Part shown: positions 1-64,000 of the stretch, one piece after another | How the letters are laid out: every line of letters begins with the position of its first letter | Position numbering within the stretch: position 1 is the first letter of the stretch | NCBI GenBank assembly: GCA_040222015.1 | Contig: JAVJWO010000005.1 | Span: forward strand, 16,823-80,822 | Length of the DNA: 64,000 nucleotides | Reading direction: 5' to 3' | From: Coleofasciculus chthonoplastes F2-STO-03 | GTDB taxonomy: Bacteria; Cyanobacteriota; Cyanobacteriia; Cyanobacteriales; Coleofasciculaceae | Made by a program: the position numbers and the translations under genes | The notes under the pieces: model-generated | What the model was told of the DNA's origin: nothing | The model's database searches: none | What the model saw: only the letters and a program-made list of their open reading frames with translations

Positions 1-1374
1 ACCGGAAAAAATACCTGTTTGCGTTGGTTCTTAGGATATGAGCAGGTTCCGGAACTGGATTACCGCCAGATTCAACGTCTTTTAACGCCAACGACGGCGG
101 CGATTTATTGGCATTTGAGTCCGAGTGCGTTAACGACATTTGTGATAGTACCGGATGACTTGCAGGTTGTTTTAACGCAGAGGAACGCAGAGGAAAACGC
201 AGAGGAACGCAGAGGGTTTATAGAGTTAAATGACCAGCGTTCTGAATCGTTACAGCACGTTCTGGCTTGGGAAAAATGGTTAACCGAATGGAATCAACGT
301 TATCAGGCGTATGGGAGTTCAAAGGAGAAAGCCAACGGAACCGAGAAAAAACAACATCCTTGGCGTCTTCAAATGGTGGAGAGTTTCCAGAAACTCCGGG
401 CGATTCTGAATATCTCTGGTATTATCGAACACCTGCAAAATCAGCCGATTGAAAATCTTATCCTGATTCCCCACCGCGACTTGCACCGCTTCCCCCTGCA
501 CTATTTTTTCCCGAATTATACCTGTACGTATCTCCCCAGTGCTTATTCTAAATTGCGGTTGATTCTGGAGGATGAGGAAAATAGGGACGATGGCGGAAAC
601 TTGCCGATTAATGACACTCTGGATAATTGTCCCCCACTCCATTCTTTATTACTGGTAGAAAATCCCAAAAGTAGACCATTCATTCAGGGAAAAGCCACAC
701 CCTTATCCGATTTACCCTTCGCTGAAGTTGAAGCAGCATTAATTCGTCAGCTATTTTCCCAGGTTACGCTAATCGCCAACCCAAACGCGACTCGTGAATC
801 CCTCTGCCAATCTCTACAAACTCCTCATCATGTCTTCCACTTTACCGGACATGGAGCCTATAATTCCGGCAATCCGGCTCAATCTTGTCTATTCCTCGAC
901 GATACTGACCAACTAACATTAACTGATATTATCCATCTGAATTTGAGAGACTACTATCTGGCTTGTCTTTGTGCTTGTGAAACCGCGATGACTGGCGACG
1001 AAACCATTACTGATGAATATGTGGGATTAGTCAGCGCCTTTCTGAAAGCTGGGGTAACTTATGTGATCAGTCCCCTGTGGACAGTAGAATCAGCGGCTAG
1101 CGCTTTATTAATTGTCAAATTTTACCAGCATCTTGAGGCGGGACAATCGCCGCCAATGGCATTAAAATCGGCTCAAGGCTGGCTAAAAACAGCGACTCGT
1201 AAGCAATTAGTTGAGTGGTTAGATAGGGTAATTCCTCAACTTACCAAACACAAATCCCTTCAGCTTATTTTGCAAGACCAGCGCGATTTATTGGATAGAA
1301 TGGAAAATAATGATCCACCTTATTGTCATCCGTATTACTGGGCGGCGTTTACGATATCTGGTATTAAAGATTAG
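1..1374 (+). CDS. CHAT-domain (caspase-like) protease, C-terminal part; the gene probably begins upstream of the window
   Basis: HFTGHG and LCACET His/Cys dyad motifs, LIPHRDLHRFPLH, C-terminal HPYYWAAF; frame is open to the window start. Confidence 0.9.
   Translation, partial: TGKNTCLRWFLGYEQVPELDYRQIQRLLTPTTAAIYWHLSPSALTTFVIVPDDLQVVLTQRNAEENAEERRGFIELNDQRSESLQHVLAWEKWLTEWNQRYQAYGSSKEKANGTEKKQHPWRLQMVESFQKLRAILNISGIIEHLQNQPIENLILIPHRDLHRFPLHYFFPNYTCTYLPSAYSKLRLILEDEENRDDGGNLPINDTLDNCPPLHSLLLVENPKSRPFIQGKATPLSDLPFAEVEAALIRQLFSQVTLIANPNATRESLCQSLQTPHHVFHFTGHGAYNSGNPAQSCLFLDDTDQLTLTDIIHLNLRDYYLACLCACETAMTGDETITDEYVGLVSAFLKAGVTYVISPLWTVESAASALLIVKFYQHLEAGQSPPMALKSAQGWLKTATRKQLVEWLDRVIPQLTKHKSLQLILQDQRDLLDRMENNDPPYCHPYYWAAFTISGIKD
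174..215. repeat. AACGCAGAGG x4 tandem repeat, in frame inside the CHAT gene
   Basis: Read directly; a related array lies in inverted orientation in the intergenic region 30752-30793. Confidence 0.85.
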
Positions 1375-1538
1375 GTTCGTCGTTCATCGTCGTTTGTAGT
1401 AAGGGCTTTAGCCTTTTATAAGGCTGTTAGACACCTAAACCTACTGCAATAATATCGTTATAAGAGATCCCCCCTAGCCCCCCTTAAAAAGGGAGGAACT
1501 AGAATAAAGTAGTATTATATGCTCCGACTCAAGAGTCT

Positions 1539-1979
1539 ATGATGAAAGACGCCGATGTTCTGATTCTCAAAGCCTTTCTTGCTGCCCTCTGCCAACAGCG
1601 ATCGCCCCTCTCTGATACAATTAAAGAAAAACTGGCATATATTGCCCAATCCCTGGAAACCCGGATTGGAGAATTGCACGATTTGGCAATTAGCATTCCT
1701 GCCTTGAAGATACCTTATGAATCTGCCCGTCTCTTGTTAACCGATACAGCAGCAAAAGAGAAGATAGGGTTAAAATTTCTTCCGGCTGATAACGCTGACG
1801 ACGATAATAATCGAGAAACTCCTAATATCACCAGAGATATCCAGGACTTTATTGCCCAGATGGAATGTACTATAGCAACAATTGAATCTAAATTGGATCG
1901 AACCCAACTTGAGCAAACTGCTCAAATTCTTTCTGATCCTAACCCGGTCAATTCGGCTAAGAACAAGTATAGAATATGA
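1539..1979 (+). CDS. Small helical hypothetical protein downstream of the CHAT protease
   Basis: 146-aa ORF; its TGA overlaps the next ATG (ATGA at 1976-1979). Confidence 0.7.
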   Translation: MMKDADVLILKAFLAALCQQRSPLSDTIKEKLAYIAQSLETRIGELHDLAISIPALKIPYESARLLLTDTAAKEKIGLKFLPADNADDDNNRETPNITRDIQDFIAQMECTIATIESKLDRTQLEQTAQILSDPNPVNSAKNKYRI

Positions 1980-2956
1980 TTAATCAAAAATCAATTTTAT
2001 TTCCTATAGGATTTTACAGCCTGACGCAGTACATTGAGTAGGGCGCACCTCAGTCAGCACAGGGCGCACGTCAGTGCGCCCCTACAGCCCCGACAAAGTT
2101 TCAAGGCGCTACTTGCTTTGAACTCGGACAAATCGATATTATTCCCGATGGCTTAAACCGTAATCACTATATTTTGATCTGCTTGTTTCCCTATGATAAA
2201 ACCGACGCAGAACTGAAAGATATTATTGGCAGACTCTACCTCGATTTAATTCCTCTGTTTCACTACCGCAATAAAATACTGTGGAGTTATGAACAAAGCC
2301 GTCAACTGAAAAGAACATTGAAGGATTTCTCGCGGGTTATCCAAAAACTGGTTGATTCCCTACCCAAACGCCTTCATGCTTCTCCCCTAAATCTGGATGA
2401 ATTACAACAAGACTTAGCCCATGCTTTGTCGATATCCCATTACTACGAAACCAGTTTAGGTTATCTGCAAGAACAAGCCTCGAATCTAGAAATAAACACT
2501 CAAAACTACATCAAGCGAGTAGACGCGATCGCGCAACTCGACCCCAACGGCGACCTCACCTTCCTAGAACGATTTGGCGAGTTTGCCACAGAGAAGTATC
2601 TCAGCCACGTACAAACCGACTACCAAGCCCTCAGCGCCGGATTAAAACCCCTAGAAAATTTTATCAAAACTATTGTGGGAATTATCGAAATTGAGAAAAC
2701 CAAGAATGAACGCACCCTGAATCAAACCGTCGCGATCGCGAGTGTGGGAATTAGTACTGCATCGCTGGCTGCGTCTGCCCTGACTGAACAAGCAGAAGGG
2801 ATTGTCAAGAGTATTTTACCAGTCCCTACTAATCAACCGACACCCGCACTAAACCATTGGGTAAATTTCAGTTTAACCTTTGGCTTGAGCGTATTGATTG
2901 GCATCGTCAGTGCTGTAATTACTTGGAGAATTTTAGATATCGGAAGGACAAGATAA
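1976..2956 (+). pseudogene. Disrupted gene: short N-terminus MINQKSILFP, then a REP insertion/deletion, then a helical domain with two C-terminal TM segments (ORF 2174-2956)
   Basis: Coupled ATG at 1976 reaches TAG at about 2039-2041; GTAGGGCGCAC...GTGCGCCCCTAC palindrome at 2038-2085; the 2174 ORF frame stays open upstream (KFQGATCFELGQ) with no ATG. Confidence 0.6.
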
Positions 2957-3043
2957 TTTCCTTGTTTGTTGAAACCTGAAGTTCTCCTCGTATAACAACA
3001 GCAGAGGGAGCTAACCTCACTTTTCACGGTATCTGGCGCCTCT

Positions 3044-3106
3044 GTAGGGGCGGGTTTAACTACTATCTTTTCGGTTGCACCCATAAGTGGCTAAACCCGC
3101 CCCGAC
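3044..3106. repeat. GTAGGGGCGGGTTT...AAACCCGCCCC REP-like inverted repeat
   Basis: Same family at 15408-15494, ~27018-27032, ~30875-30940, 32264-32277 and ~40358-40419. Confidence 0.85.
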
Positions 3107-3123
3107 TCCCCCCATCTCTCAGA

Positions 3124-5688
3124 CTAAGAAGCCCAGAGGACTAAGCCCGGTTCATAGAGACTAGAAAGGTGTTTGTGTTTGGGAAATACCCGCAGAGACA
3201 AACCCTGTAAACCGCTGGCACTGTAACTGATATCAGCCGTATAAATACTGATATTGTGTTCGTCAGTTCCCTGGTAATCCATCACGACTGATACACCATT
3301 AACAATTTGCCCATTGGCATTGACTGAACCTTGGTAGAGTTCGATTTGTACATCATCAGCAGTTAGTCCCGCTAAGTTGATACGGCTTTTCACCGCAACC
3401 GTTTGATTGACCATCAGATCCTTGGCAGCCGCAATGTCAATGTCTTCAACTTTAATGTTGTACCACTGTTCAAATAAGTGTTGCTTCCACTGAGCAAGTG
3501 CTTTGACCGGTTGATAACCTTCGCTCGTCATTGCCTTGTAGCGTTCGCTGGCTGGGAAATAACCCAGCATCGCATAATCTCGCAGCATACGAGCAGTATT
3601 AAAGGTAGGACAATTAAGCCGGATTGCATCTTTCATCTTGGCAATCCAGCCACGCGGTAATCCTTCATTATCGCGATTGTAGAATAGGGGGACAATTTCC
3701 TTTTCCATTAGCTCATAAAGGGCATTGGCTTCTATCTCGTCTTCGTACTCAGGATTATCGTATTCTTCCCCATGACCGATGGGCCACCCGGTTCGCACGT
3801 AATCGGCTTCGTCCCACCATCCATCAAGGATACTGACATTCATCAGACCATTCATAGACCCCTTCATTCCAGAGGTTCCGGATGCTTCACGGGGGCGACG
3901 GGGAGTATTTAACCAGATATCACACCCCGATACCATCAATCGGGCGATGTGAATGTCATAGTTGGGAACAAAAACGACAGAATTCTCCAATCCGGCTTCC
4001 CGAATTGTATGGATAATGTCGCGGATTAAATCTTTTCCAGGCATGTCTTTGGGGTGAGCTTTACCGGAAATGACAAACTGAACTTTTCGTTCTTTATTGC
4101 CTTGGATAATTTTCTTGATCCGATCCAGATCCCGCATGAATAAGTTTGCCCGCTTATATGTGGCAAACCGACGGGCAAAACCGATGGTCAAAATGCTGGG
4201 ATCTAGAACCTCATGCGCCCGATCAATTTCAGCAGAGGTAGCGCCGCGATCGCGTAAATGGTATTGTAAGCGTTCCCGTACAGACATAACCATTTGAGAA
4301 CGACAAGCTTGGTGATTGCGCCACAACTCCTCATCCGGAATCGAAGCCACCCGATCCCACAGGGGATCTTCTGCTTTGCGGCTTGACCAGTTCGGACCCA
4401 AATAGCGGTCATACAGTTCCTGGTTGGCTTTTGCCACCACACTACGAGCATGAACTCCATTGGTAATCGATGTAATGGGAACTTCATCGAGAGGCAGATC
4501 AGACCACAATCCATGGAACATCTTCCGCGACACGTCCCCATGCAATCGGCTGACGCCATTAATAAAACTAGAGGTTTTAATGGCTAAGGCTGCCATGCTG
4601 AAAGGAGATGCCAAATTCCCCGTATCTTCGCGTCCCAACCCCAGAAATTCTTCCCGGGACAAGCCAAAGATATTCGCATAATGACCCACATAGTACATTG
4701 CCTTATCGGGAGGAAATAGGTCAAATCCCGCTGAGACAGGCGTATGGGTGGTGAATAGTTGGGTAGACTGAGCCAATTGTTTGGCTTCGGCAAAGCTTAA
4801 CCCTTCTTCCTCCATATATCGACGGATGCGTTCCAGAATTAAAAACGCGGAGTGACCTTCGTTGAGGTGATAAACGTTGACCTTGTATCCCAAGGCTTTT
4901 AAGGCTCTAATTCCACCAATCCCTAACATCATCTCTTGGTGAATCCGCATATCCAGATCACCCCCATAAAGTCTATCGGTGATATCTTGGTCGTAGGGAT
5001 TATTTGGTTCAATGTTGGTATCAAGCAGATACAAGGGAACCGTTCCCACTTGCACACGCCAGACGCGAGCATAAACAGTACGACCTGGATATTCGACGGC
5101 AACCCGCACTTCTGAACCATCAGCATTCCGCTCTAAGTGCAGCGGCATATTGTAAAAGTCATTAATCGGATAGCGCTCTTGTTGCCAACCATCTGCATTC
5201 AGGTATTGGGCGCAGTATCCTTCTTGATAAAGTAAACCGACTGCCACTAAAGGCAAACCAAGGTCAGAGGCAGATTTGAGATGATCGCCAGCCAGAACTC
5301 CCAAGCCACCGGAATATATGGGCAGGCAATCGACTAACCCATATTCGGCACAGAAGTAGGCATAGCATTCCTTTTCATCGCTGTTGCCATGATGTTTACG
5401 ATACCATGTCCGTTCCTTGAGGTAGTCGTCTAACTGTCGAGATGCCCGTTCCATTTGTGCCAGAAACCCATCATCTTCAGCCACTTCTTCCAGACGGGCT
5501 TGGCTAATCATCCCCAACGTCAAAACGGGATTATGGCGAGTGGATTCCCAGAGTTTACGGTCTAGGCGTCGGAACAAGTCTTTTGTTTCCACATTCCAGT
5601 CCCAATGCAGGTTATATGCCAGTTTGCGTAAGGGTTCCAGGGCTTCTGGCAAAGCGGGAGAAACGTTAAAAGTGCGAATAGGCTGCAT
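3124..5688 (-). CDS. glgP: Alpha-glucan (glycogen) phosphorylase
   Basis: YSGGLGVLAGDHLKSASDL, GFARRFATYKRA and EASGTSGMK (PLP lysine) motifs; ATG at 5688 preferred over TTG at 5706. Confidence 0.95.
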   Translation of the reverse strand: MQPIRTFNVSPALPEALEPLRKLAYNLHWDWNVETKDLFRRLDRKLWESTRHNPVLTLGMISQARLEEVAEDDGFLAQMERASRQLDDYLKERTWYRKHHGNSDEKECYAYFCAEYGLVDCLPIYSGGLGVLAGDHLKSASDLGLPLVAVGLLYQEGYCAQYLNADGWQQERYPINDFYNMPLHLERNADGSEVRVAVEYPGRTVYARVWRVQVGTVPLYLLDTNIEPNNPYDQDITDRLYGGDLDMRIHQEMMLGIGGIRALKALGYKVNVYHLNEGHSAFLILERIRRYMEEEGLSFAEAKQLAQSTQLFTTHTPVSAGFDLFPPDKAMYYVGHYANIFGLSREEFLGLGREDTGNLASPFSMAALAIKTSSFINGVSRLHGDVSRKMFHGLWSDLPLDEVPITSITNGVHARSVVAKANQELYDRYLGPNWSSRKAEDPLWDRVASIPDEELWRNHQACRSQMVMSVRERLQYHLRDRGATSAEIDRAHEVLDPSILTIGFARRFATYKRANLFMRDLDRIKKIIQGNKERKVQFVISGKAHPKDMPGKDLIRDIIHTIREAGLENSVVFVPNYDIHIARLMVSGCDIWLNTPRRPREASGTSGMKGSMNGLMNVSILDGWWDEADYVRTGWPIGHGEEYDNPEYEDEIEANALYELMEKEIVPLFYNRDNEGLPRGWIAKMKDAIRLNCPTFNTARMLRDYAMLGYFPASERYKAMTSEGYQPVKALAQWKQHLFEQWYNIKVEDIDIAAAKDLMVNQTVAVKSRINLAGLTADDVQIELYQGSVNANGQIVNGVSVVMDYQGTDEHNISIYTADISYSASGLQGLSLRVFPKHKHLSSLYEPGLVLWAS

Positions 5689-5797
5689 AAAGCGACAAAA
5701 TTCCAAGTCTTACACGGATAACATTGTGTACATACTTTTACACAAAGGATGAGACTTTTAATACTGTTTTTGTAACAGACTTGGGTTTATCGATGTT

Positions 5798-5923
5798 AGT
5801 TTAACGCTAAAGTGCCATCGGCAACGGGTTGAGACGCATCCATTGCTTCAAGGTCTATTTACGCTCAAAAGCCTATAGAGACGTGCCTTGGCGCGTCTTG
5901 GAACTCGCCGTTGAGGAAAAAAG
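5798..5923 (+). repeat. 126-bp direct repeat, copy 1 (left boundary of the biosynthetic island)
   Basis: Identical to 11855-11980 except for one base (5890 G vs 11947 T). Confidence 0.95.
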
Positions 5924-6016
5924 CGAGGAACTCCCCCACCCGAAGGTGTGCATCAGGATCAAAGTTCATTTATTATATTAAAATCGATAAACTTTGAAGA
6001 AAGGTAAATCAGAACA

Positions 6017-6520
6017 ATGTATGAAGTCTATGGACCAGCACCCTGGATCAAGACTGATCGTTACGGGATAACCAAGACGCTTCCACCTGAGACATCTGTA
6101 ATTTGGTACAAAGCCTTGCTGCTGTGTGCCAACGGCGATGGAGAACTGACACAAGCAGAGCGGGATTGGGTAATCGGTCACGCCACAACTTATCATCCTG
6201 AGATGAATGAAAGTCAAATTGATGAACTAATGAACTATAACGGCACCGGTTCGACTGATGACATTGAAAAACTTGTGTTCAGTGATCCACTCGCCAAAAA
6301 GGGACGTTATGTCCTCGTTTATGAAGCGATCCAAGCTTCGGCGGCTGATGGCGAATACAGCGAGGGCGAAAAAGCCACCATTCGTAAGATGGCTGGTAGG
6401 CTGGGAATTTCTGAAGCCAAGGTGACAGAACTAGAGAACCTCTATGCAGAGGAGACGGCATTGAGGGAGAAGCGTATCAAAATCTGGCATCCTGAGGGTA
6501 TACCTGGTGAGGATATGTAG
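6017..6520 (+). CDS. TerB-like (tellurite-resistance B fold) protein
   Basis: Twin motifs ANGDGELTQAE and AADGEYSEGE..IRKMAGRLG are typical of the TerB fold. Confidence 0.75.
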   Translation: MYEVYGPAPWIKTDRYGITKTLPPETSVIWYKALLLCANGDGELTQAERDWVIGHATTYHPEMNESQIDELMNYNGTGSTDDIEKLVFSDPLAKKGRYVLVYEAIQASAADGEYSEGEKATIRKMAGRLGISEAKVTELENLYAEETALREKRIKIWHPEGIPGEDM

Positions 6521-6524
6521 CACT

Positions 6525-7532
6525 CTATCTACGAAGGGCAACGACTGCATCAATTGACGGCAGTCGCTGAGTTTCAAGCAGCTCAAAGCCTGCCCGAGTG
6601 AGTAGGGATGCAAACTCAGCCAGGGTACGCTCTCCTGGTCCCCCACTCCCCCCCGGAGCGCCATGAACCAGTAGCATCTGTAGATTCTTAATCCCGATAT
6701 AAGGGTTGTTAGTGAGGTGATCCTCAATCAACTCAAAAATATAAAGCTTGTTCCCAGAGCCCATAGAGTTGCTCACATGGTTGAGAATGTTATGGGCTTG
6801 CTCGTCTGAATAGGAGTGTAAAATGCGCTTGATCATGGCATCACCCGGAATATTGGGCAGTACCCTATGGATGTCAACGCCGACAGTCTTTAGTCGTGGA
6901 ATCGGTTCGATCCGGTTGACGACATCTGGAAAATCGAAAAGCTGCCCCTGCACATCTTGATACTGACGCAGTACTCCAGCAATGAGCATCCCATTCCCAC
7001 CGGCAATTTCGGTAAGATGCTCTGATGCCGAAAAGTCGAAGCCCTGTAAAATATCCCGCACTTCGATCCGTGACATGGATTCCATGCCTTTGTCAAAAGC
7101 TGCTGCGAGTTCTTGGTGTTCTCTTAAATAATCATAAAAAAGGCGATCGCGTCCAAGTTGGTAAATACTTTTGCCAGTACGCAGCAACTGCTCCCAGAGA
7201 TCTCGCCTTTGCTGGTGTTGGGCGGATTGAGCCAATTGACAGAATTCCTGCCATGATCTGAGGGAAAATTCCGATTCTAGGGTCAAGTGTCGCGAGACAT
7301 CCGTCAGTGAAACGGTGAAATCTGACTCCATCACAAATAAGCCAAAATGGGCAAGTCCACGCAAGCAGCGATAGAGTGCCCGCTGATGTGTTCCTGTCCG
7401 CTTTACTAACTCGGATAAGGGCAAAGGATCTGCAGCAAGATAGTCAAACACCCCAAGCCCAATACAGGCTTCCGTGAAATGTGAGACGATCCGATAGTCC
7501 AATATGCAAAACATCTGTTGATAGGGAATCAT
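6525..7532 (-). CDS. SAM-dependent O-methyltransferase (COMT/Methyltransf_2 type with N-terminal dimerisation winged helix)
   Basis: LGVFDYLA N-terminus, EIAGGNG SAM motif, KRILHSYSD, GERTLAEF..LL..AGF. Confidence 0.88.
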   Translation of the reverse strand: MIPYQQMFCILDYRIVSHFTEACIGLGVFDYLAADPLPLSELVKRTGTHQRALYRCLRGLAHFGLFVMESDFTVSLTDVSRHLTLESEFSLRSWQEFCQLAQSAQHQQRRDLWEQLLRTGKSIYQLGRDRLFYDYLREHQELAAAFDKGMESMSRIEVRDILQGFDFSASEHLTEIAGGNGMLIAGVLRQYQDVQGQLFDFPDVVNRIEPIPRLKTVGVDIHRVLPNIPGDAMIKRILHSYSDEQAHNILNHVSNSMGSGNKLYIFELIEDHLTNNPYIGIKNLQMLLVHGAPGGSGGPGERTLAEFASLLTRAGFELLETQRLPSIDAVVALRR

Positions 7533-7611
7533 ACGCTATAGTACCCTCTTTATAATCCTTCGGTACATTTTTATCTCCTGCTCCGGAGTTCCCTGCTCCC
7601 CCGCTAGTCAC

Positions 7612-8304
7612 TTATTTAGGTAATTGAGACAGACACAGATTTTGTACAGCCAAGAAATGCCCGATCGCATCTTCATAGGATGTGGCAAAGGACTCGTTGA
7701 GCAACCTGCGTGTGTTCTGTAAGACTTCAGGATTGATTGGCATCAATGCCTGCTGAGATTCTTGAATTGCCTTTTCCAATGTCGTTGTTTCGCATTGGCG
7801 ATCGAGAATCCCCAATACAGTTGCTTCTGAAGCAGACAACTGTACACCGGTAAAGAGCAAGCGACGCGCAGCACCTATTCCTGTATATTTTGCCAGTCGG
7901 AATATACTCATTCCAGGCAGGTAACCTTCTTTGACTTCCGGCGCGTGGAATATTGAGCGGTTTGTTGCCACACGATAATCGCAGGCAAGAGCCAATTGAA
8001 AATGAAAACGGGTACAAAATCCATCAATACAGGCAATAGAAGCTCCTGCAAAACTTTCCACGCGCCGTAGGAATTTTTCCCACTTGCTGCAATGGTCAAT
8101 ATTGGGAGGAGCTAGTTTAGTGGTTTGTTGCTGGGTACTTAGCCCCTGAAATACGATCAGCGTACAAGGGCTTTCATCTTCCAAATAATCCATCAACTCG
8201 ATTAAATCCGACAGCAACATCTGATTCAGACTGCTCGAATCCGACCATTGTAAATGCACATTGGCGATGGTATCCTCTTCGGTCAAGTTTATATATTGCT
8301 TCAT
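7612..8304 (-). CDS. dpgB: Enoyl-CoA hydratase/isomerase, DpgB-like
   Basis: KWEKFLRRVE, LACDYRVAT, LPGMSIFRLA and C-terminal RRLL..SFATSYEDAIGHFLA resemble actinomycete DpgB; starts 2 nt after the dpgA stop. Confidence 0.75.
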   Translation of the reverse strand: MKQYINLTEEDTIANVHLQWSDSSSLNQMLLSDLIELMDYLEDESPCTLIVFQGLSTQQQTTKLAPPNIDHCSKWEKFLRRVESFAGASIACIDGFCTRFHFQLALACDYRVATNRSIFHAPEVKEGYLPGMSIFRLAKYTGIGAARRLLFTGVQLSASEATVLGILDRQCETTTLEKAIQESQQALMPINPEVLQNTRRLLNESFATSYEDAIGHFLAVQNLCLSQLPK

Positions 8305-8306
8305 TC

Positions 8307-9380
8307 TCAAAATTCCCCTAAGCAGCATTCAATGGTGGAGCCTGGTCCCATCGTTATCATGACAACAGAATCTCCACTTCGGGCTACACCCTCCTCCAAT
8401 AGTTTTTCATGGGAGAACAGAAAAGACGCAGAAGATAAGTTACCATAATTTCGTAAAATATCCGTCGTATGGCGCACATCATGTTCGGTAATATTTAAGG
8501 AATATTTAATCGAATCAATAACTTTGCGTCCACCGGAATGAATAATCCAGTGCTGAATATTGCGGCGTTTGCGGTCAAAACGCTGTAATAAATTATCCAC
8601 AGGTGTCCTAACCTGCCAACCTAGCAGGTACGGAATTTGTTTATCCAGGTATAGAGAATATTTGCCCTCCTGAAAATCAAGTCGGATGGCGTCAATGGCG
8701 TCTGGGATAATGTGGGAACTGAAGCCAAGAATCTTGGGACCGATGGGTACTACAGGAAAGGGTTTTGCACAAATCACAGCGGCGGCGGCGCCATCCCCGA
8801 ACAGGGAATTAACCACTGCAGTATTGATAGTCTCATCAATAACGTACATGGCAGAGCACACTTCCACACAAAGTAACAGACCGATTGCCTCCGGGTGGAT
8901 GGCACAAAAATTAACCACTGGTTGTAAGCCGTTTAATCCCCCGTTACACCCCATGCCCACAATATCAATACGGTGAATATCTGAACGCATATCCAAGGCT
9001 TTGATATAGAGTGCCGTGAGGCTCGGACACAGTAGACCGGTGGTGGATACTACTGCGATGTAGTCAATATCTTGAGGGATAAGTGCAACCTTTTTCAACA
9101 CCTTTTTTATGGCGGACAATCCAATATCCAGAGCGATGCGCTGGTGTTTGTCCAGTAACTCCCCAGGACTTTCGTTGGGTATACTGCCATCCGGCTCAGG
9201 CTTGGGCAGGCAAAGATGTCGGGATTTAATATGGGAATTACTGAAGATTTTGTTGATTTTTTTATCTGTTATCCCAAAAAACTCAAGCACTTCCGATTGC
9301 GTATATTTTGGCGATGGTGTTTCTGTCGCGATCGCAATTAGCCTTGGACAAATTGAAGCGGTTGGCATAATTTGCTCCAT
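8307..9380 (-). CDS. dpgA: Type III PKS, 3,5-dihydroxyphenylacetyl-CoA synthase (DpgA-like)
   Basis: DIVGMGCNGGLN (catalytic Cys), TAVVNSLFGDG, HWIIHSGGRKVIDS (His), HDVRHTT..LRNYGNLSS (Asn), TMGPGSTIE; closely matches the DpgA sequence pattern. Confidence 0.88.
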   Translation of the reverse strand: MEQIMPTASICPRLIAIATETPSPKYTQSEVLEFFGITDKKINKIFSNSHIKSRHLCLPKPEPDGSIPNESPGELLDKHQRIALDIGLSAIKKVLKKVALIPQDIDYIAVVSTTGLLCPSLTALYIKALDMRSDIHRIDIVGMGCNGGLNGLQPVVNFCAIHPEAIGLLLCVEVCSAMYVIDETINTAVVNSLFGDGAAAAVICAKPFPVVPIGPKILGFSSHIIPDAIDAIRLDFQEGKYSLYLDKQIPYLLGWQVRTPVDNLLQRFDRKRRNIQHWIIHSGGRKVIDSIKYSLNITEHDVRHTTDILRNYGNLSSASFLFSHEKLLEEGVARSGDSVVMITMGPGSTIECCLGEF

Positions 9381-10112
9381 TTACTCTGCTTGGGTTTGGC
9401 TCTGATAGAGTAGCGCTTGGGAAACCGCTTCTATACTGGCATCTCCCAGGCTAGTATTAACCGATTGCAGAGCCATTTTTGCCAGACGGATAGCCAGGGG
9501 ATTGCGTCGCGCGGCAGCTTCGGCAAGGTGAATCGCATCTTCGAGAACATGATCGCTGATTTGAGACACCAGTCCCCATTCCAAAGCTGTTGCGCTATCC
9601 ACTTTCTGTCCGAAGAGAATCATTGCCTTTGCTCTAGCTTCGTTAACAATTTTTGTCAGGCGACGAATCCCTCCGGCTGCGGGAATCAACCCCAAATCGA
9701 TTTCAGGGAGTGAAAACCAACTTGAGGCACTACAGATACGGAAATCACAAGCGAGAGCCAGTTCCAAACCACCTGCAATTGCCGGTCCTTGAATCGCAGC
9801 CACCGTGGGCCATGGCGTATTCGCCCAGTTATCAAAAAGCTGTCGGCTCAGTAAATTCAACCCATCATTATAAGATTTATTCGCCAAACTAGATATATCC
9901 GCACCACTGCAAAATACTTTCTCCCCTGCACCCGTGACTACCCCCGCACGAATTGACGGATTAGTCACAGCTGCTGCCAAATGTTCTGCGAACTGGTGGA
10001 GCATGGCATTATGGTAAGCATTAGATTTCTCTGGGCGATCGAGGATAAAGAGTGCAATGTTGTTTGATTCCCCAACCTGCTTCATTTGTACAGTACCCGA
10101 AAGTTTTGCCAT
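9381..10112 (-). CDS. Enoyl-CoA hydratase/isomerase (DpgD-like by position)
   Basis: LDRPEKSNA, FCSGADI, AIAGGLELALACD, LPEIDLGLIPAAGG crotonase motifs; stop abuts the dpgA start. Confidence 0.85.
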   Translation of the reverse strand: MAKLSGTVQMKQVGESNNIALFILDRPEKSNAYHNAMLHQFAEHLAAAVTNPSIRAGVVTGAGEKVFCSGADISSLANKSYNDGLNLLSRQLFDNWANTPWPTVAAIQGPAIAGGLELALACDFRICSASSWFSLPEIDLGLIPAAGGIRRLTKIVNEARAKAMILFGQKVDSATALEWGLVSQISDHVLEDAIHLAEAAARRNPLAIRLAKMALQSVNTSLGDASIEAVSQALLYQSQTQAE

Positions 10113-10163
10113 TTTCTTGAGTATTTTTTTGGCTTGTCTAATCCGAACCTAAAATCTTTAAAT

Positions 10164-11591
10164 TTATGAAGATAATAATTGAGCAACGGCTGCTTCCATA
10201 TCCCCCATTGATATTTCCGGGTCAGTAGGATAAGCTGCACGAGACCACTGCACCAAATATTGGGGACCTACATTGTCATCTACCGAGCTACCGCCAAAGA
10301 AACCTGTGCCGATTACTGGTCCGGGAGTCAGATTGGTAGAGACACCGCTGGAGCCTTTGACCCCCTGGGTATTCACCGCAATTCGGCAGACTGGTAATGC
10401 CGCAGTATAACGGGCTACAACTACAGGGTCATTACTGTGAATCACGGCGGAGTGCCCTTTGCCAATCAGTTCAAGCATTGCTAAAGCCGTGTCAATTGCC
10501 GCTTGTACCCCGTCAACTGTAATATATCCAATCACTGGAAACAATTTCTCTTGGCTGAGGGGTTCATCTGCACCCACGGCGTCAAGGGTAACCACCAGGC
10601 TTTTGGTATCCTCTGGTACAGAAAAACCTGCCTGCTGTGCAATCCAGAGCGCATTTTTTCCCTGAGCGGCAGGATTGACTCCAGCGTTAGAGAAAAGATA
10701 AGCACGCAATTTTTGCTCGGCTTCTCCTGTGACAAAATATCCGCCCGATCTACCCATAGCCGCTTTGAGCTGAGGATTAATGGAATGATCGGCAAGTACC
10801 ACGGATTCACAGACGCAAGGCAGTCCATTATCGAAACTGTTGCTGGCGATAATTTGTTGTGCGGCAACAGTAATGTCAGCTGACTGATGCACGAAACAGG
10901 GCACATTACCCGGTCCCATACCGATGGCGGGATTACCGGAACGGTAAGCTGCACGCACTCGGTTTGGACCACCGGTTGCCAGAATTAGGCTAACACGGGG
11001 CGATTCCATCAAACAGTTCAGGGCGAGGATACTGGGGTTATGGATGGTTTGAATCGCACCTGCGGGTGCACCAGCTTTCTCAGCCACTTCCGCCATTAAA
11101 TGAATGGCGTGTATCGAGCATTCTTTAGCCGCAGGGTGAGGGGAAAAAATAACGGTATTACGAGTCATCATGCTGACTATCGCCTTATAATACACTGTCA
11201 TCACTGGATTGGTGCTGGGTATTAGAGCAGCGATAATGCCTGCGGGCTTGGGAAAGCTAATAATTTTCTGCTCATAATCAATAACGGGATCTATAAAATC
11301 AGCAGCTTGGTATCTTTCTAGTAGACCAATTGAACAGTCAAGATTTTTTTTCACATTATCATTAACGTTACCGTAGCCAGTATCACGTACTAACCATTCA
11401 GCATAGAATTCAGCCTTCTCCTTTCCTGCATGACTCATCGCCTGAATAATTTTTTGTATCTGTGCTGTGGTATGAGTACTAAAAATACGTGCAGCCCTTT
11501 GAGCTCTATCGATTAGCCAATCGACTTCCTGTTGAATTTGATTCGATTCTGCCTGATGACTAATAGTATTCACTGCTTTTACCTTGATCAA
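10164..11591 (-). CDS. CoA-acylating aldehyde dehydrogenase / acyl-CoA reductase (AdhE-N/EutE/PduP-like)
   Basis: AALIPSTNPV, SPHP.A, LATGGP, GMGPGNVP, SFDNGLPCVCES (catalytic Cys), EKLFPV, GHSAVIHS; TTG start uncertain. Confidence 0.88.
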   Translation of the reverse strand: MIKVKAVNTISHQAESNQIQQEVDWLIDRAQRAARIFSTHTTAQIQKIIQAMSHAGKEKAEFYAEWLVRDTGYGNVNDNVKKNLDCSIGLLERYQAADFIDPVIDYEQKIISFPKPAGIIAALIPSTNPVMTVYYKAIVSMMTRNTVIFSPHPAAKECSIHAIHLMAEVAEKAGAPAGAIQTIHNPSILALNCLMESPRVSLILATGGPNRVRAAYRSGNPAIGMGPGNVPCFVHQSADITVAAQQIIASNSFDNGLPCVCESVVLADHSINPQLKAAMGRSGGYFVTGEAEQKLRAYLFSNAGVNPAAQGKNALWIAQQAGFSVPEDTKSLVVTLDAVGADEPLSQEKLFPVIGYITVDGVQAAIDTALAMLELIGKGHSAVIHSNDPVVVARYTAALPVCRIAVNTQGVKGSSGVSTNLTPGPVIGTGFFGGSSVDDNVGPQYLVQWSRAAYPTDPEISMGDMEAAVAQLLSS

Positions 11592-11621
11592 AGCTTAGGG
11601 AAACTGGAGGACAAAATCATC

Positions 11622-11660
11622 CCAGTTGTAGAGAAAGTCATGGAAAGTCTCTACAACTGG
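11622..11660. repeat. CCAGTTGTAGAGA...TCTCTACAACTGG REP-like palindrome upstream of the cluster operon
   Basis: 13-bp perfect inverted arms; GTAGAGAC family. Confidence 0.75.
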
Positions 11661-11669
11661 ATCGACGAT

Positions 11670-11703
11670 TTAGGAAGCCCAAAGGACTAAGCTCGGTTCA
11701 TAG
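11670..11703 (-). pseudogene. Relic 3' end of a second glgP allele (YEPSLVLWAS*)
   Basis: 30/34 nt identical to the glgP end at 3124-3157; 3 of the 4 differences are synonymous. Confidence 0.8.
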
Positions 11704-11854
11704 CCAGCATTTCTCACAAGTTTTGCCATCTGAGACGTCAAAACCTTTGCCTGGAGAATGTTTTGAGCATTTTTGACCTAGCCGGAATTTTGACAGAGTG
11801 TTGAAAGCCTTATTGTACAGTTAATCCAGGTTGTATGGAACCTTTGGGCAATTG

Positions 11855-11980
11855 AGTTTAACGCTAAAGTGCCATCGGCAACGGGTTGAGACGCATCCAT
11901 TGCTTCAAGGTCTATTTACGCTCAAAAGCCTATAGAGACGTGCCTTTGCGCGTCTTGGAACTCGCCGTTGAGGAAAAAAG
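11855..11980 (+). repeat. 126-bp direct repeat, copy 2 (right boundary of the biosynthetic island)
   Basis: Matches 5798-5923 at an offset of 6057 bp. Confidence 0.95.
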
Positions 11981-12394
11981 TCGGATATCTATAGATGACC
12001 TAGGCTCAAACCCTGTTGGGTATTGTACCTTCATCCTGAGCGTGAGTAGACTTTGCCTATCAACATGGAGACCAGCATTGGGTATGATTAGAAAAGTTGT
12101 TGCAAAACGCAACACAATCGCCAATTCGATGATTCATACCTCTGGGAGATATTCAAGATGCTGACACTCAAGATTGTGGTCTATATCGTTGTTAGTATTT
12201 TCGTTGCCTTATTCGTGTTTGGCTTCCTGTCAAACGATCCGGCTCGTAACCCCAAGCGACGGGATTTGGAGTAAATTATACTTTGCTTCATCCCTGAGTT
12301 TTTCAAAGGGGCGAGGCGTATCTCGCCCCGCTGTGATTAGGCGCGGTAAGGCGGTACGCTTCGGATTTGTTCCTTCGACCGTTATTGTTGAAAA

Positions 12395-15391
12395 ATGCCC
12401 CAACCCGTTCAGCCGCCTGAAACTCCTGCCATTATTCAATCGTTAACGACTGAGGACGCTGTTGCTCCCCTTTCGTCCTCACCTCTGAGTTCAGTACCGA
12501 CTCGCCTTCCCCAGCAAACGCCAAAGGGATTAGCGACACCAACCCCACCCGAAACGTTACCGCCGGAATTTTCTGATCAGATAACACCCTCACAGGCTGC
12601 CCAGTTGGGACTACCGATTTCTGCTCGTTATTCTGCCCGAGAGAACCAAGGAACCGAGGTGTCACAGAGCAGAGATGCCAGGACAAGTGTAGCGGATGAG
12701 GATTTACCGTTAAGTCACACTGGAGACTCCCGCGATCGCACGCCGCAATCCTTGATATCCAGTCCTGTGGAATCCTTACCCTTGGGTGGAAACAATGCAG
12801 AGGCTCCCAGTCAGAGGCTTCAAGGAAATGAGGTAAAAGGACGTGAGGACTTTTTAGACGGACAGGATAAGATACCTGCTCACCGTTCAATAAATGCGGT
12901 TCATTCACCTCAGCAAAAGTTTGTAACCACCTGCGAACCATCAGGCGAGCAGAGGAGGAATGTAGAGACGTGCCATGGCGAGTCTGAGAGCAGGTTAGCA
13001 GAAGAGATGGGAACAGCTAAGGATTTGCTACCATGCTGCACGAGTCAAACGGCAAATGCCCAGTCTGACTCGATCTCAACTACGCTAAATCCGTCATTGA
13101 CTATAGGTCAACAACCAAGGACTAATGACCAAAGAAAAGCAGAAGAGAGTTATAAGCCAGAAGGCAGAAGGCAGAGGGAAGAAGGGATTGATTCCGATGC
13201 TTTCAGCACGAACTTAACCTCTGAGACAACGAATGCGAACCCGGTAGGTTTTTCCGGTGTAACCTTGGAACTCTCAACTATCGAACGTATCATCACTCAA
13301 GAGCGGGGAGGAGAGATCAGAGAATTTGAATTTACAAGCCCATCATCCGATATTCCAGCGTTACCTGACCCAAAGATAGTGCCGGCGCCGGATCTTCATC
13401 AGCGACAGCCGCGATCGCAAACCTCCCAGCCAACCCCTGATGCTTCCGCCTCAGAAGATACTGAACCTGCGGCTCCCGGTCCGATCACAGGGGTGCTGGA
13501 AGTAACCGCCGATCAACAGGAATATGATCAACAACGACAGGTGATTACCGCCCAAGGGGATGTCCTGTTGCGGTTTCGCGGCGCTCTGCTGGAAGCGGAT
13601 CGCGTCCAAGTTAACCTACCAAATCGGATTTTGGTGGCTGAGGATAATGTGGTGTTGACCCGAGGAAATCAGGTTTTACGAGGTCAACGCTTTGAGTATT
13701 CCTTTGTCCAGGATAGCGGTGTGATTTTTGATGCCAGTGGAGAATTATATGTGCCGACATCAGGTACTGATTTAACCATCTTGCCCTCTCCGGCTGATCC
13801 CAATGCGCCCCAAGAACAACGACCAATTAGCGATCGCGTTCTCAGCAATCAACCCCTTCAAGACATAACCAATCCCGGCTTTTACTCCTTCTTTATCGGC
13901 GGCAGCTTTGGCACCACAACAACCGGAAATTTCTCGAATGTCGTTTCCGGTGCGCCACAGGCGGCAGGAACAATCAACCGATTCCGCTATGAAGCCGATC
14001 GCATTGACTTTGAAGGTTCAGAAGCGATCGCTCAAAATGTGCGGATCACCAATGACCCCTTTTCCCCACCTGAACTAGAATTGCGAGCTCAAACGGCTCG
14101 ATTTCGCCGGATTTCGCCCTTAGTGGATGAAATCGTTGCCACTCGCCCACGACTGGTATTTGACCAAGGGTTATCAGTACCCACATTTCGGAATCGGGTA
14201 GTGATTGATCGTCGGGAACGGGAACCCGGTTTAATTCAGTTTGGCTTCGATGATGATGATCGGGGTGGTTTATTTATCGAGCGATCGTTTAATATTGTCA
14301 ATACTCCAGGGGTACTATTTAAACTCACCCCCCAATACTTTCTCCAGAGAGCCGTCCTTGGTGAAAGAAACCCCAATACCCCAGACAAAGATGATGATGG
14401 TCTTTTAGACCCCTCCTCCTTTGGTCTCAAAGCCCAACTAGATGCCACCTTTACCCCCCGAACCACCCTACGGGCTTCAGCCACCTTCACCAGCCTTGAT
14501 CCGGATGATTTTGAAGAAGAACTCAGAGCCAGTGTGCGACTCCAACAGGTTATCGGTACCGATTTACCGCATAACTTGAATCTGGAATATAGCTTTCGCG
14601 ATCGCCTCTTTAACGGTTCCTTGGGTTTTCAAACCGTACAGCAGAGTCTGGGAGCGGTGATCACATCCCCAGTAATTCGCTTAGGGGACACGGGTATCAA
14701 TCTCACCTATCAAGCAGGGATTCAGGCAATTAACGCTAGGACAGACCGACAAGACTTGCTACCCCCTCCTCCACGAGATAATAATCGTATTGATCTAACG
14801 CGCTATCAAGCCAGTGCTACGTTAAGCCGAAGTTTCACACTCTGGCGAGGTGAGGCTTTGCCCTTAACCCCCACCGAAGGGTTACGATATACACCCAGAC
14901 CTGTGGTTCCTTTTTTGGCAGTGCAGGGAGTAGTCACCGGGGTTGCTAGTGCCTATAGTAGTGGCGATACCCAGGAATCCCTCAGTGGTACAGTTGGGCT
15001 TGTGGGTCAGCTTGGGCATTTTTCCCGACCCTATCTCGACTACACTCGATTTAATCTCAGCTACACTCAGGTTGCACGGGGTAACTTATCCCCATTGCGG
15101 TTTGACCGAGTGGCTGATCGAGTTGTGCTTTCTGCTGGCATTAGCCAACAAATCTACGGTCCGTTTCTGGCTGGTTTTCAGACCTCTTTCAATTTGGACA
15201 CGGGTGAGGAAATCAGTACAGATTTATTCTTGGAGTACAGCCGTCGCACCTACAGCCTTCTCCTACGCTACAATCCAGTTCAGGAGTTAGGTTCGATTAG
15301 CTTACGAATTAATGATTTTAATTGGGCAGGGAATCCGGGACTGTTTGATGGTTCCGCCATTCGCCCCGTTGTGCAGGGAGTAACTCGCTAA
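12395..15391 (+). CDS. DUF3769 / LptD(OstA)-like outer-membrane LPS assembly protein with a long low-complexity N-terminus
   Basis: LEVTADQQEYDQQRQVITAQGDV OstA-like domain, ITNDPFSPPELEL, C-terminal beta-barrel-type LRYNPV..GSISLRINDFNW. Confidence 0.8.
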   Translation: MPQPVQPPETPAIIQSLTTEDAVAPLSSSPLSSVPTRLPQQTPKGLATPTPPETLPPEFSDQITPSQAAQLGLPISARYSARENQGTEVSQSRDARTSVADEDLPLSHTGDSRDRTPQSLISSPVESLPLGGNNAEAPSQRLQGNEVKGREDFLDGQDKIPAHRSINAVHSPQQKFVTTCEPSGEQRRNVETCHGESESRLAEEMGTAKDLLPCCTSQTANAQSDSISTTLNPSLTIGQQPRTNDQRKAEESYKPEGRRQREEGIDSDAFSTNLTSETTNANPVGFSGVTLELSTIERIITQERGGEIREFEFTSPSSDIPALPDPKIVPAPDLHQRQPRSQTSQPTPDASASEDTEPAAPGPITGVLEVTADQQEYDQQRQVITAQGDVLLRFRGALLEADRVQVNLPNRILVAEDNVVLTRGNQVLRGQRFEYSFVQDSGVIFDASGELYVPTSGTDLTILPSPADPNAPQEQRPISDRVLSNQPLQDITNPGFYSFFIGGSFGTTTTGNFSNVVSGAPQAAGTINRFRYEADRIDFEGSEAIAQNVRITNDPFSPPELELRAQTARFRRISPLVDEIVATRPRLVFDQGLSVPTFRNRVVIDRREREPGLIQFGFDDDDRGGLFIERSFNIVNTPGVLFKLTPQYFLQRAVLGERNPNTPDKDDDGLLDPSSFGLKAQLDATFTPRTTLRASATFTSLDPDDFEEELRASVRLQQVIGTDLPHNLNLEYSFRDRLFNGSLGFQTVQQSLGAVITSPVIRLGDTGINLTYQAGIQAINARTDRQDLLPPPPRDNNRIDLTRYQASATLSRSFTLWRGEALPLTPTEGLRYTPRPVVPFLAVQGVVTGVASAYSSGDTQESLSGTVGLVGQLGHFSRPYLDYTRFNLSYTQVARGNLSPLRFDRVADRVVLSAGISQQIYGPFLAGFQTSFNLDTGEEISTDLFLEYSRRTYSLLLRYNPVQELGSISLRINDFNWAGNPGLFDGSAIRPVVQGVTR

Positions 15392-15407
15392 TTAAAAAGG
15401 CACGTCT

Positions 15408-15535
15408 GTAGGGGCGGGTTTAGGGACTTTCGTTTGGTTATTGATGATAACGTTTATTCAAAACCCGCCCTGACCAATGTGTAGGGGCGGGTTTGACTAT
15501 TCGCGTTACACCCGACACCCCACACCCCACACCCA
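15408..15535. repeat. REP cluster plus CACCCCA heptamer repeats
   Basis: GTAGGGGCGGGTTT x2, AAACCCGCCC, ACACCCC tandem. Confidence 0.8.
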
Positions 15536-15936
15536 GTAGTACCCTCCAGCTCACCATAGTGCCATGGCACGGAAAGGAACATGGCTCCTCCTGAATCCCG
15601 GCTCTTGGACGAGAAAGTATAATCTGAGTGGAAGCCACATTGCCCCAAAAGAAGGTTAAGCTAGATGAAAAAAGGTAATCTCTATAACCGACTGGGTGCA
15701 TATCATCGGATCTTGATAAAATAAATGACTGATTAATTCCTCTAACCAAATCTATATGGTATGATAATAAATTTTACCAACGAAAATAAGTTTAGAAATT
15801 GGGGAATTGGCAATATACCGAGAGAAAAAAGGATAGCTGAAAACAATACTCAGCTAGCTTTGAGGTTAAAAGACGAACAAAAATTAACCCCCTTAACTTA
15901 TTGTTTCTAACTCAAGCAGAAACCGGAGTACACAGA

Positions 15937-17640
15937 ATGAGTCAGGCAGATAAACTCAAATTATTGATAGTGGACGATGAGCCTGACAATTTAGATTTAT
16001 TATATAGAACGTTCCGACGAGAGTTTCGGGTTTATAAAGCGGATGGGGCAATGAGCGCTCTGAGCATTTTGGATGAACACGGAGAAATGGCGATCATTAT
16101 CTCTGATCAACGAATGCCCGTGATGAATGGTACAGAATTCCTGGGGAAAACCGTTGATCGCTTTCCAGATACGATTCGGATTCTGTTAACCGGGTATACA
16201 GACGTTGAAGATTTAGTAGAAGCCATTAACTCTGGCAAAGTCTTTAAATATATTACCAAACCCTGGAATCCGGAAAGTCTGAAAGTCATCGTTCAACAAG
16301 CAGCCGATACGTACCGAGTCCTCAAACAACGAACCAATGAACTGAGCCGCGCGTTACGCCGCGAAGAACTCTTTAATGTGGTGACAACAGCCATTCGCGA
16401 GTCACTAGACTATAGCAGTATGTTGCAAACCGTTGTCACCACGATTGGTCAAACCTTCGAGACGACGAGTTGTATCCTGCAACCTGTGGATGGTAATCAC
16501 CTGATTTCAGACTCATTTTCTTACCAAGCTGAGTCAACAAAAGATTCTGAATCGTTACCTGATGTTGAACCGATTGTGCAAAATGTGCTGGAAAACTGGA
16601 AAACTCAGCTTATTCAACAGCTCAGTGATGGTAATCATTCGGTGCATCTGGTTGTTCCTCTGATTTGGCAACAACAGCTATTGGGAGTGTTATCGCTTTA
16701 TAAGCAACAGTGTGATCAGCCTTGGATGTCAGAGGACATTAAACTCATTGAAGCTGTTGCTGAACAGGCAGCCTTAGCCATTTCTCAGGCAAAACTCTAC
16801 CAACGCACTCAGTTACAAGCCGAACAGATGCGGGCTGAATTGGAGGTAGCTCGCCAGATTCAAAATAATTTGTTGCGCCAAAGTTTACCTGAGGTGGAAG
16901 GGGTCAGAGTTCAAGCTCACTGCTACCCCGCACGAGAAGTTGGCGGTGATTTTTTTGAAGTCTACGTGCATCCTCAAGGCGATGTTTGGCTAGCCGTTGG
17001 TGATGTGTCGGGAAAGGGAGTGCCTGCGGCTTTATTTATGGCAAGTGCGATTTCTATCTTGCGCCGAGAATTGGCTCAAGAAATCTCTCCCGAACCGGAG
17101 GTAGTGATGCGAAACCTGAACAGTATTATGTCAGATGATCTGTTCAGTACCAATTGTTTTATCACGATGGTATTAGCGCGATATACACCAACCTCGCGAC
17201 AGCTTGTCTATGCAAATGCGGGTCACATTTATCCGTTGGTTTGGGCGCATCGTTTAGTTGCCCAACAGCAATCTGCACCGGAATCCTCTGTCACCGTCAA
17301 ACCGGATTACCTGAAAACTCGGGGAATTCCCCTGGGTATTCTTCCGAAGTGGCAGGCGGACGCTGGAACGTTGACGTTACATTCAGGAGATGTTGTGCTG
17401 CTGATCAGTGATGGGATTACAGAAGCAACGGTTAAGGATTTAAAAGACTACACCCATTCTCAAAACTCTAAAAATGGTAAATCCTTGACTAATTCAATGC
17501 TGGGGACATCGGGTCTTTGGCAACTTCTACTTCAGGAGCCAGCTCCCTTTAATTTACCCCATTTATTAGTTCGCATCCGCGAGGAGACTAACAATGTTCA
17601 GGAAGATGACCAAACAATTCTCTCTATGGAGGTTTTATAG
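15937..17640 (+). CDS. REC-GAF-PP2C (SpoIIE/RsbU-type) serine phosphatase
   Basis: LLIVDDEPDN receiver, GAF segment, EVGGDFF, VGDVSGKGVPAAL, SDGITEA, EDDQT. Confidence 0.92.
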   Translation: MSQADKLKLLIVDDEPDNLDLLYRTFRREFRVYKADGAMSALSILDEHGEMAIIISDQRMPVMNGTEFLGKTVDRFPDTIRILLTGYTDVEDLVEAINSGKVFKYITKPWNPESLKVIVQQAADTYRVLKQRTNELSRALRREELFNVVTTAIRESLDYSSMLQTVVTTIGQTFETTSCILQPVDGNHLISDSFSYQAESTKDSESLPDVEPIVQNVLENWKTQLIQQLSDGNHSVHLVVPLIWQQQLLGVLSLYKQQCDQPWMSEDIKLIEAVAEQAALAISQAKLYQRTQLQAEQMRAELEVARQIQNNLLRQSLPEVEGVRVQAHCYPAREVGGDFFEVYVHPQGDVWLAVGDVSGKGVPAALFMASAISILRRELAQEISPEPEVVMRNLNSIMSDDLFSTNCFITMVLARYTPTSRQLVYANAGHIYPLVWAHRLVAQQQSAPESSVTVKPDYLKTRGIPLGILPKWQADAGTLTLHSGDVVLLISDGITEATVKDLKDYTHSQNSKNGKSLTNSMLGTSGLWQLLLQEPAPFNLPHLLVRIREETNNVQEDDQTILSMEVL

Positions 17641-18069
17641 TTGATGAAAACGGAGCTGCATGTACCAAGTGACTTGAAGTTTTTGACAATTGTCGAAAGC
17701 TGGTTACTGGGAAGTTTGGAAGTAGCGTTAGAAGATTCAGTGGATTGGCAACGTCAATCGAGTCGGTTAAGACTGGCGTTAGTTGAAGCCTATTCCAATG
17801 TGGTGCGTCATGCTCATCGAGATCAACCCAATTTACCGATTTTGATTCGCTTGGAACTCAAAGAGCGAGACATTGCTTTGGAAATTTGGGATCACGGCAA
17901 AGGGTATGACATCACCAACTATAATCAACCTTCTCCAGAGGCGAAACAGGAAAGCGGATATGGTTGGCTGATTATGCAAAAGCTGATGGATCGAGTTGAG
18001 TATCGCTTGCAGATCAATGGTCGTAATTGTCTGAAGATGGAGACGAGCTTACCTAAGGCTGACGAATGA
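17641..18069 (+). CDS. Anti-sigma regulatory factor (RsbW-like HATPase kinase)
   Basis: LALVEAYSNVVRHA, IWDHGKG, ESGYGW; directly abuts the phosphatase gene. Confidence 0.9.
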   Translation: MMKTELHVPSDLKFLTIVESWLLGSLEVALEDSVDWQRQSSRLRLALVEAYSNVVRHAHRDQPNLPILIRLELKERDIALEIWDHGKGYDITNYNQPSPEAKQESGYGWLIMQKLMDRVEYRLQINGRNCLKMETSLPKADE

Positions 18070-18341
18070 TTGATAATTTTACCCCATTTACTGAAAGCTT
18101 GTGGTATAATGCCTGCGAGGACAGCAATTGTTACAATAAATTACAAAAATACCGCTATTCCTAATTAAATCTATAAGCTTTGTTAAATTTGCTTGATATA
18201 GATGTCTGAATCTATAGGATTTTAAATAAGTCAAGCCTAAAGATCGACTTGACCTTATTTTAAGGATACCCTTGTTTCGAGGACTGGTGAGCCTCTGAAA
18301 CCAAGAGTTAGCTGTTAAGTTTAGTGCAACCCATCATTCCT

Positions 18342-18575
18342 GTCAGGAACCCCATAGAAGACAGCTAGGGGCTTGATTCAAGCCCAAACCTGACCAGCCT
18401 AAGACCTACGCGGTCTACGTTATGCCTAAGCGTTAAAGCTCCTACCTTGGGGTGCGTGCCAGCCCCAAGCTCTAGAACTCCAGCATTAAACAAGCTTACA
18501 GGGTTAAACCAGTGTGTTGGAGATAGTACCGAGGCATAACTTATGCGAGGCAAACTTCACCCTGGAAACAGGAGA
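18342..18575 (+). ncRNA. HEARO / omegaRNA scaffold
   Basis: TGACCAGCCTAAG..CTACGTT, CTACCTTGGGGTGCGTGCCAGCCCCAAGCTCTAG, TTAAACA, AACTTATGCGAGGCAAAC..ACC motifs directly upstream of a PLMP-type ORF; boundaries approximate. Confidence 0.8.
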
Positions 18576-18585
18576 TAACCAACTC

Positions 18586-18798
18586 ATGTTTGTATTCGTT
18601 GTAGACAAAAACAGAAATGCTCTTAATCCATGTCATCCTGCACGGGCTAGGAAGTTTCTCAAGTCTGGGAGGGCAGTTGTGCTGGTGCGAACTACAGGTA
18701 GTTTCAATATCTTGACAGCCAATGGTTTAGTCCAAGGTATTAACTACAAATATTGCAGTCACGTACACGGGAAAGATGGATACCAATATAGCTTCTAA
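18586..18798 (+). pseudogene. iscB: Internally deleted iscB: PLMP/RRXRR N-terminus fused in frame to the extreme C-terminus (70 aa)
   Basis: VFVVDKNRNALNPCHPARARKFLKSGRA then VLVRTTGSFNI...VQGINYKYC..VHGKDGYQY; RuvC and HNH domains absent; GGAG RBS upstream. Confidence 0.85.
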
Positions 18799-18898
18799 AG
18801 AAGTCCTGTCGGACTGCTATTTATGTAAGGGGACGAATTCCTCCCCATACATAAATGACAGAGGTTTCCATTCGTCCCCTTACCAACCCTAATTTTCG

Positions 18899-19330
18899 AT
18901 GAAACAGCCGTTTATCTTGTCTCCCCGCTACCGATTGGATGACGATTCTCCATGGTTGGAAGGAATTGATCCATCACGCCACTATTGGATTACCGTCAAT
19001 GGTGATCCGGATATCCAGGTCGCAATTCCAGGATTAACGGTGTCATCACTCAAGGAATGGAAGCAAATATTATGGCGGTTCCGAAGTCTTCAAGGGGGCG
19101 ATCGCATGGAACTGCGGCGAATTGCCAACACCTCAACCATTCAGTGTATCAGCGCCAACTGCTACGCGATCGCAGCCAAGATTGACGGCGCGGCTGTCTG
19201 GCATTTGTTTGATCAAGAAGCATTAGAGAGTTTGTTAATGACAGCTCATCCCGATTGGCTTTGTGCGCCCAGAGATATTGAGTTGGGGCGTCAGTTGCTC
19301 GCTCGTTCCTGGCAGCAAGTGGCAGCTTAG
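18899..19330 (+). CDS. Hypothetical protein, probably a conserved cyanobacterial family
   Basis: 143-aa ORF with ATG start. Confidence 0.75.
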   Translation: MKQPFILSPRYRLDDDSPWLEGIDPSRHYWITVNGDPDIQVAIPGLTVSSLKEWKQILWRFRSLQGGDRMELRRIANTSTIQCISANCYAIAAKIDGAAVWHLFDQEALESLLMTAHPDWLCAPRDIELGRQLLARSWQQVAA

Positions 19331-19383
19331 TTGTCATTCGTCATTCGTCATTTGTCATTCGTCATTTGTCATTCGTCATCGTC
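19331..19383. repeat. STRR heptamer array (GTCATTC/GTCATTT)n
   Basis: Read directly; also at ~46143-46170 and ~51217-51247. Confidence 0.9.
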
Positions 19384-19476
19384 TTAAGCTGAGGAGTTCT
19401 TAATTCTGACGAAACTAATCCTTTGTTCGGGATTGAGAAGAAATATCCAACCTACATTGACACTAAATAAGGACCA

Positions 19477-20409
19477 ATGACCAATGACAAAAGCAATCAA
19501 ATTAAACAAAAAGCGCGATCGCTAGGATTTCATCACTGTGGTATTGCAGGGGTAGAAGGGAATGCTGACGAGGAAGCCACTCAACATCTGAAAACTTGGT
19601 TGGCTCAAGGCTATCATGCTGACATGGACTGGATGCAGAATCCGCGTCGCTTAGATATCCATACCTGTATGCCAGGGGTTAAATCCGTTATTTCCGTTGC
19701 CCTTAACTATTACACCCCTCACCAACGTCCTCAAGGAAACGAGTACGCGAAGATATCCCGTTATGCTTGGGGACGAGATTATCATAAGGTGATGCACAAA
19801 AAACTCAAAGCCTTGACCCACTGGCTACAAGCCCAAGGGGAAGGAATCCAAGCTCGTTACTATGTAGACACCGGTCCAGTGCAGGATAAAGTGTGGGCAG
19901 AACGTGCTGGAATTGGTTGGATCGCAAAAAATGGTAATCTAATTACGCGAGAGTATGGCAGTTGGGTATTTTTAGGGGAAATTTTAACTAACTTATCTCT
20001 GACACCAGATACTCCCCATACCCAGCATTGCGGAACCTGTACCCGTTGCCTGGAGGCTTGTCCGACCGGAGCAATTGTTAAACCCTTTGTCGTAGATGCC
20101 AATCGTTGTATTGCTTATCATACAATTGAAAACCGAGCAGAGGAACTTCCCTCATCCATCACCCCCCATTTAGAGGGTTGGGTGGCGGGATGTGATATCT
20201 GCCAGGATGTTTGTCCTTGGAACCAACGCTTTGCTCAACCAACAGATGTAGCCGACTTTGAACCCTATCCTGGGAATGTGGCTCCCACGTTAGCGGAACT
20301 GGCGACACTTTCAGATCACCAATGGCATCAACGATTTCCGGCATCCGCGTTGCGACGCATCAAACCTCAGATGTGGCGACGCAACGCCAAAGCCAATCAA
20401 CAGAAGTAG
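19477..20409 (+). CDS. queG: tRNA epoxyqueuosine(34) reductase
   Basis: [44 protein letters not shown]. Confidence 0.93.
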
Positions 20410-20567
20410 ACGCACAATATCGCCATTGGACTTAAACTTGTACAGAATTTTGATAAAAAGATGAGAATTTTTTCTCAGATCGGTAATTTGATTGCTAATC
20501 TAAGCGATAGGAAATGCTTTAGAGCATCTTAATATAGAGAATTCTATAGCCATAAGAGCGAGCCATT

Positions 20568-21677
20568 ATGTCTCAGGATATCAATACTCACGACAACGCA
20601 AACAAGCCATCAACCACCTCCACTGCTATCCAGTCTTGGTCAGCCGAAGCCGATGCGGATAAGTTAATGGATGATTTATTTGCAGATCTTGACCGCATCT
20701 TGGAAGGGAGTAGCAAATTACCGACGGAACCGACTAAGCCAGACTATGTATCTTTAAAGTCGATTGTGATTCCCCCCATCACCGCGCCACCTGCTGTGAT
20801 ACCGACTCAAGACTTGGTGGAACAGCCATCTGGAGAGAAAAAGGAAACGCCAAAAACCCAGGTTTCAGAGACAAAGGGAACAAAGAGTAGTGGTTCCAAG
20901 AGCCAAGGCTCAGCTTGGTCTGTGGATAAATTATTATGGGTAATGGCTCTGATTTCAGTGGCTCTAACCGCACTGTTGCTACTGATTACTCAAAAACAAC
21001 GGTTTGCACCCTGGTTGCCCAACTTTATCGCCTCACCGTCTGCTGACACCCAACTCCCCTCAGAAGCAGATTACGAGTTTGGAGAGTATGCTTTGGAGGC
21101 GCTAGAAGAGATTGACAGTAAAGCGAAAGAAAGACAACAAGCCGCGATCGCAGGTGGTGGAAATCCTCCAGTTTCGACCAACTTAGGTGCGAATCCACCG
21201 GGTACAATTTTGGAAAGAATCTACTATCCGGTTTATCCACCCCAAAATTCCTGGATACCGCCTGTACCCCCCGCCAACTCCTCGGTAGCCTCTCCGCCAG
21301 CCCCAACCCCTTCACCTCCTGCCAATCCGCCATCACCCACCCCACCACCACCTCAAGTCACGATCCAAACACCGCCACTACCGCCTCCAACGGTTGCTCC
21401 AACCTCACCTACAGCACCAGCACCGCCAACAGCATCAGCACCGCCAACGCCACCAGCACCACCACCCCCACCTCCTGTAAACCATACTCTGGTGGGTGTG
21501 CTAGAGTCAGACCAACTTTCTGCTGCCTTATTTGAAATTGATGGGATCACTCAGCGGATTAACATTGGTGAAGCCATTGGCACAAGTGGCTGGATGTTAG
21601 TTGATGTGAACAACGGAGAAGCGATTATTCGACGGAATGGAGAAGTTCGCTCGGTTTACACAGGGCAGACATTCTAA
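20568..21677 (+). CDS. Single-TM proline-rich protein with a C-terminal PilP/T2SS-C-like beta domain
   Basis: TM helix, Pro-rich linker, LVGVLE...AALFEIDG..IGE.IG..GW.L. Confidence 0.6.
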   Translation: MSQDINTHDNANKPSTTSTAIQSWSAEADADKLMDDLFADLDRILEGSSKLPTEPTKPDYVSLKSIVIPPITAPPAVIPTQDLVEQPSGEKKETPKTQVSETKGTKSSGSKSQGSAWSVDKLLWVMALISVALTALLLLITQKQRFAPWLPNFIASPSADTQLPSEADYEFGEYALEALEEIDSKAKERQQAAIAGGGNPPVSTNLGANPPGTILERIYYPVYPPQNSWIPPVPPANSSVASPPAPTPSPPANPPSPTPPPPQVTIQTPPLPPPTVAPTSPTAPAPPTASAPPTPPAPPPPPPVNHTLVGVLESDQLSAALFEIDGITQRINIGEAIGTSGWMLVDVNNGEAIIRRNGEVRSVYTGQTF

Positions 21678-21707
21678 ATTAGACACTCGGCAAAAAAGTG
21701 CCAACGT

Positions 21708-22544
21708 TCAAGTGCCAAACCCTAAGCGAGTACCCACATGGCAGCTTATACAGTTGCCTAGAAAATGATGCCACAAAAACGCGATCGCGGCGGTTCCGGT
21801 ACAGTGATTCGCCCCTAATACCTGAACCTCATAGTTCGCCAAGGTTTCCACCGTTGCTTGCCAGCGATCGCGACTCGCCCTTAATAGGTGCATTCCCCCA
21901 ATTACGGCGTAAAACTTATCGGTTCCGGTGATTTGGGCAATATAATTGAGGGTATTAATTACACCTGAATGAGCGCAGCCTAAAATCACCACCATTCCTG
22001 CGGGTGTATCCAGAAACAAGGCTTGATCATCCACAATCAAATCCACTTGATTTTGCTGGGAATCGTGCCAAAAATCACCCCCTGTATCTTCTAGGGGATG
22101 ACACCGGGGAATTGAACCCGTCAAGTAAATACCAGGGATAACTTCTGTCGGTTTATCTGTCCAAACTAACTGATCAATCGTCTGTTTGAGCCTATCTGCA
22201 TCTTGAATCGGAGAGCCAATATTCCCTCTGGGACTAAACTTGGGTTGTAGCGCCGCCGGATGCAGAAAGAGTTTAGCAATATTACAGTCTTCTAAGAGAG
22301 TCATTAAACCACCTGTATGATCATAATGACCATGACTCAGCGCCACCGCATCTAAATGTTGTAGTGAAATTCCCAACTGTTGAGCATTGTGGCGCAATGT
22401 TAACCCCTGCCCTGTATCAAATAAAATGCGCTGGGAGTCGGTTTCAATCAGATAAGACAACCCATGTTCTCCTAACAATCCCCGCCCATAAGCTGTATTC
22501 TCAACTAAAACGGTAAGCTGAAAAGTATTTTGATTAGTTTGCAT
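21708..22544 (-). CDS. MBL-fold metallo-hydrolase
   Basis: EHGLS, LFDTG, SHGHYDHTGG, GCAHSG, GGMHL, HCTG. Confidence 0.88.
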   Translation of the reverse strand: MQTNQNTFQLTVLVENTAYGRGLLGEHGLSYLIETDSQRILFDTGQGLTLRHNAQQLGISLQHLDAVALSHGHYDHTGGLMTLLEDCNIAKLFLHPAALQPKFSPRGNIGSPIQDADRLKQTIDQLVWTDKPTEVIPGIYLTGSIPRCHPLEDTGGDFWHDSQQNQVDLIVDDQALFLDTPAGMVVILGCAHSGVINTLNYIAQITGTDKFYAVIGGMHLLRASRDRWQATVETLANYEVQVLGANHCTGTAAIAFLWHHFLGNCISCHVGTRLGFGT

Positions 22545-22550
22545 AGGTTG

Positions 22551-22700
22551 TACCAAATCCGGGTTAGCCATCCCCGTTATACCAAATCCGGGTTAACTAC
22601 CCCCTTTATGGGTGGGGAATGGGGTGTGGGGTGTGGGGTGTCGGGTGTGGGGAATAGCAGCCAAGGGATAAAGGGGGTGACAACGGCAAATTTTGTATTA
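22551..22700. repeat. TACCAAATCCGGGTTA x2 plus GGGGTGT heptamers (MITE-like)
   Basis: Read directly; right boundary approximate. Confidence 0.6.
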
Positions 22701-22782
22701 TAACCTAGTCCTTGTCAAGCAGACTTTGGCAAGTGTAGCAGCGATTTTAATCGCCTCCGTCAAAAGGGGGTTACTCTCTACG

Positions 22783-24615
22783 TTAGGATTGTTTCTGCGA
22801 TCGCGGAAGTTTCACCACAAACTCAGTGCCTTTTCCGGGTTGGGAACAATAGTCGAGAGTACCGCCATGTTTCTCCACAATTTTATAACTAATTGATAAT
22901 CCTAATCCCGTTCCCTTGCCAACAGGTTTAGTGGTAAAAAACGGCTCAAACACTCGTGATTTGAGTTCTGCTGGTATACCCAAACCATTATCCCGAACCC
23001 GAATCGCCACCATTTCATCGTCTAATTGTTGAGTCAAAATCTCAATCCTTGGCTGCTTCACAAAAGCGGATTCTAAAGCATCAATCGCATTAATTAGCAG
23101 ATTCATAAACACTTGATTGATTTCTCCAGCATAGCACTCGACTAAGGGCAAGTCACCATAGTCTTTAACTACCTGAATAGCCGGACGGTTGGGATTGGCT
23201 TGCCAGCGATTTTCGAGAATTAATAGAGTATTGTCAATTCCTTCATGCAAATCAACCGTTTTCATCTCCGCTTCATCGAGTCGCGAAAAGTTCCGCAATG
23301 ATTGCACAATTTTGCGAATCCGATCGGCTCCGATTTTGATCGAGTCCAGTAATTTAGGAAAGTCTCGCTGAATAAACTCCCAATCCAGTTGCTGTAATTT
23401 GGCTTGAATAATAGGATTGGAATTGGGATAGGATTGCTGATAAAGCTGTACCAGTTCCAAAACATCATCGATATAATCTTTAGCCGGATTAATATTGCCG
23501 TAAATAAAGCTAACTGGGTTATTAATTTCATGAGCCACTCCCGCCACCAGTTGTCCCAAACTGGACATTTTTTCTTGTTGGATGAGTTGAGCTTGCGTCT
23601 GTTGCAATTGTTGCAAAGCTGCTGTCAGTTCTATGGCTTTCTGGGCTTCCGATTCAGCAATTGAGCGGGTTTGGGCGTAGAGTTCCGCTTGCGTAAGCGC
23701 GATCGCCAGTTTATCGGCTACCCGTTCTAACAAGTCTACTTCGTTATCATTCCAATGTCGCGTTTTCCCACTATGACTGCAACAGATAGCGCCAATTTTC
23801 CCCGATTGAGTGTGAACGGGGACAAAAACCACCGCACGATAGTTTAATGTCTCCAGAAAAAATTGGCGTTCGACGGGATTTTGCAACGTGAGGGTATCTT
23901 CAATACGAGTCACTTCTTTGCGGGTGATTTTGGCAATTAAGGGGGTAATGTCGGCTACGGGAACCCGACTTCCGTTTAAGGAAGGTAACTCAGGGTGTTT
24001 GACTTCAGCGATAACTTCTGCTACGGGAGGAATAGCGTCTGGTACATATAATCGGAAGACGCAGCGTTCCAATTCTAACAAGTGATAAAGTTTATCAACG
24101 GCAGTTTCCACCACCGTATTAAAATCAAGAGAAGCGCGAATTTGACTAGCAATACTATTCAGCAGTGATTCTCGCTGTGCTAGTTGTCGATATCGGGTTT
24201 CCGAGTCTTGCAACGCTTGTTCAAATTGCTTACGTTGTGTGATATTTGTACAGGTTCCCACCAGTCGATAAATGTGCCCATTATCATCTTTGAGAGGGGT
24301 GAGTCCCGTCAGCCACCAAATCGGTTCTCCGTCTAGAGTAACGAGTTTTTCGTAATGAATGGTTTTTCCCGCCTTAACGCATTCATCATAAAGTTCTATA
24401 CAGGGCGAGGCAAATTCAGGTGGTAATACCTCGCTCAGTAAACGTCCACGCAGGTTATCTGAGGTTAACCCCAAATTTTTTTTAGCCACAGGATTAAAAT
24501 CGGCGTAACGGTAATTTCCTTGAGCATCGATATCGATCACGAAAATGGGATGATCGACCTTTTCGTAGATACTGCGTAAGCCGAAGCAACTCTGTTGAGT
24601 GGAGAGAATAGACAT
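22783..24615 (-). CDS. PAS-GAF sensor histidine kinase
   Basis: PAS_4 N-terminus, GAF, EKMSSLGQLVAGVAHEINNP, NQVFMNLL.NAIDA, PFFTTKPVGKGTGLGL. Confidence 0.92.
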   Translation of the reverse strand: MSILSTQQSCFGLRSIYEKVDHPIFVIDIDAQGNYRYADFNPVAKKNLGLTSDNLRGRLLSEVLPPEFASPCIELYDECVKAGKTIHYEKLVTLDGEPIWWLTGLTPLKDDNGHIYRLVGTCTNITQRKQFEQALQDSETRYRQLAQRESLLNSIASQIRASLDFNTVVETAVDKLYHLLELERCVFRLYVPDAIPPVAEVIAEVKHPELPSLNGSRVPVADITPLIAKITRKEVTRIEDTLTLQNPVERQFFLETLNYRAVVFVPVHTQSGKIGAICCSHSGKTRHWNDNEVDLLERVADKLAIALTQAELYAQTRSIAESEAQKAIELTAALQQLQQTQAQLIQQEKMSSLGQLVAGVAHEINNPVSFIYGNINPAKDYIDDVLELVQLYQQSYPNSNPIIQAKLQQLDWEFIQRDFPKLLDSIKIGADRIRKIVQSLRNFSRLDEAEMKTVDLHEGIDNTLLILENRWQANPNRPAIQVVKDYGDLPLVECYAGEINQVFMNLLINAIDALESAFVKQPRIEILTQQLDDEMVAIRVRDNGLGIPAELKSRVFEPFFTTKPVGKGTGLGLSISYKIVEKHGGTLDYCSQPGKGTEFVVKLPRSQKQS

Positions 24616-25029
24616 GGCTGCAAGTTCCAGAACGATTTGAGCGAGCCAACTCTAAGCAATTGCGTAAGATGAGATAAGCTGTTCGGCATTTAAACCTTAA
24701 TGTCAAGAATGGCTCTCATCCTTTTAGTGCGTTAAGCGAAGCCATGCCGCAGGCTTTGCATCTTGCTCGCTACTAATACCCAATTTAAATGCATGACAGC
24801 TTAGATTCCCCTGATGAACCGAAGCGGCTATAGTAATTAATTAGATTGGCTCTTGGTCTATTCTACCACTGTTTAAAATTCATTCAGCCAGCGTCATGTC
24901 GGATTTTAGATTAAAACTTTCAACCGTGAGTGCGGCAAAAGCTAACATGAAACCTAAGTAATGGAGATAAGCTGTAATCGAACTCGCCCACATTGTTATC
25001 TGTCTTGATTTTTGCTGATTTGATTAATT

Positions 25030-25118
25030 AGGACTTACGCAAAGGCTCTATTTGTAGGGTGTGTTAGCGTAGCGTAACGCACATTTACCCCCATCCGTGG
25101 TGTGTCTGCGTAAGTCCT
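25030..25118. mobile_element. MITE-like element with AGGACTTACGCA/TGCGTAAGTCCT terminal inverted repeats and an internal GTAGGGTG REP
   Basis: 12-bp perfect TIRs at 25030-25041 and 25107-25118. Confidence 0.7.
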
Positions 25119-25210
25119 GTTAATAATTTGATGTTGGCTAGGTAAAAACAATCAGTATATCACTGGTTTCGGCGATCCCCAAAGGGGTCCAATTTTCAGT
25201 GCCATTCATC

Positions 25211-25615
25211 CTAAGTCTCACTGACAGTTTCACGTCCGTGACGGTGTTGATGACGGTGTTGATGCTGATGTTCATGATCATGACATTCGCTATCTTCTCT
25301 GACCAAAGAACCATTAAGATAAGCTTCAACCGCTTTATCTAGATCCGTTTCTTTAGTAATAATCGGTTCAATTCCCTTCTGTTCCAGACGGCTTACCAAT
25401 TTCTTTCCCATTCCCCCAGCAATCAAAACCTGCACATCATCTAACGGGTGGGAGTTGTTGGGTTTGCTATTGTGAAACGACTGTTCGGGGGACAATTCCA
25501 AAAGCGTTTTAGCGGTGATTTCATTATCTTTAATGTCGTAAATCCAAAACCTCTGGCAATGTCCAGCGTGTTCGGTTATGCTGGTTTTATTTTGACTAGC
25601 GACAGCAATTTTCAT
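25211..25615 (-). CDS. NifB/NifX-family (FeMo-cofactor-binding fold) protein with a His-rich tail
   Basis: MKIAVAS...HAGHCQRF.IYDI, VLIAGGMG, AVEAYL.G.L; tail HDHEHQHQHRHQHRH. Confidence 0.8.
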   Translation of the reverse strand: MKIAVASQNKTSITEHAGHCQRFWIYDIKDNEITAKTLLELSPEQSFHNSKPNNSHPLDDVQVLIAGGMGKKLVSRLEQKGIEPIITKETDLDKAVEAYLNGSLVREDSECHDHEHQHQHRHQHRHGRETVSET

Positions 25616-25661
25616 GGTTTTTCCTATTTTTAATGAATGGTTACTTGAACTGGCGTAAAAG

Positions 25662-25880
25662 CTACGCGGGTGGATGATCGTGAGGTGGGCGAGTGTTGAT
25701 ACCGAGTAAGCGATAAATGCCGCAAAAGCCAATCGCCGCACTGAAGGCAAGCAAAGCGGCGGCAATATCTAATCCAACGACTAAGCCCGTATCTTGATAA
25801 ACACTCAACCCTGCATAAAGCAAAATTTCTGCTAAAAGTAAGCGAACAATCTGATCGAAGCGTCCGACATTGTTGAACAT
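25662..25880 (-). CDS. DUF2892 (YgaP-like) membrane protein
   Basis: NVGRFDQIVR...GFCGIYRLLGINT. Confidence 0.82.
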   Translation of the reverse strand: MFNNVGRFDQIVRLLLAEILLYAGLSVYQDTGLVVGLDIAAALLAFSAAIGFCGIYRLLGINTRPPHDHPPA

Positions 25881-26404
25881 GATACCTAATGTAAACGAAC
25901 AGTAGATTTTTCGGCGTTCTAACACTCTGAACCGATTGCCTAATGGTTACGGCAATTCTGGGTTATTGGCTAAGAGTGTTTCCCGCCTTGCCTGGGAAAC
26001 TTTCAGCTATTTGTTGAATATATCACTAGATAGTTGATTAAGCAAGTCAAAGCAGCCAGCTAGTAGAGACGTTGGCGACAATACCTCTACCTTGGTGCCA
26101 GGGAAGCCTTTCCACGCCTAGATTTGGGGGCAGGTATGTGGGGTAACAGAGGTGAGAGCGATCGCGTTATCATCCACATTTCGCACTTCAGATGAAGCAT
26201 TAGATAGCGCTTACACCTCCCAATTTCCCCTAACCCCAATGTCTTTCGCACCTCCTCACTACTCACAACTTAACGAGGGATTGTTCTATAATAGTGCCAA
26301 TGAATCTATATTCAGTTATTATGTCTACCCATCCCCTTAAAGAAATTTCTCAAAAAACCGATTTTTAAAAAAATGATCAAGAACAAAAATCTAACGGAAT
26401 ACCT

Positions 26405-26824
26405 TTGGTGTTTATAGACACAAATGTTGTGGCGGCTTACCTGCGTGGTGAGTCCTCTAGTTCTCATCTATTTTCTGACGAAATACTTAAGAAAGTCCAT
26501 CTTGCCATCAACCCAATAGTCCTTCAAGAGCTATTATTTATCGCCGAGACTCGCAAACATCCTGAAATACTTAATGTAGTACAACAACAATTCAGGGTAT
26601 TACCTATAAATCTTGACAAGGCTGATGAGTATCTTAAATACGCTGTAGATCTTCGCAACAAAATACCTCATTCAAATGATATTTTGATGCTTAGTAGCGC
26701 AGTTGAATGCGATTACTTGGTGACTTACGATTTGGCATTAAAAGCATTAAGTTCGCGCTTGAGCTGTAAACCCCAGGTCGTTACACCTGAACAACTCCTC
26801 TCTCAACTTGGAAGTAAGGCGTGA
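26405..26824 (+). CDS. PIN-domain (VapC-like) protein
   Basis: VFIDTNV, LQEL, D..ML..A, LVTYD; TTG start uncertain. Confidence 0.8.
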   Translation: MVFIDTNVVAAYLRGESSSSHLFSDEILKKVHLAINPIVLQELLFIAETRKHPEILNVVQQQFRVLPINLDKADEYLKYAVDLRNKIPHSNDILMLSSAVECDYLVTYDLALKALSSRLSCKPQVVTPEQLLSQLGSKA

Positions 26825-26898
26825 AGGTTTATATCGATACGGGTGTTTTTATTGATTACCTCGGGTGTGCTTCTTTCAAGCTAGCTAATTTCTTATAA
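26821..26898 (+). pseudogene. Truncated second PIN-domain gene
   Basis: GTGA overlap with the preceding stop; reads MKVYIDTGVFIDYL then stops after 25 codons. Confidence 0.6.
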
Positions 26899-27132
26899 AC
26901 ACTCCCGGCGGTGTAATCCCGGTTTTCAGGAAACGCACATTGGCGGAAGCCCATCCCACAACAATGTCGGCGTTCGGGATTTAGTCAAGGTATCAGTTTG
27001 TGGCATAAGCTATCTGTAAAACCCGCCCCTACAGTCGGTTCTCTCGCCATGACAGCGAAGACAATGTATATGATGGTATGTAATAATATGACTAATCAGT
27101 AAATAACACCGAACCGCACAGCATTACCCCTT

Positions 27133-27546
27133 ATGCCTAATCGCACAGCGACCAAATCCAAGACCAAGAAAGCCACTTCAGTATCCGATTGCGGCATCTC
27201 CCAACTCTCTCCTGTAGCGTTGACCTTGATGGCAGATTTTTTCAAGGTACTCTCGGAAGTCAGTCGGCTACAGATTGTCTGCTGCTTGAAAGCAGGTGCA
27301 AAGAACGTCACAGAGATTATTGAAGAAACCGGATTGGGACAAGCTAACGTATCGAAGCACCTCAAAATACTCAACCAAGCGGGAATCGTGTCCCGTGAAC
27401 AGCAAGGGGTTTGTGTCTACTATAAAATAGCCAACCCGTTTCTGTTTGAATTGTGCGATTTGGTCTGTGATACTCTCTCGATGCAAATGGAGCAGCAAAG
27501 CCGACAAATACAGCAGCTAGCCGCGCTACGCCAAAGTCGCAGATAA
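27133..27546 (+). CDS. ArsR/SmtB-family transcriptional regulator
   Basis: FKVLSEVSRLQI, NVTEI, QANVSKHLKIL..AGIV.R...G..VYY. Confidence 0.9.
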   Translation: MPNRTATKSKTKKATSVSDCGISQLSPVALTLMADFFKVLSEVSRLQIVCCLKAGAKNVTEIIEETGLGQANVSKHLKILNQAGIVSREQQGVCVYYKIANPFLFELCDLVCDTLSMQMEQQSRQIQQLAALRQSRR

Positions 27547-27689
27547 ATTGACCGCCGCGATCAGGGATGCAGGGGTATCACTATTTGTAGAGACACGATA
27601 TGATGTCGTGCCCCTATTCTAGTCTTTAGCATCTGCCTCTAGAAAGATGCTATTGTAGCTAAATGCAGCGATAACTTGTTTGGTGTTAC

Positions 27690-30600
27690 TTGGAATGTAA
27701 TGGTGCGGTGGCACGAAACCCGAATCAGAAAAGCCGCGATCGCATTAGCGTCCCTCGAATGGTATTGACCGCAACAAGCATCTGGGGATGTTGGACTGGC
27801 GTTGTTTTAACTCAGCCTGCGATCGCGCAAATTACTCCTGATGCTACTTTGGGTCTTGACAGGTCAAGATTAGACACCGGAAGTCCCCCGGCAGATATTC
27901 TGATTCGAGGCGGCGTCTCCCGTGATTCTCACCTGTTCCACAGCTTTGAGACGTTCAATGTGGGAGATGGACAACGAGTTTATTTCGCCAACCCTAGCGG
28001 GATTGAAACCATTTTCACTCGCGTCACTGGTGAAAACCTGACAACTATTCTAGGAACCTTAGGCGTCGATGGATCAGCGAACCTGATTCTGCTGAATCCC
28101 AATGGTATCTTTTTTGGCGAGAATGCTCAATTAGATGTGTCCGGTGCATTTCGAGCCACAACAGCAGATAGCGTTATTTTTGAGAATGGACTGGAATTCA
28201 GCGCCACAAATCCTCAACCCCCATCTCCTCTACTCACCATTAACGTTCCCATTGGTTTGCAATTTGGAACCAATCCCGGCACGATTGTCAATCAATCCAT
28301 CGTTGGACTATCTGTGAAATCCGGTCAAACCTTGTCCCTAATTGGTGGAGATGTGGAGTTAGCAGGGAGTAATCTTACCGCACCTGGGGGAAAAATTGAA
28401 CTGGGTTCTGTTTTTAATGGGGAGTGGAACCTCAATTCTCCCCAATCCTCGTTCCCCAATGCTACAAGTTCGACATTAGGCACGATTCAATTGATAGAAC
28501 AAGCCACCGTCGATACCAGTGGTGAAGGTGGGGGCGAAATTCTGGTGCAAGGACGACAAGTTTCCGTCCGCGATGGGTCAGAAATTAAGTCCATTACTCA
28601 AGGATCTCAACCTGGAGCTAATTTAACCATAAACGCGGCTGAGTTGGTCGAAGTCATCGGCGCTGCACCTACACCCGATGGTGATTTAGTTCTCAGTAGC
28701 ATCAAGGCAAATACAGTCGGTACTGGATCAGGGGGAGATTTAACCATTAACACAGGACTCTTAAGGGTGCAGGGTAGAGGCTTAGTTTCCACCTCAACCT
28801 TTGGTGGCGGGACAGGGGGAGATCTAACGATTCGGGCTTCAGAGGCTGTAGAACTGAGTGGTTCGGGATTTGAGGCTTTGCAACTCAGCGTTATCTTAAG
28901 GGCGTTAGCCACACCCGAATCATTGACACCCGAACTATCAGAACTATTAAAGGCATTAGGTTTACCCCCCCCACCCTTACAAGTGTCCGATATAGAAGAC
29001 TTTGTTGGAGGCGGACTTTTAGCGGGTACTCAAGGAAGTAGTGCATCAGCATCAGCCGGTCGTTTAACCATTGACACGAATCGGTTAGTGATGCGGAATG
29101 GCGCGATCGCGTCTACACCAACAGGGGGTGCTGGGAGAGGGGGAGATGTCTTAGTCAACGCTTCTGAGTCCGTTGAAATATCCGGTTCTGCCTTTGTCAC
29201 CGGGGCGTTTCAAGGAACCACAGGTGATGCAGGGAATCTCAGATTAAATACGCAACACCTAACCCTAAAAAATGGAGGACTCCTGCAAACGATTACCTTG
29301 GCTCAAGGGGATGGGGGAAGTTTGCAAGTCAACGCCTCTGAGTCTGTGCAAATGGACAGCACTCCCATTGGCGCTCTTGCTCCCACGGGGATTTTTGCTA
29401 ACAGTATCTTTGGTACAGGGACAGGCGGCGACATCACCGTGAATACACGCCAGATGACTATGCGCGAAGGGGCGCAAGTGGGCAATCAGACGGGTGCATT
29501 AACAGGATTGGGGTTAATTCCGGTGGGGGGTCCAGCTGGAGATGTTGTCATCAATGCAACTGATTTTATTGAAATTGACGGTGTATCCCCAGATTCTCGG
29601 TTTATTAGTGGTCCGGGAACCACCAGTTTTAGTGGAGCGCCAGCCGGGGATGTCACCGTTTCTACCCGTAATCTGATCATTCGCAATGGCGGTAATATCT
29701 CAACTACGACTCTGAGTGCGGGAGATGGAGGCACATTAACGGTTAATGTCTCCGATAAGCTGGAACTCGTCGGTACAGGAATTTCTACAGGGGGAGGAGT
29801 CACTGTCGAAATTCCCAGTAGTTTAGTCTCTTCCTCCGGACGTGCTGACTTTCCCGCCTTGCAAGCCACTGGGGACGCGGGTGTTTTAGAGGTAAATGCA
29901 GGTCAACTCATCATCCGAGATGGCGCAGAAGTTGCCGTGAATAGTCTTGGTTCAGGGAATGCGGGGACATTAGAAATTGTTGCTGATTTGATTCAATTGA
30001 ATAATCAGGGAAGGATTAATGCGGCAACTGATTCGGGTCAAGGGGGTAACTTATCCCTAAAAACTCAAAGCTTGCTGATGACTCAAGAGAGTCAGATTAC
30101 CACCGATGCTGGGAATACAGATGGGGGTAATATTACCATCATCACCGATACCTTAGTCGCTCTAGAAAATAGCGATATTACGGCGAATGCTCAACAAGGT
30201 CGAGGGGGACGAGTTAGTGTTACGGCTCAAGGTATTTTTGGCACTGAGTTTCGGGAGAAATTGACACCAGAAAGTGATATTACAGCCACCTCTGAATTGG
30301 GTCCTGAGTTTAGTGGTACTGTGAATATTGTGATCCAGGGTATTGACCCCTCTCAAGGATTAGTTGAGTTCCCCGAAAATTTCACAGATACCAGCACACT
30401 TATTGCTCTTGGCTGTGCTGCTAATGAAGGGAATTACTTTGCCATAACGGGGCGCGGTGGCTTACCTGCCAACCCAACTCAACCCCTTACCAGTGAGACA
30501 GTGTGGTCAGATGTACGCAATTTATCGGTGGCGTCTTCCCCATCGTCTGTCGCTAAAACAAAAAACAATTTCCACTTTTCCCGACCCAATCCTCAACCTC

Positions 30601-30719
30601 AAATTATTGAAGCACAAGGCTGGATTGTCAATGAAAAAGGTCAAGTTGAATTGGTAGCTAATTTACCGGAAGCTTCTCCCCAACGTCCTCGATATAAACC
30701 ACAAACTTGTTCTTTTTAA
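27690..30719 (+). CDS. Filamentous haemagglutinin N-terminal (TPS) domain exoprotein
   Basis: Signal peptide ending AIA-QITPD, LFHSF..FNV, NPNGI, GG.L.I repeats, TGRGGLP and IIEAQGW C-terminus; start uncertain. Confidence 0.88.
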   Translation: MECNGAVARNPNQKSRDRISVPRMVLTATSIWGCWTGVVLTQPAIAQITPDATLGLDRSRLDTGSPPADILIRGGVSRDSHLFHSFETFNVGDGQRVYFANPSGIETIFTRVTGENLTTILGTLGVDGSANLILLNPNGIFFGENAQLDVSGAFRATTADSVIFENGLEFSATNPQPPSPLLTINVPIGLQFGTNPGTIVNQSIVGLSVKSGQTLSLIGGDVELAGSNLTAPGGKIELGSVFNGEWNLNSPQSSFPNATSSTLGTIQLIEQATVDTSGEGGGEILVQGRQVSVRDGSEIKSITQGSQPGANLTINAAELVEVIGAAPTPDGDLVLSSIKANTVGTGSGGDLTINTGLLRVQGRGLVSTSTFGGGTGGDLTIRASEAVELSGSGFEALQLSVILRALATPESLTPELSELLKALGLPPPPLQVSDIEDFVGGGLLAGTQGSSASASAGRLTIDTNRLVMRNGAIASTPTGGAGRGGDVLVNASESVEISGSAFVTGAFQGTTGDAGNLRLNTQHLTLKNGGLLQTITLAQGDGGSLQVNASESVQMDSTPIGALAPTGIFANSIFGTGTGGDITVNTRQMTMREGAQVGNQTGALTGLGLIPVGGPAGDVVINATDFIEIDGVSPDSRFISGPGTTSFSGAPAGDVTVSTRNLIIRNGGNISTTTLSAGDGGTLTVNVSDKLELVGTGISTGGGVTVEIPSSLVSSSGRADFPALQATGDAGVLEVNAGQLIIRDGAEVAVNSLGSGNAGTLEIVADLIQLNNQGRINAATDSGQGGNLSLKTQSLLMTQESQITTDAGNTDGGNITIITDTLVALENSDITANAQQGRGGRVSVTAQGIFGTEFREKLTPESDITATSELGPEFSGTVNIVIQGIDPSQGLVEFPENFTDTSTLIALGCAANEGNYFAITGRGGLPANPTQPLTSETVWSDVRNLSVASSPSSVAKTKNNFHFSRPNPQPQIIEAQGWIVNEKGQVELVANLPEASPQRPRYKPQTCSF

Positions 30720-31027
30720 TTCTTGGGAGGAACTCAGATCAAGCAAAAAAACTCTGCGCCCCTCTGCGTAAACCTCGGCGTCCCTCTGCGTTAAAAAAAC
30801 ATAATTTCGATGCGAACTTATATGACATGAACTCAAAAACCCTTGAGCGAAGTGTCAATACTGCAAATTAAGTCAGGGCGGGTTTTGTACAAACGTTATG
30901 ATCAATAGCGAAACGTATAGCGCTTCGCGCCCGCCCCTACTTGTCTCAAAACCAGGTTCCTTTGAGCAAAGGATCAACCCTCAACACTCTCTATGGATAC
31001 CGTTAACTATCAAAATCAGGTCAAACT

Positions 31028-33838
31028 ATGAAGTGGGCTAGTCAAATTTTTCGGCTAAAGATTCGGTCTAGTTTGAGACAGTATGCTTCCATTGTGATAC
31101 TGTTTGGGCTAACCCTGTTTCTCGTCACCACGGTATTGCCTGCAATCTCATATCCGGTTGAATCTTTACACCTTAGTGGAGACAAGGTAGAGGGCAGTGG
31201 TTCGACAGGCTCACCAACCAGGCAGAGGGCAGAAGGACGTGTGGCTATTGCCCAAACCGATAAAATCTTATACCTTGGGGATATTAGCAACCACTTAAAA
31301 CGCCAACCCCCAAACGCCAAAATTGCCAATTCCCCAACCCCCTTAGAACAAGGAATTGCCGCCTTTGAAGCGGGACGTTTTGCTGAGGCGGCTCAATTTT
31401 GGCAACAAGCCGCCCAAGAGTATGAAGCAAAGCGCGATCGCCTAAACCAAGCCCTAAGTTTAAGTTATCTCTCGTTAGCCTATCAAAATTTGGGACAAGT
31501 CCAGGACGCAGAACAAGCGATTAGCCAAAGTCTTGATCTGTTGCAACACCAAGACAATTGGGAATCAGGGGGTTTGGCGATTCTGGGTCAAGCCTTGAAT
31601 ACGCAGGGACGCCTGCAACTCACCAAAGGACAAGCTGAAGCCGCCTTGGATACCTGGAAACAAGCCACCGACGCTTACAGTCGTGCGGGTGATGAAACCG
31701 GAAAACTGGGAAGCCAAATTAACCAAGCCCAAGCCTTACAAACTTTGGGACTCTATCGACGGGCGCAAACCCGCCTAGAACAGGCAAATCAACACCTCCA
31801 AGCTCAACCTGACTCCCTGCTAAAAGTTCAAGGGTTGCAGAGTTTAGGAATTGCCCTGCAAGAGTTGGGTGATCCCAAAACGTCCCAAACCCTTTTAACC
31901 CAAAGTTTAGCGATCGCTCAAAATCTTAACCCAACTCCCGATACCAGTGCGATTCTGTTGAGTTTAGGGAATGTGGCGAGAGATTTACAAGAGGATGACA
32001 AGGCTTTAGATTATTACCAGAAAGCAGCTAAAAATGCAAGCAATTCGCTGATCCAAATCAAGGCTCAATTGAACCAACTGAGTCTGTTGATTGATAGTGA
32101 ACAGAACGAGACGGCGATCGCACTATTACCGCAAATCCAAGTTAGTCTCGCCACCCTATCCCCCAGTCGGGCGGCGGTTTATGCTCAGGTAAATTTTGCA
32201 GACAGCCTGATGCGGATGGGAAGTGATGTAGAGACGTGCCATGGCACGTCTGGATGTCAATTGGTAGGGGCGGGTTTAACCGATAATGTTACCCCAGAAA
32301 CCGGAAGCGCTAAAGCGCTGACTACGAACAGTGCGATCGCGCAATTGTTAGCCAAAGCCATTCAACAAGCTAGACAGATTCAAGACGCTAAAGCTGAATC
32401 CTACGCCATTGGACAATTAGGCAAACTTTACGAACAAAAGCAGCAGTTAGCCGAGGCGCAAAAGCTGACACAACAGGCGCTGAGTCTAGTTCAAGGCATT
32501 AATGCTGGCGATATTGCCTATTTATGGGAATGGCAACTGGGTCGAATTCAGGAAAAGCAAGGCAATATAAAGGATGCCGTCGCCGCTTATACCGTAGCCG
32601 TGGAAACCCTGCGATCGCTCCGCAGTGATTTGATTGCCCTGCCAAATTTACAATTCTACTTTCGAGAACGAGTTGAACCCGTCTATCGTCAACTGGTGGG
32701 ATTACTCCTCAAATCTGATCCGTCTCAAAAAAACCTGCAAAAAGCTCGCGAGGTGATTGAATCCCTCCAGCTTGCTGAATTAGATAACTTTTTTCGCAAC
32801 ACCTGTACCCAGGCGCAATCCCAGCAAATCGATCAGGTTGATCCCACAGCAGCAGTCATTTATCCAATTATTCTGCCCGATCGTTTAGCTGTGATTCTAT
32901 CATTGCCGGGACAACCCCTGCGCCATTATGAAACTCAATTACCGGAAGCAGAAGTCAACAACGCCTTTGTCCAACTCCGCAAATTCCTCAATCCTGTTCT
33001 GTCAAACAAACAACGGTTACGCTACTCCCAAGACATTTATGACTGGCTGATTCGACCCATAGAAGCCGCGTTAACCGACAATGAGATTAAAACCCTCGTC
33101 TTTATCCTGGATGGGGCGTTGCGAAATCTGCCTATGGCAGCCCTTCATGATGGAGAACAGTATCTCATTGAAAAATATAGTGTCGCGGTTAGTCCCGGAT
33201 TGCAACTGTTAGAACCGCGTGCATTAGACCGAGAACGGCTTCAGGCATTAATTGGTGGACTCAGCGAGGAACGTGGGGGGTTTTCTGCCTTACCGGGAGT
33301 TGAGTTGGAACTGAAAAAAATCTCGGATCAAGTACCGTCTGAGATGCTGTTCAATCAGGAGTTTACCACAACCACACTTAAGCAGGAAATTAGTGATGTT
33401 CCTTTCCCCATAGTTCACCTAGCTACTCATGGTCAGTTTAGTTCCGAGGTGGAAGATACGTTTATCTTGACTTGGGAAGGGCAAGTTAATGTCAATGATT
33501 TGGATCAACTACTGCAAGTTCGAGAACGAGAGGATAGCCAACCGATTGAATTACTGGTTCTCAGTGCTTGCCAAACCGCAACCGGGGATCAACGAGCCGC
33601 CTTGGGATTAGCGGGTGTTGCTGTACGTTCCGGCGCTCGCAGCACTCTGGCAACCCTGTGGTCAGTTCGCGACGAATCAACGGCTCAACTTATGGCTGAG
33701 TTTTACCAATACCTGACTCAAGCTGAAAACAGCAAAGCGGAATCTCTGCGTCAGGCACAGCTTTCTATCTTGAAAAATCCTAAGTACGAGCATCCTTATT
33801 ACTGGGCACCGTTTGTTTTAGTAGGCAATTGGTTATAG
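31028..33838 (+). CDS. Secreted TPR + CHAT domain protein
   Basis: Signal/TM N-terminus, TPR repeats, HLATHG, LSACQT, HPYYWAPF. Confidence 0.9.
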   Translation: MKWASQIFRLKIRSSLRQYASIVILFGLTLFLVTTVLPAISYPVESLHLSGDKVEGSGSTGSPTRQRAEGRVAIAQTDKILYLGDISNHLKRQPPNAKIANSPTPLEQGIAAFEAGRFAEAAQFWQQAAQEYEAKRDRLNQALSLSYLSLAYQNLGQVQDAEQAISQSLDLLQHQDNWESGGLAILGQALNTQGRLQLTKGQAEAALDTWKQATDAYSRAGDETGKLGSQINQAQALQTLGLYRRAQTRLEQANQHLQAQPDSLLKVQGLQSLGIALQELGDPKTSQTLLTQSLAIAQNLNPTPDTSAILLSLGNVARDLQEDDKALDYYQKAAKNASNSLIQIKAQLNQLSLLIDSEQNETAIALLPQIQVSLATLSPSRAAVYAQVNFADSLMRMGSDVETCHGTSGCQLVGAGLTDNVTPETGSAKALTTNSAIAQLLAKAIQQARQIQDAKAESYAIGQLGKLYEQKQQLAEAQKLTQQALSLVQGINAGDIAYLWEWQLGRIQEKQGNIKDAVAAYTVAVETLRSLRSDLIALPNLQFYFRERVEPVYRQLVGLLLKSDPSQKNLQKAREVIESLQLAELDNFFRNTCTQAQSQQIDQVDPTAAVIYPIILPDRLAVILSLPGQPLRHYETQLPEAEVNNAFVQLRKFLNPVLSNKQRLRYSQDIYDWLIRPIEAALTDNEIKTLVFILDGALRNLPMAALHDGEQYLIEKYSVAVSPGLQLLEPRALDRERLQALIGGLSEERGGFSALPGVELELKKISDQVPSEMLFNQEFTTTTLKQEISDVPFPIVHLATHGQFSSEVEDTFILTWEGQVNVNDLDQLLQVREREDSQPIELLVLSACQTATGDQRAALGLAGVAVRSGARSTLATLWSVRDESTAQLMAEFYQYLTQAENSKAESLRQAQLSILKNPKYEHPYYWAPFVLVGNWL

Positions 33839-33910
33839 TCGAACAAAGCCTTGATAGTTAATGGTTTCGGCTTTATGCAGCAAGCCATAGTTAGTCGATA
33901 AAATATTTCT

Positions 33911-33924
33911 GTAACAAACGATAC
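33911..33924. promoter_or_regulatory. Possible NtcA box GTA-N8-TAC
   Basis: GTAACAAACGATAC; no -10 box at the canonical activating spacing. Confidence 0.25.
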
Positions 33925-34362
33925 TTTTTATCAGCTTTGCTAACATTCCCAGCTTCCAGACGCGCTATGGCGCGTCTCTACTCCGTCTGAATCAGGATTC
34001 TCATTAAGGTGCAAGTGCAACTGAAATCTTGCGATCTAGGGAGTAAATCAGTATTATTGCGAGTCATCAACGGGGAAAACCCGAACTTTTCGTTAATTAG
34101 CTCGTTTTGAGATAGTTTGTTCAAAATCGTGGCAGATGGCAGCTCAGGTTCATCAAAAATCCCGGATGGGGATTATCGCAGGGCAGACTTAGATGTATTT
34201 TTGTGATCAACCTTACATAGAAAGACTTATTACAACATAAATCTTCTCAATTTTTATTCCTATGGGTTGAGTAAAATCTAGGGGTGAAGACTGGCTATTA
34301 TAAACAAAATTGTTTAATATTAATAGTGTCATTAGCCAAGGCATTTACTGTTCAAGAGGATT

Positions 34363-35136
34363 ATGCTCATGACTTGGCAACATTACTACACTTATATTAG
34401 CTTCTTTGTCCTCAGTCTGTTGTGGAACATCCTGCCGATTGAGGGGCTACCCGTGCAGGCGCAAGAGGTTATGCCGGGTAGAACGTTAGCCAGTCGGTCG
34501 ATGGTGACGGTAAGTTTCACACCGCCATCAACGGGTGAGCCACTCTTACCCAACAATAGACAAGGAGGAGGAACTCGTGATGGTGGATGTCCTCAAGACG
34601 CCAAGGCACTTGACCCAAGGATTACCCCTGTAATGCCCACGACTCGCCAAGGATTGACTGTGGCGGAGCGCCCAACATTTTTTGTTTACGTCCCTAAAAC
34701 CACGGCGAAGCAGGCACTTTTTGTGCTTAAGGACGAAAATGAGGATTATTATTACGAAACAACCTTGCCCATACCTAAACAAGCAGGGATTCTCAGCGTA
34801 AAGCTCCCCGATGAAGCATCCAAGCTAGAAATGGGTAAAACGTATCATTGGTCGTTTCTGATGATTTGTGGCGCACAAGTTACGCCCGATAGTCCCGGAG
34901 TCCAAGGCGTGATTAAACGGATTAAGCCGAATGGAACATTAAATCAGCTAGACGGAGAACCTCTGCTAGAACAGGCTCTCCAGTATGGGGCAAATGGTAT
35001 TTGGTTTGATACTCTGACAACCCTGGCTCAACTTAGACAATCTAATCCAGAGGATTCCTCCTTTCAAGTGGCTTGGGCAGACTTATTGAAATCGGTGGGA
35101 CTCGATGCGATCGCGACTCAGCCCCTGGTTAATTGA
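34363..35136 (+). CDS. DUF928 domain protein
   Basis: GGGTR.GC, LTVAERPTFFVYVP, Y.WSF..IC, YGANGIWFDTL, W..LL.SVGL. Confidence 0.85.
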   Translation: MLMTWQHYYTYISFFVLSLLWNILPIEGLPVQAQEVMPGRTLASRSMVTVSFTPPSTGEPLLPNNRQGGGTRDGGCPQDAKALDPRITPVMPTTRQGLTVAERPTFFVYVPKTTAKQALFVLKDENEDYYYETTLPIPKQAGILSVKLPDEASKLEMGKTYHWSFLMICGAQVTPDSPGVQGVIKRIKPNGTLNQLDGEPLLEQALQYGANGIWFDTLTTLAQLRQSNPEDSSFQVAWADLLKSVGLDAIATQPLVN

Positions 35137-35304
35137 TATCAGTTGGTGGGGGCGCTCTTTAATGATTTAAATAATACAGTCGCTTTTCTGAGATTAACGA
35201 TTGAGACTGGGGCGAGTCGAGACAGGTTAATTCTTACCCTCCACATTTATGCAGCGACTCGCCCCTACAACCCCTGCTTAACAGACGCTTCTGGCATCGC
35301 ATCT

Positions 35305-36792
35305 CTACAGTTGCAGATTCAGCGCATTGAGTTGAGCTTGGGCTTTTTGTAGAGACTCATACCATTCCTTTTGTGGATCACTGTCTGCCACAATCCCAGC
35401 ACCCACTTGCCCCCAAACCGTTGCTCCAGCTTGAGAATGGCTAGATTTACTATACAGCAACGTGCGAATCAAAATATTTAAGTCCAGGTTTCCTCGCCAA
35501 TCTAAATAACCGCAAGAACCATAAAATAAATTGCGCTTGACAGGTTCGAGTTCTTCAATAATTTCCATACAGCGAACTTTAGGACAACCCGTAATGGTTC
35601 CTCCCGGAAATACACCTTGAATCAAGTCGATTGGGTCACACTTAGGGCTGAGTGTACCCATAATATTGCTAACTAAGTGCATGACGTGACTGTAGCGTTC
35701 AATGGTAAGAAGTTCATTCACTTGTACAGTTCCCCATTCACAAACTCTGCCGATATCATTGCGCTCTAAGTCAACTAACATGATATGTTCGGCTCTTTCC
35801 TTCTTATTAGCAATTAACTCTTGGGCTAACTGCTCATCTTGAGTCGAAGTAGCGCCACGTTTTCGCGTTCCAGCAATCGGTCGAGTCTCAACTTTTGTGC
35901 CGGATAACTGAATCAATCGTTCGGGTGAACAGCTAATCATTGCCCCCCACGGCGTTTGCCAATAACTGGCAAAGGGGGAAGGATTAATCTGTTGCAACGC
36001 TCGATAAATTGACCAGCTATCCAAAGCGGTATGTGCTTCAAACCGTAACGACAAATTCGCCTGGAAGATATCGCCAGCTTGAATATATCGTTTCGCTTGC
36101 TGCACCGCTGCCATATAATCGTGCTGAGAGCTGTGGAAAATGGGAGTGATGGGATTACTTTTGTCCGGTTTGGCTGGATGCTTTACTCCTGTCTCTCTAT
36201 CCGCTTCCTCTAACTGACGTTGCAGGGAGTCGAGTTGAGTCGAATCTGTCGTCGCTAACCAGAGAATTTGCTGATGATGATCCAGCACCGCAAAGGATTC
36301 AGGTTCATACCAGTAGGCGATGGGGAAAGGCATAAGATCATCGTTTAGGTGGGGGAGTTGCTCAATTTCCCAGGCTAAGTCATATCCCAGCCATCCTAAC
36401 CAACCCCCTGTAAAGGGAAGTTCAGCAGGTAAAGGTGATTCTGGCTTTTGTACTTGAAGCAGGCGGCGCAGGAAAGGTAGAATGTTTCCCACAGGCGGTG
36501 TCCATAGTTGAGGTTGATTTTCCATTAACCGAGGAGAACCCGCACAAATCGAATATCGAGCCAGATGGGTAGGATTTGGCGTTAATGGGCTTTCTAAAAG
36601 AGTAGCAATGTGATAATTTGCTGTCAAATCGTTCCCCAGAGTTGAATCTCCTCTGGGATTGAGAAATAGCGCCTCGAAGACGTGCGAACCACTACGCTTA
36701 GCCAGAGGAAGCTGACGCCAATGCCAAGGTTGTACGGGGTTGAGGGAGGATGGTAGGGGGGCAAATAACTCAGGTGCGATCGCGGTATTCAC
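35305..36792 (-). CDS. Anthranilate synthase component I / PabB-family chorismate-binding enzyme
   Basis: GDIFQANLS, SCSPE, TRPIAGT, KERAEHIMLVDLERND, FPGGTITGCPK, GAGIVADS. Confidence 0.9.
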   Translation of the reverse strand: MNTAIAPELFAPLPSSLNPVQPWHWRQLPLAKRSGSHVFEALFLNPRGDSTLGNDLTANYHIATLLESPLTPNPTHLARYSICAGSPRLMENQPQLWTPPVGNILPFLRRLLQVQKPESPLPAELPFTGGWLGWLGYDLAWEIEQLPHLNDDLMPFPIAYWYEPESFAVLDHHQQILWLATTDSTQLDSLQRQLEEADRETGVKHPAKPDKSNPITPIFHSSQHDYMAAVQQAKRYIQAGDIFQANLSLRFEAHTALDSWSIYRALQQINPSPFASYWQTPWGAMISCSPERLIQLSGTKVETRPIAGTRKRGATSTQDEQLAQELIANKKERAEHIMLVDLERNDIGRVCEWGTVQVNELLTIERYSHVMHLVSNIMGTLSPKCDPIDLIQGVFPGGTITGCPKVRCMEIIEELEPVKRNLFYGSCGYLDWRGNLDLNILIRTLLYSKSSHSQAGATVWGQVGAGIVADSDPQKEWYESLQKAQAQLNALNLQL

Positions 36793-37016
36793 GTCTATTC
36801 GGTAGTAATTTTTTCTTTTGCTGCGCCTTTTGGCTACAATATTTGTATAACATCAACCCTCTATAGACAATAACAATTTAGTCAGTTTTCTGAGCAAGTA
36901 ATTTTACCTATCCGTCTTCAATAAGCTAAAAGTTCGGACGTAATAGGTTTATCAAAACTTGGTGAATTGAAAAACCTGCATCTATAAAATAGTGGCGATT
37001 TTTCAGCCAAAAGGTA

Positions 37017-39101
37017 ATGAATGAATCGATAACATTTTTACAAACAGGGCTACCCGAAGGTCCAATTGTTGCGTTTACTATCCTGCTGTTAGTCAGTTTA
37101 ACCATTCCGCCGTTGTTCGAGCGCCTGGGATTGCCTGGGTTAGTCGGATTACTGTTAGCAGGAGTCCTCTTGGGTTCCAATGGATTGCAGCTATTGGATG
37201 GTGACAGCGAAACCATGAAGCTGCTCTCCGATATTGGCAAAATTTACCTGATGTTTGTGGCTGGGCTAGAAATTGACTTAGTGCAGTTTCGCAAGAAGAA
37301 ACATCGGTCTTTAGTATTTGGATTGATGACCTTTATCGTACCACTCATCGTCAGTATGATGATTGGGCGATTATTTGGTTTTGGTTGGAATACTTCCCTG
37401 TTGATGGGGTCTTTATTTGCCTCCCATACTCTATTAGGGTATCCCATTGTTCAGCGCTTGGGGTTAGTTGAGAAAGAATCTGTTATTGTTACCATTGGCG
37501 CGACAATCTTTACTGATATCAGTGCGCTGCTTGTCCTAGCCATTTGTGTTTCGATTAATGCGGGAGAGTTTTCTCTCTATAGTTTATTCCAGCAATTGGT
37601 GGCACTAGCCATTTACACCGCCATCGTTTTATTTGGCTTTGACTGGGTGGGAAAGGAACACTTTCGGCGGACGGGAGATGATGAGGGGAATCAATTTTTG
37701 TTCGTACTCCTAGCTGTATTTCTGGCTTCGGTGGGGGCAGAAATTATTCAAGTTGATCAGATTGTCGGTGCCTTTATGGCAGGTTTGGCGGTTAATGATG
37801 TGGTGGGAAACTCACCCGTTAAAGATAAAGTGGAGTTTGTCGGTAGTGTTTTATTTATTCCCTTTTTCTTTGTAGACATGGGCTTACTCCTCGACATTCC
37901 CGTGTTTATCGAAAGCCTCACCACCAGTTTTTGGCTAACCCTAGCAATTGTCGTGGGATTACTGGGGAGCAAATTCCTCGCCGCCGCGATCGCAAAATTC
38001 CTCTATGATTACAGTTTGGACGAGATGATCGTAATGTGGTCCCTGTCTATCCCCCAAGTCGCCGCCACCCTAGCCGCCGCGTTGGTTGGCTTGCAGGTGG
38101 GGTTAATCACGGAAACCGTCTTTAACAGCGTCATTGTCTTGATGCTAATCACCTCAATCCTGGGTCCGTTATTAACCGGAAAATTTGCGCCGAAACTTCC
38201 TTTACCCAAAGCCAGTCCAAAAAGTAGACAGTCCAAACTTTGGTGGGAAAATCCTCGCTCTAAACCGATAGAGGAACAAGAGTCAGCTCCGTTTACGATA
38301 GTCGTACCTGTGAGCAAAAGTCAAACCAAGGGGTATTTAATGGAAATGGCAGCCCTGCTAGCGCGTCACCAATCCGGTCAAATTATACCCCTGTCCATCT
38401 CTCCAGCCCATACCTACATGGACGAACCCCAGATGCAGGTTAACCTGCGCCAAAGTCGGCGACTCTTAAACAAGGCACTAACAGTTAGTTCAGAATTTGA
38501 CGCCGAGGCAAAACCGATACTGCGAATTGAGAATGACATCGCCTCTGGAATTGTTCACACCGCCCGTGAACAAGATGCCAGTTTAATTGTCATGAGTTGG
38601 CGCAAAAATACAGGATTGCGGGCACGTTTGTTTGGTACGATTATTAATCGGGTATTTTGGGCATCTCACTGTCCAGTTGCGGTAATGCGACTCTTAGATG
38701 AACCTGTCAACCTGCGTAAAATTTTGGTACCCGCGAAGAACTTTTCGCCGCAAACCATACGCACAGTGAGGTTTGCTCAACTCCTAGCGGATACCCATCA
38801 AGGGGAGGTGAAATTACTGCACGTTTGTCCGACTAAAACGACACCTTCTGACATAGCGGCGATTGAAGACGAGTATATCAATATGTTGAATATCACAGGA
38901 GGGCAGGTAAAATCAGAGGTGCAAGTGATTAAAGCTGACGATGTGGCGCTGGCGATTTTGAAAGTAGCTAAGTTAGCGGATATGGTCATTTTGCGCTCTT
39001 TACGTCGCCGTACTATTGCGGGGTTAGCGGTAAGCGATATTACCACACAATTGATTAAGGAACTGACCTGCTCATTAGTGTTGTTTGGAGAACCGTATTG
39101 A
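37017..39101 (+). CDS. Cation:proton antiporter (CPA2) with C-terminal USP domains
   Basis: Multiple TM helices, LMFVAGLE.D, GAFMAGL, IPFFFV..G; USP-like C-terminus. Confidence 0.88.
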   Translation: MNESITFLQTGLPEGPIVAFTILLLVSLTIPPLFERLGLPGLVGLLLAGVLLGSNGLQLLDGDSETMKLLSDIGKIYLMFVAGLEIDLVQFRKKKHRSLVFGLMTFIVPLIVSMMIGRLFGFGWNTSLLMGSLFASHTLLGYPIVQRLGLVEKESVIVTIGATIFTDISALLVLAICVSINAGEFSLYSLFQQLVALAIYTAIVLFGFDWVGKEHFRRTGDDEGNQFLFVLLAVFLASVGAEIIQVDQIVGAFMAGLAVNDVVGNSPVKDKVEFVGSVLFIPFFFVDMGLLLDIPVFIESLTTSFWLTLAIVVGLLGSKFLAAAIAKFLYDYSLDEMIVMWSLSIPQVAATLAAALVGLQVGLITETVFNSVIVLMLITSILGPLLTGKFAPKLPLPKASPKSRQSKLWWENPRSKPIEEQESAPFTIVVPVSKSQTKGYLMEMAALLARHQSGQIIPLSISPAHTYMDEPQMQVNLRQSRRLLNKALTVSSEFDAEAKPILRIENDIASGIVHTAREQDASLIVMSWRKNTGLRARLFGTIINRVFWASHCPVAVMRLLDEPVNLRKILVPAKNFSPQTIRTVRFAQLLADTHQGEVKLLHVCPTKTTPSDIAAIEDEYINMLNITGGQVKSEVQVIKADDVALAILKVAKLADMVILRSLRRRTIAGLAVSDITTQLIKELTCSLVLFGEPY

Positions 39102-39283
39102 GTATTCCCAGAAACCGGGTTTGGAGTGAGAACGACAACTCTCATATCGGCATTTCATCCCCAGAAACCCAGTTTCTTGACCAATGCACTAGGTGTAGGG
39201 GAGGACGTCTGTGCATTGGTGTCAACTTAAGGTGAATCCCCACACTGTTATAGATAGGCGATATCATTGCTCATTTTAACAGG

Positions 39284-39390
39284 ATATAGCAATAGACACA
39301 TCGATTAGGACGTTCGGCACCATTGTAGAGACGCGCCATGGCGCGTCTCTACATAAATGATGTGTCCTAACAGCCATGGCGGTTGCTATA
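39284..39390. mobile_element. MITE-like element (TATAGCAA...TTGCTATA) enclosing the palindrome GTAGAGACGCGCCATGGCGCGTCTCTAC
   Basis: 39317-39368 is the exact reverse complement of 59828-59879 (52 bp). Confidence 0.7.
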
Positions 39391-39391
39391 A

Positions 39392-40273
39392 CTACTCAAG
39401 ATGTGGTTCATTATTGGGTTTGAGTTGAATAAAATATTGAATCATTTGCTGATAGTCTTTGCCGGCTACAGTAGCCACATTATCATGATCCGCATCAGGA
39501 ACCAGGAAGAGTTCTTTTGAACCTGTTATAGTATCAAATAAAACTTGGCTCATGTAAGCAGGTACAACGGGGTCATTTGTGCCATGAATTAAAAGAATCG
39601 GCATTTTAAGAGAAGGAACTTTGCTTTTCGAGTTAAACTTTTGCGTCAGCAGCAAATCAGCCGGAAATATAGCATATATTCTCTGATGATCGACCATATC
39701 CCGCATTGAGGTAAATGTACTTTCCACAATTAAACGGCGGATGCTGGGATTTCGTACCGCTAAATCGATCGCGATCGCGCCCCCTAGAGATTGACCATAT
39801 ACGACAATATCCTGGGGCGGAATACCCTGTTGCTGCACCAGATAATCCCACGCCGCTTGAGCATCTTGGTACACTTGGGTTTCAGTGGGAAACTTGCCCT
39901 CACTTTGACCATAGCCTCGGTAGTCAAATAACAAGACATCCAAACCTAATTGGTGAAATTCCATTGCCCGTTCGACATTCGCGCCGATATTCTCCCCATT
40001 CCCATGTAAATACAGCAGCACCCCGGTTTTGGGCGAGGTGGCGGGAATCCACCACCCATGGAGACGTTCTGACTGATTAGGAGACACAGGTATCCACACC
40101 TCCTGATAACTTAAGCCCAAGTCTTCTGGTGTAGTTTTAATGATCTTAGTGGGAACAAAAACTAGCCGATTTTGCCCTAACCAGATAGAGATACAGGCTA
40201 ACAGATAAACGATGGCGACAATTCCCGCTAGAATTAGGAACCTCTTTCCCAGAAATAAACTATAATTATTCAT
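39392..40273 (-). CDS. Alpha/beta hydrolase (ABHD13/Bem46-like)
   Basis: LHGNGEN, DYRGYG.S.G, GQSLGG, IHGTND, DADH. Confidence 0.88.
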   Translation of the reverse strand: MNNYSLFLGKRFLILAGIVAIVYLLACISIWLGQNRLVFVPTKIIKTTPEDLGLSYQEVWIPVSPNQSERLHGWWIPATSPKTGVLLYLHGNGENIGANVERAMEFHQLGLDVLLFDYRGYGQSEGKFPTETQVYQDAQAAWDYLVQQQGIPPQDIVVYGQSLGGAIAIDLAVRNPSIRRLIVESTFTSMRDMVDHQRIYAIFPADLLLTQKFNSKSKVPSLKMPILLIHGTNDPVVPAYMSQVLFDTITGSKELFLVPDADHDNVATVAGKDYQQMIQYFIQLKPNNEPHLE

Positions 40274-40475
40274 TCCCGTAATAGTCTCCCTGGGCAAATC
40301 AAAGCGTTAAACGACTACAAACTTGATGCTATTTTTGAATCACCGTGTTTTCCAATCAGGGCGGGTTGAGTCAAGTTATCGGTTTTCTCAATAATGTTAT
40401 CGGTCAAACCCGCCCCTACAAATTATATCTCCTTGCACCTGTAGCCCCTGTCCCCAGCCCCCCGGCACCTCTGCT

Positions 40476-41933
40476 CTATTTAAGCGGTGGTTGCTTGAGA
40501 TGCCAATCCGTAGACTGTTCGTAAGCGTAAGCGACTTGAAATACCTGTTCTTCGCCCAATACTTTTCCAATTAGTTGCATCCCAATGGGTAATCCTTGGT
40601 CATCAAATCCACAAGGAATACTCATTCCTGGTAATCCTGACAAGTTGACGGGAATTGTCATTAAGTCCGATAAGTACATGGTTAACGGATCTGAAATTTT
40701 TTCTCCGGCTTTAAATGCAGGAGTTGGGGCGGTGGGACAAACTAAAACATCCACCTTTTCAAAGGCTTGCTCGAAGTCTTGCTTAATTAGGGTACGAACT
40801 TTTTGCGCTTTGAGGTAATAGGCGTCATAATAGCCAGCAGATAGAGCATAGGTTCCCAACATAATCCGGCGCTTGACTTCCGCCCCGAACCCGGCGGCAC
40901 GAGTTTTCTTGTACATTTCCAAAAGATTTTCGGCTTCCGGCGTGCGAAACCCATATTTGACGCCATCGTAGCGAGCTAGGTTGGCTGAGGCTTCACTGGG
41001 AGCAATAATATAGTAGGCGGGCAACCCATAGCGAAATCGGGGACAAGAAATTTCTTGTACTTCAGCACCTAGGCTTTTGAGTTGATCAATGGCTTTTTGA
41101 ACGGTTTTGGCAATGACGGGATCTAAGCCTTCACCAAAGGTTTCTTTAATAATGCCAATTTTAAGACCTTTGGATTTTAAATCAGGTTGCAGGGACTTGG
41201 TGTAGTCGGGAATCTCCAGCTTGAGACTGGTTGAGTCATTCGGATCATAGCCTGCGATCGCGTTAAGTAAAATCGCCGCATCTTCTACGCTTCGTCCAAA
41301 CGGACCAATTTGATCCAATGACGACGCATAAGCGACTAACCCATAACGAGACACTAATCCATAAGTGGGTTTCATCCCAACAATCCCGCAGAATGATGCA
41401 GGGAGACGAATCGATCCCCCTGTATCCGAACCCAACGCTACTACACATTCGCTAGCCGCAACAGCCGCCGCCGAACCCCCAGAGGAACCCCCAGGAACGC
41501 GGGATAAGTCCCAGGGATTCGCCGTCTGTTGATAAGCAGAGGTTTCGCAGGAACTCCCCATGGCAAATTCATCCAAATTAGTTTTGCCCACCATGACAGC
41601 CCCCGCATCCTTAAGTTTTTGAGTCACGGTAGACTCATAAGGTGGGACGAAGTTTTCCAGGATACGAGAGGCGCAGGTGGTGGGAATACCCTGAGTACAC
41701 ATATTATCTTTGATGCCAATCGGAATCCCCGCTAACATGCTAATGTCTTCCCCCGCTGCGATTTTGGCATCCACTTGACGCGCCTGTTCAAGGGCATAGT
41801 CGGCTGTAATATGCAAAAAGCTATGGACTTTGGGTTCTAGCGCCTGAATGCGATCGAGGGCGTCTTGCGTGATTTCAACACTGGTGCGTTCTTTGTCGAT
41901 AAGTTGTTGGTGCAGCTCACGAATGGATGCCAT
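40476..41933 (-). CDS. gatA: Asp/Glu-tRNA amidotransferase subunit A
   Basis: [42 protein letters not shown]. Confidence 0.97.
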
Positions 41934-42020
41934 GCTTGTACCTATTTATACTGATTTACCATGTTTGCCTTTCGTATTTTGGCAAAAATTCACAGAAAAA
42001 GGGGTTGAGTCACCAAACCC

Positions 42021-42422
42021 CTACTTATTTTTTTGCGCCTGATAGGTCAAAAATTGTTGCAAAACTCCTACCGTTTCAAAATGGTAAGCGGGCAATAGGG
42101 GGCTGATATTAATATCGGTGCGGTAAATGCTGAAAATTACCCAGTTTTGTTGTTCAGTCTGCTGGTCAATAATTTGCTGAATTTGTGGGCGTCCCGTATC
42201 CACTAGGGATTGGCATTGACCTTTAAGGAATTCTGGATCAGGATTGAGAAACTCTAATTGCTTGGGGGTTTGAGTGCAGACTTCATCTTTGAGGTAGGTG
42301 CTGAGTTTTTCGACGGCGTACTCCTCATAGGATTCCTTACCCGGATTCGTCCACGCCAGTCCCACTCCTAGCACAACTAGCGCTGTTCCACTCAAGGCTG
42401 TAATAATTTTTAACGATTTCAT
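42021..42422 (-). CDS. DUF4359-like protein
   Basis: Hydrophobic N-terminus, TNP...YEEYA, N.VIFSIY.T, FETVGV. Confidence 0.7.
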   Translation of the reverse strand: MKSLKIITALSGTALVVLGVGLAWTNPGKESYEEYAVEKLSTYLKDEVCTQTPKQLEFLNPDPEFLKGQCQSLVDTGRPQIQQIIDQQTEQQNWVIFSIYRTDINISPLLPAYHFETVGVLQQFLTYQAQKNK

Positions 42423-42539
42423 GTCACTCCGTTAAGCCTCCATGGGTTATGACTTTCGCCTCTAACGTATGAGTTCCGGTAAATTGCCAAGAAATACTGG
42501 TGCAACTCACCGACTTGATGCTATACTAATAAACCGTAT

Positions 42540-42613
42540 GGCGAGCGTAGCCAAGAGGTTAAGGCAGTGGATTGTGGTTCCACCATTCGTGGGTTCGAGT
42601 CCCATCGTTCGCC
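42540..42613 (+). tRNA. trnH: tRNA-His (GTG)
   Basis: G-1, acceptor stem GCGAGCG/CGTTCGC, anticodon arm GTGGA-TTGTGGT-TCCAC, GGTTCGAGTCC T-loop; CCA not encoded. Confidence 0.95.
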
Positions 42614-42717
42614 CTAGTTTCAGAGAATGCAGTTTGCGGCTTCCTTAAACTTTCCTTATTGAAGGTAGTTTCGATCAAGTGATCACTCTTTGAGGTAGGG
42701 GAGAGGGAGCGATCACT

Positions 42718-43149
42718 TTATTCGTTGAATCGTGTTGCTTTTGGACTGACTTCAAACTGTAGCTGTGAGCGGTAAAAACAAACGTCAAACTCCATAAAGA
42801 AGTTGACTTGTCCTAAAATTAGCGGTACATTGGTCGCTTGAGTCCAAGCGAACACAAGTTGTACAGGTTCAAATTGTGCGATCGCGGCTTGAATAACCAC
42901 GGCACGAGCTTCATACTGCGCTAAGTTTCCCGTTAAGTTCAAAGTAGTTGTCTGTCGTTCCCACTCATATCCCAGTTCAACACCGATTGGATAAGGGAGT
43001 ACATTCACAGTTGCCCCTGTGTCTAGTAAACCGGATGTGGCGACAGACTGTTGCTGATAGAGCAGGGTGATGGGTAAATATGGACGAAAGCCAGCTTCAC
43101 CGAGTACCACATCAGCAGAGATAAAAGGATATCGCTGGGCGTTACGCAT
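42718..43149 (-). CDS. Retropepsin-like aspartyl protease
   Basis: LLDTGA motif and LILGQ.NFF. Confidence 0.75.
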   Translation of the reverse strand: MRNAQRYPFISADVVLGEAGFRPYLPITLLYQQQSVATSGLLDTGATVNVLPYPIGVELGYEWERQTTTLNLTGNLAQYEARAVVIQAAIAQFEPVQLVFAWTQATNVPLILGQVNFFMEFDVCFYRSQLQFEVSPKATRFNE

Positions 43150-43357
43150 TGTCTTGAGTTTTAGCCTCTTGTAGCACTTTTAGCATCCTGTCTGCTGCTT
43201 CAAATGCATTGTACGGTGACCAAACAGGATAGGATTGGTCAGGTTTGATCAGGTCTGTTTCTTGTTGGGCTAGCTCAGAGATCAAAACCTGCATGATGTA
43301 GAGCTTCTCTGCACGGTTAAGCCCTCGCAGGGTAGTGAGTAATTCGGCTGAAACCAT
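43142..43357 (-). CDS. Small hypothetical protein coupled to the aspartyl protease (antitoxin-like)
   Basis: 8-nt overlap with the downstream gene; L.RAEKL...Q.L..EL pattern. Confidence 0.65.
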   Translation of the reverse strand: MVSAELLTTLRGLNRAEKLYIMQVLISELAQQETDLIKPDQSYPVWSPYNAFEAADRMLKVLQEAKTQDNA

Positions 43358-43645
43358 GTCCCGCACTCCATGAGGTTAGGTATATCTTCCCTATCATATA
43401 GTGTTTTAGAGCTGAACGTTTGGACGGGACTTTTACAGAAGCGTTGTGTTAAAACATTTGTAAATCCGATGAGCGATCCCTTGAATTATCAAATTGAGGC
43501 TCTAATGGTGAGTAGTGATGGATATACAAAAATCTTTTGCAGTAGTTGACACCGTTAAAAAAGACTATACCGCAGTTGGGGTATAATTAGTAGTCATGCG
43601 GCAAAGCGAGCAGCTAGTGAATGTTTTGTAAATAGTTTAATCGAA

Positions 43646-44128
43646 GTGGAACCTGTAATAAAAATGCTTTGGGATGTAGAACCTCAGCAAATGTTGTATG
43701 TGACTGCTGCGGTTGCTGTCTACGCGGCAGTACTTTCCACTCTCAATTTTGTAAGGGAACAACGAAAAGATGAAATTCGGCTTAAAATCACAGCAAAAAA
43801 TGCACTTTTAGACCCGCCTATGCTTTTGGTCGAATCAATCTACATTGTGAACAATAGTTCCTTTGAAATAGAAATAACTTCTCTCGGATTTGCGCTTAAT
43901 TCGCAGGATAAGTTATTCTTCTTTCCAGATGCCGAGGACTTGCATAAACTACCCGATAGTATTCCGTCTAAAAAATCAAGAGATTATCTAATTCGAGTGG
44001 ATAGGATCAAGACCTTGTTGAAGTCTAATGGTATAAATAGGAAAATTAGTCTGAAACCATTTGTGACTGTAAATTCTAAGCATTTTTATGGCAAGCCTTT
44101 TTTGTTTGATCCTGAAGCAACTGTTTAA
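43646..44128 (+). CDS. AT-rich hypothetical protein with an N-terminal TM helix
   Basis: 160-aa ORF, visibly AT-rich, no HIP1. Confidence 0.6.
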   Translation: MEPVIKMLWDVEPQQMLYVTAAVAVYAAVLSTLNFVREQRKDEIRLKITAKNALLDPPMLLVESIYIVNNSSFEIEITSLGFALNSQDKLFFFPDAEDLHKLPDSIPSKKSRDYLIRVDRIKTLLKSNGINRKISLKPFVTVNSKHFYGKPFLFDPEATV

Positions 44129-44142
44129 ATGCTTAGACAATA

Positions 44143-44173
44143 CTAAAAGGGCGCAAGCCTTGCGCCCTTTTAG
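44143..44173. terminator. Bidirectional hairpin CTAAAAGGGCGCAAG-C-CTTGCGCCCTTTTAG
   Basis: Perfect stem with A and T tails between convergent genes. Confidence 0.7.
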
Positions 44174-44244
44174 TTGGGTGTACCGTTAGCACTTGAGAAC
44201 CGCAATAGCAATCTTAAATAGATTTTTGCAAAAAAAAGGTTACG

Positions 44245-46080
44245 CTATAAATTACGCTCAATCGCTCGATTCAGATTCCACGCCGCACTAATTAAAGACA
44301 CATGGGTAAACGCCTGGGGAAAATTACCCAAGGCTTCACCACTTGATCCCGTTTCCTCCGCATACAATCCTAAATGGTTGGCATAACTGAGCATCTGCTC
44401 AAAAATTAGTCGAGCGCTGTCAAGGCGCTTAGTGTCTACTTTTCCCGCCCTTGTCAACGCCTCAACTAGCCAGAATGTACAGAGATTAAACGTTCCTTCT
44501 GTTCCCGAAAGACCATCCGGCGCTTCTTCTGGATTATACCGATACACTAAACTATCGGAAACCAGTCCCCCTAGTTCTGGCGGGGAATTAATCGCATCCA
44601 GAGTTTTCAACATGCGAGGATCAGTGGGAGACATAAAGAAAACCAAGGGCATAATCAGATTACTGGCATCTAGGGACGTGCTACCGTAATATTGAACAAA
44701 AGCTTGACGCTCCTCACTCCATCCCTTTGCCATAATTTCTTCATAGATGCGATCGCGTTCCTTAAGCCATCGCTGGTGATCCGCCGGAAATGAGCGCTTT
44801 TGAGCCAACCGTAAGCCACGATCCAGCGCAACCCAACACATGAGATTAGAGTAAATATAATCCTTGCGTCCCCCGCGTGTTTCCCAGATTCCTTCATCTT
44901 GACGTTGCCAATTATCGCAAACCCAATTCAGTAACCGCCGTAGGGATCGCCACAAGTCATAGGAAATCGGGGTGCCATATTTGTTGAACAAATACACCGA
45001 ATCCATCAATTCGCCATAAATATCAAGCTGTAACTGCTTATAAGCCCCATTGCCAATCCGAACCGGGTAAGATCCCTTATACCCCTCAAGATGATCCAGA
45101 ATCTCTTCATCAAGATTATGATAGCCATCAATACCATACATAATCTGCAACGGATCATCGGAATCCAACTCCTGACAGCGATTTTCCAAGAACCGCATGA
45201 ACTGGGCGGCTTCCTCGGTAAACCCGATACGGAGTAAAGCATACAGGGTAAAGGATGCATCTCGAATCCAGATATAGCGATAATCCCAATTTCGGGAACC
45301 ACCAATCATTTCGGGTAAGCTGCAAGTCGGCGCTGCTATAATTGCTCCCGTGGGTTCGTAGGTGAGTAACTTCAACGCCAGGGCGGAACGTTCCACCGTC
45401 TCACGCCATCGACCTTCATAAGTACATTTGCCCATCCAGCGTCGCCAATACGCCACCGTATCGTCAAAGAGTTGCATCGCTTCTTGATGGCGAAGTGGCA
45501 AACTACACCCCCCATCCGTGTCAGTTTCTTGTATCACAAAAACGGCGGTTTGTCCAGACTCTAACGTAAATTCGGTGAAGACACCGCATTCATCTTGTTT
45601 TAAGGGAACATCCGTCACCAATCCCAAACTCAGAGACGGCGACTTAAAACACGCCCCCGTGGATGAGAGAATCGTCTCGTGGCGATCGCGGGCATAATTA
45701 AAAGCAGGATAGCATTCTAAGCGAAACTTCATCTTGCAGCGAACGACTCTTACTTGCCGCACTAACCAGTGATACCCTTGCTGATTCACAGGCATACCCA
45801 CAGGCATAAAATCAATAATCTCACCCACCCCACAAGACGCCAAGAAGCGAGTCACCAACACATTCGTTTCGGGCCAATATAACTGTTTATGAGTGACGCC
45901 ATCCACACAGGGAGCAATCTTAAAATGACCCCCTTTCTCAGCATCCAGTAACGCGGCAAAAACACTCGGGGAATCGTGTCTGGGAAAGCAAAACCAGTCA
46001 ATTGAACCCCCTAAGCCAACTAAGGCGGTGGTGTGCATATTGCCGATAATGCCGTAATTCTCGATAGATTGATATGCCAT
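44245..46080 (-). CDS. Glycoside hydrolase family 15 (glucoamylase/trehalase-like)
   Basis: [54 protein letters not shown]. Confidence 0.92.
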
Positions 46081-46168
46081 TGAATTATGAATGTTTAATG
46101 TTCAATTTTGAAGTTTAATCCACCGTCCCTTAATTAAGGAAAAATGACAAATGACAAATGACAAATGA

Positions 46169-48100
46169 CTATTCCCCAATTTCCGCCAATTCCAACCAAC
46201 GTTCTGTGGCTGTATCAATAGTATGAGTCAAGGTTTCTAATTTCTGATAAAGTTCTTGCACCTGATCCACTTTACCAGGAGATGAATTATACAGCGCTTT
46301 CTCCACCTCTGCCTTCTCCGCTTCCAGTTGGGGAATTTTATCCTCTAATTCTTCAAACTCGCGCCGTTCCCAATTAGAAAGCCGACGCGGTTTTCCATTA
46401 CCAGGCGATTGCGTTTTTAGGGTTTCCCCATTTGCCGACTTTTCTGATTTCTGTTGCATCTTAGCACTGGCTTCAGCCGCTGCTGCTGCTTCCGCTTCCT
46501 TGTAATCCAGATACACAGAATAGTTACCCGGATACTGACGCAGAATCCCTTCTAATTCTAAGGCAAAAATTTTGTTGACGGTGCGATCTAAAAAATAGCG
46601 ATCGTGAGATACCACAATCACACAGCCATTGAAATTTTCTAGATAATCTTCCAATACCGAAAGCGTTTGTACATCTAAATCATTGGTCGGTTCGTCCAAA
46701 ATTAGCACATTGGGAGCGCTCATTAAGACGCGCAACAAAAATAGGCGGCGCTTTTCTCCCCCAGACAGTTTATGAATAGGAACATATTGTTGATTCGGTG
46801 GAAACAGAAAACGCTCTAACATTTGTGATGCCGTAATCAGCGTTCCATCCCCAGCTTGCACATATTCTGCCACTTCTTTGAGGTAATCAATCACTCGTTG
46901 ATTTTGATTGCTTGCCGTTAGTAAATGATCAGAATGCTGATCAAAATAGCCGATATGAATCGTTGCGCCAATGTCAACCTCACCTGAATCTGGCTCAATC
47001 CGCCCAGTGATAATATCCATTAACGTGGATTTACCACTACCATTTTCGCCAATAATGCCAACCCGATCATCGGGACTAAATTCGTAGGTAAATTCTTGGA
47101 TTAACGTGCGATCGCCGTACCCCTTGGAGACATTCTCTAACTCAATGACTTTCTTGCCAATCCGACGACTGGCTGTGGAAATATCGACTTTGCCTTGAGC
47201 CTGTTTAAACTCTTGATCCTGCATCTGATGGATGCGATCAATTCGCGCTTTCTGCTTCGTACTCCGCGCTTTCGGACCTCGTTTCAGCCATTCCAACTCT
47301 CGCCGCAATACATTCTGATGTTTCCGTTCTTGACTGACGGCAGTTTCTTCGGCGAGGGCTTTTTTCTCTAAGTAGTAGGCATAGTTGCCATTGTAGGTAT
47401 AAATATCACCTCGGTCAATTTCAATAATCCGATTGGTGACTTGATCCAAAAAATAGCGATCGTGGGTAATTAATAGAATGGCTCCCGGATAGGATTTTAA
47501 ATATCCTTGTAACCATTCTACCGACATGGCATCTAAATGGTTGGTGGGTTCATCCATCAGTAACACATCGGGTTCTGATAGTAACGCTGTCGCCAAGGCG
47601 ATGCGCTTCCGATAACCTCCAGATAAATTGCCAATTGGTGTATCAAAGTCTTGAATTCCTAGTTTAGTGAGGATGACTTTGGCACTGGTTTCTAAATCCC
47701 AAGCACCTAGAGTTTCGATGCGCTGTGTCACCTGAGATAAACGTGCCATGACTTGTTTATCGTCTGAATTTCGTGCCAATTTGTGGGATAATTCCTCATA
47801 ATCCCGGATGAGTCTCATCTGTTCACCACTATCGGCAAAGATCTGTTCTAATACGGTACAATTTTCATCTAAGTTAGGTTGTTGGGGTAAGTAGGCAATT
47901 CTCGCGCCGGGATTGACCAGAAATTGACCACCATCAATGGGTTCGAGTCCAGCAATCATTTTTAATAGAGTGGATTTGCCTGATCCATTCGTACCGATTA
48001 AGCCGACTTTATCGGTAGTATCGAGGCTAAAGCTGGCATCTTTGAGGATTTCTTTAATGCCAAAATCTTTTTTAACGGATTGCAGCGTGAAGATACTCAT
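46169..48100 (-). CDS. uup: ABC-F family ATPase (Uup-like)
   Basis: Two ABC domains (GTNGSGKST, GENGSGKST, LSGG, DEPTN), PKARSTKQKARI linker, C-terminal coiled coil. Confidence 0.88.
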   Translation of the reverse strand: MSIFTLQSVKKDFGIKEILKDASFSLDTTDKVGLIGTNGSGKSTLLKMIAGLEPIDGGQFLVNPGARIAYLPQQPNLDENCTVLEQIFADSGEQMRLIRDYEELSHKLARNSDDKQVMARLSQVTQRIETLGAWDLETSAKVILTKLGIQDFDTPIGNLSGGYRKRIALATALLSEPDVLLMDEPTNHLDAMSVEWLQGYLKSYPGAILLITHDRYFLDQVTNRIIEIDRGDIYTYNGNYAYYLEKKALAEETAVSQERKHQNVLRRELEWLKRGPKARSTKQKARIDRIHQMQDQEFKQAQGKVDISTASRRIGKKVIELENVSKGYGDRTLIQEFTYEFSPDDRVGIIGENGSGKSTLMDIITGRIEPDSGEVDIGATIHIGYFDQHSDHLLTASNQNQRVIDYLKEVAEYVQAGDGTLITASQMLERFLFPPNQQYVPIHKLSGGEKRRLFLLRVLMSAPNVLILDEPTNDLDVQTLSVLEDYLENFNGCVIVVSHDRYFLDRTVNKIFALELEGILRQYPGNYSVYLDYKEAEAAAAAEASAKMQQKSEKSANGETLKTQSPGNGKPRRLSNWERREFEELEDKIPQLEAEKAEVEKALYNSSPGKVDQVQELYQKLETLTHTIDTATERWLELAEIGE

Positions 48101-48304
48101 TAAATTTCTAACTTGATCCTATTTATAAATTTGCCCTGTTTATTGATTAATTGATGGGAAAACAGTTTCTTGATATTATCCCTCATCCTTATTTTCACGC
48201 TAACACGTTCAAATTAAATTCGCGATCGCAACACAGATAGCTCCCCGACAACTCCTACGAAGTCGGGGAGCTTGCTTAAGGCTGTAGTAAGTTGACACGG
48301 ATGG

Positions 48305-48766
48305 CTATGTCTCCTCCCCGATTCTGCTGCACTCGGTTTGTGTCACCTGATGGCGATAGCTAAATAGTTGTTCGAGTTGCGCGTCTACCCACCAACCCAG
48401 TAGCATCTCGACTAGCCATCCTCCAGGTAATCCATATTCAATCCTATCGGTTAAGCGGGTTTTGCCTACTTCTGAACTAAATTGGTGGCGATGAACCCAA
48501 TACGCCATCGGTCCTTCCTGCTGTTTATCGGTAAAGATGGAATAGGGTTCACATTCGGTGTGAATCGCTACCCATCGCAGCGGAATTGGACCAAAAAACA
48601 GGCGAAATTCCGAAATCGCCCCCACACCTAACCCACCTTCGCGACGTACAACTTGAACAGGTTGCCAAGGCGGAGTAAGTCGTTCTAGAATATCTGGACG
48701 CTCGTGAAAGCTCCAGACAACCTCCACGGGTGCGTTAATGACCGTGGACTTGCTATAGTGCAGCAT
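48305..48766 (-). CDS. SRPBCC family protein
   Basis: INAPVEVVW.FH, LTPPW, F.D.Q..GP...W.H.H.F. Confidence 0.85.
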   Translation of the reverse strand: MLHYSKSTVINAPVEVVWSFHERPDILERLTPPWQPVQVVRREGGLGVGAISEFRLFFGPIPLRWVAIHTECEPYSIFTDKQQEGPMAYWVHRHQFSSEVGKTRLTDRIEYGLPGGWLVEMLLGWWVDAQLEQLFSYRHQVTQTECSRIGEET

Positions 48767-48967
48767 ACAACCATTATCACTGATTTGTCGGCTTGATTAA
48801 GAGCAAGCTGAACTTGACACGATCTAGGGTATCGTGATGTGAGGCACATAAGTTTTGTCTAAGTTCAGTATCAAGTTACACAATACGTCAACGCGATCGC
48901 TAACATCTCGTTTTCATACTGAAAACAGCACAGCAAACCGCGTTGAAAACAGGGAATTGGGGGATTT

Positions 48968-49321
48968 ATGACACGGAATTTGACCAAGCTGCAACTGACG
49001 AACATTGGCTGGACAGATGGTTTTGCTATTTGGCGAGTTCGTAATCTGAATGATATTGATATTTGTTATAACTGGGATGTTTATGAAACCGGTCAGGCGG
49101 GTCAGGGGATTGCTTTAGCCAAATACGATGTCTTTTTTTATACGTCTTTAGTCAGAGGACCAAATACAGCGAGAGTATTAGTAGATGGTGTTCAGCAAAT
49201 GGTTAAATCTGCCCATTTAAACTACGCATTTTATCACAGTATTGAACCCCTGCCTGAACCCATTCCTCCTAGTTTAGAACTCCAGAATCTTGAGCAGAAA
49301 CAGCTTTGTGTAATGATTTAA
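48968..49321 (+). CDS. Hypothetical protein (small beta-rich domain)
   Basis: 117-aa ORF with GGGG SD-like sequence upstream; WRVRN.N..D..Y.WDVY pattern. Confidence 0.55.
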   Translation: MTRNLTKLQLTNIGWTDGFAIWRVRNLNDIDICYNWDVYETGQAGQGIALAKYDVFFYTSLVRGPNTARVLVDGVQQMVKSAHLNYAFYHSIEPLPEPIPPSLELQNLEQKQLCVMI

Positions 49322-49473
49322 GTGGTAACAACTAAAGTTAACGGTGGAGATCGTCATTCGTCTTATGTCATTCGTCTTTCGTAAGGGTTTGATGCTTGTT
49401 TACAAAACAAGCGTGAGCGTACCGTTTTCTTTTGTCCGACTACTTATCAAATCGCTAATCACTCATTATAGCC

Positions 49474-50040
49474 ATGCAACAGTTAGAGAAGAAACTAACA
49501 CTGAAAGAATTTCTGGCAATGCCAGAGTCAGATGTAACTCACGAATTAGTCAAGGGCGAGGTAGTACCAAAGATGTCACCGAAACGATTTCATTCAGCTT
49601 TGCAGAAAACATTGTTATTTATCATCGATAAGTGGTGTCAGGGAAAAGGTGAAGTTTACCCAGAATGGGCGATCGCGTTAAAACGTCGGGGTGAAGACTG
49701 GGTTCCTGTGCCAGATTTGACCTATATTTCTTATCAGCGACTACCGACAGACGTGATGGAAGATGAACCTTGTCCAGTTCCCCCAGAATTAGCCATTGAA
49801 ATTATTTCACAGGGACAAACATTTGGCACATTGATGGAGAAAGCCACCGATTATCTAGAAGCGGGAGTCTTACGAGTTTGGGTTGTAGATCCCCACGCCA
49901 GAAGTATCACCGTTTTCTATCCCGATGCGCCACCGCGAACCTATACGAAAGATATGGTGATCACCGATTCGTTGTTTGAGGGATTAGAATTGACGCCGCA
50001 GCAGGTATTTGGGGAAGCCAGATTACCTGAGAAGGATTAA
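49474..50040 (+). CDS. Uma2 family (DUF820) endonuclease-like protein
   Basis: ELVKGE, PDL.Y, PELAIEIIS, YLEAGV..VWVVDP. Confidence 0.9.
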   Translation: MQQLEKKLTLKEFLAMPESDVTHELVKGEVVPKMSPKRFHSALQKTLLFIIDKWCQGKGEVYPEWAIALKRRGEDWVPVPDLTYISYQRLPTDVMEDEPCPVPPELAIEIISQGQTFGTLMEKATDYLEAGVLRVWVVDPHARSITVFYPDAPPRTYTKDMVITDSLFEGLELTPQQVFGEARLPEKD

Positions 50041-50207
50041 TCTACTTATTTATCATTGGCTAGGCGTGACATATTGATATGTATGCCAGCTTGGGCAGTG
50101 TAGAGACTCCTCATGCTACGTCTCTACAAGGGGTTGGGTAAACCTCACCCCCCGACTCCAGAAGTCGCGCTAGGATCTTTACAGAAGTTAACAATCCTAG
50201 CGTAACC

Positions 50208-50468
50208 ATGATTAATCTCATCGAATCCACCAAAGACTACTGGAGAAAGCTCGACGAGTTAGAAGCTGCCTACAAGCGAGGCGATGTCTCCGTTGAGGAA
50301 GTCGATGTTAGAGTGGCTCAACTCATGGATAAACTTGGTCATGAACGTAGAGTCACCTTACGCTCCATAAGGCAAAGTGTACTTCGGCTTTGGCAAGACC
50401 AACGCGAAACTCTCATTGGCTTCGCGTTTCTGGCAATTTTGACTTATGCTTGGTTCATCTTCAATTAG
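50208..50468 (+). CDS. Small hypothetical protein with a C-terminal TM helix
   Basis: 86-aa ORF with ATG start. Confidence 0.65.
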   Translation: MINLIESTKDYWRKLDELEAAYKRGDVSVEEVDVRVAQLMDKLGHERRVTLRSIRQSVLRLWQDQRETLIGFAFLAILTYAWFIFN

Positions 50469-50756
50469 GCTAAATCGGTGAAGAACTTTAAAGTGAATGG
50501 TACTGACTGGCATGATGGTGGGCAATGCCCACCCTACGGTATATCCATGGTTTTGGTACTCCCAAATTGCTGATTGAGGGTGCTATTCAACTTAAACTTA
50601 ACGGTGGGAATTATCATTTGTCATACTCGCTTCCCTTGAAGAAGCAAGCTAGGTTATTGGTAAGGGTTTAAGGGCTATTGACAGAACGGGATGGATTTGA
50701 ATTAATTTCCACCAATATACTTATATTCAGTTGTCAAAAAAATAGGTGAATCTCTA

Positions 50757-51215
50757 ATGGAAAAAACTACATTTGGAGCAGGATGTTTCTGGGGAGTCGA
50801 GGCGGCATTCCGTCGATTAAACGGCGTTACGTCTACATCCGTTGGCTATATGGGAGGACATTTTCCTAACCCCTCCTATCTAGATGTTTGTGCCAGAATT
50901 ACTGGACATGCAGAAGTGGTGCAAGTCCAGTATGACCCGTCTCAGATTTCCTACAATGACTTGCTGAATGTTTTTTGGTCAATTCATGATCCTACCCAAT
51001 ATAATCGTCAGGGACCTGATCGCGGCGAGCAATACCGCTCGGTTATATTTTTCCACAATCGGAACCAGGAGAAAGCCGCCAGAGAATCAAAGCGCAAGCG
51101 TCAGATGTCTGGTAAGTATGACCAAGATATTATGACTGAAATCAACCCCGCTTCTGATTATTATTTCGCCGAAGATTACCATCAGCAGTATTACGAGAAG
51201 AAAGGACGACCTTGA
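50757..51215 (+). CDS. msrA: Peptide-methionine (S)-S-oxide reductase
   Basis: GAGCFWGVE, TGHAEVV, RQGPD.GEQYRS, AEDYHQQY. Confidence 0.95.
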   Translation: MEKTTFGAGCFWGVEAAFRRLNGVTSTSVGYMGGHFPNPSYLDVCARITGHAEVVQVQYDPSQISYNDLLNVFWSIHDPTQYNRQGPDRGEQYRSVIFFHNRNQEKAARESKRKRQMSGKYDQDIMTEINPASDYYFAEDYHQQYYEKKGRP

Positions 51216-51262
51216 TTGTCATTTGTCATTTGTCATTCGTCATTTGTTAAAAATAAAGGATT

Positions 51263-51407
51263 TAAGTAGGTGGACACAATTAAAGTTAACTGTTGAGATT
51301 AGGGAACAGGGAACAGGGAACAGGGAACAGGGAACAGTAAGGGTTTGAGGGCGGTTTACTTGCACTGGCTCCGGAGCGTGCCGTTTTATGCCAGTCCGAC
51401 TACTTAT
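51263..51407. mobile_element. MITE-like element (TAAGTAG...CTACTTA ends) with an internal GGGAACA x5 array
   Basis: TAAGTAGGTGGAC at left and GTCCGACTACTTA at right; the same right end occurs at ~49434-49446. Confidence 0.6.
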
Positions 51408-51469
51408 ACCTTCTGGTTGGTGCGTGCGTTGCGCTACTGGACTGACACAGCCCACTACGGTTGCTAGAG

Positions 51470-53113
51470 TTAACTGGGTTGGTTTTCTAGCTGGATGACG
51501 ACTTTAACGTCATACTCCTCTTCAAACACGACTTTTTTATCTTCTAAACTCCAAACTTCTAAGGCACAGGTATCATTGGGATCTACAGGTGTCAGACGCA
51601 AACATAATTCTTTGTCCTCTGGTATATAGTGGCAGCGGATTTTGGAAATTGCCCCAATCTGTCGGCGATCTAGGGCAACCGCTAAACGTAATAAAGGACT
51701 GATTTCTTTGACTAGATGCCGATAGTATTTGTTGGGTAAATTACTGTAATTGTCGTGCTTTTTCTTGGGTGAACTCTTGCGATGGTAACGAGCCAAGTTA
51801 GCGATCACTTCAATCTCAATATCAGTAAAGCCGAGTAATTCCCCGTTGCGAATCAGGTAATAGGAATGCTTATTGTGGGCTGAATGACTCACATACAAAC
51901 CACAATTATGCAAAATTGCCGCCGCCCACAACAATTCTCGTTCTTCATTTCCCCAATTGTGTAGCTGTCCTTTAGTTTGGTTAAATAAGCTGACGGCAAA
52001 GTTAGCCACCCGTTCACTAGAGGCTAAGTTAACATGATATTTTTGCGCGACTTTAATGATATTGCGTTTGCGAACTTCGCCTTGATACCGCAGTCTGTCT
52101 TCTATTAAGCCTTGGGAAAGCATCCAGTCTACAATGACTCCCTCTCGCAAGGCGCGTTCCCCGACGGTGAGAGACTGAATGTCTAACATCGTCATGGTTT
52201 CTAGTAAAATAATTGCACCCGCAACGATAATTTCGGCTCGTTTATCCGCCAGTCCAGAGAGTTTTTCCCGTTCAGCACAGGTGAGTGAGGCAAGGTGTTT
52301 GACGATATCTTTTAGGTCATGGCGGTTGAATTCATAACCATTCAGGGGACTGGGTATTACTCCTAAATTTTCTTTGGCGTGAAGGGCGGCTAGGGTTTCA
52401 ATTGTCCCCGATGTGCCGACTAAACGGGGTTTTTCTCCGGGTTCGATATTGGCTAAGACATCTTCAACGGCGCGTTCGATTCGTCCCCGAATATAGGCTT
52501 GTAAATATTGAAACTCGCGATCGCTAATCGGATCAGTGGTAATGAATTCACGGGTCAAGCGTACTGCACCGACTTTGGTGCTGGTGAGAGAACGGGGGGC
52601 GTGACTATCGCCTAAGATTAATTCCGTTGAACCGCCACCAATATCGATGATGATATGAGGTTGGTTGTTAAACTCCATTCCCGACAAAACGCCCAGATAA
52701 ATCCGCCGCGCTTCTTCTTGACCGGAAATCAGGTTGACAAATAACCCCAACTGTGAATCAACTTGTTGTAAAAAGGCGCGTCCATTGGGGGCTTCCCGTA
52801 CCGCACTCGTCGCCACAGCAACCAGCTGATCGGCTTGGAAGCTTTTCGCTAACTCCTGACAACGTTGCAACGCCGCGATCGCGCGTTTGATGGCTTGGGG
52901 AGTTAAATTTCCGGTGTGGGGATCACGTTCCCCCAGTCGCACCGTATCTTTTTCTTTCGCGATAATCGTAAACGAAGGAAGTCTAGGGTCAATCCGGACA
53001 ATGACCATGTGAATCGAATTCGTGCCGATATCAATGGCAGCCAGAATTCTCTCGGTGTTGGTGTTTGGAGTCGAAACTCCTGCCGAATTCCCTGTGGCAG
53101 CTAAATCGATCAT
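51470..53113 (-). CDS. ppx: Ppx/GppA exopolyphosphatase
   Basis: AAIDIGTNSIH, ATSAVREA.N, DIGGGSTE, ALREG, HD-like C-terminus. Confidence 0.92.
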   Translation of the reverse strand: MIDLAATGNSAGVSTPNTNTERILAAIDIGTNSIHMVIVRIDPRLPSFTIIAKEKDTVRLGERDPHTGNLTPQAIKRAIAALQRCQELAKSFQADQLVAVATSAVREAPNGRAFLQQVDSQLGLFVNLISGQEEARRIYLGVLSGMEFNNQPHIIIDIGGGSTELILGDSHAPRSLTSTKVGAVRLTREFITTDPISDREFQYLQAYIRGRIERAVEDVLANIEPGEKPRLVGTSGTIETLAALHAKENLGVIPSPLNGYEFNRHDLKDIVKHLASLTCAEREKLSGLADKRAEIIVAGAIILLETMTMLDIQSLTVGERALREGVIVDWMLSQGLIEDRLRYQGEVRKRNIIKVAQKYHVNLASSERVANFAVSLFNQTKGQLHNWGNEERELLWAAAILHNCGLYVSHSAHNKHSYYLIRNGELLGFTDIEIEVIANLARYHRKSSPKKKHDNYSNLPNKYYRHLVKEISPLLRLAVALDRRQIGAISKIRCHYIPEDKELCLRLTPVDPNDTCALEVWSLEDKKVVFEEEYDVKVVIQLENQPS

Positions 53114-53307
53114 TCTTGTATCTGGGATTACAACTCTAGCCGTGATGCTACTGATAACGATACCGTTAAATCGGCTCAAATCGACAGTACCAAAGTGTTA
53201 CCTTATTTTGAACTATGTATACGCCTGGATCAGGTTTTCATGTTTACTATGGAAATTGTATAGTTCTGCCCAATTTGGTGAAGACTCGATAAAAGACCCG
53301 ATTATCT

Positions 53308-54192
53308 ATGTTGACCGAACAACACCCCCCCTCAGTACCAACCTGGCTCGCGATCGCGCGGCTGTTGCGCTGGGATAAACCAGCCGGACGCTTAATTTTA
53401 ATGGTTCCCGCGCTATGGGCAGTTTTTTTAGCTGCCCAGGGTACACCCCCGATTCCCCTCGTCGGTGTGATTATCCTAGGAACCTTAGCCACCAGTGCGG
53501 CGGGTTGTGTAATCAACGATTTGTGGGATCGAGATATTGATCCGCAAGTCGAACGCACTAAAGAACGTCCCTTAGCCTCTCGCGCCCTATCTGTACAAGT
53601 GGGCGTGGTTGTGGTGTTAGTGGCAATGAGTTGTGCAGGTATCCTCGCCCTGTATCTCAATCCCTTCACCTTTTGGCTGTGCGTCGCCGCCGTTCCCGTG
53701 ATTGTATTTTATCCATCTGCCAAGCGAGTTTTTCCGATTCCCCAGTTGGTATTATCCATAGCCTGGGGGTTTGCTGTCTTAATCAGTTGGAGTGCGGTTA
53801 CTGAGAATTTACAACCTGCCACTTGGTTTTTGTGGGCAGCAACGGTAACGTGGACATTAGGATTTGACACCGTTTATGCGATGTCCGATCGAGAGGATGA
53901 TCAGAAGCTTGGGGTTAATTCTAGCGCCTTGTTTTTTGGAGACTACGCCCCAGAAGCCGTTGGTCTATTCTTTGCCACCACGGTGGGATTTTTGGCGAGA
54001 TTGGGGTTTGTCATGCAGCTACACTGGGGTTTTTGGATTGCTTTAGGTGTAGCCACGATAGGGTGGATTTGGCACTATACGCGACTGCGCCAACCTGATA
54101 TTTCCAAACCCGTTTATGGAGAAATTTTTCGCCAAAATGTCTGGATTGGTTTTGTTCTATTGGCAGGGATGATTGGAGGTTTGCTTTTTTAG
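53308..54192 (+). CDS. ubiA: 4-hydroxybenzoate solanesyltransferase (UbiA/PlqA)
   Basis: LLRWDKPAG, GCVINDLWDRDID..VERT..RPLAS, FDTVYAMSDREDD. Confidence 0.92.
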   Translation: MLTEQHPPSVPTWLAIARLLRWDKPAGRLILMVPALWAVFLAAQGTPPIPLVGVIILGTLATSAAGCVINDLWDRDIDPQVERTKERPLASRALSVQVGVVVVLVAMSCAGILALYLNPFTFWLCVAAVPVIVFYPSAKRVFPIPQLVLSIAWGFAVLISWSAVTENLQPATWFLWAATVTWTLGFDTVYAMSDREDDQKLGVNSSALFFGDYAPEAVGLFFATTVGFLARLGFVMQLHWGFWIALGVATIGWIWHYTRLRQPDISKPVYGEIFRQNVWIGFVLLAGMIGGLLF

Positions 54193-54359
54193 GGCTAGTT
54201 ATGCACCCATCGTCAATTTCCGTTACACTATTTCCATAAGAATGCCGCTGACTTAAGAGTTTGTAGTAAGCACGGCAGGGCTTCCGGCACAAAGCGTACA
54301 GACTACAAACCAAACTTAATGTCGGTATCATTCACCTCAGTAGCGCTCATTAAAAAATT

Positions 54360-54692
54360 ATGAAAAAAATCCAGACCCTATCGGCGGTAATGAGTACGTT
54401 AATCCTGGTACTTGTGAGCGCACCTAGAGGAAATTCGCAAACGCCTGATGTGACTCCCCAAGAACCGACGAATGCCTATCCTCCTGAGATGGTTCAAATA
54501 TATATCGAAAACTGTGTTGGCGATCGCCCAGAAGAAGTCAGGGCATTTTGTACCTGTACGATTGAGAAGATTCAAGAGACTTACACCCTAAATGAATTCA
54601 TGCAAATTGGTCAAGACTTGCAAGCCGGTCAGCCAGAACCGGAGGAGTTTAGGCAAATCATCACCTCTTGTGTACCCAATCAAGTTAATTAG
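54360..54692 (+). CDS. Small secreted Cys-containing hypothetical protein
   Basis: Signal peptide, YP......Y...C, C.C, C-terminal Cys. Confidence 0.7.
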   Translation: MKKIQTLSAVMSTLILVLVSAPRGNSQTPDVTPQEPTNAYPPEMVQIYIENCVGDRPEEVRAFCTCTIEKIQETYTLNEFMQIGQDLQAGQPEPEEFRQIITSCVPNQVN

Positions 54693-54732
54693 TCGTCATA
54701 ATTTACTGGTGCGTTATGTTGCAACGCACGAT

Positions 54733-54836
54733 AGCGATGTAGCACATCTAAAATAGTGCAAGTTAAACGTATACTCAGGGAAATCAATTCAAAATTAGAG
54801 TTCTTCGATTTTGAATTCAAATCATGCTACATCGCT
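54733..54836. mobile_element. MITE-like element with AGCGATGTAGCA/TGCTACATCGCT inverted ends
   Basis: 12-bp perfect inverted repeat flanking an AT-rich core. Confidence 0.6.
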
Positions 54837-54880
54837 GATCAAAAGAGGGACTTATCTGCTTTGCACATAACCTTCAAGCT

Positions 54881-55294
54881 TTAAGACTCGTTTAGAGCGA
54901 TCGAAATAACCTTGATTTTCGTAACACGATGTATAGGTTTACTAGGTTTTTCAGTGGTTATCAGTTCCTCAGCACTTACCGATAAAGCTGCCGCAACATG
55001 AAGCGCATCTATGGCAGACAGACCGAACTGACAAGCCTCCTGAAAGGCATTTGCAATAAGCGATTCCTCCACTTTAGCCCAGTGAGTTACACTATCAAAA
55101 AAGGCTTGATAAAAGGCGGCTTCAGGTGTTTTTTGATTATAAATTGCTTTGGGTAAAACTTCTAGTTTAACAAAAATGCTGGAGGCAAATTCTCGATTGG
55201 GGTCATCCAGAATTGCCATTGCTCTGACAGTAACATCATTTTGTCCACGAGCTGCTGCAATCAAAACACCTGTATCAATAAAGGTACACTTCAT
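54881..55294 (-). CDS. PIN-domain toxin (VapC-like)
   Basis: FIDTGVLI, LEVL, DALHVAAA, LITTE. Confidence 0.88.
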   Translation of the reverse strand: MKCTFIDTGVLIAAARGQNDVTVRAMAILDDPNREFASSIFVKLEVLPKAIYNQKTPEAAFYQAFFDSVTHWAKVEESLIANAFQEACQFGLSAIDALHVAAALSVSAEELITTEKPSKPIHRVTKIKVISIALNES

Positions 55295-55302
55295 GCTATG
55301 CC

Positions 55303-55599
55303 CTAGTGGTTTTCTCCTTGACGTTCAGCCACTTCTTGATTGACTTCATCCCAATCTAAAAGGGGTTCGCCTGTGGCAACAATCTGCTGACGAATTTGCC
55401 AAAGTTTTCTTCCTAAGGGTGTTTGCCCGACTTCTACTCGGTTAGCTGAGAGCAAACGCTCGTATTCAGCAATGGAAAGCATGACAACCTGAGGCTTCCC
55501 CTCAGATTCGATAATCAAAGGCTGCTGCTGTTCAACAACCTGCTGGATCAATTCACCAATGTGGTTACCGACTTCTGTGGCGTTAATTGCTCGTGACAT
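55303..55599 (-). CDS. Phd/YefM-family antitoxin
   Basis: INATE....GELI..V, PLII...GKP.VVM.S..EYE. Confidence 0.85.
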   Translation of the reverse strand: MSRAINATEVGNHIGELIQQVVEQQQPLIIESEGKPQVVMLSIAEYERLLSANRVEVGQTPLGRKLWQIRQQIVATGEPLLDWDEVNQEVAERQGENH

Positions 55600-55672
55600 T
55601 GCTGATCTCCTAATTGCTCTGTTTTCAAGGTTAACCTGTTGGAATGGCAGCGCGATCGCACGCTCTACCCGA

Positions 55673-56050
55673 TCATCCTTGACTCAACACAGACACAATG
55701 TACTGATTGAGGCTCACATTTTCCCTGTCCGCTTTCTCAGCTAAACGGCGATGCAACGATTTCGGCATCCGCAGGAGTAGCTTTCCACTGTAGGTATCAT
55801 CCGTACTGGGTAAAGGAATCTCATCTCCAGCTTCATAAGCTGTCTCAATCCACAACTCCCGCGCCTCATTTATATTTGCGATCGTCTCATCCAGCGTTTC
55901 ACCTTGAGTCAGACATCCAGGCAAATCTTTAATTTGAGCCACATATCCCCCCTCTGGATCAGGGTAAAGTGTTACTGGATACTGAAGATTCAAATAATAG
56001 TCCAATGGCTGCTTCTCACTCAGCTTGTTTTTCTGGTTCAGTGTCTTCAT
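55673..56050 (-). CDS. hicB: HicB antitoxin with C-terminal RHH
   Basis: GGYVA.I.DLPGC.TQGET.DE, YSGK..LRMPKSLH..L...A..E.VSLNQ. Confidence 0.9.
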   Translation of the reverse strand: MKTLNQKNKLSEKQPLDYYLNLQYPVTLYPDPEGGYVAQIKDLPGCLTQGETLDETIANINEARELWIETAYEAGDEIPLPSTDDTYSGKLLLRMPKSLHRRLAEKADRENVSLNQYIVSVLSQG

Positions 56051-56291
56051 CGCTCCATTCCTCCAAGTTCAATAGCTCAACGATTTGCTGGACATAAACC
56101 GCTTTAACTTTCTGTCCACCTTTTTTGGGTACAGTAATTTTTCTACCTTGTGAATCTCGAAAACTATGGTGGCTACCCTTAGACCTTTTTTCTTCAAAGC
56201 CGAAAGCTTCCAGAAGGTAGCGCACGTCCTCAAACCGCACTTCTGGCGGTTTATTCAGGAATTGCTCTACTAATTTCTCTAATTTGCCCAT
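56016..56291 (-). CDS. hicA: HicA mRNA interferase toxin
   Basis: LEAFGF, KGSHH.F, ITVP, VK.VYV. Confidence 0.88.
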   Translation of the reverse strand: MGKLEKLVEQFLNKPPEVRFEDVRYLLEAFGFEEKRSKGSHHSFRDSQGRKITVPKKGGQKVKAVYVQQIVELLNLEEWSDEDTEPEKQAE

Positions 56292-56298
56292 CCAGCAA

Positions 56299-56318
56299 TA
56301 GTATCACAGGTAGTATCA
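56299..56318 (-). promoter_or_regulatory. Tandem TGATACTA repeats just upstream of hicA (possible -10 / HicB operator)
   Basis: TAGTATCA at 56299-56306 and 56311-56318. Confidence 0.4.
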
Positions 56319-56438
56319 TAGCCAGCATCTAAACGCACTGTTGTGCTTAAAGTACACTCTTTCACAGCCGAAGCAGTAGGAGATGCGATCGCCAAACTCC
56401 CATAAGCTACGATGAATCCAAAGACCTTACCAAAAACC

Positions 56439-56783
56439 ATGTCTGAGCAAGTGCGCTATGTTACCAATGAACAGGGGGAGCGAGTTGGTGTCTTATTAGA
56501 TTTGGAAGCGTATAATCGACTGGCAAACCCACTAGCTCTGGATGAGGAATGTGTAATCGGCTTGAGCCGAGATGAACTACAAGCTTTAGCCGATAGTAGG
56601 CTAGCTCCCGCTTCACAAAATCAATTGGACGATTTGCTAGTTCGGAATGCAGAATCCCAACTCTCTGCTGACGAAATTGCCAATCTAGACCATCTGCTCG
56701 CACAAGTCGATCAACTGACAATCCTCAAAACCCGCGCCAGGTATACCCTGCACCGCCTAGAAACCTTGGCGACAGTGGCGTGA
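56439..56783 (+). CDS. Hypothetical antitoxin-like protein coupled to the HNH nuclease
   Basis: YVTNEQGERVGVLLD N-terminus; GTGA overlap with the HNH gene. Confidence 0.7.
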   Translation: MSEQVRYVTNEQGERVGVLLDLEAYNRLANPLALDEECVIGLSRDELQALADSRLAPASQNQLDDLLVRNAESQLSADEIANLDHLLAQVDQLTILKTRARYTLHRLETLATVA

Positions 56784-57208
56784 GCGCATATATTCCTGTT
56801 GAGTTACAGCGACAAGTTCGCACCCATTTTAGACATTGCTGTGCCTATTGCCGCACGGCTGAAGCACTGACGGTTGTAATTTTTGAATTTGAACACATTA
56901 TCCCTCGCTCAGTTGGTGGAGAGACAATTTTTGAGAATCTGTGCCTTTCTTGTCCTACCTGTAATCGCTACAAAGCCACTCTTCAAACCGGATTAGACCC
57001 CACTACCCAGCAGACGGTTCCTCTGTTTCATCCCCATCGCCAAGTGTGGGAGAAGCATTTTACCTGGAGTAAGGATGCGACAGAGTTAATCGGGTTGACA
57101 CCTGTTGGTCGAGCAACGATCACTATCCTCAAGATAAATCGTCCCCAGTTGATTCGCGTGCGTCGGATGTGGGTCAAGCTAGGGGAACATCCACCAAAAT
57201 TTGAGTAA
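56780..57208 (+). CDS. HNH endonuclease
   Basis: CAYC, EHIIPRS.GG, NLCLSC.TCNRYK. Confidence 0.9.
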   Translation: MSAYIPVELQRQVRTHFRHCCAYCRTAEALTVVIFEFEHIIPRSVGGETIFENLCLSCPTCNRYKATLQTGLDPTTQQTVPLFHPHRQVWEKHFTWSKDATELIGLTPVGRATITILKINRPQLIRVRRMWVKLGEHPPKFE

Positions 57209-57331
57209 GCGTTGAGTCAGTCTTGCTTGGAGAGGGGATTGCGATCGCGCGATCGCACTTTGCCAGGAAGATATATCTACTTCCCGGAAGAACTGCCCGA
57301 TCTAGAATAGAAAGAGTTTCTGAGATTCCCT

Positions 57332-57958
57332 GTGAAGCTAAAGCACTTACTGTTACCCCTAGGAATTCTAGCCGTCGTTGCGATCGCCTTCTTCGCCTAC
57401 GATGCAGCTACGGCTCCCTTGCCAGAAGGATTCCCGCCGCCAACACCAGATGGAAAAATTGAAGTTAAACACTATCCAGCCTACCGCTCTGCCACAGTGC
57501 GCTACTCAGGAGAACTCTCCATGGCAGCCAATCGAGCCTTTGACCCTCTCTATCGCCATATCAGTTCCAATAATATCTCGATGACGGCTCCAGTCGAAAC
57601 CCGTTATCCAGTTAGCACCCTGGAAGCCAATGAGATGGGTACACCTGATGAACAAGGTGAAGCCTTTGTGTCATTCCTTTACCGCAGCACGGATGTCTAT
57701 CCCGACGAAATTAGCCAAAACATTGAAGTCGAAGATATCCCATCCATGACAGTCGTCAGTCTGGGGTTAAAAGGTAGTTACGATTACTCCAGCTATCAAA
57801 AAAACATAGAACGGTTACGAGAGTGGTTAGCACAGCATCCAGAATGGACTGTCGTTGGCTCCCCTCGCCGTTTCTTCTACGATGCTCCTTATGTCCCCGA
57901 ACCTGCCAAGCGCAGTGAAATCCAAATTCCGATTCGCCGGGTAGAAAGAGAGAGTTGA
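57332..57958 (+). CDS. SOUL heme-binding family protein
   Basis: IEVK.YP.YR.A, AF..LY.HI, ISMTAPV, Y..P..P...RSEIQIP. Confidence 0.85.
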   Translation: MKLKHLLLPLGILAVVAIAFFAYDAATAPLPEGFPPPTPDGKIEVKHYPAYRSATVRYSGELSMAANRAFDPLYRHISSNNISMTAPVETRYPVSTLEANEMGTPDEQGEAFVSFLYRSTDVYPDEISQNIEVEDIPSMTVVSLGLKGSYDYSSYQKNIERLREWLAQHPEWTVVGSPRRFFYDAPYVPEPAKRSEIQIPIRRVERES

Positions 57959-58038
57959 TCAAGTCGAACGTAACTGATGCTAAAGGCGATCGCGTAGCGT
58001 ACTATAGGCTAGTCATTCGGCTTATGATCCATTAAGTC

Positions 58039-58503
58039 ATGCCTCAGCGAGATGCGATTCATAATATCATTAGGCAAGCTCTGATCAAGGAGGGATGGGA
58101 AATCACGGACGATCCCTATGTCATATCGTATGGTGAGCGATTCCTCTTTATCGACTTGGCAGCAAGATTAGATGTCCTCAACGGTATTGCAGGACGCTTT
58201 ATCGGTGCTAGACGTGGCAGTAGTCGAATTGCCGTTGAAATCAAGGAGTTTCGAGGCAACTCGGCAATTGCTGATTTGGAGCAAGCGATTGGTCAATATG
58301 TTCTTTATCGACTACTCCTGAAACAGGTTGATCCAGAGCGTGAGTTGTATCTTGCTGTGGCAGACACAACCTTTGACGGGATTTTCAGCGAACCGATTGG
58401 TGAGTTGGTGATGCGGGAGTTACCGATGAAATTGCTTATTGTAGATGTAGAAGCGGTAGAGGTGAAGCGATGGATACCACTACGAGAGAGCAGGACATTG
58501 TAA
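58039..58503 (+). CDS. xisH: XisH family protein
   Basis: D.IH..IR.ALIKEGW.ITDDP, IAVEIK.F, A.GQY..Y, R.LYLAV. Confidence 0.9.
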   Translation: MPQRDAIHNIIRQALIKEGWEITDDPYVISYGERFLFIDLAARLDVLNGIAGRFIGARRGSSRIAVEIKEFRGNSAIADLEQAIGQYVLYRLLLKQVDPERELYLAVADTTFDGIFSEPIGELVMRELPMKLLIVDVEAVEVKRWIPLRESRTL

Positions 58504-58793
58504 AACAGGTGATTCAACGATACGCTCAGTTTAAACCTTCTCACGGCGATATTCGACTCGACACGGTATTTGACGACACGCAAAATCGCTATGCATTGAT
58601 GCAGGTAGGTTGGGATAGAGGACGACGGGTGAGGGGAAATTTGATTTATGTGACTTTGAGTGAAGGCAAGGTTTGGGTGGAATATGATGGGATTGAACAG
58701 GGAATCAGCAAAGACTTAATCGCCGCAGGTATTCCTCCAGAGCGAATTGTTCTAGCATTTATCCCGGAAGAGCAAACTACTGCAACTGCTTGA
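58470..58793 (+). CDS. xisI: XisI protein
   Basis: VFD....RY.L..VGW...RRV, GKVW.E.DG.E.GI..DL..AGIP...IVLAF. Confidence 0.9.
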   Translation: MDTTTREQDIVKQVIQRYAQFKPSHGDIRLDTVFDDTQNRYALMQVGWDRGRRVRGNLIYVTLSEGKVWVEYDGIEQGISKDLIAAGIPPERIVLAFIPEEQTTATA

Positions 58794-59005
58794 ATTTAAA
58801 CTTGCTGCACCTAAGCTGCTGTTCGGGCTGTGTTAGAGGAAACTGAGGCAAGCAATCAGGAGATATTAGAAGAATACAAAGGACAACAAAGTAACTTGCA
58901 TAGGATTTAGATTTATGTTCCTGAACCCCTTTCTTGACTCGACAGACTTGTCCAATGTTATGATAAGGGCTAAATTTTTGGAAAAATAAGGATAAGGAAA
59001 ACATC

Positions 59006-59779
59006 ATGAGCGATGAAAATAAATCGATTCACGAATTCGATCTAAAATTAATCTGTGAATATTATTCAAGCTTAGAACGACAAGGACCTGGGAGTCCTGA
59101 AGTAACGATTAAAGCTTTGAGCTTTATTGATAATCTGACGAATGAATCACAAATTGCTGATATTGGTTGTGGAACTGGTGGTCAGACAATGGCAATGGCT
59201 AGTTGTACGTCAGGGTATATTACAGGCATCGACTTATTTCCCACCTTTATAGATATATTTAATGTTAACGCCCATAAACTGAATCTTCAGGATAGAGTCA
59301 ATGGTATTGCTGGTTCAATGGAGAATCTTCCTTTTCAGAATGAAGAATTAGACTTAATCTGGTCAGAAGGAGCAATCTACAATATCGGGTTTGAACGAGG
59401 CATAAACGAATGGCATAAGTTTTTGAAGACAGGAGGCTTTATTGGCGTTTCAGAGGCATCGTGGTTTACCGAAGAGCGACCTGATGAAATTGACGAATTT
59501 TGGAAAGATGCTTATCCGGAAATAGATACTATTTCAAACAAGGTGGCACAAATGCAAAAAGCAGGATATATTCCAATTGCCACTTTTGTCCTGCCCGAAA
59601 GTTGTTGGACTGAACATTTTTATACGCCGCAAGTTTCTGCACAAAAAGACTTCTTGAGAAAATATACAGGCAATAAAACTGCCGAAGAGTTCATAGAAAA
59701 CCAAAGACATGAAGCTGAATTATATTACAAGCACAAAGAATTTTATGGCTATGCTTTCTATATCGGCAAAAAGATTTAA
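59006..59779 (+). CDS. Class I SAM-dependent methyltransferase
   Basis: [32 protein letters not shown]. Confidence 0.9.
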
Positions 59780-59919
59780 ATTGAACGATTGAATGTTGGT
59801 TCTATCGACATGGGATTCGTTTTGAAGAGGACACATCATTTATGTAGAGACGCGCCATGGCGCGTCTCTACAATGGTGCTAAGATTTATCCATCATCCCT
59901 ACATACAGCCAGACCAAAC

Positions 59920-60543
59920 CTACGCGATCGCACCCTCAAAATAAATTCTAAATGGTTCAGCAAGAATGCCTAATATTTGATTTAACTGGGTAATGAAATA
60001 TTCAGTAAAATCAATTTTTACCATCTGGTTTTCTAACATAATAAACTTCCAGTTCGTACCCGTTGAAACTGCACCATATACTACTGGCTGTTCCAGCCCC
60101 TTACGGGCATTAAATATTTGAGCAGCAACCATTTGAGCGACACATTGTCCTAAGCCAATGCGGATATCATTATCTTTCGCTTCAACCACTGTTAAAACAG
60201 GAGCAGTAACTAGGGATTGATTTTTTGATGCACTTAAGATAAAGTCACAAGCACCCGTTAACCCTTTTGATTCGTCAACATTAAACGTATTGCCAGAAAA
60301 ATAACCAATTTTATTATTAAATTTACGTCTCACTTCCAATAAAACCGGAGTAATAATTAATTCAGACCGAGCCTTTTCTGTACTGATACTTGCCGCTAAA
60401 TCCAACGTTTCATCCAGCGTTTCCTTAAGCCGTTGTGAAGGTTCAATGGGTGCAATGTGACTAAATAAATGAGAAATATCCTCGACTGTTAATTCGAGGA
60501 TAGAAACGGCTTGGTCAATCGTTTTGAAATCACTGTATGACAT
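59920..60543 (-). CDS. Cyanobacterial hypothetical protein with a putative PD-(D/E)XK restriction-like fold
   Basis: EKARSELII.P.L, G.CDF, VVEAK, GLGQC.AQM.AA, YGAVSTG..W.F. Confidence 0.7.
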   Translation of the reverse strand: MSYSDFKTIDQAVSILELTVEDISHLFSHIAPIEPSQRLKETLDETLDLAASISTEKARSELIITPVLLEVRRKFNNKIGYFSGNTFNVDESKGLTGACDFILSASKNQSLVTAPVLTVVEAKDNDIRIGLGQCVAQMVAAQIFNARKGLEQPVVYGAVSTGTNWKFIMLENQMVKIDFTEYFITQLNQILGILAEPFRIYFEGAIA

Positions 60544-60795
60544 ATTTCCAGAGTCAGCAGCACTTACAATGCTACTATAATCATTGTGCCACACTCTATT
60601 CGGTCGGTGATAAGAAGAGTGCAATTGAGCGAAGCTCAGCGCCAAAGGCGATCGCGCTTGCGTTGCTGCTGTTGTTATCGTAATCGCCCTGATTCATAAG
60701 TCACCCAAATAACCCTAATTAGAGCAGGATGTTGTGTTGCACAAATAATCCAAAATGATATAACTCCAGTATTCAGCCAATTATACTTACTACCC

Positions 60796-61293
60796 ATGAG
60801 AAAAATCGTTGTCGGCGTGATGGGACCCGGTAAAGGGGCTACCGCCACAGACTTAGAACGGGCTTATGAATTGGGACAACGTATCGCCCAGCAGGGATGG
60901 GTACTGCTGACAGGTGGTAGAAATGCTGGAGTAATGAATGCAGCAAGTCTTGGCGCAAAAGCCGCCGATGGCTTAACCGTGGGCATTTTACCCAGCCGCG
61001 ATACTCAGAGTATGTCGGATGCTGTGGATATTGCGATCGCGACGGATATGGGGAGTGGGCGCAATAATATTAACGTTCTCTCCAGTGATGTGGTGATTGC
61101 CTGTGGTATTGGTGCAGGAACCGCCTCTGAAATCGCTCTCGCCCTTAAGGGTGGCAAACCTGTGGTACTATTATCCGACCATCCAGAAAGTCAACAGTTT
61201 TTTACCAGCCTGTCGCCGGAGACGGTTTTTTTGGCAACAACCCCAGCCGATGCCATTGACGTTGTGCAAGCGATTATCCAGGAAAACCGCTAA
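60796..61293 (+). CDS. TIGR00725 / LOG-like Rossmann-fold protein
   Basis: VGVMGPG, LLTGG..GVM.AA..GAK, TVGILP, RNNIN, GTASE. Confidence 0.85.
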   Translation: MRKIVVGVMGPGKGATATDLERAYELGQRIAQQGWVLLTGGRNAGVMNAASLGAKAADGLTVGILPSRDTQSMSDAVDIAIATDMGSGRNNINVLSSDVVIACGIGAGTASEIALALKGGKPVVLLSDHPESQQFFTSLSPETVFLATTPADAIDVVQAIIQENR

Positions 61294-61540
61294 CTGTCGC
61301 CGTTTGACTCAACACCGCTAGAGGCGCGATCGCGTCTAACCCGTTTCACCACGGGTGGATACCACAAACTCAATCATAGATGTAAGGCGATGGCTACCCC
61401 TCACAGAAACAATCATATTGTTAATGGTTATTACAACAGGCGTTAATCCCTTAATATAGTAATACTTAACCTAAGGAATACATCTAAAGTCTCGGTTCGT
61501 TTTAAGCTAGAACACAGTATTTGAGAGGATAGAACACAAT

Positions 61541-62140
61541 ATGGCCTACGCACTTCCTGATTTACCTTACGCTTACAACGCTCTGGAGCCTTACATCTCA
61601 GCTAAAACGCTAGAGTTTCATCACGACAAGCACCACGCGAAGTACGTTAATAACTTCAACGACATGTCGCAAGCCGCTGGTATGGCTGACAAGTCCATCG
61701 AGGAAGTCATTAAGGCTAGCTACAATGATTCATCCAAGTCAGGGCTTTTCAATAATGCCGCCCAAGCTTGGAACCACACCTTCTTCTGGAACTCAATGAA
61801 GTCGGGTGGTGGCGGTGCGCCCAGTGGTGCAGTCGCTGACAAAATCAAGTCAGATTTAGGCGGCTACGATAAGTTCAAGGAAGAATTCAAGAAAGCCGCG
61901 ACAAGTCAGTTTGGTAGTGGCTGGGCGTGGCTAGTCCTCGATAATGGCACGCTCAAAGTAGTTAACACCGCCAATGCGGTTAATCCCATTGCTTTGGGAA
62001 TGACACCGTTGTTAACCTGTGATGTGTGGGAACACGCCTACTATCTGGATTATCAAAACAAGCGTCCTGATTTTGTGGAAGCGTTTCTCAGCAATCTGAT
62101 TAACTGGGACTTGGTGAATCAGCAAATGGCTGCGGCTTGA
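61541..62140 (+). CDS. sodB: Fe superoxide dismutase
   Basis: HHDKHH, FNNAAQAWNH (Fe-type), FGSGWAW, DVWEHAYY. Confidence 0.95.
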   Translation: MAYALPDLPYAYNALEPYISAKTLEFHHDKHHAKYVNNFNDMSQAAGMADKSIEEVIKASYNDSSKSGLFNNAAQAWNHTFFWNSMKSGGGGAPSGAVADKIKSDLGGYDKFKEEFKKAATSQFGSGWAWLVLDNGTLKVVNTANAVNPIALGMTPLLTCDVWEHAYYLDYQNKRPDFVEAFLSNLINWDLVNQQMAAA

Positions 62141-62179
62141 AGATAATCCAGTGAAGTTGTCACGTCAGTAACAGTGACT

Positions 62180-62214
62180 AGCCCCGCCTGATCTGGACAT
62201 CAGACGGGGCTTTT
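62180..62214 (+). terminator. Rho-independent terminator after sodB
   Basis: AGCCCCGCCTGAT/ATCAGACGGGGCT stem followed by a T run. Confidence 0.7.
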
Positions 62215-62256
62215 GGCAGTTTTGGTTCTTGATGTGCGATCGCGCCTATACAGAAA

Positions 62257-62466
62257 ATGAACAGTAAAGACTTAGCCCAATACATTGAAGCGACAGACGG
62301 GATTGCCAAGCCTTGGCTGTTAGTGCAATTGCGTTTACGGAAACTCCAAGAGCGTAAAGCAACCATGACACCAGATGCCTATACTCGTGAGCTAGCTGAG
62401 ATTCATCAGGATCTGATGAATCTGGGTGAGTGGTGGCATGGTATTGAAGCGGAGGTGTTTGGCTAA
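62257..62466 (+). CDS. Small hypothetical protein, probably a conserved cyanobacterial family
   Basis: 69-aa ORF with ATG start. Confidence 0.7.
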   Translation: MNSKDLAQYIEATDGIAKPWLLVQLRLRKLQERKATMTPDAYTRELAEIHQDLMNLGEWWHGIEAEVFG

Positions 62467-62825
62467 TCCTATTCAGATAAGCTCTAATTTCCTGTGCCTG
62501 TACTTCCCCAGCTTCCCCTGCTTCCAAAGCACATCTGTGGCTAATTGCAATCAGGTGATCCGCCTCACACGGGTTGCCTCAAAGTATCACGTTGAGCCAA
62601 AAAACGTCATCACAACCTTTTCCAGTATTTTTATTACATTAGAAGTATCCAGTTTGAGAATTTTTCGCTATACCTGTCCTAGGCGTGAAAATCACCGCTT
62701 TTAAGCCAAGACGGATTAATGGCAAAGGATAGGATTACTCAACTCTCAGAGAGATTTATCATTATAGTCAACTACTAACTCATAAACTTCGATTGTCCTA
62801 ACGAGTCCCCTTGAGGTAACCCTCC

Positions 62826-63689
62826 ATGTTTGACACAACCCAAATACTCATCGACAACTTTGTGGATCGGATTCGAGAAGGCTACAGCCGAACTTACGGT
62901 GGCTGGAAATCTGACTATGCTGACATTATCGGCTGGGCGGGCGCCATGGCATTAGAAAATATTGCCAATAGTGACGCTCTCTACCACAATGTTGAACATA
63001 CCATTTTAGTCACCCTAGTCGGACAGGAAATTCTGCGCGGTAAACATATCCGTGAAGGAGGCATTTCCTGTGAAGACTGGATGCATGCGATTATCTCCTT
63101 ACTCTGCCATGATATTGGTTACGTTAAAGGAGTCTGCCGACAAGACCGATTAAGTGAAAACCGCTATGCCACAGGCGTAGATGGGGACAAGGTGAGTTTA
63201 CCACCAGGGGCGACAGATGCCAGCCTCACCCCCTATCACGTTGATCGCGGTAAGCTGTTTATTGAAGAACGGTTTGGTGGCAATTTACTGATTGACGCTG
63301 AAGAAATTAAGCGGAATATTGAACTCACTCGTTTTCCGGTGCCAAGTGATCAAGACCACCTAGACACAAGTAACTGTCCCGGTTTAGTAAGATCCGCCGA
63401 TTTAATTGGTCAACTCAGTGATCCGCGCTACTTGAAAAAGATTAGTGCCTTGTACTACGAGTTTGAAGAAACGGGTGTGAATAAAGCCTTAGGCTATAGT
63501 CATCCAGGAGACTTGCGCCAAAACTATTCCAAGTTTTACTGGAGTGGGGTGTATCCCTACATTAAAGACTCATTGCGCTACTTAGAGTTGACGCTAGAGG
63601 GTAAGCAAATCGTGGCAAACCTTTATGCCAATGTGTTTGTGGTCGAACATGAACACCCCTCTCTCCATGCAACCATTAGTGCAGCATAA
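62826..63689 (+). CDS. HD-domain metal-dependent phosphohydrolase (Npun_R2479-like)
   Basis: YHNVEHT, CHDIGY, YHVDRG, ADLIGQL. Confidence 0.88.
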   Translation: MFDTTQILIDNFVDRIREGYSRTYGGWKSDYADIIGWAGAMALENIANSDALYHNVEHTILVTLVGQEILRGKHIREGGISCEDWMHAIISLLCHDIGYVKGVCRQDRLSENRYATGVDGDKVSLPPGATDASLTPYHVDRGKLFIEERFGGNLLIDAEEIKRNIELTRFPVPSDQDHLDTSNCPGLVRSADLIGQLSDPRYLKKISALYYEFEETGVNKALGYSHPGDLRQNYSKFYWSGVYPYIKDSLRYLELTLEGKQIVANLYANVFVVEHEHPSLHATISAA

Positions 63690-63712
63690 AAGATGGTGGG
63701 GGTACGACATGT

Positions 63713-64000
63713 CCACCCGTGTCAACTTAAGCTCAACCCCTCACCCGTGCAAAAAAAAGCGAAGCATCCTTAGTCCTCCCCCATGCAACAAAAGCGAAGC
63801 ATCCTCTGTCCTCCCCCATGCAACAAAAGCGAAGCATCCTCTGTCCTCCCCCCTCTTGTAGGGGGGAACGAGGGGGGTAGGGGGGAACGAGGGGGGTCCG
63901 GAGTTGGGGTTAGGGGATGAGGGGGAAATGTCGAGGAGTAAATAGACACAGCTTAAAACCTTGCCAGCATTGATTTTCTACCTTAAGTTGACACGGGTGG
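63713..64000. mobile_element. MITE-like element with 19-bp perfect TIRs CCACCCGTGTCAACTTAAG and internal 35-bp tandem repeats
   Basis: 63713-63731 is the reverse complement of 63982-64000; AAAAGCGAAGCATCCT..GTCCTCCCCC x3 inside. Confidence 0.8.

What the first reader, a model, noticed from the sequence alone, without database searches (positions are those of the whole stretch)
6017..11591. Stand-alone DpgA/B/D cluster rewired with an acyl-CoA reductase, O-methyltransferase and TerB-fold protein: candidate undescribed resorcinol metabolite pathway
Seen: a minus-strand operon ALDH > crotonase > type III PKS > DpgB-like > OMT (gaps 51, 0, 2 and 79 nt), plus a convergent TerB-fold gene whose stop lies 4 nt from the OMT stop. 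Established: in glycopeptide producers DpgA/B/D make 3,5-dihydroxyphenylacetyl-CoA from four malonyl-CoA, then DpgC and an aminotransferase make dihydroxyphenylglycine for an NRPS. Here DpgC, the aminotransferase and any NRPS or modular PKS are absent from the island. A CoA-acylating aldehyde dehydrogenase (FDNGLPC) and a phenolic OMT take their place. Inference: DPA-CoA is reduced to 3,5-dihydroxyphenylacetaldehyde and O-methylated, giving a small methoxy-resorcinol (aldehyde, alcohol or an orcinol-ether-type volatile). I do not know of this gene combination in cyanobacteria.
Basis: partly seen in the sequence, partly recalled or inferred. Interest (0 to 1): 0.9.

Follow-up and report, generated by a model that had tools for sequence, protein, structure and literature searches.

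The report
Reductive DpgA resorcinol pathway with TerB
This six-gene island, shared by scattered marine cyanobacteria, pairs the ring-building enzyme of vancomycin-type antibiotics with an aldehyde dehydrogenase and a highly conserved small protein, and likely makes an unknown small methylated phenol instead of an antibiotic building block.

Summary
The six genes and their spacings are real. The PKS passes the curated DpgA cut-off, and no dpgC was found in this genome or five others searched. ALDH, dpgA, dpgB-like and TerB occur together in 6 of 6 cyanobacterial dpgA loci; none of 74 other loci has the ALDH, OMT or TerB. The acylating ALDH sits where DpgC sits in two related clusters, and its tree mirrors the DpgA tree, including named Kentron and Albibeggiatoa records. 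All genes are under purifying selection. TerB is the most conserved gene (86-92%); its closest solved relative (2OU3) holds an aromatic aldehyde. Here the cluster is a 6-kb island between 126-bp direct repeats, missing at this site in 8 of 8 congeners. Likely route: DPA-CoA is reduced to 3,5-dihydroxyphenylacetaldehyde, handled by TerB and O-methylated; no chemical step is shown. Corrections: the second crotonase is not a DpgD by model score, and the clade was already noted as an orphan in Moorea and Roseofilum (2019, 2021). Verdict: new variant of a known kind, product unknown, easy to test. Bold reading (about 17%): TerB is a metal-dependent deformylase giving orcinol ethers.

The parts
5798..5923 (+). 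Left copy of a 126-bp direct repeat bounding the island
   Evidence: 99% identical to 11855-11980; only these two full copies in the genome; one copy joins the flanks in congener G136
6017..6520 (+). TerB-fold protein, 167 aa; most conserved gene; likely binds or processes the aromatic aldehyde
   Evidence: PF05099; fold match 2OU3 TM 0.79, Z 18.3; invariant W10 K32 D41 E48 W51 D111 E118 E140 in 30 of 30 aligned; dN/dS 0.03-0.14
6525..7532 (-). Class I O-methyltransferase-like protein, 335 aa
   Evidence: PF00891 + PF08100; His239 kept, but LHSY replaces the usual xHDW; in 4 of 6 cyanobacterial loci
7612..8304 (-). DpgB-like crotonase (possible upstream start at 8328)
   Evidence: Best NCBIfam model DpgB, 98.8 bits, below cut-off 140; directly after dpgA in most related loci
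8307..9380 (-). Type III PKS DpgA (3,5-dihydroxyphenylacetyl-CoA synthase)
   Evidence: NF042429 436.6 bits, cut-off 425; C145, H281, N314 and C175 invariant in 15 of 15 aligned
9381..10112 (-). Second crotonase, not a DpgD ortholog by model score; may play the DpgD role
   Evidence: PF00378; DpgD 122.5 vs cut-off 400, best model PaaF 160 vs 371; directly upstream of dpgA in 5 of 6 cyanobacterial loci
10164..11591 (-). CoA-acylating aldehyde dehydrogenase (EutE/AdhE-N type), likely DPA-CoA reductase; homologs suggest the GTG at 11573 as start
   Evidence: Best hits are acetylating ALDHs; C259, E348, H380 invariant in 19 of 19 aligned; DpgA-paired copies form a 100/100 clade
11855..11980 (+). 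Right copy of the 126-bp direct repeat

Best explanation
The island is a stand-alone pathway in which DpgA and two crotonases likely build 3,5-dihydroxyphenylacetyl-CoA from four malonyl-CoA, the acylating dehydrogenase likely reduces it to 3,5-dihydroxyphenylacetaldehyde, the TerB-fold protein likely binds or converts that aldehyde, and the methyltransferase likely O-methylates the ring, which would give a small diffusible methoxy-resorcinol. Shown: gene content, family identity, intact catalytic residues, conservation, absence of dpgC, matching DpgA and ALDH trees, island boundaries. From established chemistry: DpgA makes DPA-CoA (PMC5132015). Inferred: reductive direction, TerB acting on the aldehyde, O-methylation, and the end product (aldehyde, alcohol via a host dehydrogenase, or a one-carbon-shorter orcinol or benzaldehyde ether).
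For: DpgA over cut-off and nested among DpgA loci. No DpgC over cut-off in G000 or five more cluster-bearing genomes (best 56.9 bits vs 530); DpgC-like genes in 21 of 80 loci, none of the 6 cyanobacterial ones. In L008 the order is DpgC-like > crotonase > dpgA > dpgB (L009 has the same layout); here the ALDH fills that first slot. DpgA-paired ALDHs form a 100/100 clade of 16 of 31 rows that mirrors a 99% DpgA clade of 15 of 31 rows. One MMETSP transcript record carries both genes (P0079, P0190). TerB is in 6 of 6 cyanobacterial loci and beside dpgA in all 5 of 301 order genomes with dpgA. 2OU3 binds indole-3-carbaldehyde (PMC2954221 table). TerB relatives sit by other aldehyde makers: thioester-reductase A-T-R enzymes (L184, L186, reductase-domain hit in L180) and an arylpyruvate-decarboxylase-like gene (L124).
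Against: No metabolite, enzyme or expression data. Acylating ALDHs are reversible, so sequence does not fix direction. This DpgA clade has pocket-region changes (SAMY for SAAY; the Arg of TMRT lost). Neither crotonase reaches its Dpg cut-off. The OMT has LHSY for xHDW, and no ortholog was found in L006's genome (best 30%). An intact 82% TerB stands alone in G698, which has no dpgA. Only 4 of 79 non-dpgA TerB loci have an aldehyde-forming neighbour; 0 of 30 other decarboxylase loci have TerB within 1.5 kb; both genes at L124 are broken. ALDH-DpgA pairing outside fetched loci rests on equal contig lengths only, and TerB could not be checked there.
Confidence: 0.6

Rival explanations
1. The ALDH runs oxidatively and supplies an acyl-CoA starter to a DpgA with an altered pocket, so the product is a different short alkylresorcinol or pyrone.
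For: Clade-specific substitutions near the PKS pocket appear in the ALDH-paired clade; acylating ALDHs are reversible (established knowledge); ALDH is the first gene of the operon.
Against: PKS still passes the DpgA cut-off; both crotonases are kept; no aldehyde-producing gene lies in the island in the six loci read; the ALDH occupies the slot of the downstream enzyme DpgC in L008.
Confidence: 0.15
2. The aldehyde or DPA-CoA is only a building block, passed to an unlinked NRPS/PKS or condensed with an amine or a second aldehyde to give a larger compound.
For: G000 has 12 condensation and 7 ketosynthase matches on other contigs; Dpg-type units start kendomycin and venemycin (PMC5132015); the OMT's top PDB hit is AlpH, recalled as a C-N bond-forming OMT-like protein.
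Against: The six genes moved as one 6-kb unit into G000, and flanking genes differ among the loci with no shared partner.
Confidence: 0.12
3. The core pathway is as proposed, but TerB is a non-catalytic accessory (carrier, self-protection or regulator) that many small aromatic clusters recruit, and the product keeps its two-carbon side chain.
For: 16 of 44 full-flank TerB loci have an ammonia-lyase, OMT, P450, FMO, HPPD or similar within 3 kb against 0.9% of random positions in G000 (families chosen after seeing the neighbours, and kin are not independent); most of these make no aldehyde; TerB is separately oriented in most loci and stands alone in G698.
Against: Lowest dN of all six genes; invariant acidic residues and a lysine; aldehyde ligand in 2OU3. 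This rival overlaps the best explanation and differs only in TerB's role.
Confidence: 0.4
4. The cluster is a decaying mobile passenger without current function.
For: Broken copies exist: G185 has a split dpgA and a shortened OMT; G148 and G243 keep only a TerB with a stop and an OMT remnant; patchy distribution, 5 of 301 and 2 of 401 genomes.
Against: All six frames are intact here with catalytic residues; dN/dS 0.03-0.19 in 26 of 26 pairwise comparisons.
Confidence: 0.05

Closest known systems
DpgABCD of glycopeptide producers (balhimycin, vancomycin, teicoplanin)
   Same: DpgA over the curated cut-off, followed by a DpgB-like crotonase, with a second crotonase; predicted shared intermediate DPA-CoA (PMC5132015 passages).
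   Different: No DpgC, aminotransferase or linked NRPS; second crotonase is not DpgD by score; adds an acylating ALDH, OMT and TerB.
VemA-F (venemycin) and Ken2-7 (kendomycin) 3,5-dihydroxybenzoate cassettes
   Same: DpgA module re-used for a non-amino-acid product, with an aldehyde dehydrogenase in the cluster.
   Different: They need DpgC, a TDP decarboxylase and a benzaldehyde dehydrogenase and feed a type I PKS; here the ALDH is CoA-acylating and none of the others is present.
Orphan Moorea/Roseofilum DpgA clade (PMC6836626; PMC8086630)
   Same: Very likely the same cluster family: records named Moorena producens PAL and Roseofilum carry close TerB and ALDH orthologs; Roseofilum locus L002 has all six genes.
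   Different: The passages I read mention dpgA and dpgB only, assign no product, and one suggests glycopeptide-like compounds; the ALDH-for-DpgC swap and core TerB were not in them.
Cyanobacterial AAR/ADO alkane pathway and rose orcinol O-methyltransferases (recalled, no call)
   Same: Logic of the bold reading: thioester to aldehyde, loss of formate, then O-methylation of orcinol.
   Different: Unrelated folds (TerB, not ferritin-like); deformylation here is untested.
Npun_F6341 (PDB 2OU3), TerB-fold protein of unknown function
   Same: 36% identity, TM 0.79, Z 18.3, rmsd 2.2 over 152 residues; shared K, D, E, W residues; bound indole-3-carbaldehyde.
   Different: No function assigned in what I could read; the window protein is in a distinct 98%-supported clade of 19 of 102 rows.

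Membership tests
DpgA | Score over NF042429 cut-off | tested here: met
   436.6 vs 425
DpgA | Cys-His-Asn triad and grouping with DpgA | tested here: met
   C145, H281, N314 invariant; tree with dpgC-linked actinobacterial loci (quick tree; outgroups on very long branches)
DpgA | Makes DPA-CoA from four malonyl-CoA | not testable with these tools
   Pocket-region substitutions noted
DpgABCD / Dpg amino-acid cassette | DpgC dioxygenase present | tested here: not met
   Best 52.6 bits vs 530 in G000, 99.99% complete; none over cut-off in 5 more genomes
DpgABCD / Dpg amino-acid cassette | DpgD ortholog | tested here: not met
   122.5 vs 400, ranked below 15 other crotonase models
DpgABCD / Dpg amino-acid cassette | DpgB ortholog | tested here: inconclusive
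   Best model by far and syntenic, but 98.8 vs 140
Vem/Ken 3,5-dihydroxybenzoate cassette | DpgC + TDP decarboxylase + non-acylating benzaldehyde dehydrogenase + type I PKS | tested here: not met
   Not in the island; ALDH is of the acylating type
CoA-acylating aldehyde dehydrogenase | Family hit with catalytic Cys, Glu, His (residue roles recalled) | tested here: met
   Top hits 5J78, 3K9D, AdhE; C259, E348, H380 invariant; below the EutH and AdhE equivalog cut-offs
CoA-acylating aldehyde dehydrogenase | Reduces an aryl-acetyl-CoA | not testable with these tools
   Inferred from context and co-evolution
Phenolic O-methyltransferase (Methyltransf_2) | SAM motif and His-Asp catalytic pair | tested here: inconclusive
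   GG-x-G and His239 kept, following Asp replaced by Ser
TerB fold | Fold and paired DG...E acidic motifs | tested here: met
   metal binding by these residues is recalled, not tested
Aldehyde deformylase (ADO-like function) | O2- and metal-dependent loss of formate | not testable with these tools
   Only circumstantial:
Characterised MIBiG cluster | Match to a cluster of known product | not testable with these tools
   No MIBiG access; paper searches listed none with this gene set

The most novel reading that the evidence does not exclude
The 2OU3-type TerB proteins are a new class of metal-dependent arylacetaldehyde-cleaving enzymes. Here DPA-CoA is reduced to the aldehyde, TerB removes formate to give orcinol (or 3,5-dihydroxybenzaldehyde), and the OMT yields orcinol methyl ethers such as the rose scent 3,5-dimethoxytoluene: a bacterial route that repeats the alkane-pathway logic with unrelated folds, carried by mat and black-band-disease cyanobacteria.
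Probability: 0.17. Interest if true: 0.85.

Novelty: new variant of a known kind. Interest (0 to 1): 0.6.

Why it matters
It would be a reductive exit from DpgA chemistry beside the known DpgC routes, giving an unknown small aromatic in marine mat cyanobacteria, in Roseofilum of coral black band disease, and apparently in sulfur-oxidising Gammaproteobacteria. It also offers a defined candidate substrate for a TerB-fold family with a solved structure and no assigned function that recurs beside aromatic tailoring genes. Six small soluble proteins make it a cheap, decisive experiment.

Tried and rejected
Searched for a dpgC elsewhere: none. Tested whether arylpyruvate decarboxylase and TerB are a general pair: rejected, 0 of 30 loci. 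Looked for an enzyme of known function with the TerB fold: only 2OU3 and 2H5N stand out; this excludes nothing. A recalled report of an aerobic indoleacetaldehyde-deformylating enzyme was not found and is not used. TerB-function searches gave only the ligand table; the Ter review was not held. The Roseofilum genome paper has no T3PKS passage. Promoter and terminator scans were at chance level. GC content does not mark the island. No RNA holder was listed. Earlier-findings look-ups returned nothing. The careful DpgA tree did not finish; quick trees were used. Gene neighbourhoods of the Kentron and Albibeggiatoa records could not be fetched.
Full report
Observation. Pfam and NCBIfam name them TerB, O-methyltransferase, DpgB-like crotonase, type III PKS, crotonase and CoA-acylating aldehyde dehydrogenase. 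The PKS passes the DpgA equivalog cut-off (436.6 vs 425). The dpgB-like gene has DpgB as best model but falls short (98.8 vs 140). The upstream crotonase is not DpgD by score (122.5 vs 400). The genome is a 7.7 Mb cyanobacterium, 99.99% complete; an unlinked TerB paralog clusters at 90% with records named Coleofasciculus.

An island. A 126-bp direct repeat (5798-5923 and 11855-11980, 99% identical) bounds the cluster and has no other full copy in the genome. In 8 of 8 congeners the glycogen phosphorylase gene is followed directly by the sequence right of the island, and none of the 8 has the TerB ortholog. G136 has one copy of the repeat joining the two flanks. The near-identical copies suggest a recent gain; loss from G136 by recombination is also possible.

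Conservation. A scan of genome contigs found 371 relatives of the PKS and returned the best 80. The 6 cyanobacterial loci (70-81% identity) all carry the ALDH (71-77%), dpgB-like gene and TerB (86-90%); 5 have the upstream crotonase and 4 the OMT. None of the other 74 has an ALDH, OMT or TerB hit at E 1e-5. L003 ends inside dpgB; G465, whose cluster contig also ends in dpgB, has a 70% OMT near the end of another contig. L006's genome gave no OMT ortholog. Gene order varies: TerB is convergent, upstream or divergent. DpgA was found in 5 of 301 order genomes and 2 of 401 class genomes, G000 included; in all 5 the close TerB lies within about 3 kb. dN/dS is 0.03-0.19 in 26 of 26 comparisons, with TerB showing the lowest dN. 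Decayed copies exist in G185, G148 and G243.

ALDH in place of DpgC. No DpgC reaches the cut-off in G000 or in five other cluster-bearing genomes. DpgC-like genes are in 21 of 80 loci, including the nearest non-cyanobacterial relatives L007-L010, and in none of the six cyanobacterial loci. L008 reads DpgC-like > crotonase > dpgA > dpgB; the window reads ALDH > crotonase > dpgA > dpgB. Protein searches show close ALDH (70-75%) and DpgA (69-73%) in records named Ca. Albibeggiatoa and Ca. Kentron, and one MMETSP transcript record holds both. On 31-row trees (rows chosen from those searches), the ALDHs paired with a DpgA form a 100/100 clade whose members mirror a 99% DpgA clade. Outside fetched loci that pairing rests on equal contig lengths. 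The ALDH keeps C259, E348 and H380 (roles recalled). I take it as a dedicated partner acting on DPA-CoA. Against this, the enzyme family is reversible, and the same DpgA clade carries pocket-region changes, so another starter or product is possible.

TerB. The model (pLDDT 93) matches only 2OU3 well (TM 0.79; Z 18.3, rmsd 2.2 over 152 residues). 2OU3 was solved with indole-3-carbaldehyde (one table row of PMC2954221). W10, K32, D41, E48, W51, D111, E118 and E140 are invariant in 30 of 30 aligned sequences; that the acids bind two metals is recalled. Relatives often sit beside aromatic tailoring genes: 16 of 44 loci with full flanks (22 of 79 in all) against 0.9% of random positions in G000. 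That count is inflated by choosing the families afterwards and by kinship. Aldehyde-forming neighbours are few, 4 of 79: A-T-R reductases in L184 and L186 (the latter with an OMT and chorismate lyase), a reductase-domain hit in L180, and an indolepyruvate/phenylpyruvate decarboxylase-like gene directly upstream of a 73% TerB fragment in L124. L124 points to the same substrate class, an arylacetaldehyde, but both genes are broken and 0 of 30 other decarboxylase loci have TerB. An intact 82% ortholog stands alone in G698. TerB is therefore a core gene that likely handles the aldehyde; catalysis is a minority reading.

Mechanism. Shown: parts, residues, synteny, selection, no dpgC. Established: DpgA makes DPA-CoA and DpgB/D raise efficiency (PMC5132015, passages). 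Inferred: reduction to 3,5-dihydroxyphenylacetaldehyde, TerB binding or converting it, O-methylation (His239 kept, LHSY for xHDW), and a small diffusible product. Confidence 0.6. Rivals: oxidative ALDH with altered starter (0.15), building block for a larger compound (0.12), decaying passenger (0.05). Within the main model a non-catalytic TerB (0.4) is more likely than a deformylase (0.17).

Prior knowledge. PMC6836626 (passages) describes a Moorea + Roseofilum clade close to DpgA in ~5 kb clusters with dpgB. PMC8086630 (passages; supplement search showing the first two places per term) places the Moorea enzyme with DpgA, Ken2 and VemA and says its cluster resembles no other. Records named Moorena producens PAL and several Roseofilum strains carry the TerB and ALDH orthologs. 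PMC9967302 (passages) has no T3PKS passage; PMC10896814 was seen as one passage. Ten searches of the open library (listings only) showed no product or reductive route for this cluster. Figures, subscription journals and MIBiG were not seen, and the review's Fig. 9 may draw the ALDH and OMT.

Verdict. Real, conserved, mobile and without a known product: a new variant of Dpg chemistry, not a member of the DpgABCD cassette. The locus itself was already noticed; the ALDH-for-DpgC swap, its co-evolution with DpgA and the core TerB are what this check adds. Interest 0.6.

Noticed in passing
L124-L215 (TerB paralog loci): 2OU3-type TerB genes recur beside many small-molecule gene sets in filamentous cyanobacteria: ammonia-lyase + methyltransferase, ammonia-lyase + phenolic acid decarboxylase + P450 (L133), HPPD + OMT (L131, L156), FMO + OMT (L136, L163), A-T-R reductase + OMT + chorismate lyase (L186). 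Several look like undescribed volatile-aromatic clusters.
   Followed up: partly
L132, L137, L164, L165, L192: TerB genes from different tree branches sit in or beside methionine-salvage-type genes (RuBisCO-like protein, acireductone dioxygenase, class II aldolase, HAD hydrolase).
   Followed up: no
L119:8394-10867 (G185): dpgA is split by an interruption of about 280 bp after codon 56 and the OMT lacks its middle, while ALDH, both crotonases and TerB are intact.
   Followed up: partly
L008:4443-8360, L009, L010, L007: Bacteroidota, Rhizobium and myxobacterial loci carry divergent DpgC-like + dpgA/B cassettes (DpgC 353-375 bits, below cut-off), some beside NRPS genes.
   Followed up: partly
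L011-L074 (many Myxococcota-type MAGs): A large group of dpgA + dpgB loci has neither DpgC nor this ALDH; neighbours include gamma-glutamyltransferase, B12 radical SAM and aminotransferase genes. Product unexplained.
   Followed up: no
P0167: A 596-aa protein carries both type III PKS and crotonase domains (78% to the window DpgA): a fusion or read-through.
   Followed up: no
L216-L223: Cyanobacterial arylpyruvate-decarboxylase-like genes sit with an aldehyde dehydrogenase or an amino-acid-dehydrogenase-like gene (read from N-termini only), an Ehrlich-type set.
   Followed up: no
L265:4395-5839 (G136): G136 has a separate insertion of about 1.4 kb just upstream of glgP, about 60-80 bp from the island's site, suggesting an insertion-prone intergenic region.
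   Followed up: no
L172:6848-8896; L005:9898-11313: Unrelated genes (a multicopper oxidase; two similar predicted exported proteins) are inserted inside otherwise intact clusters.
   Followed up: no
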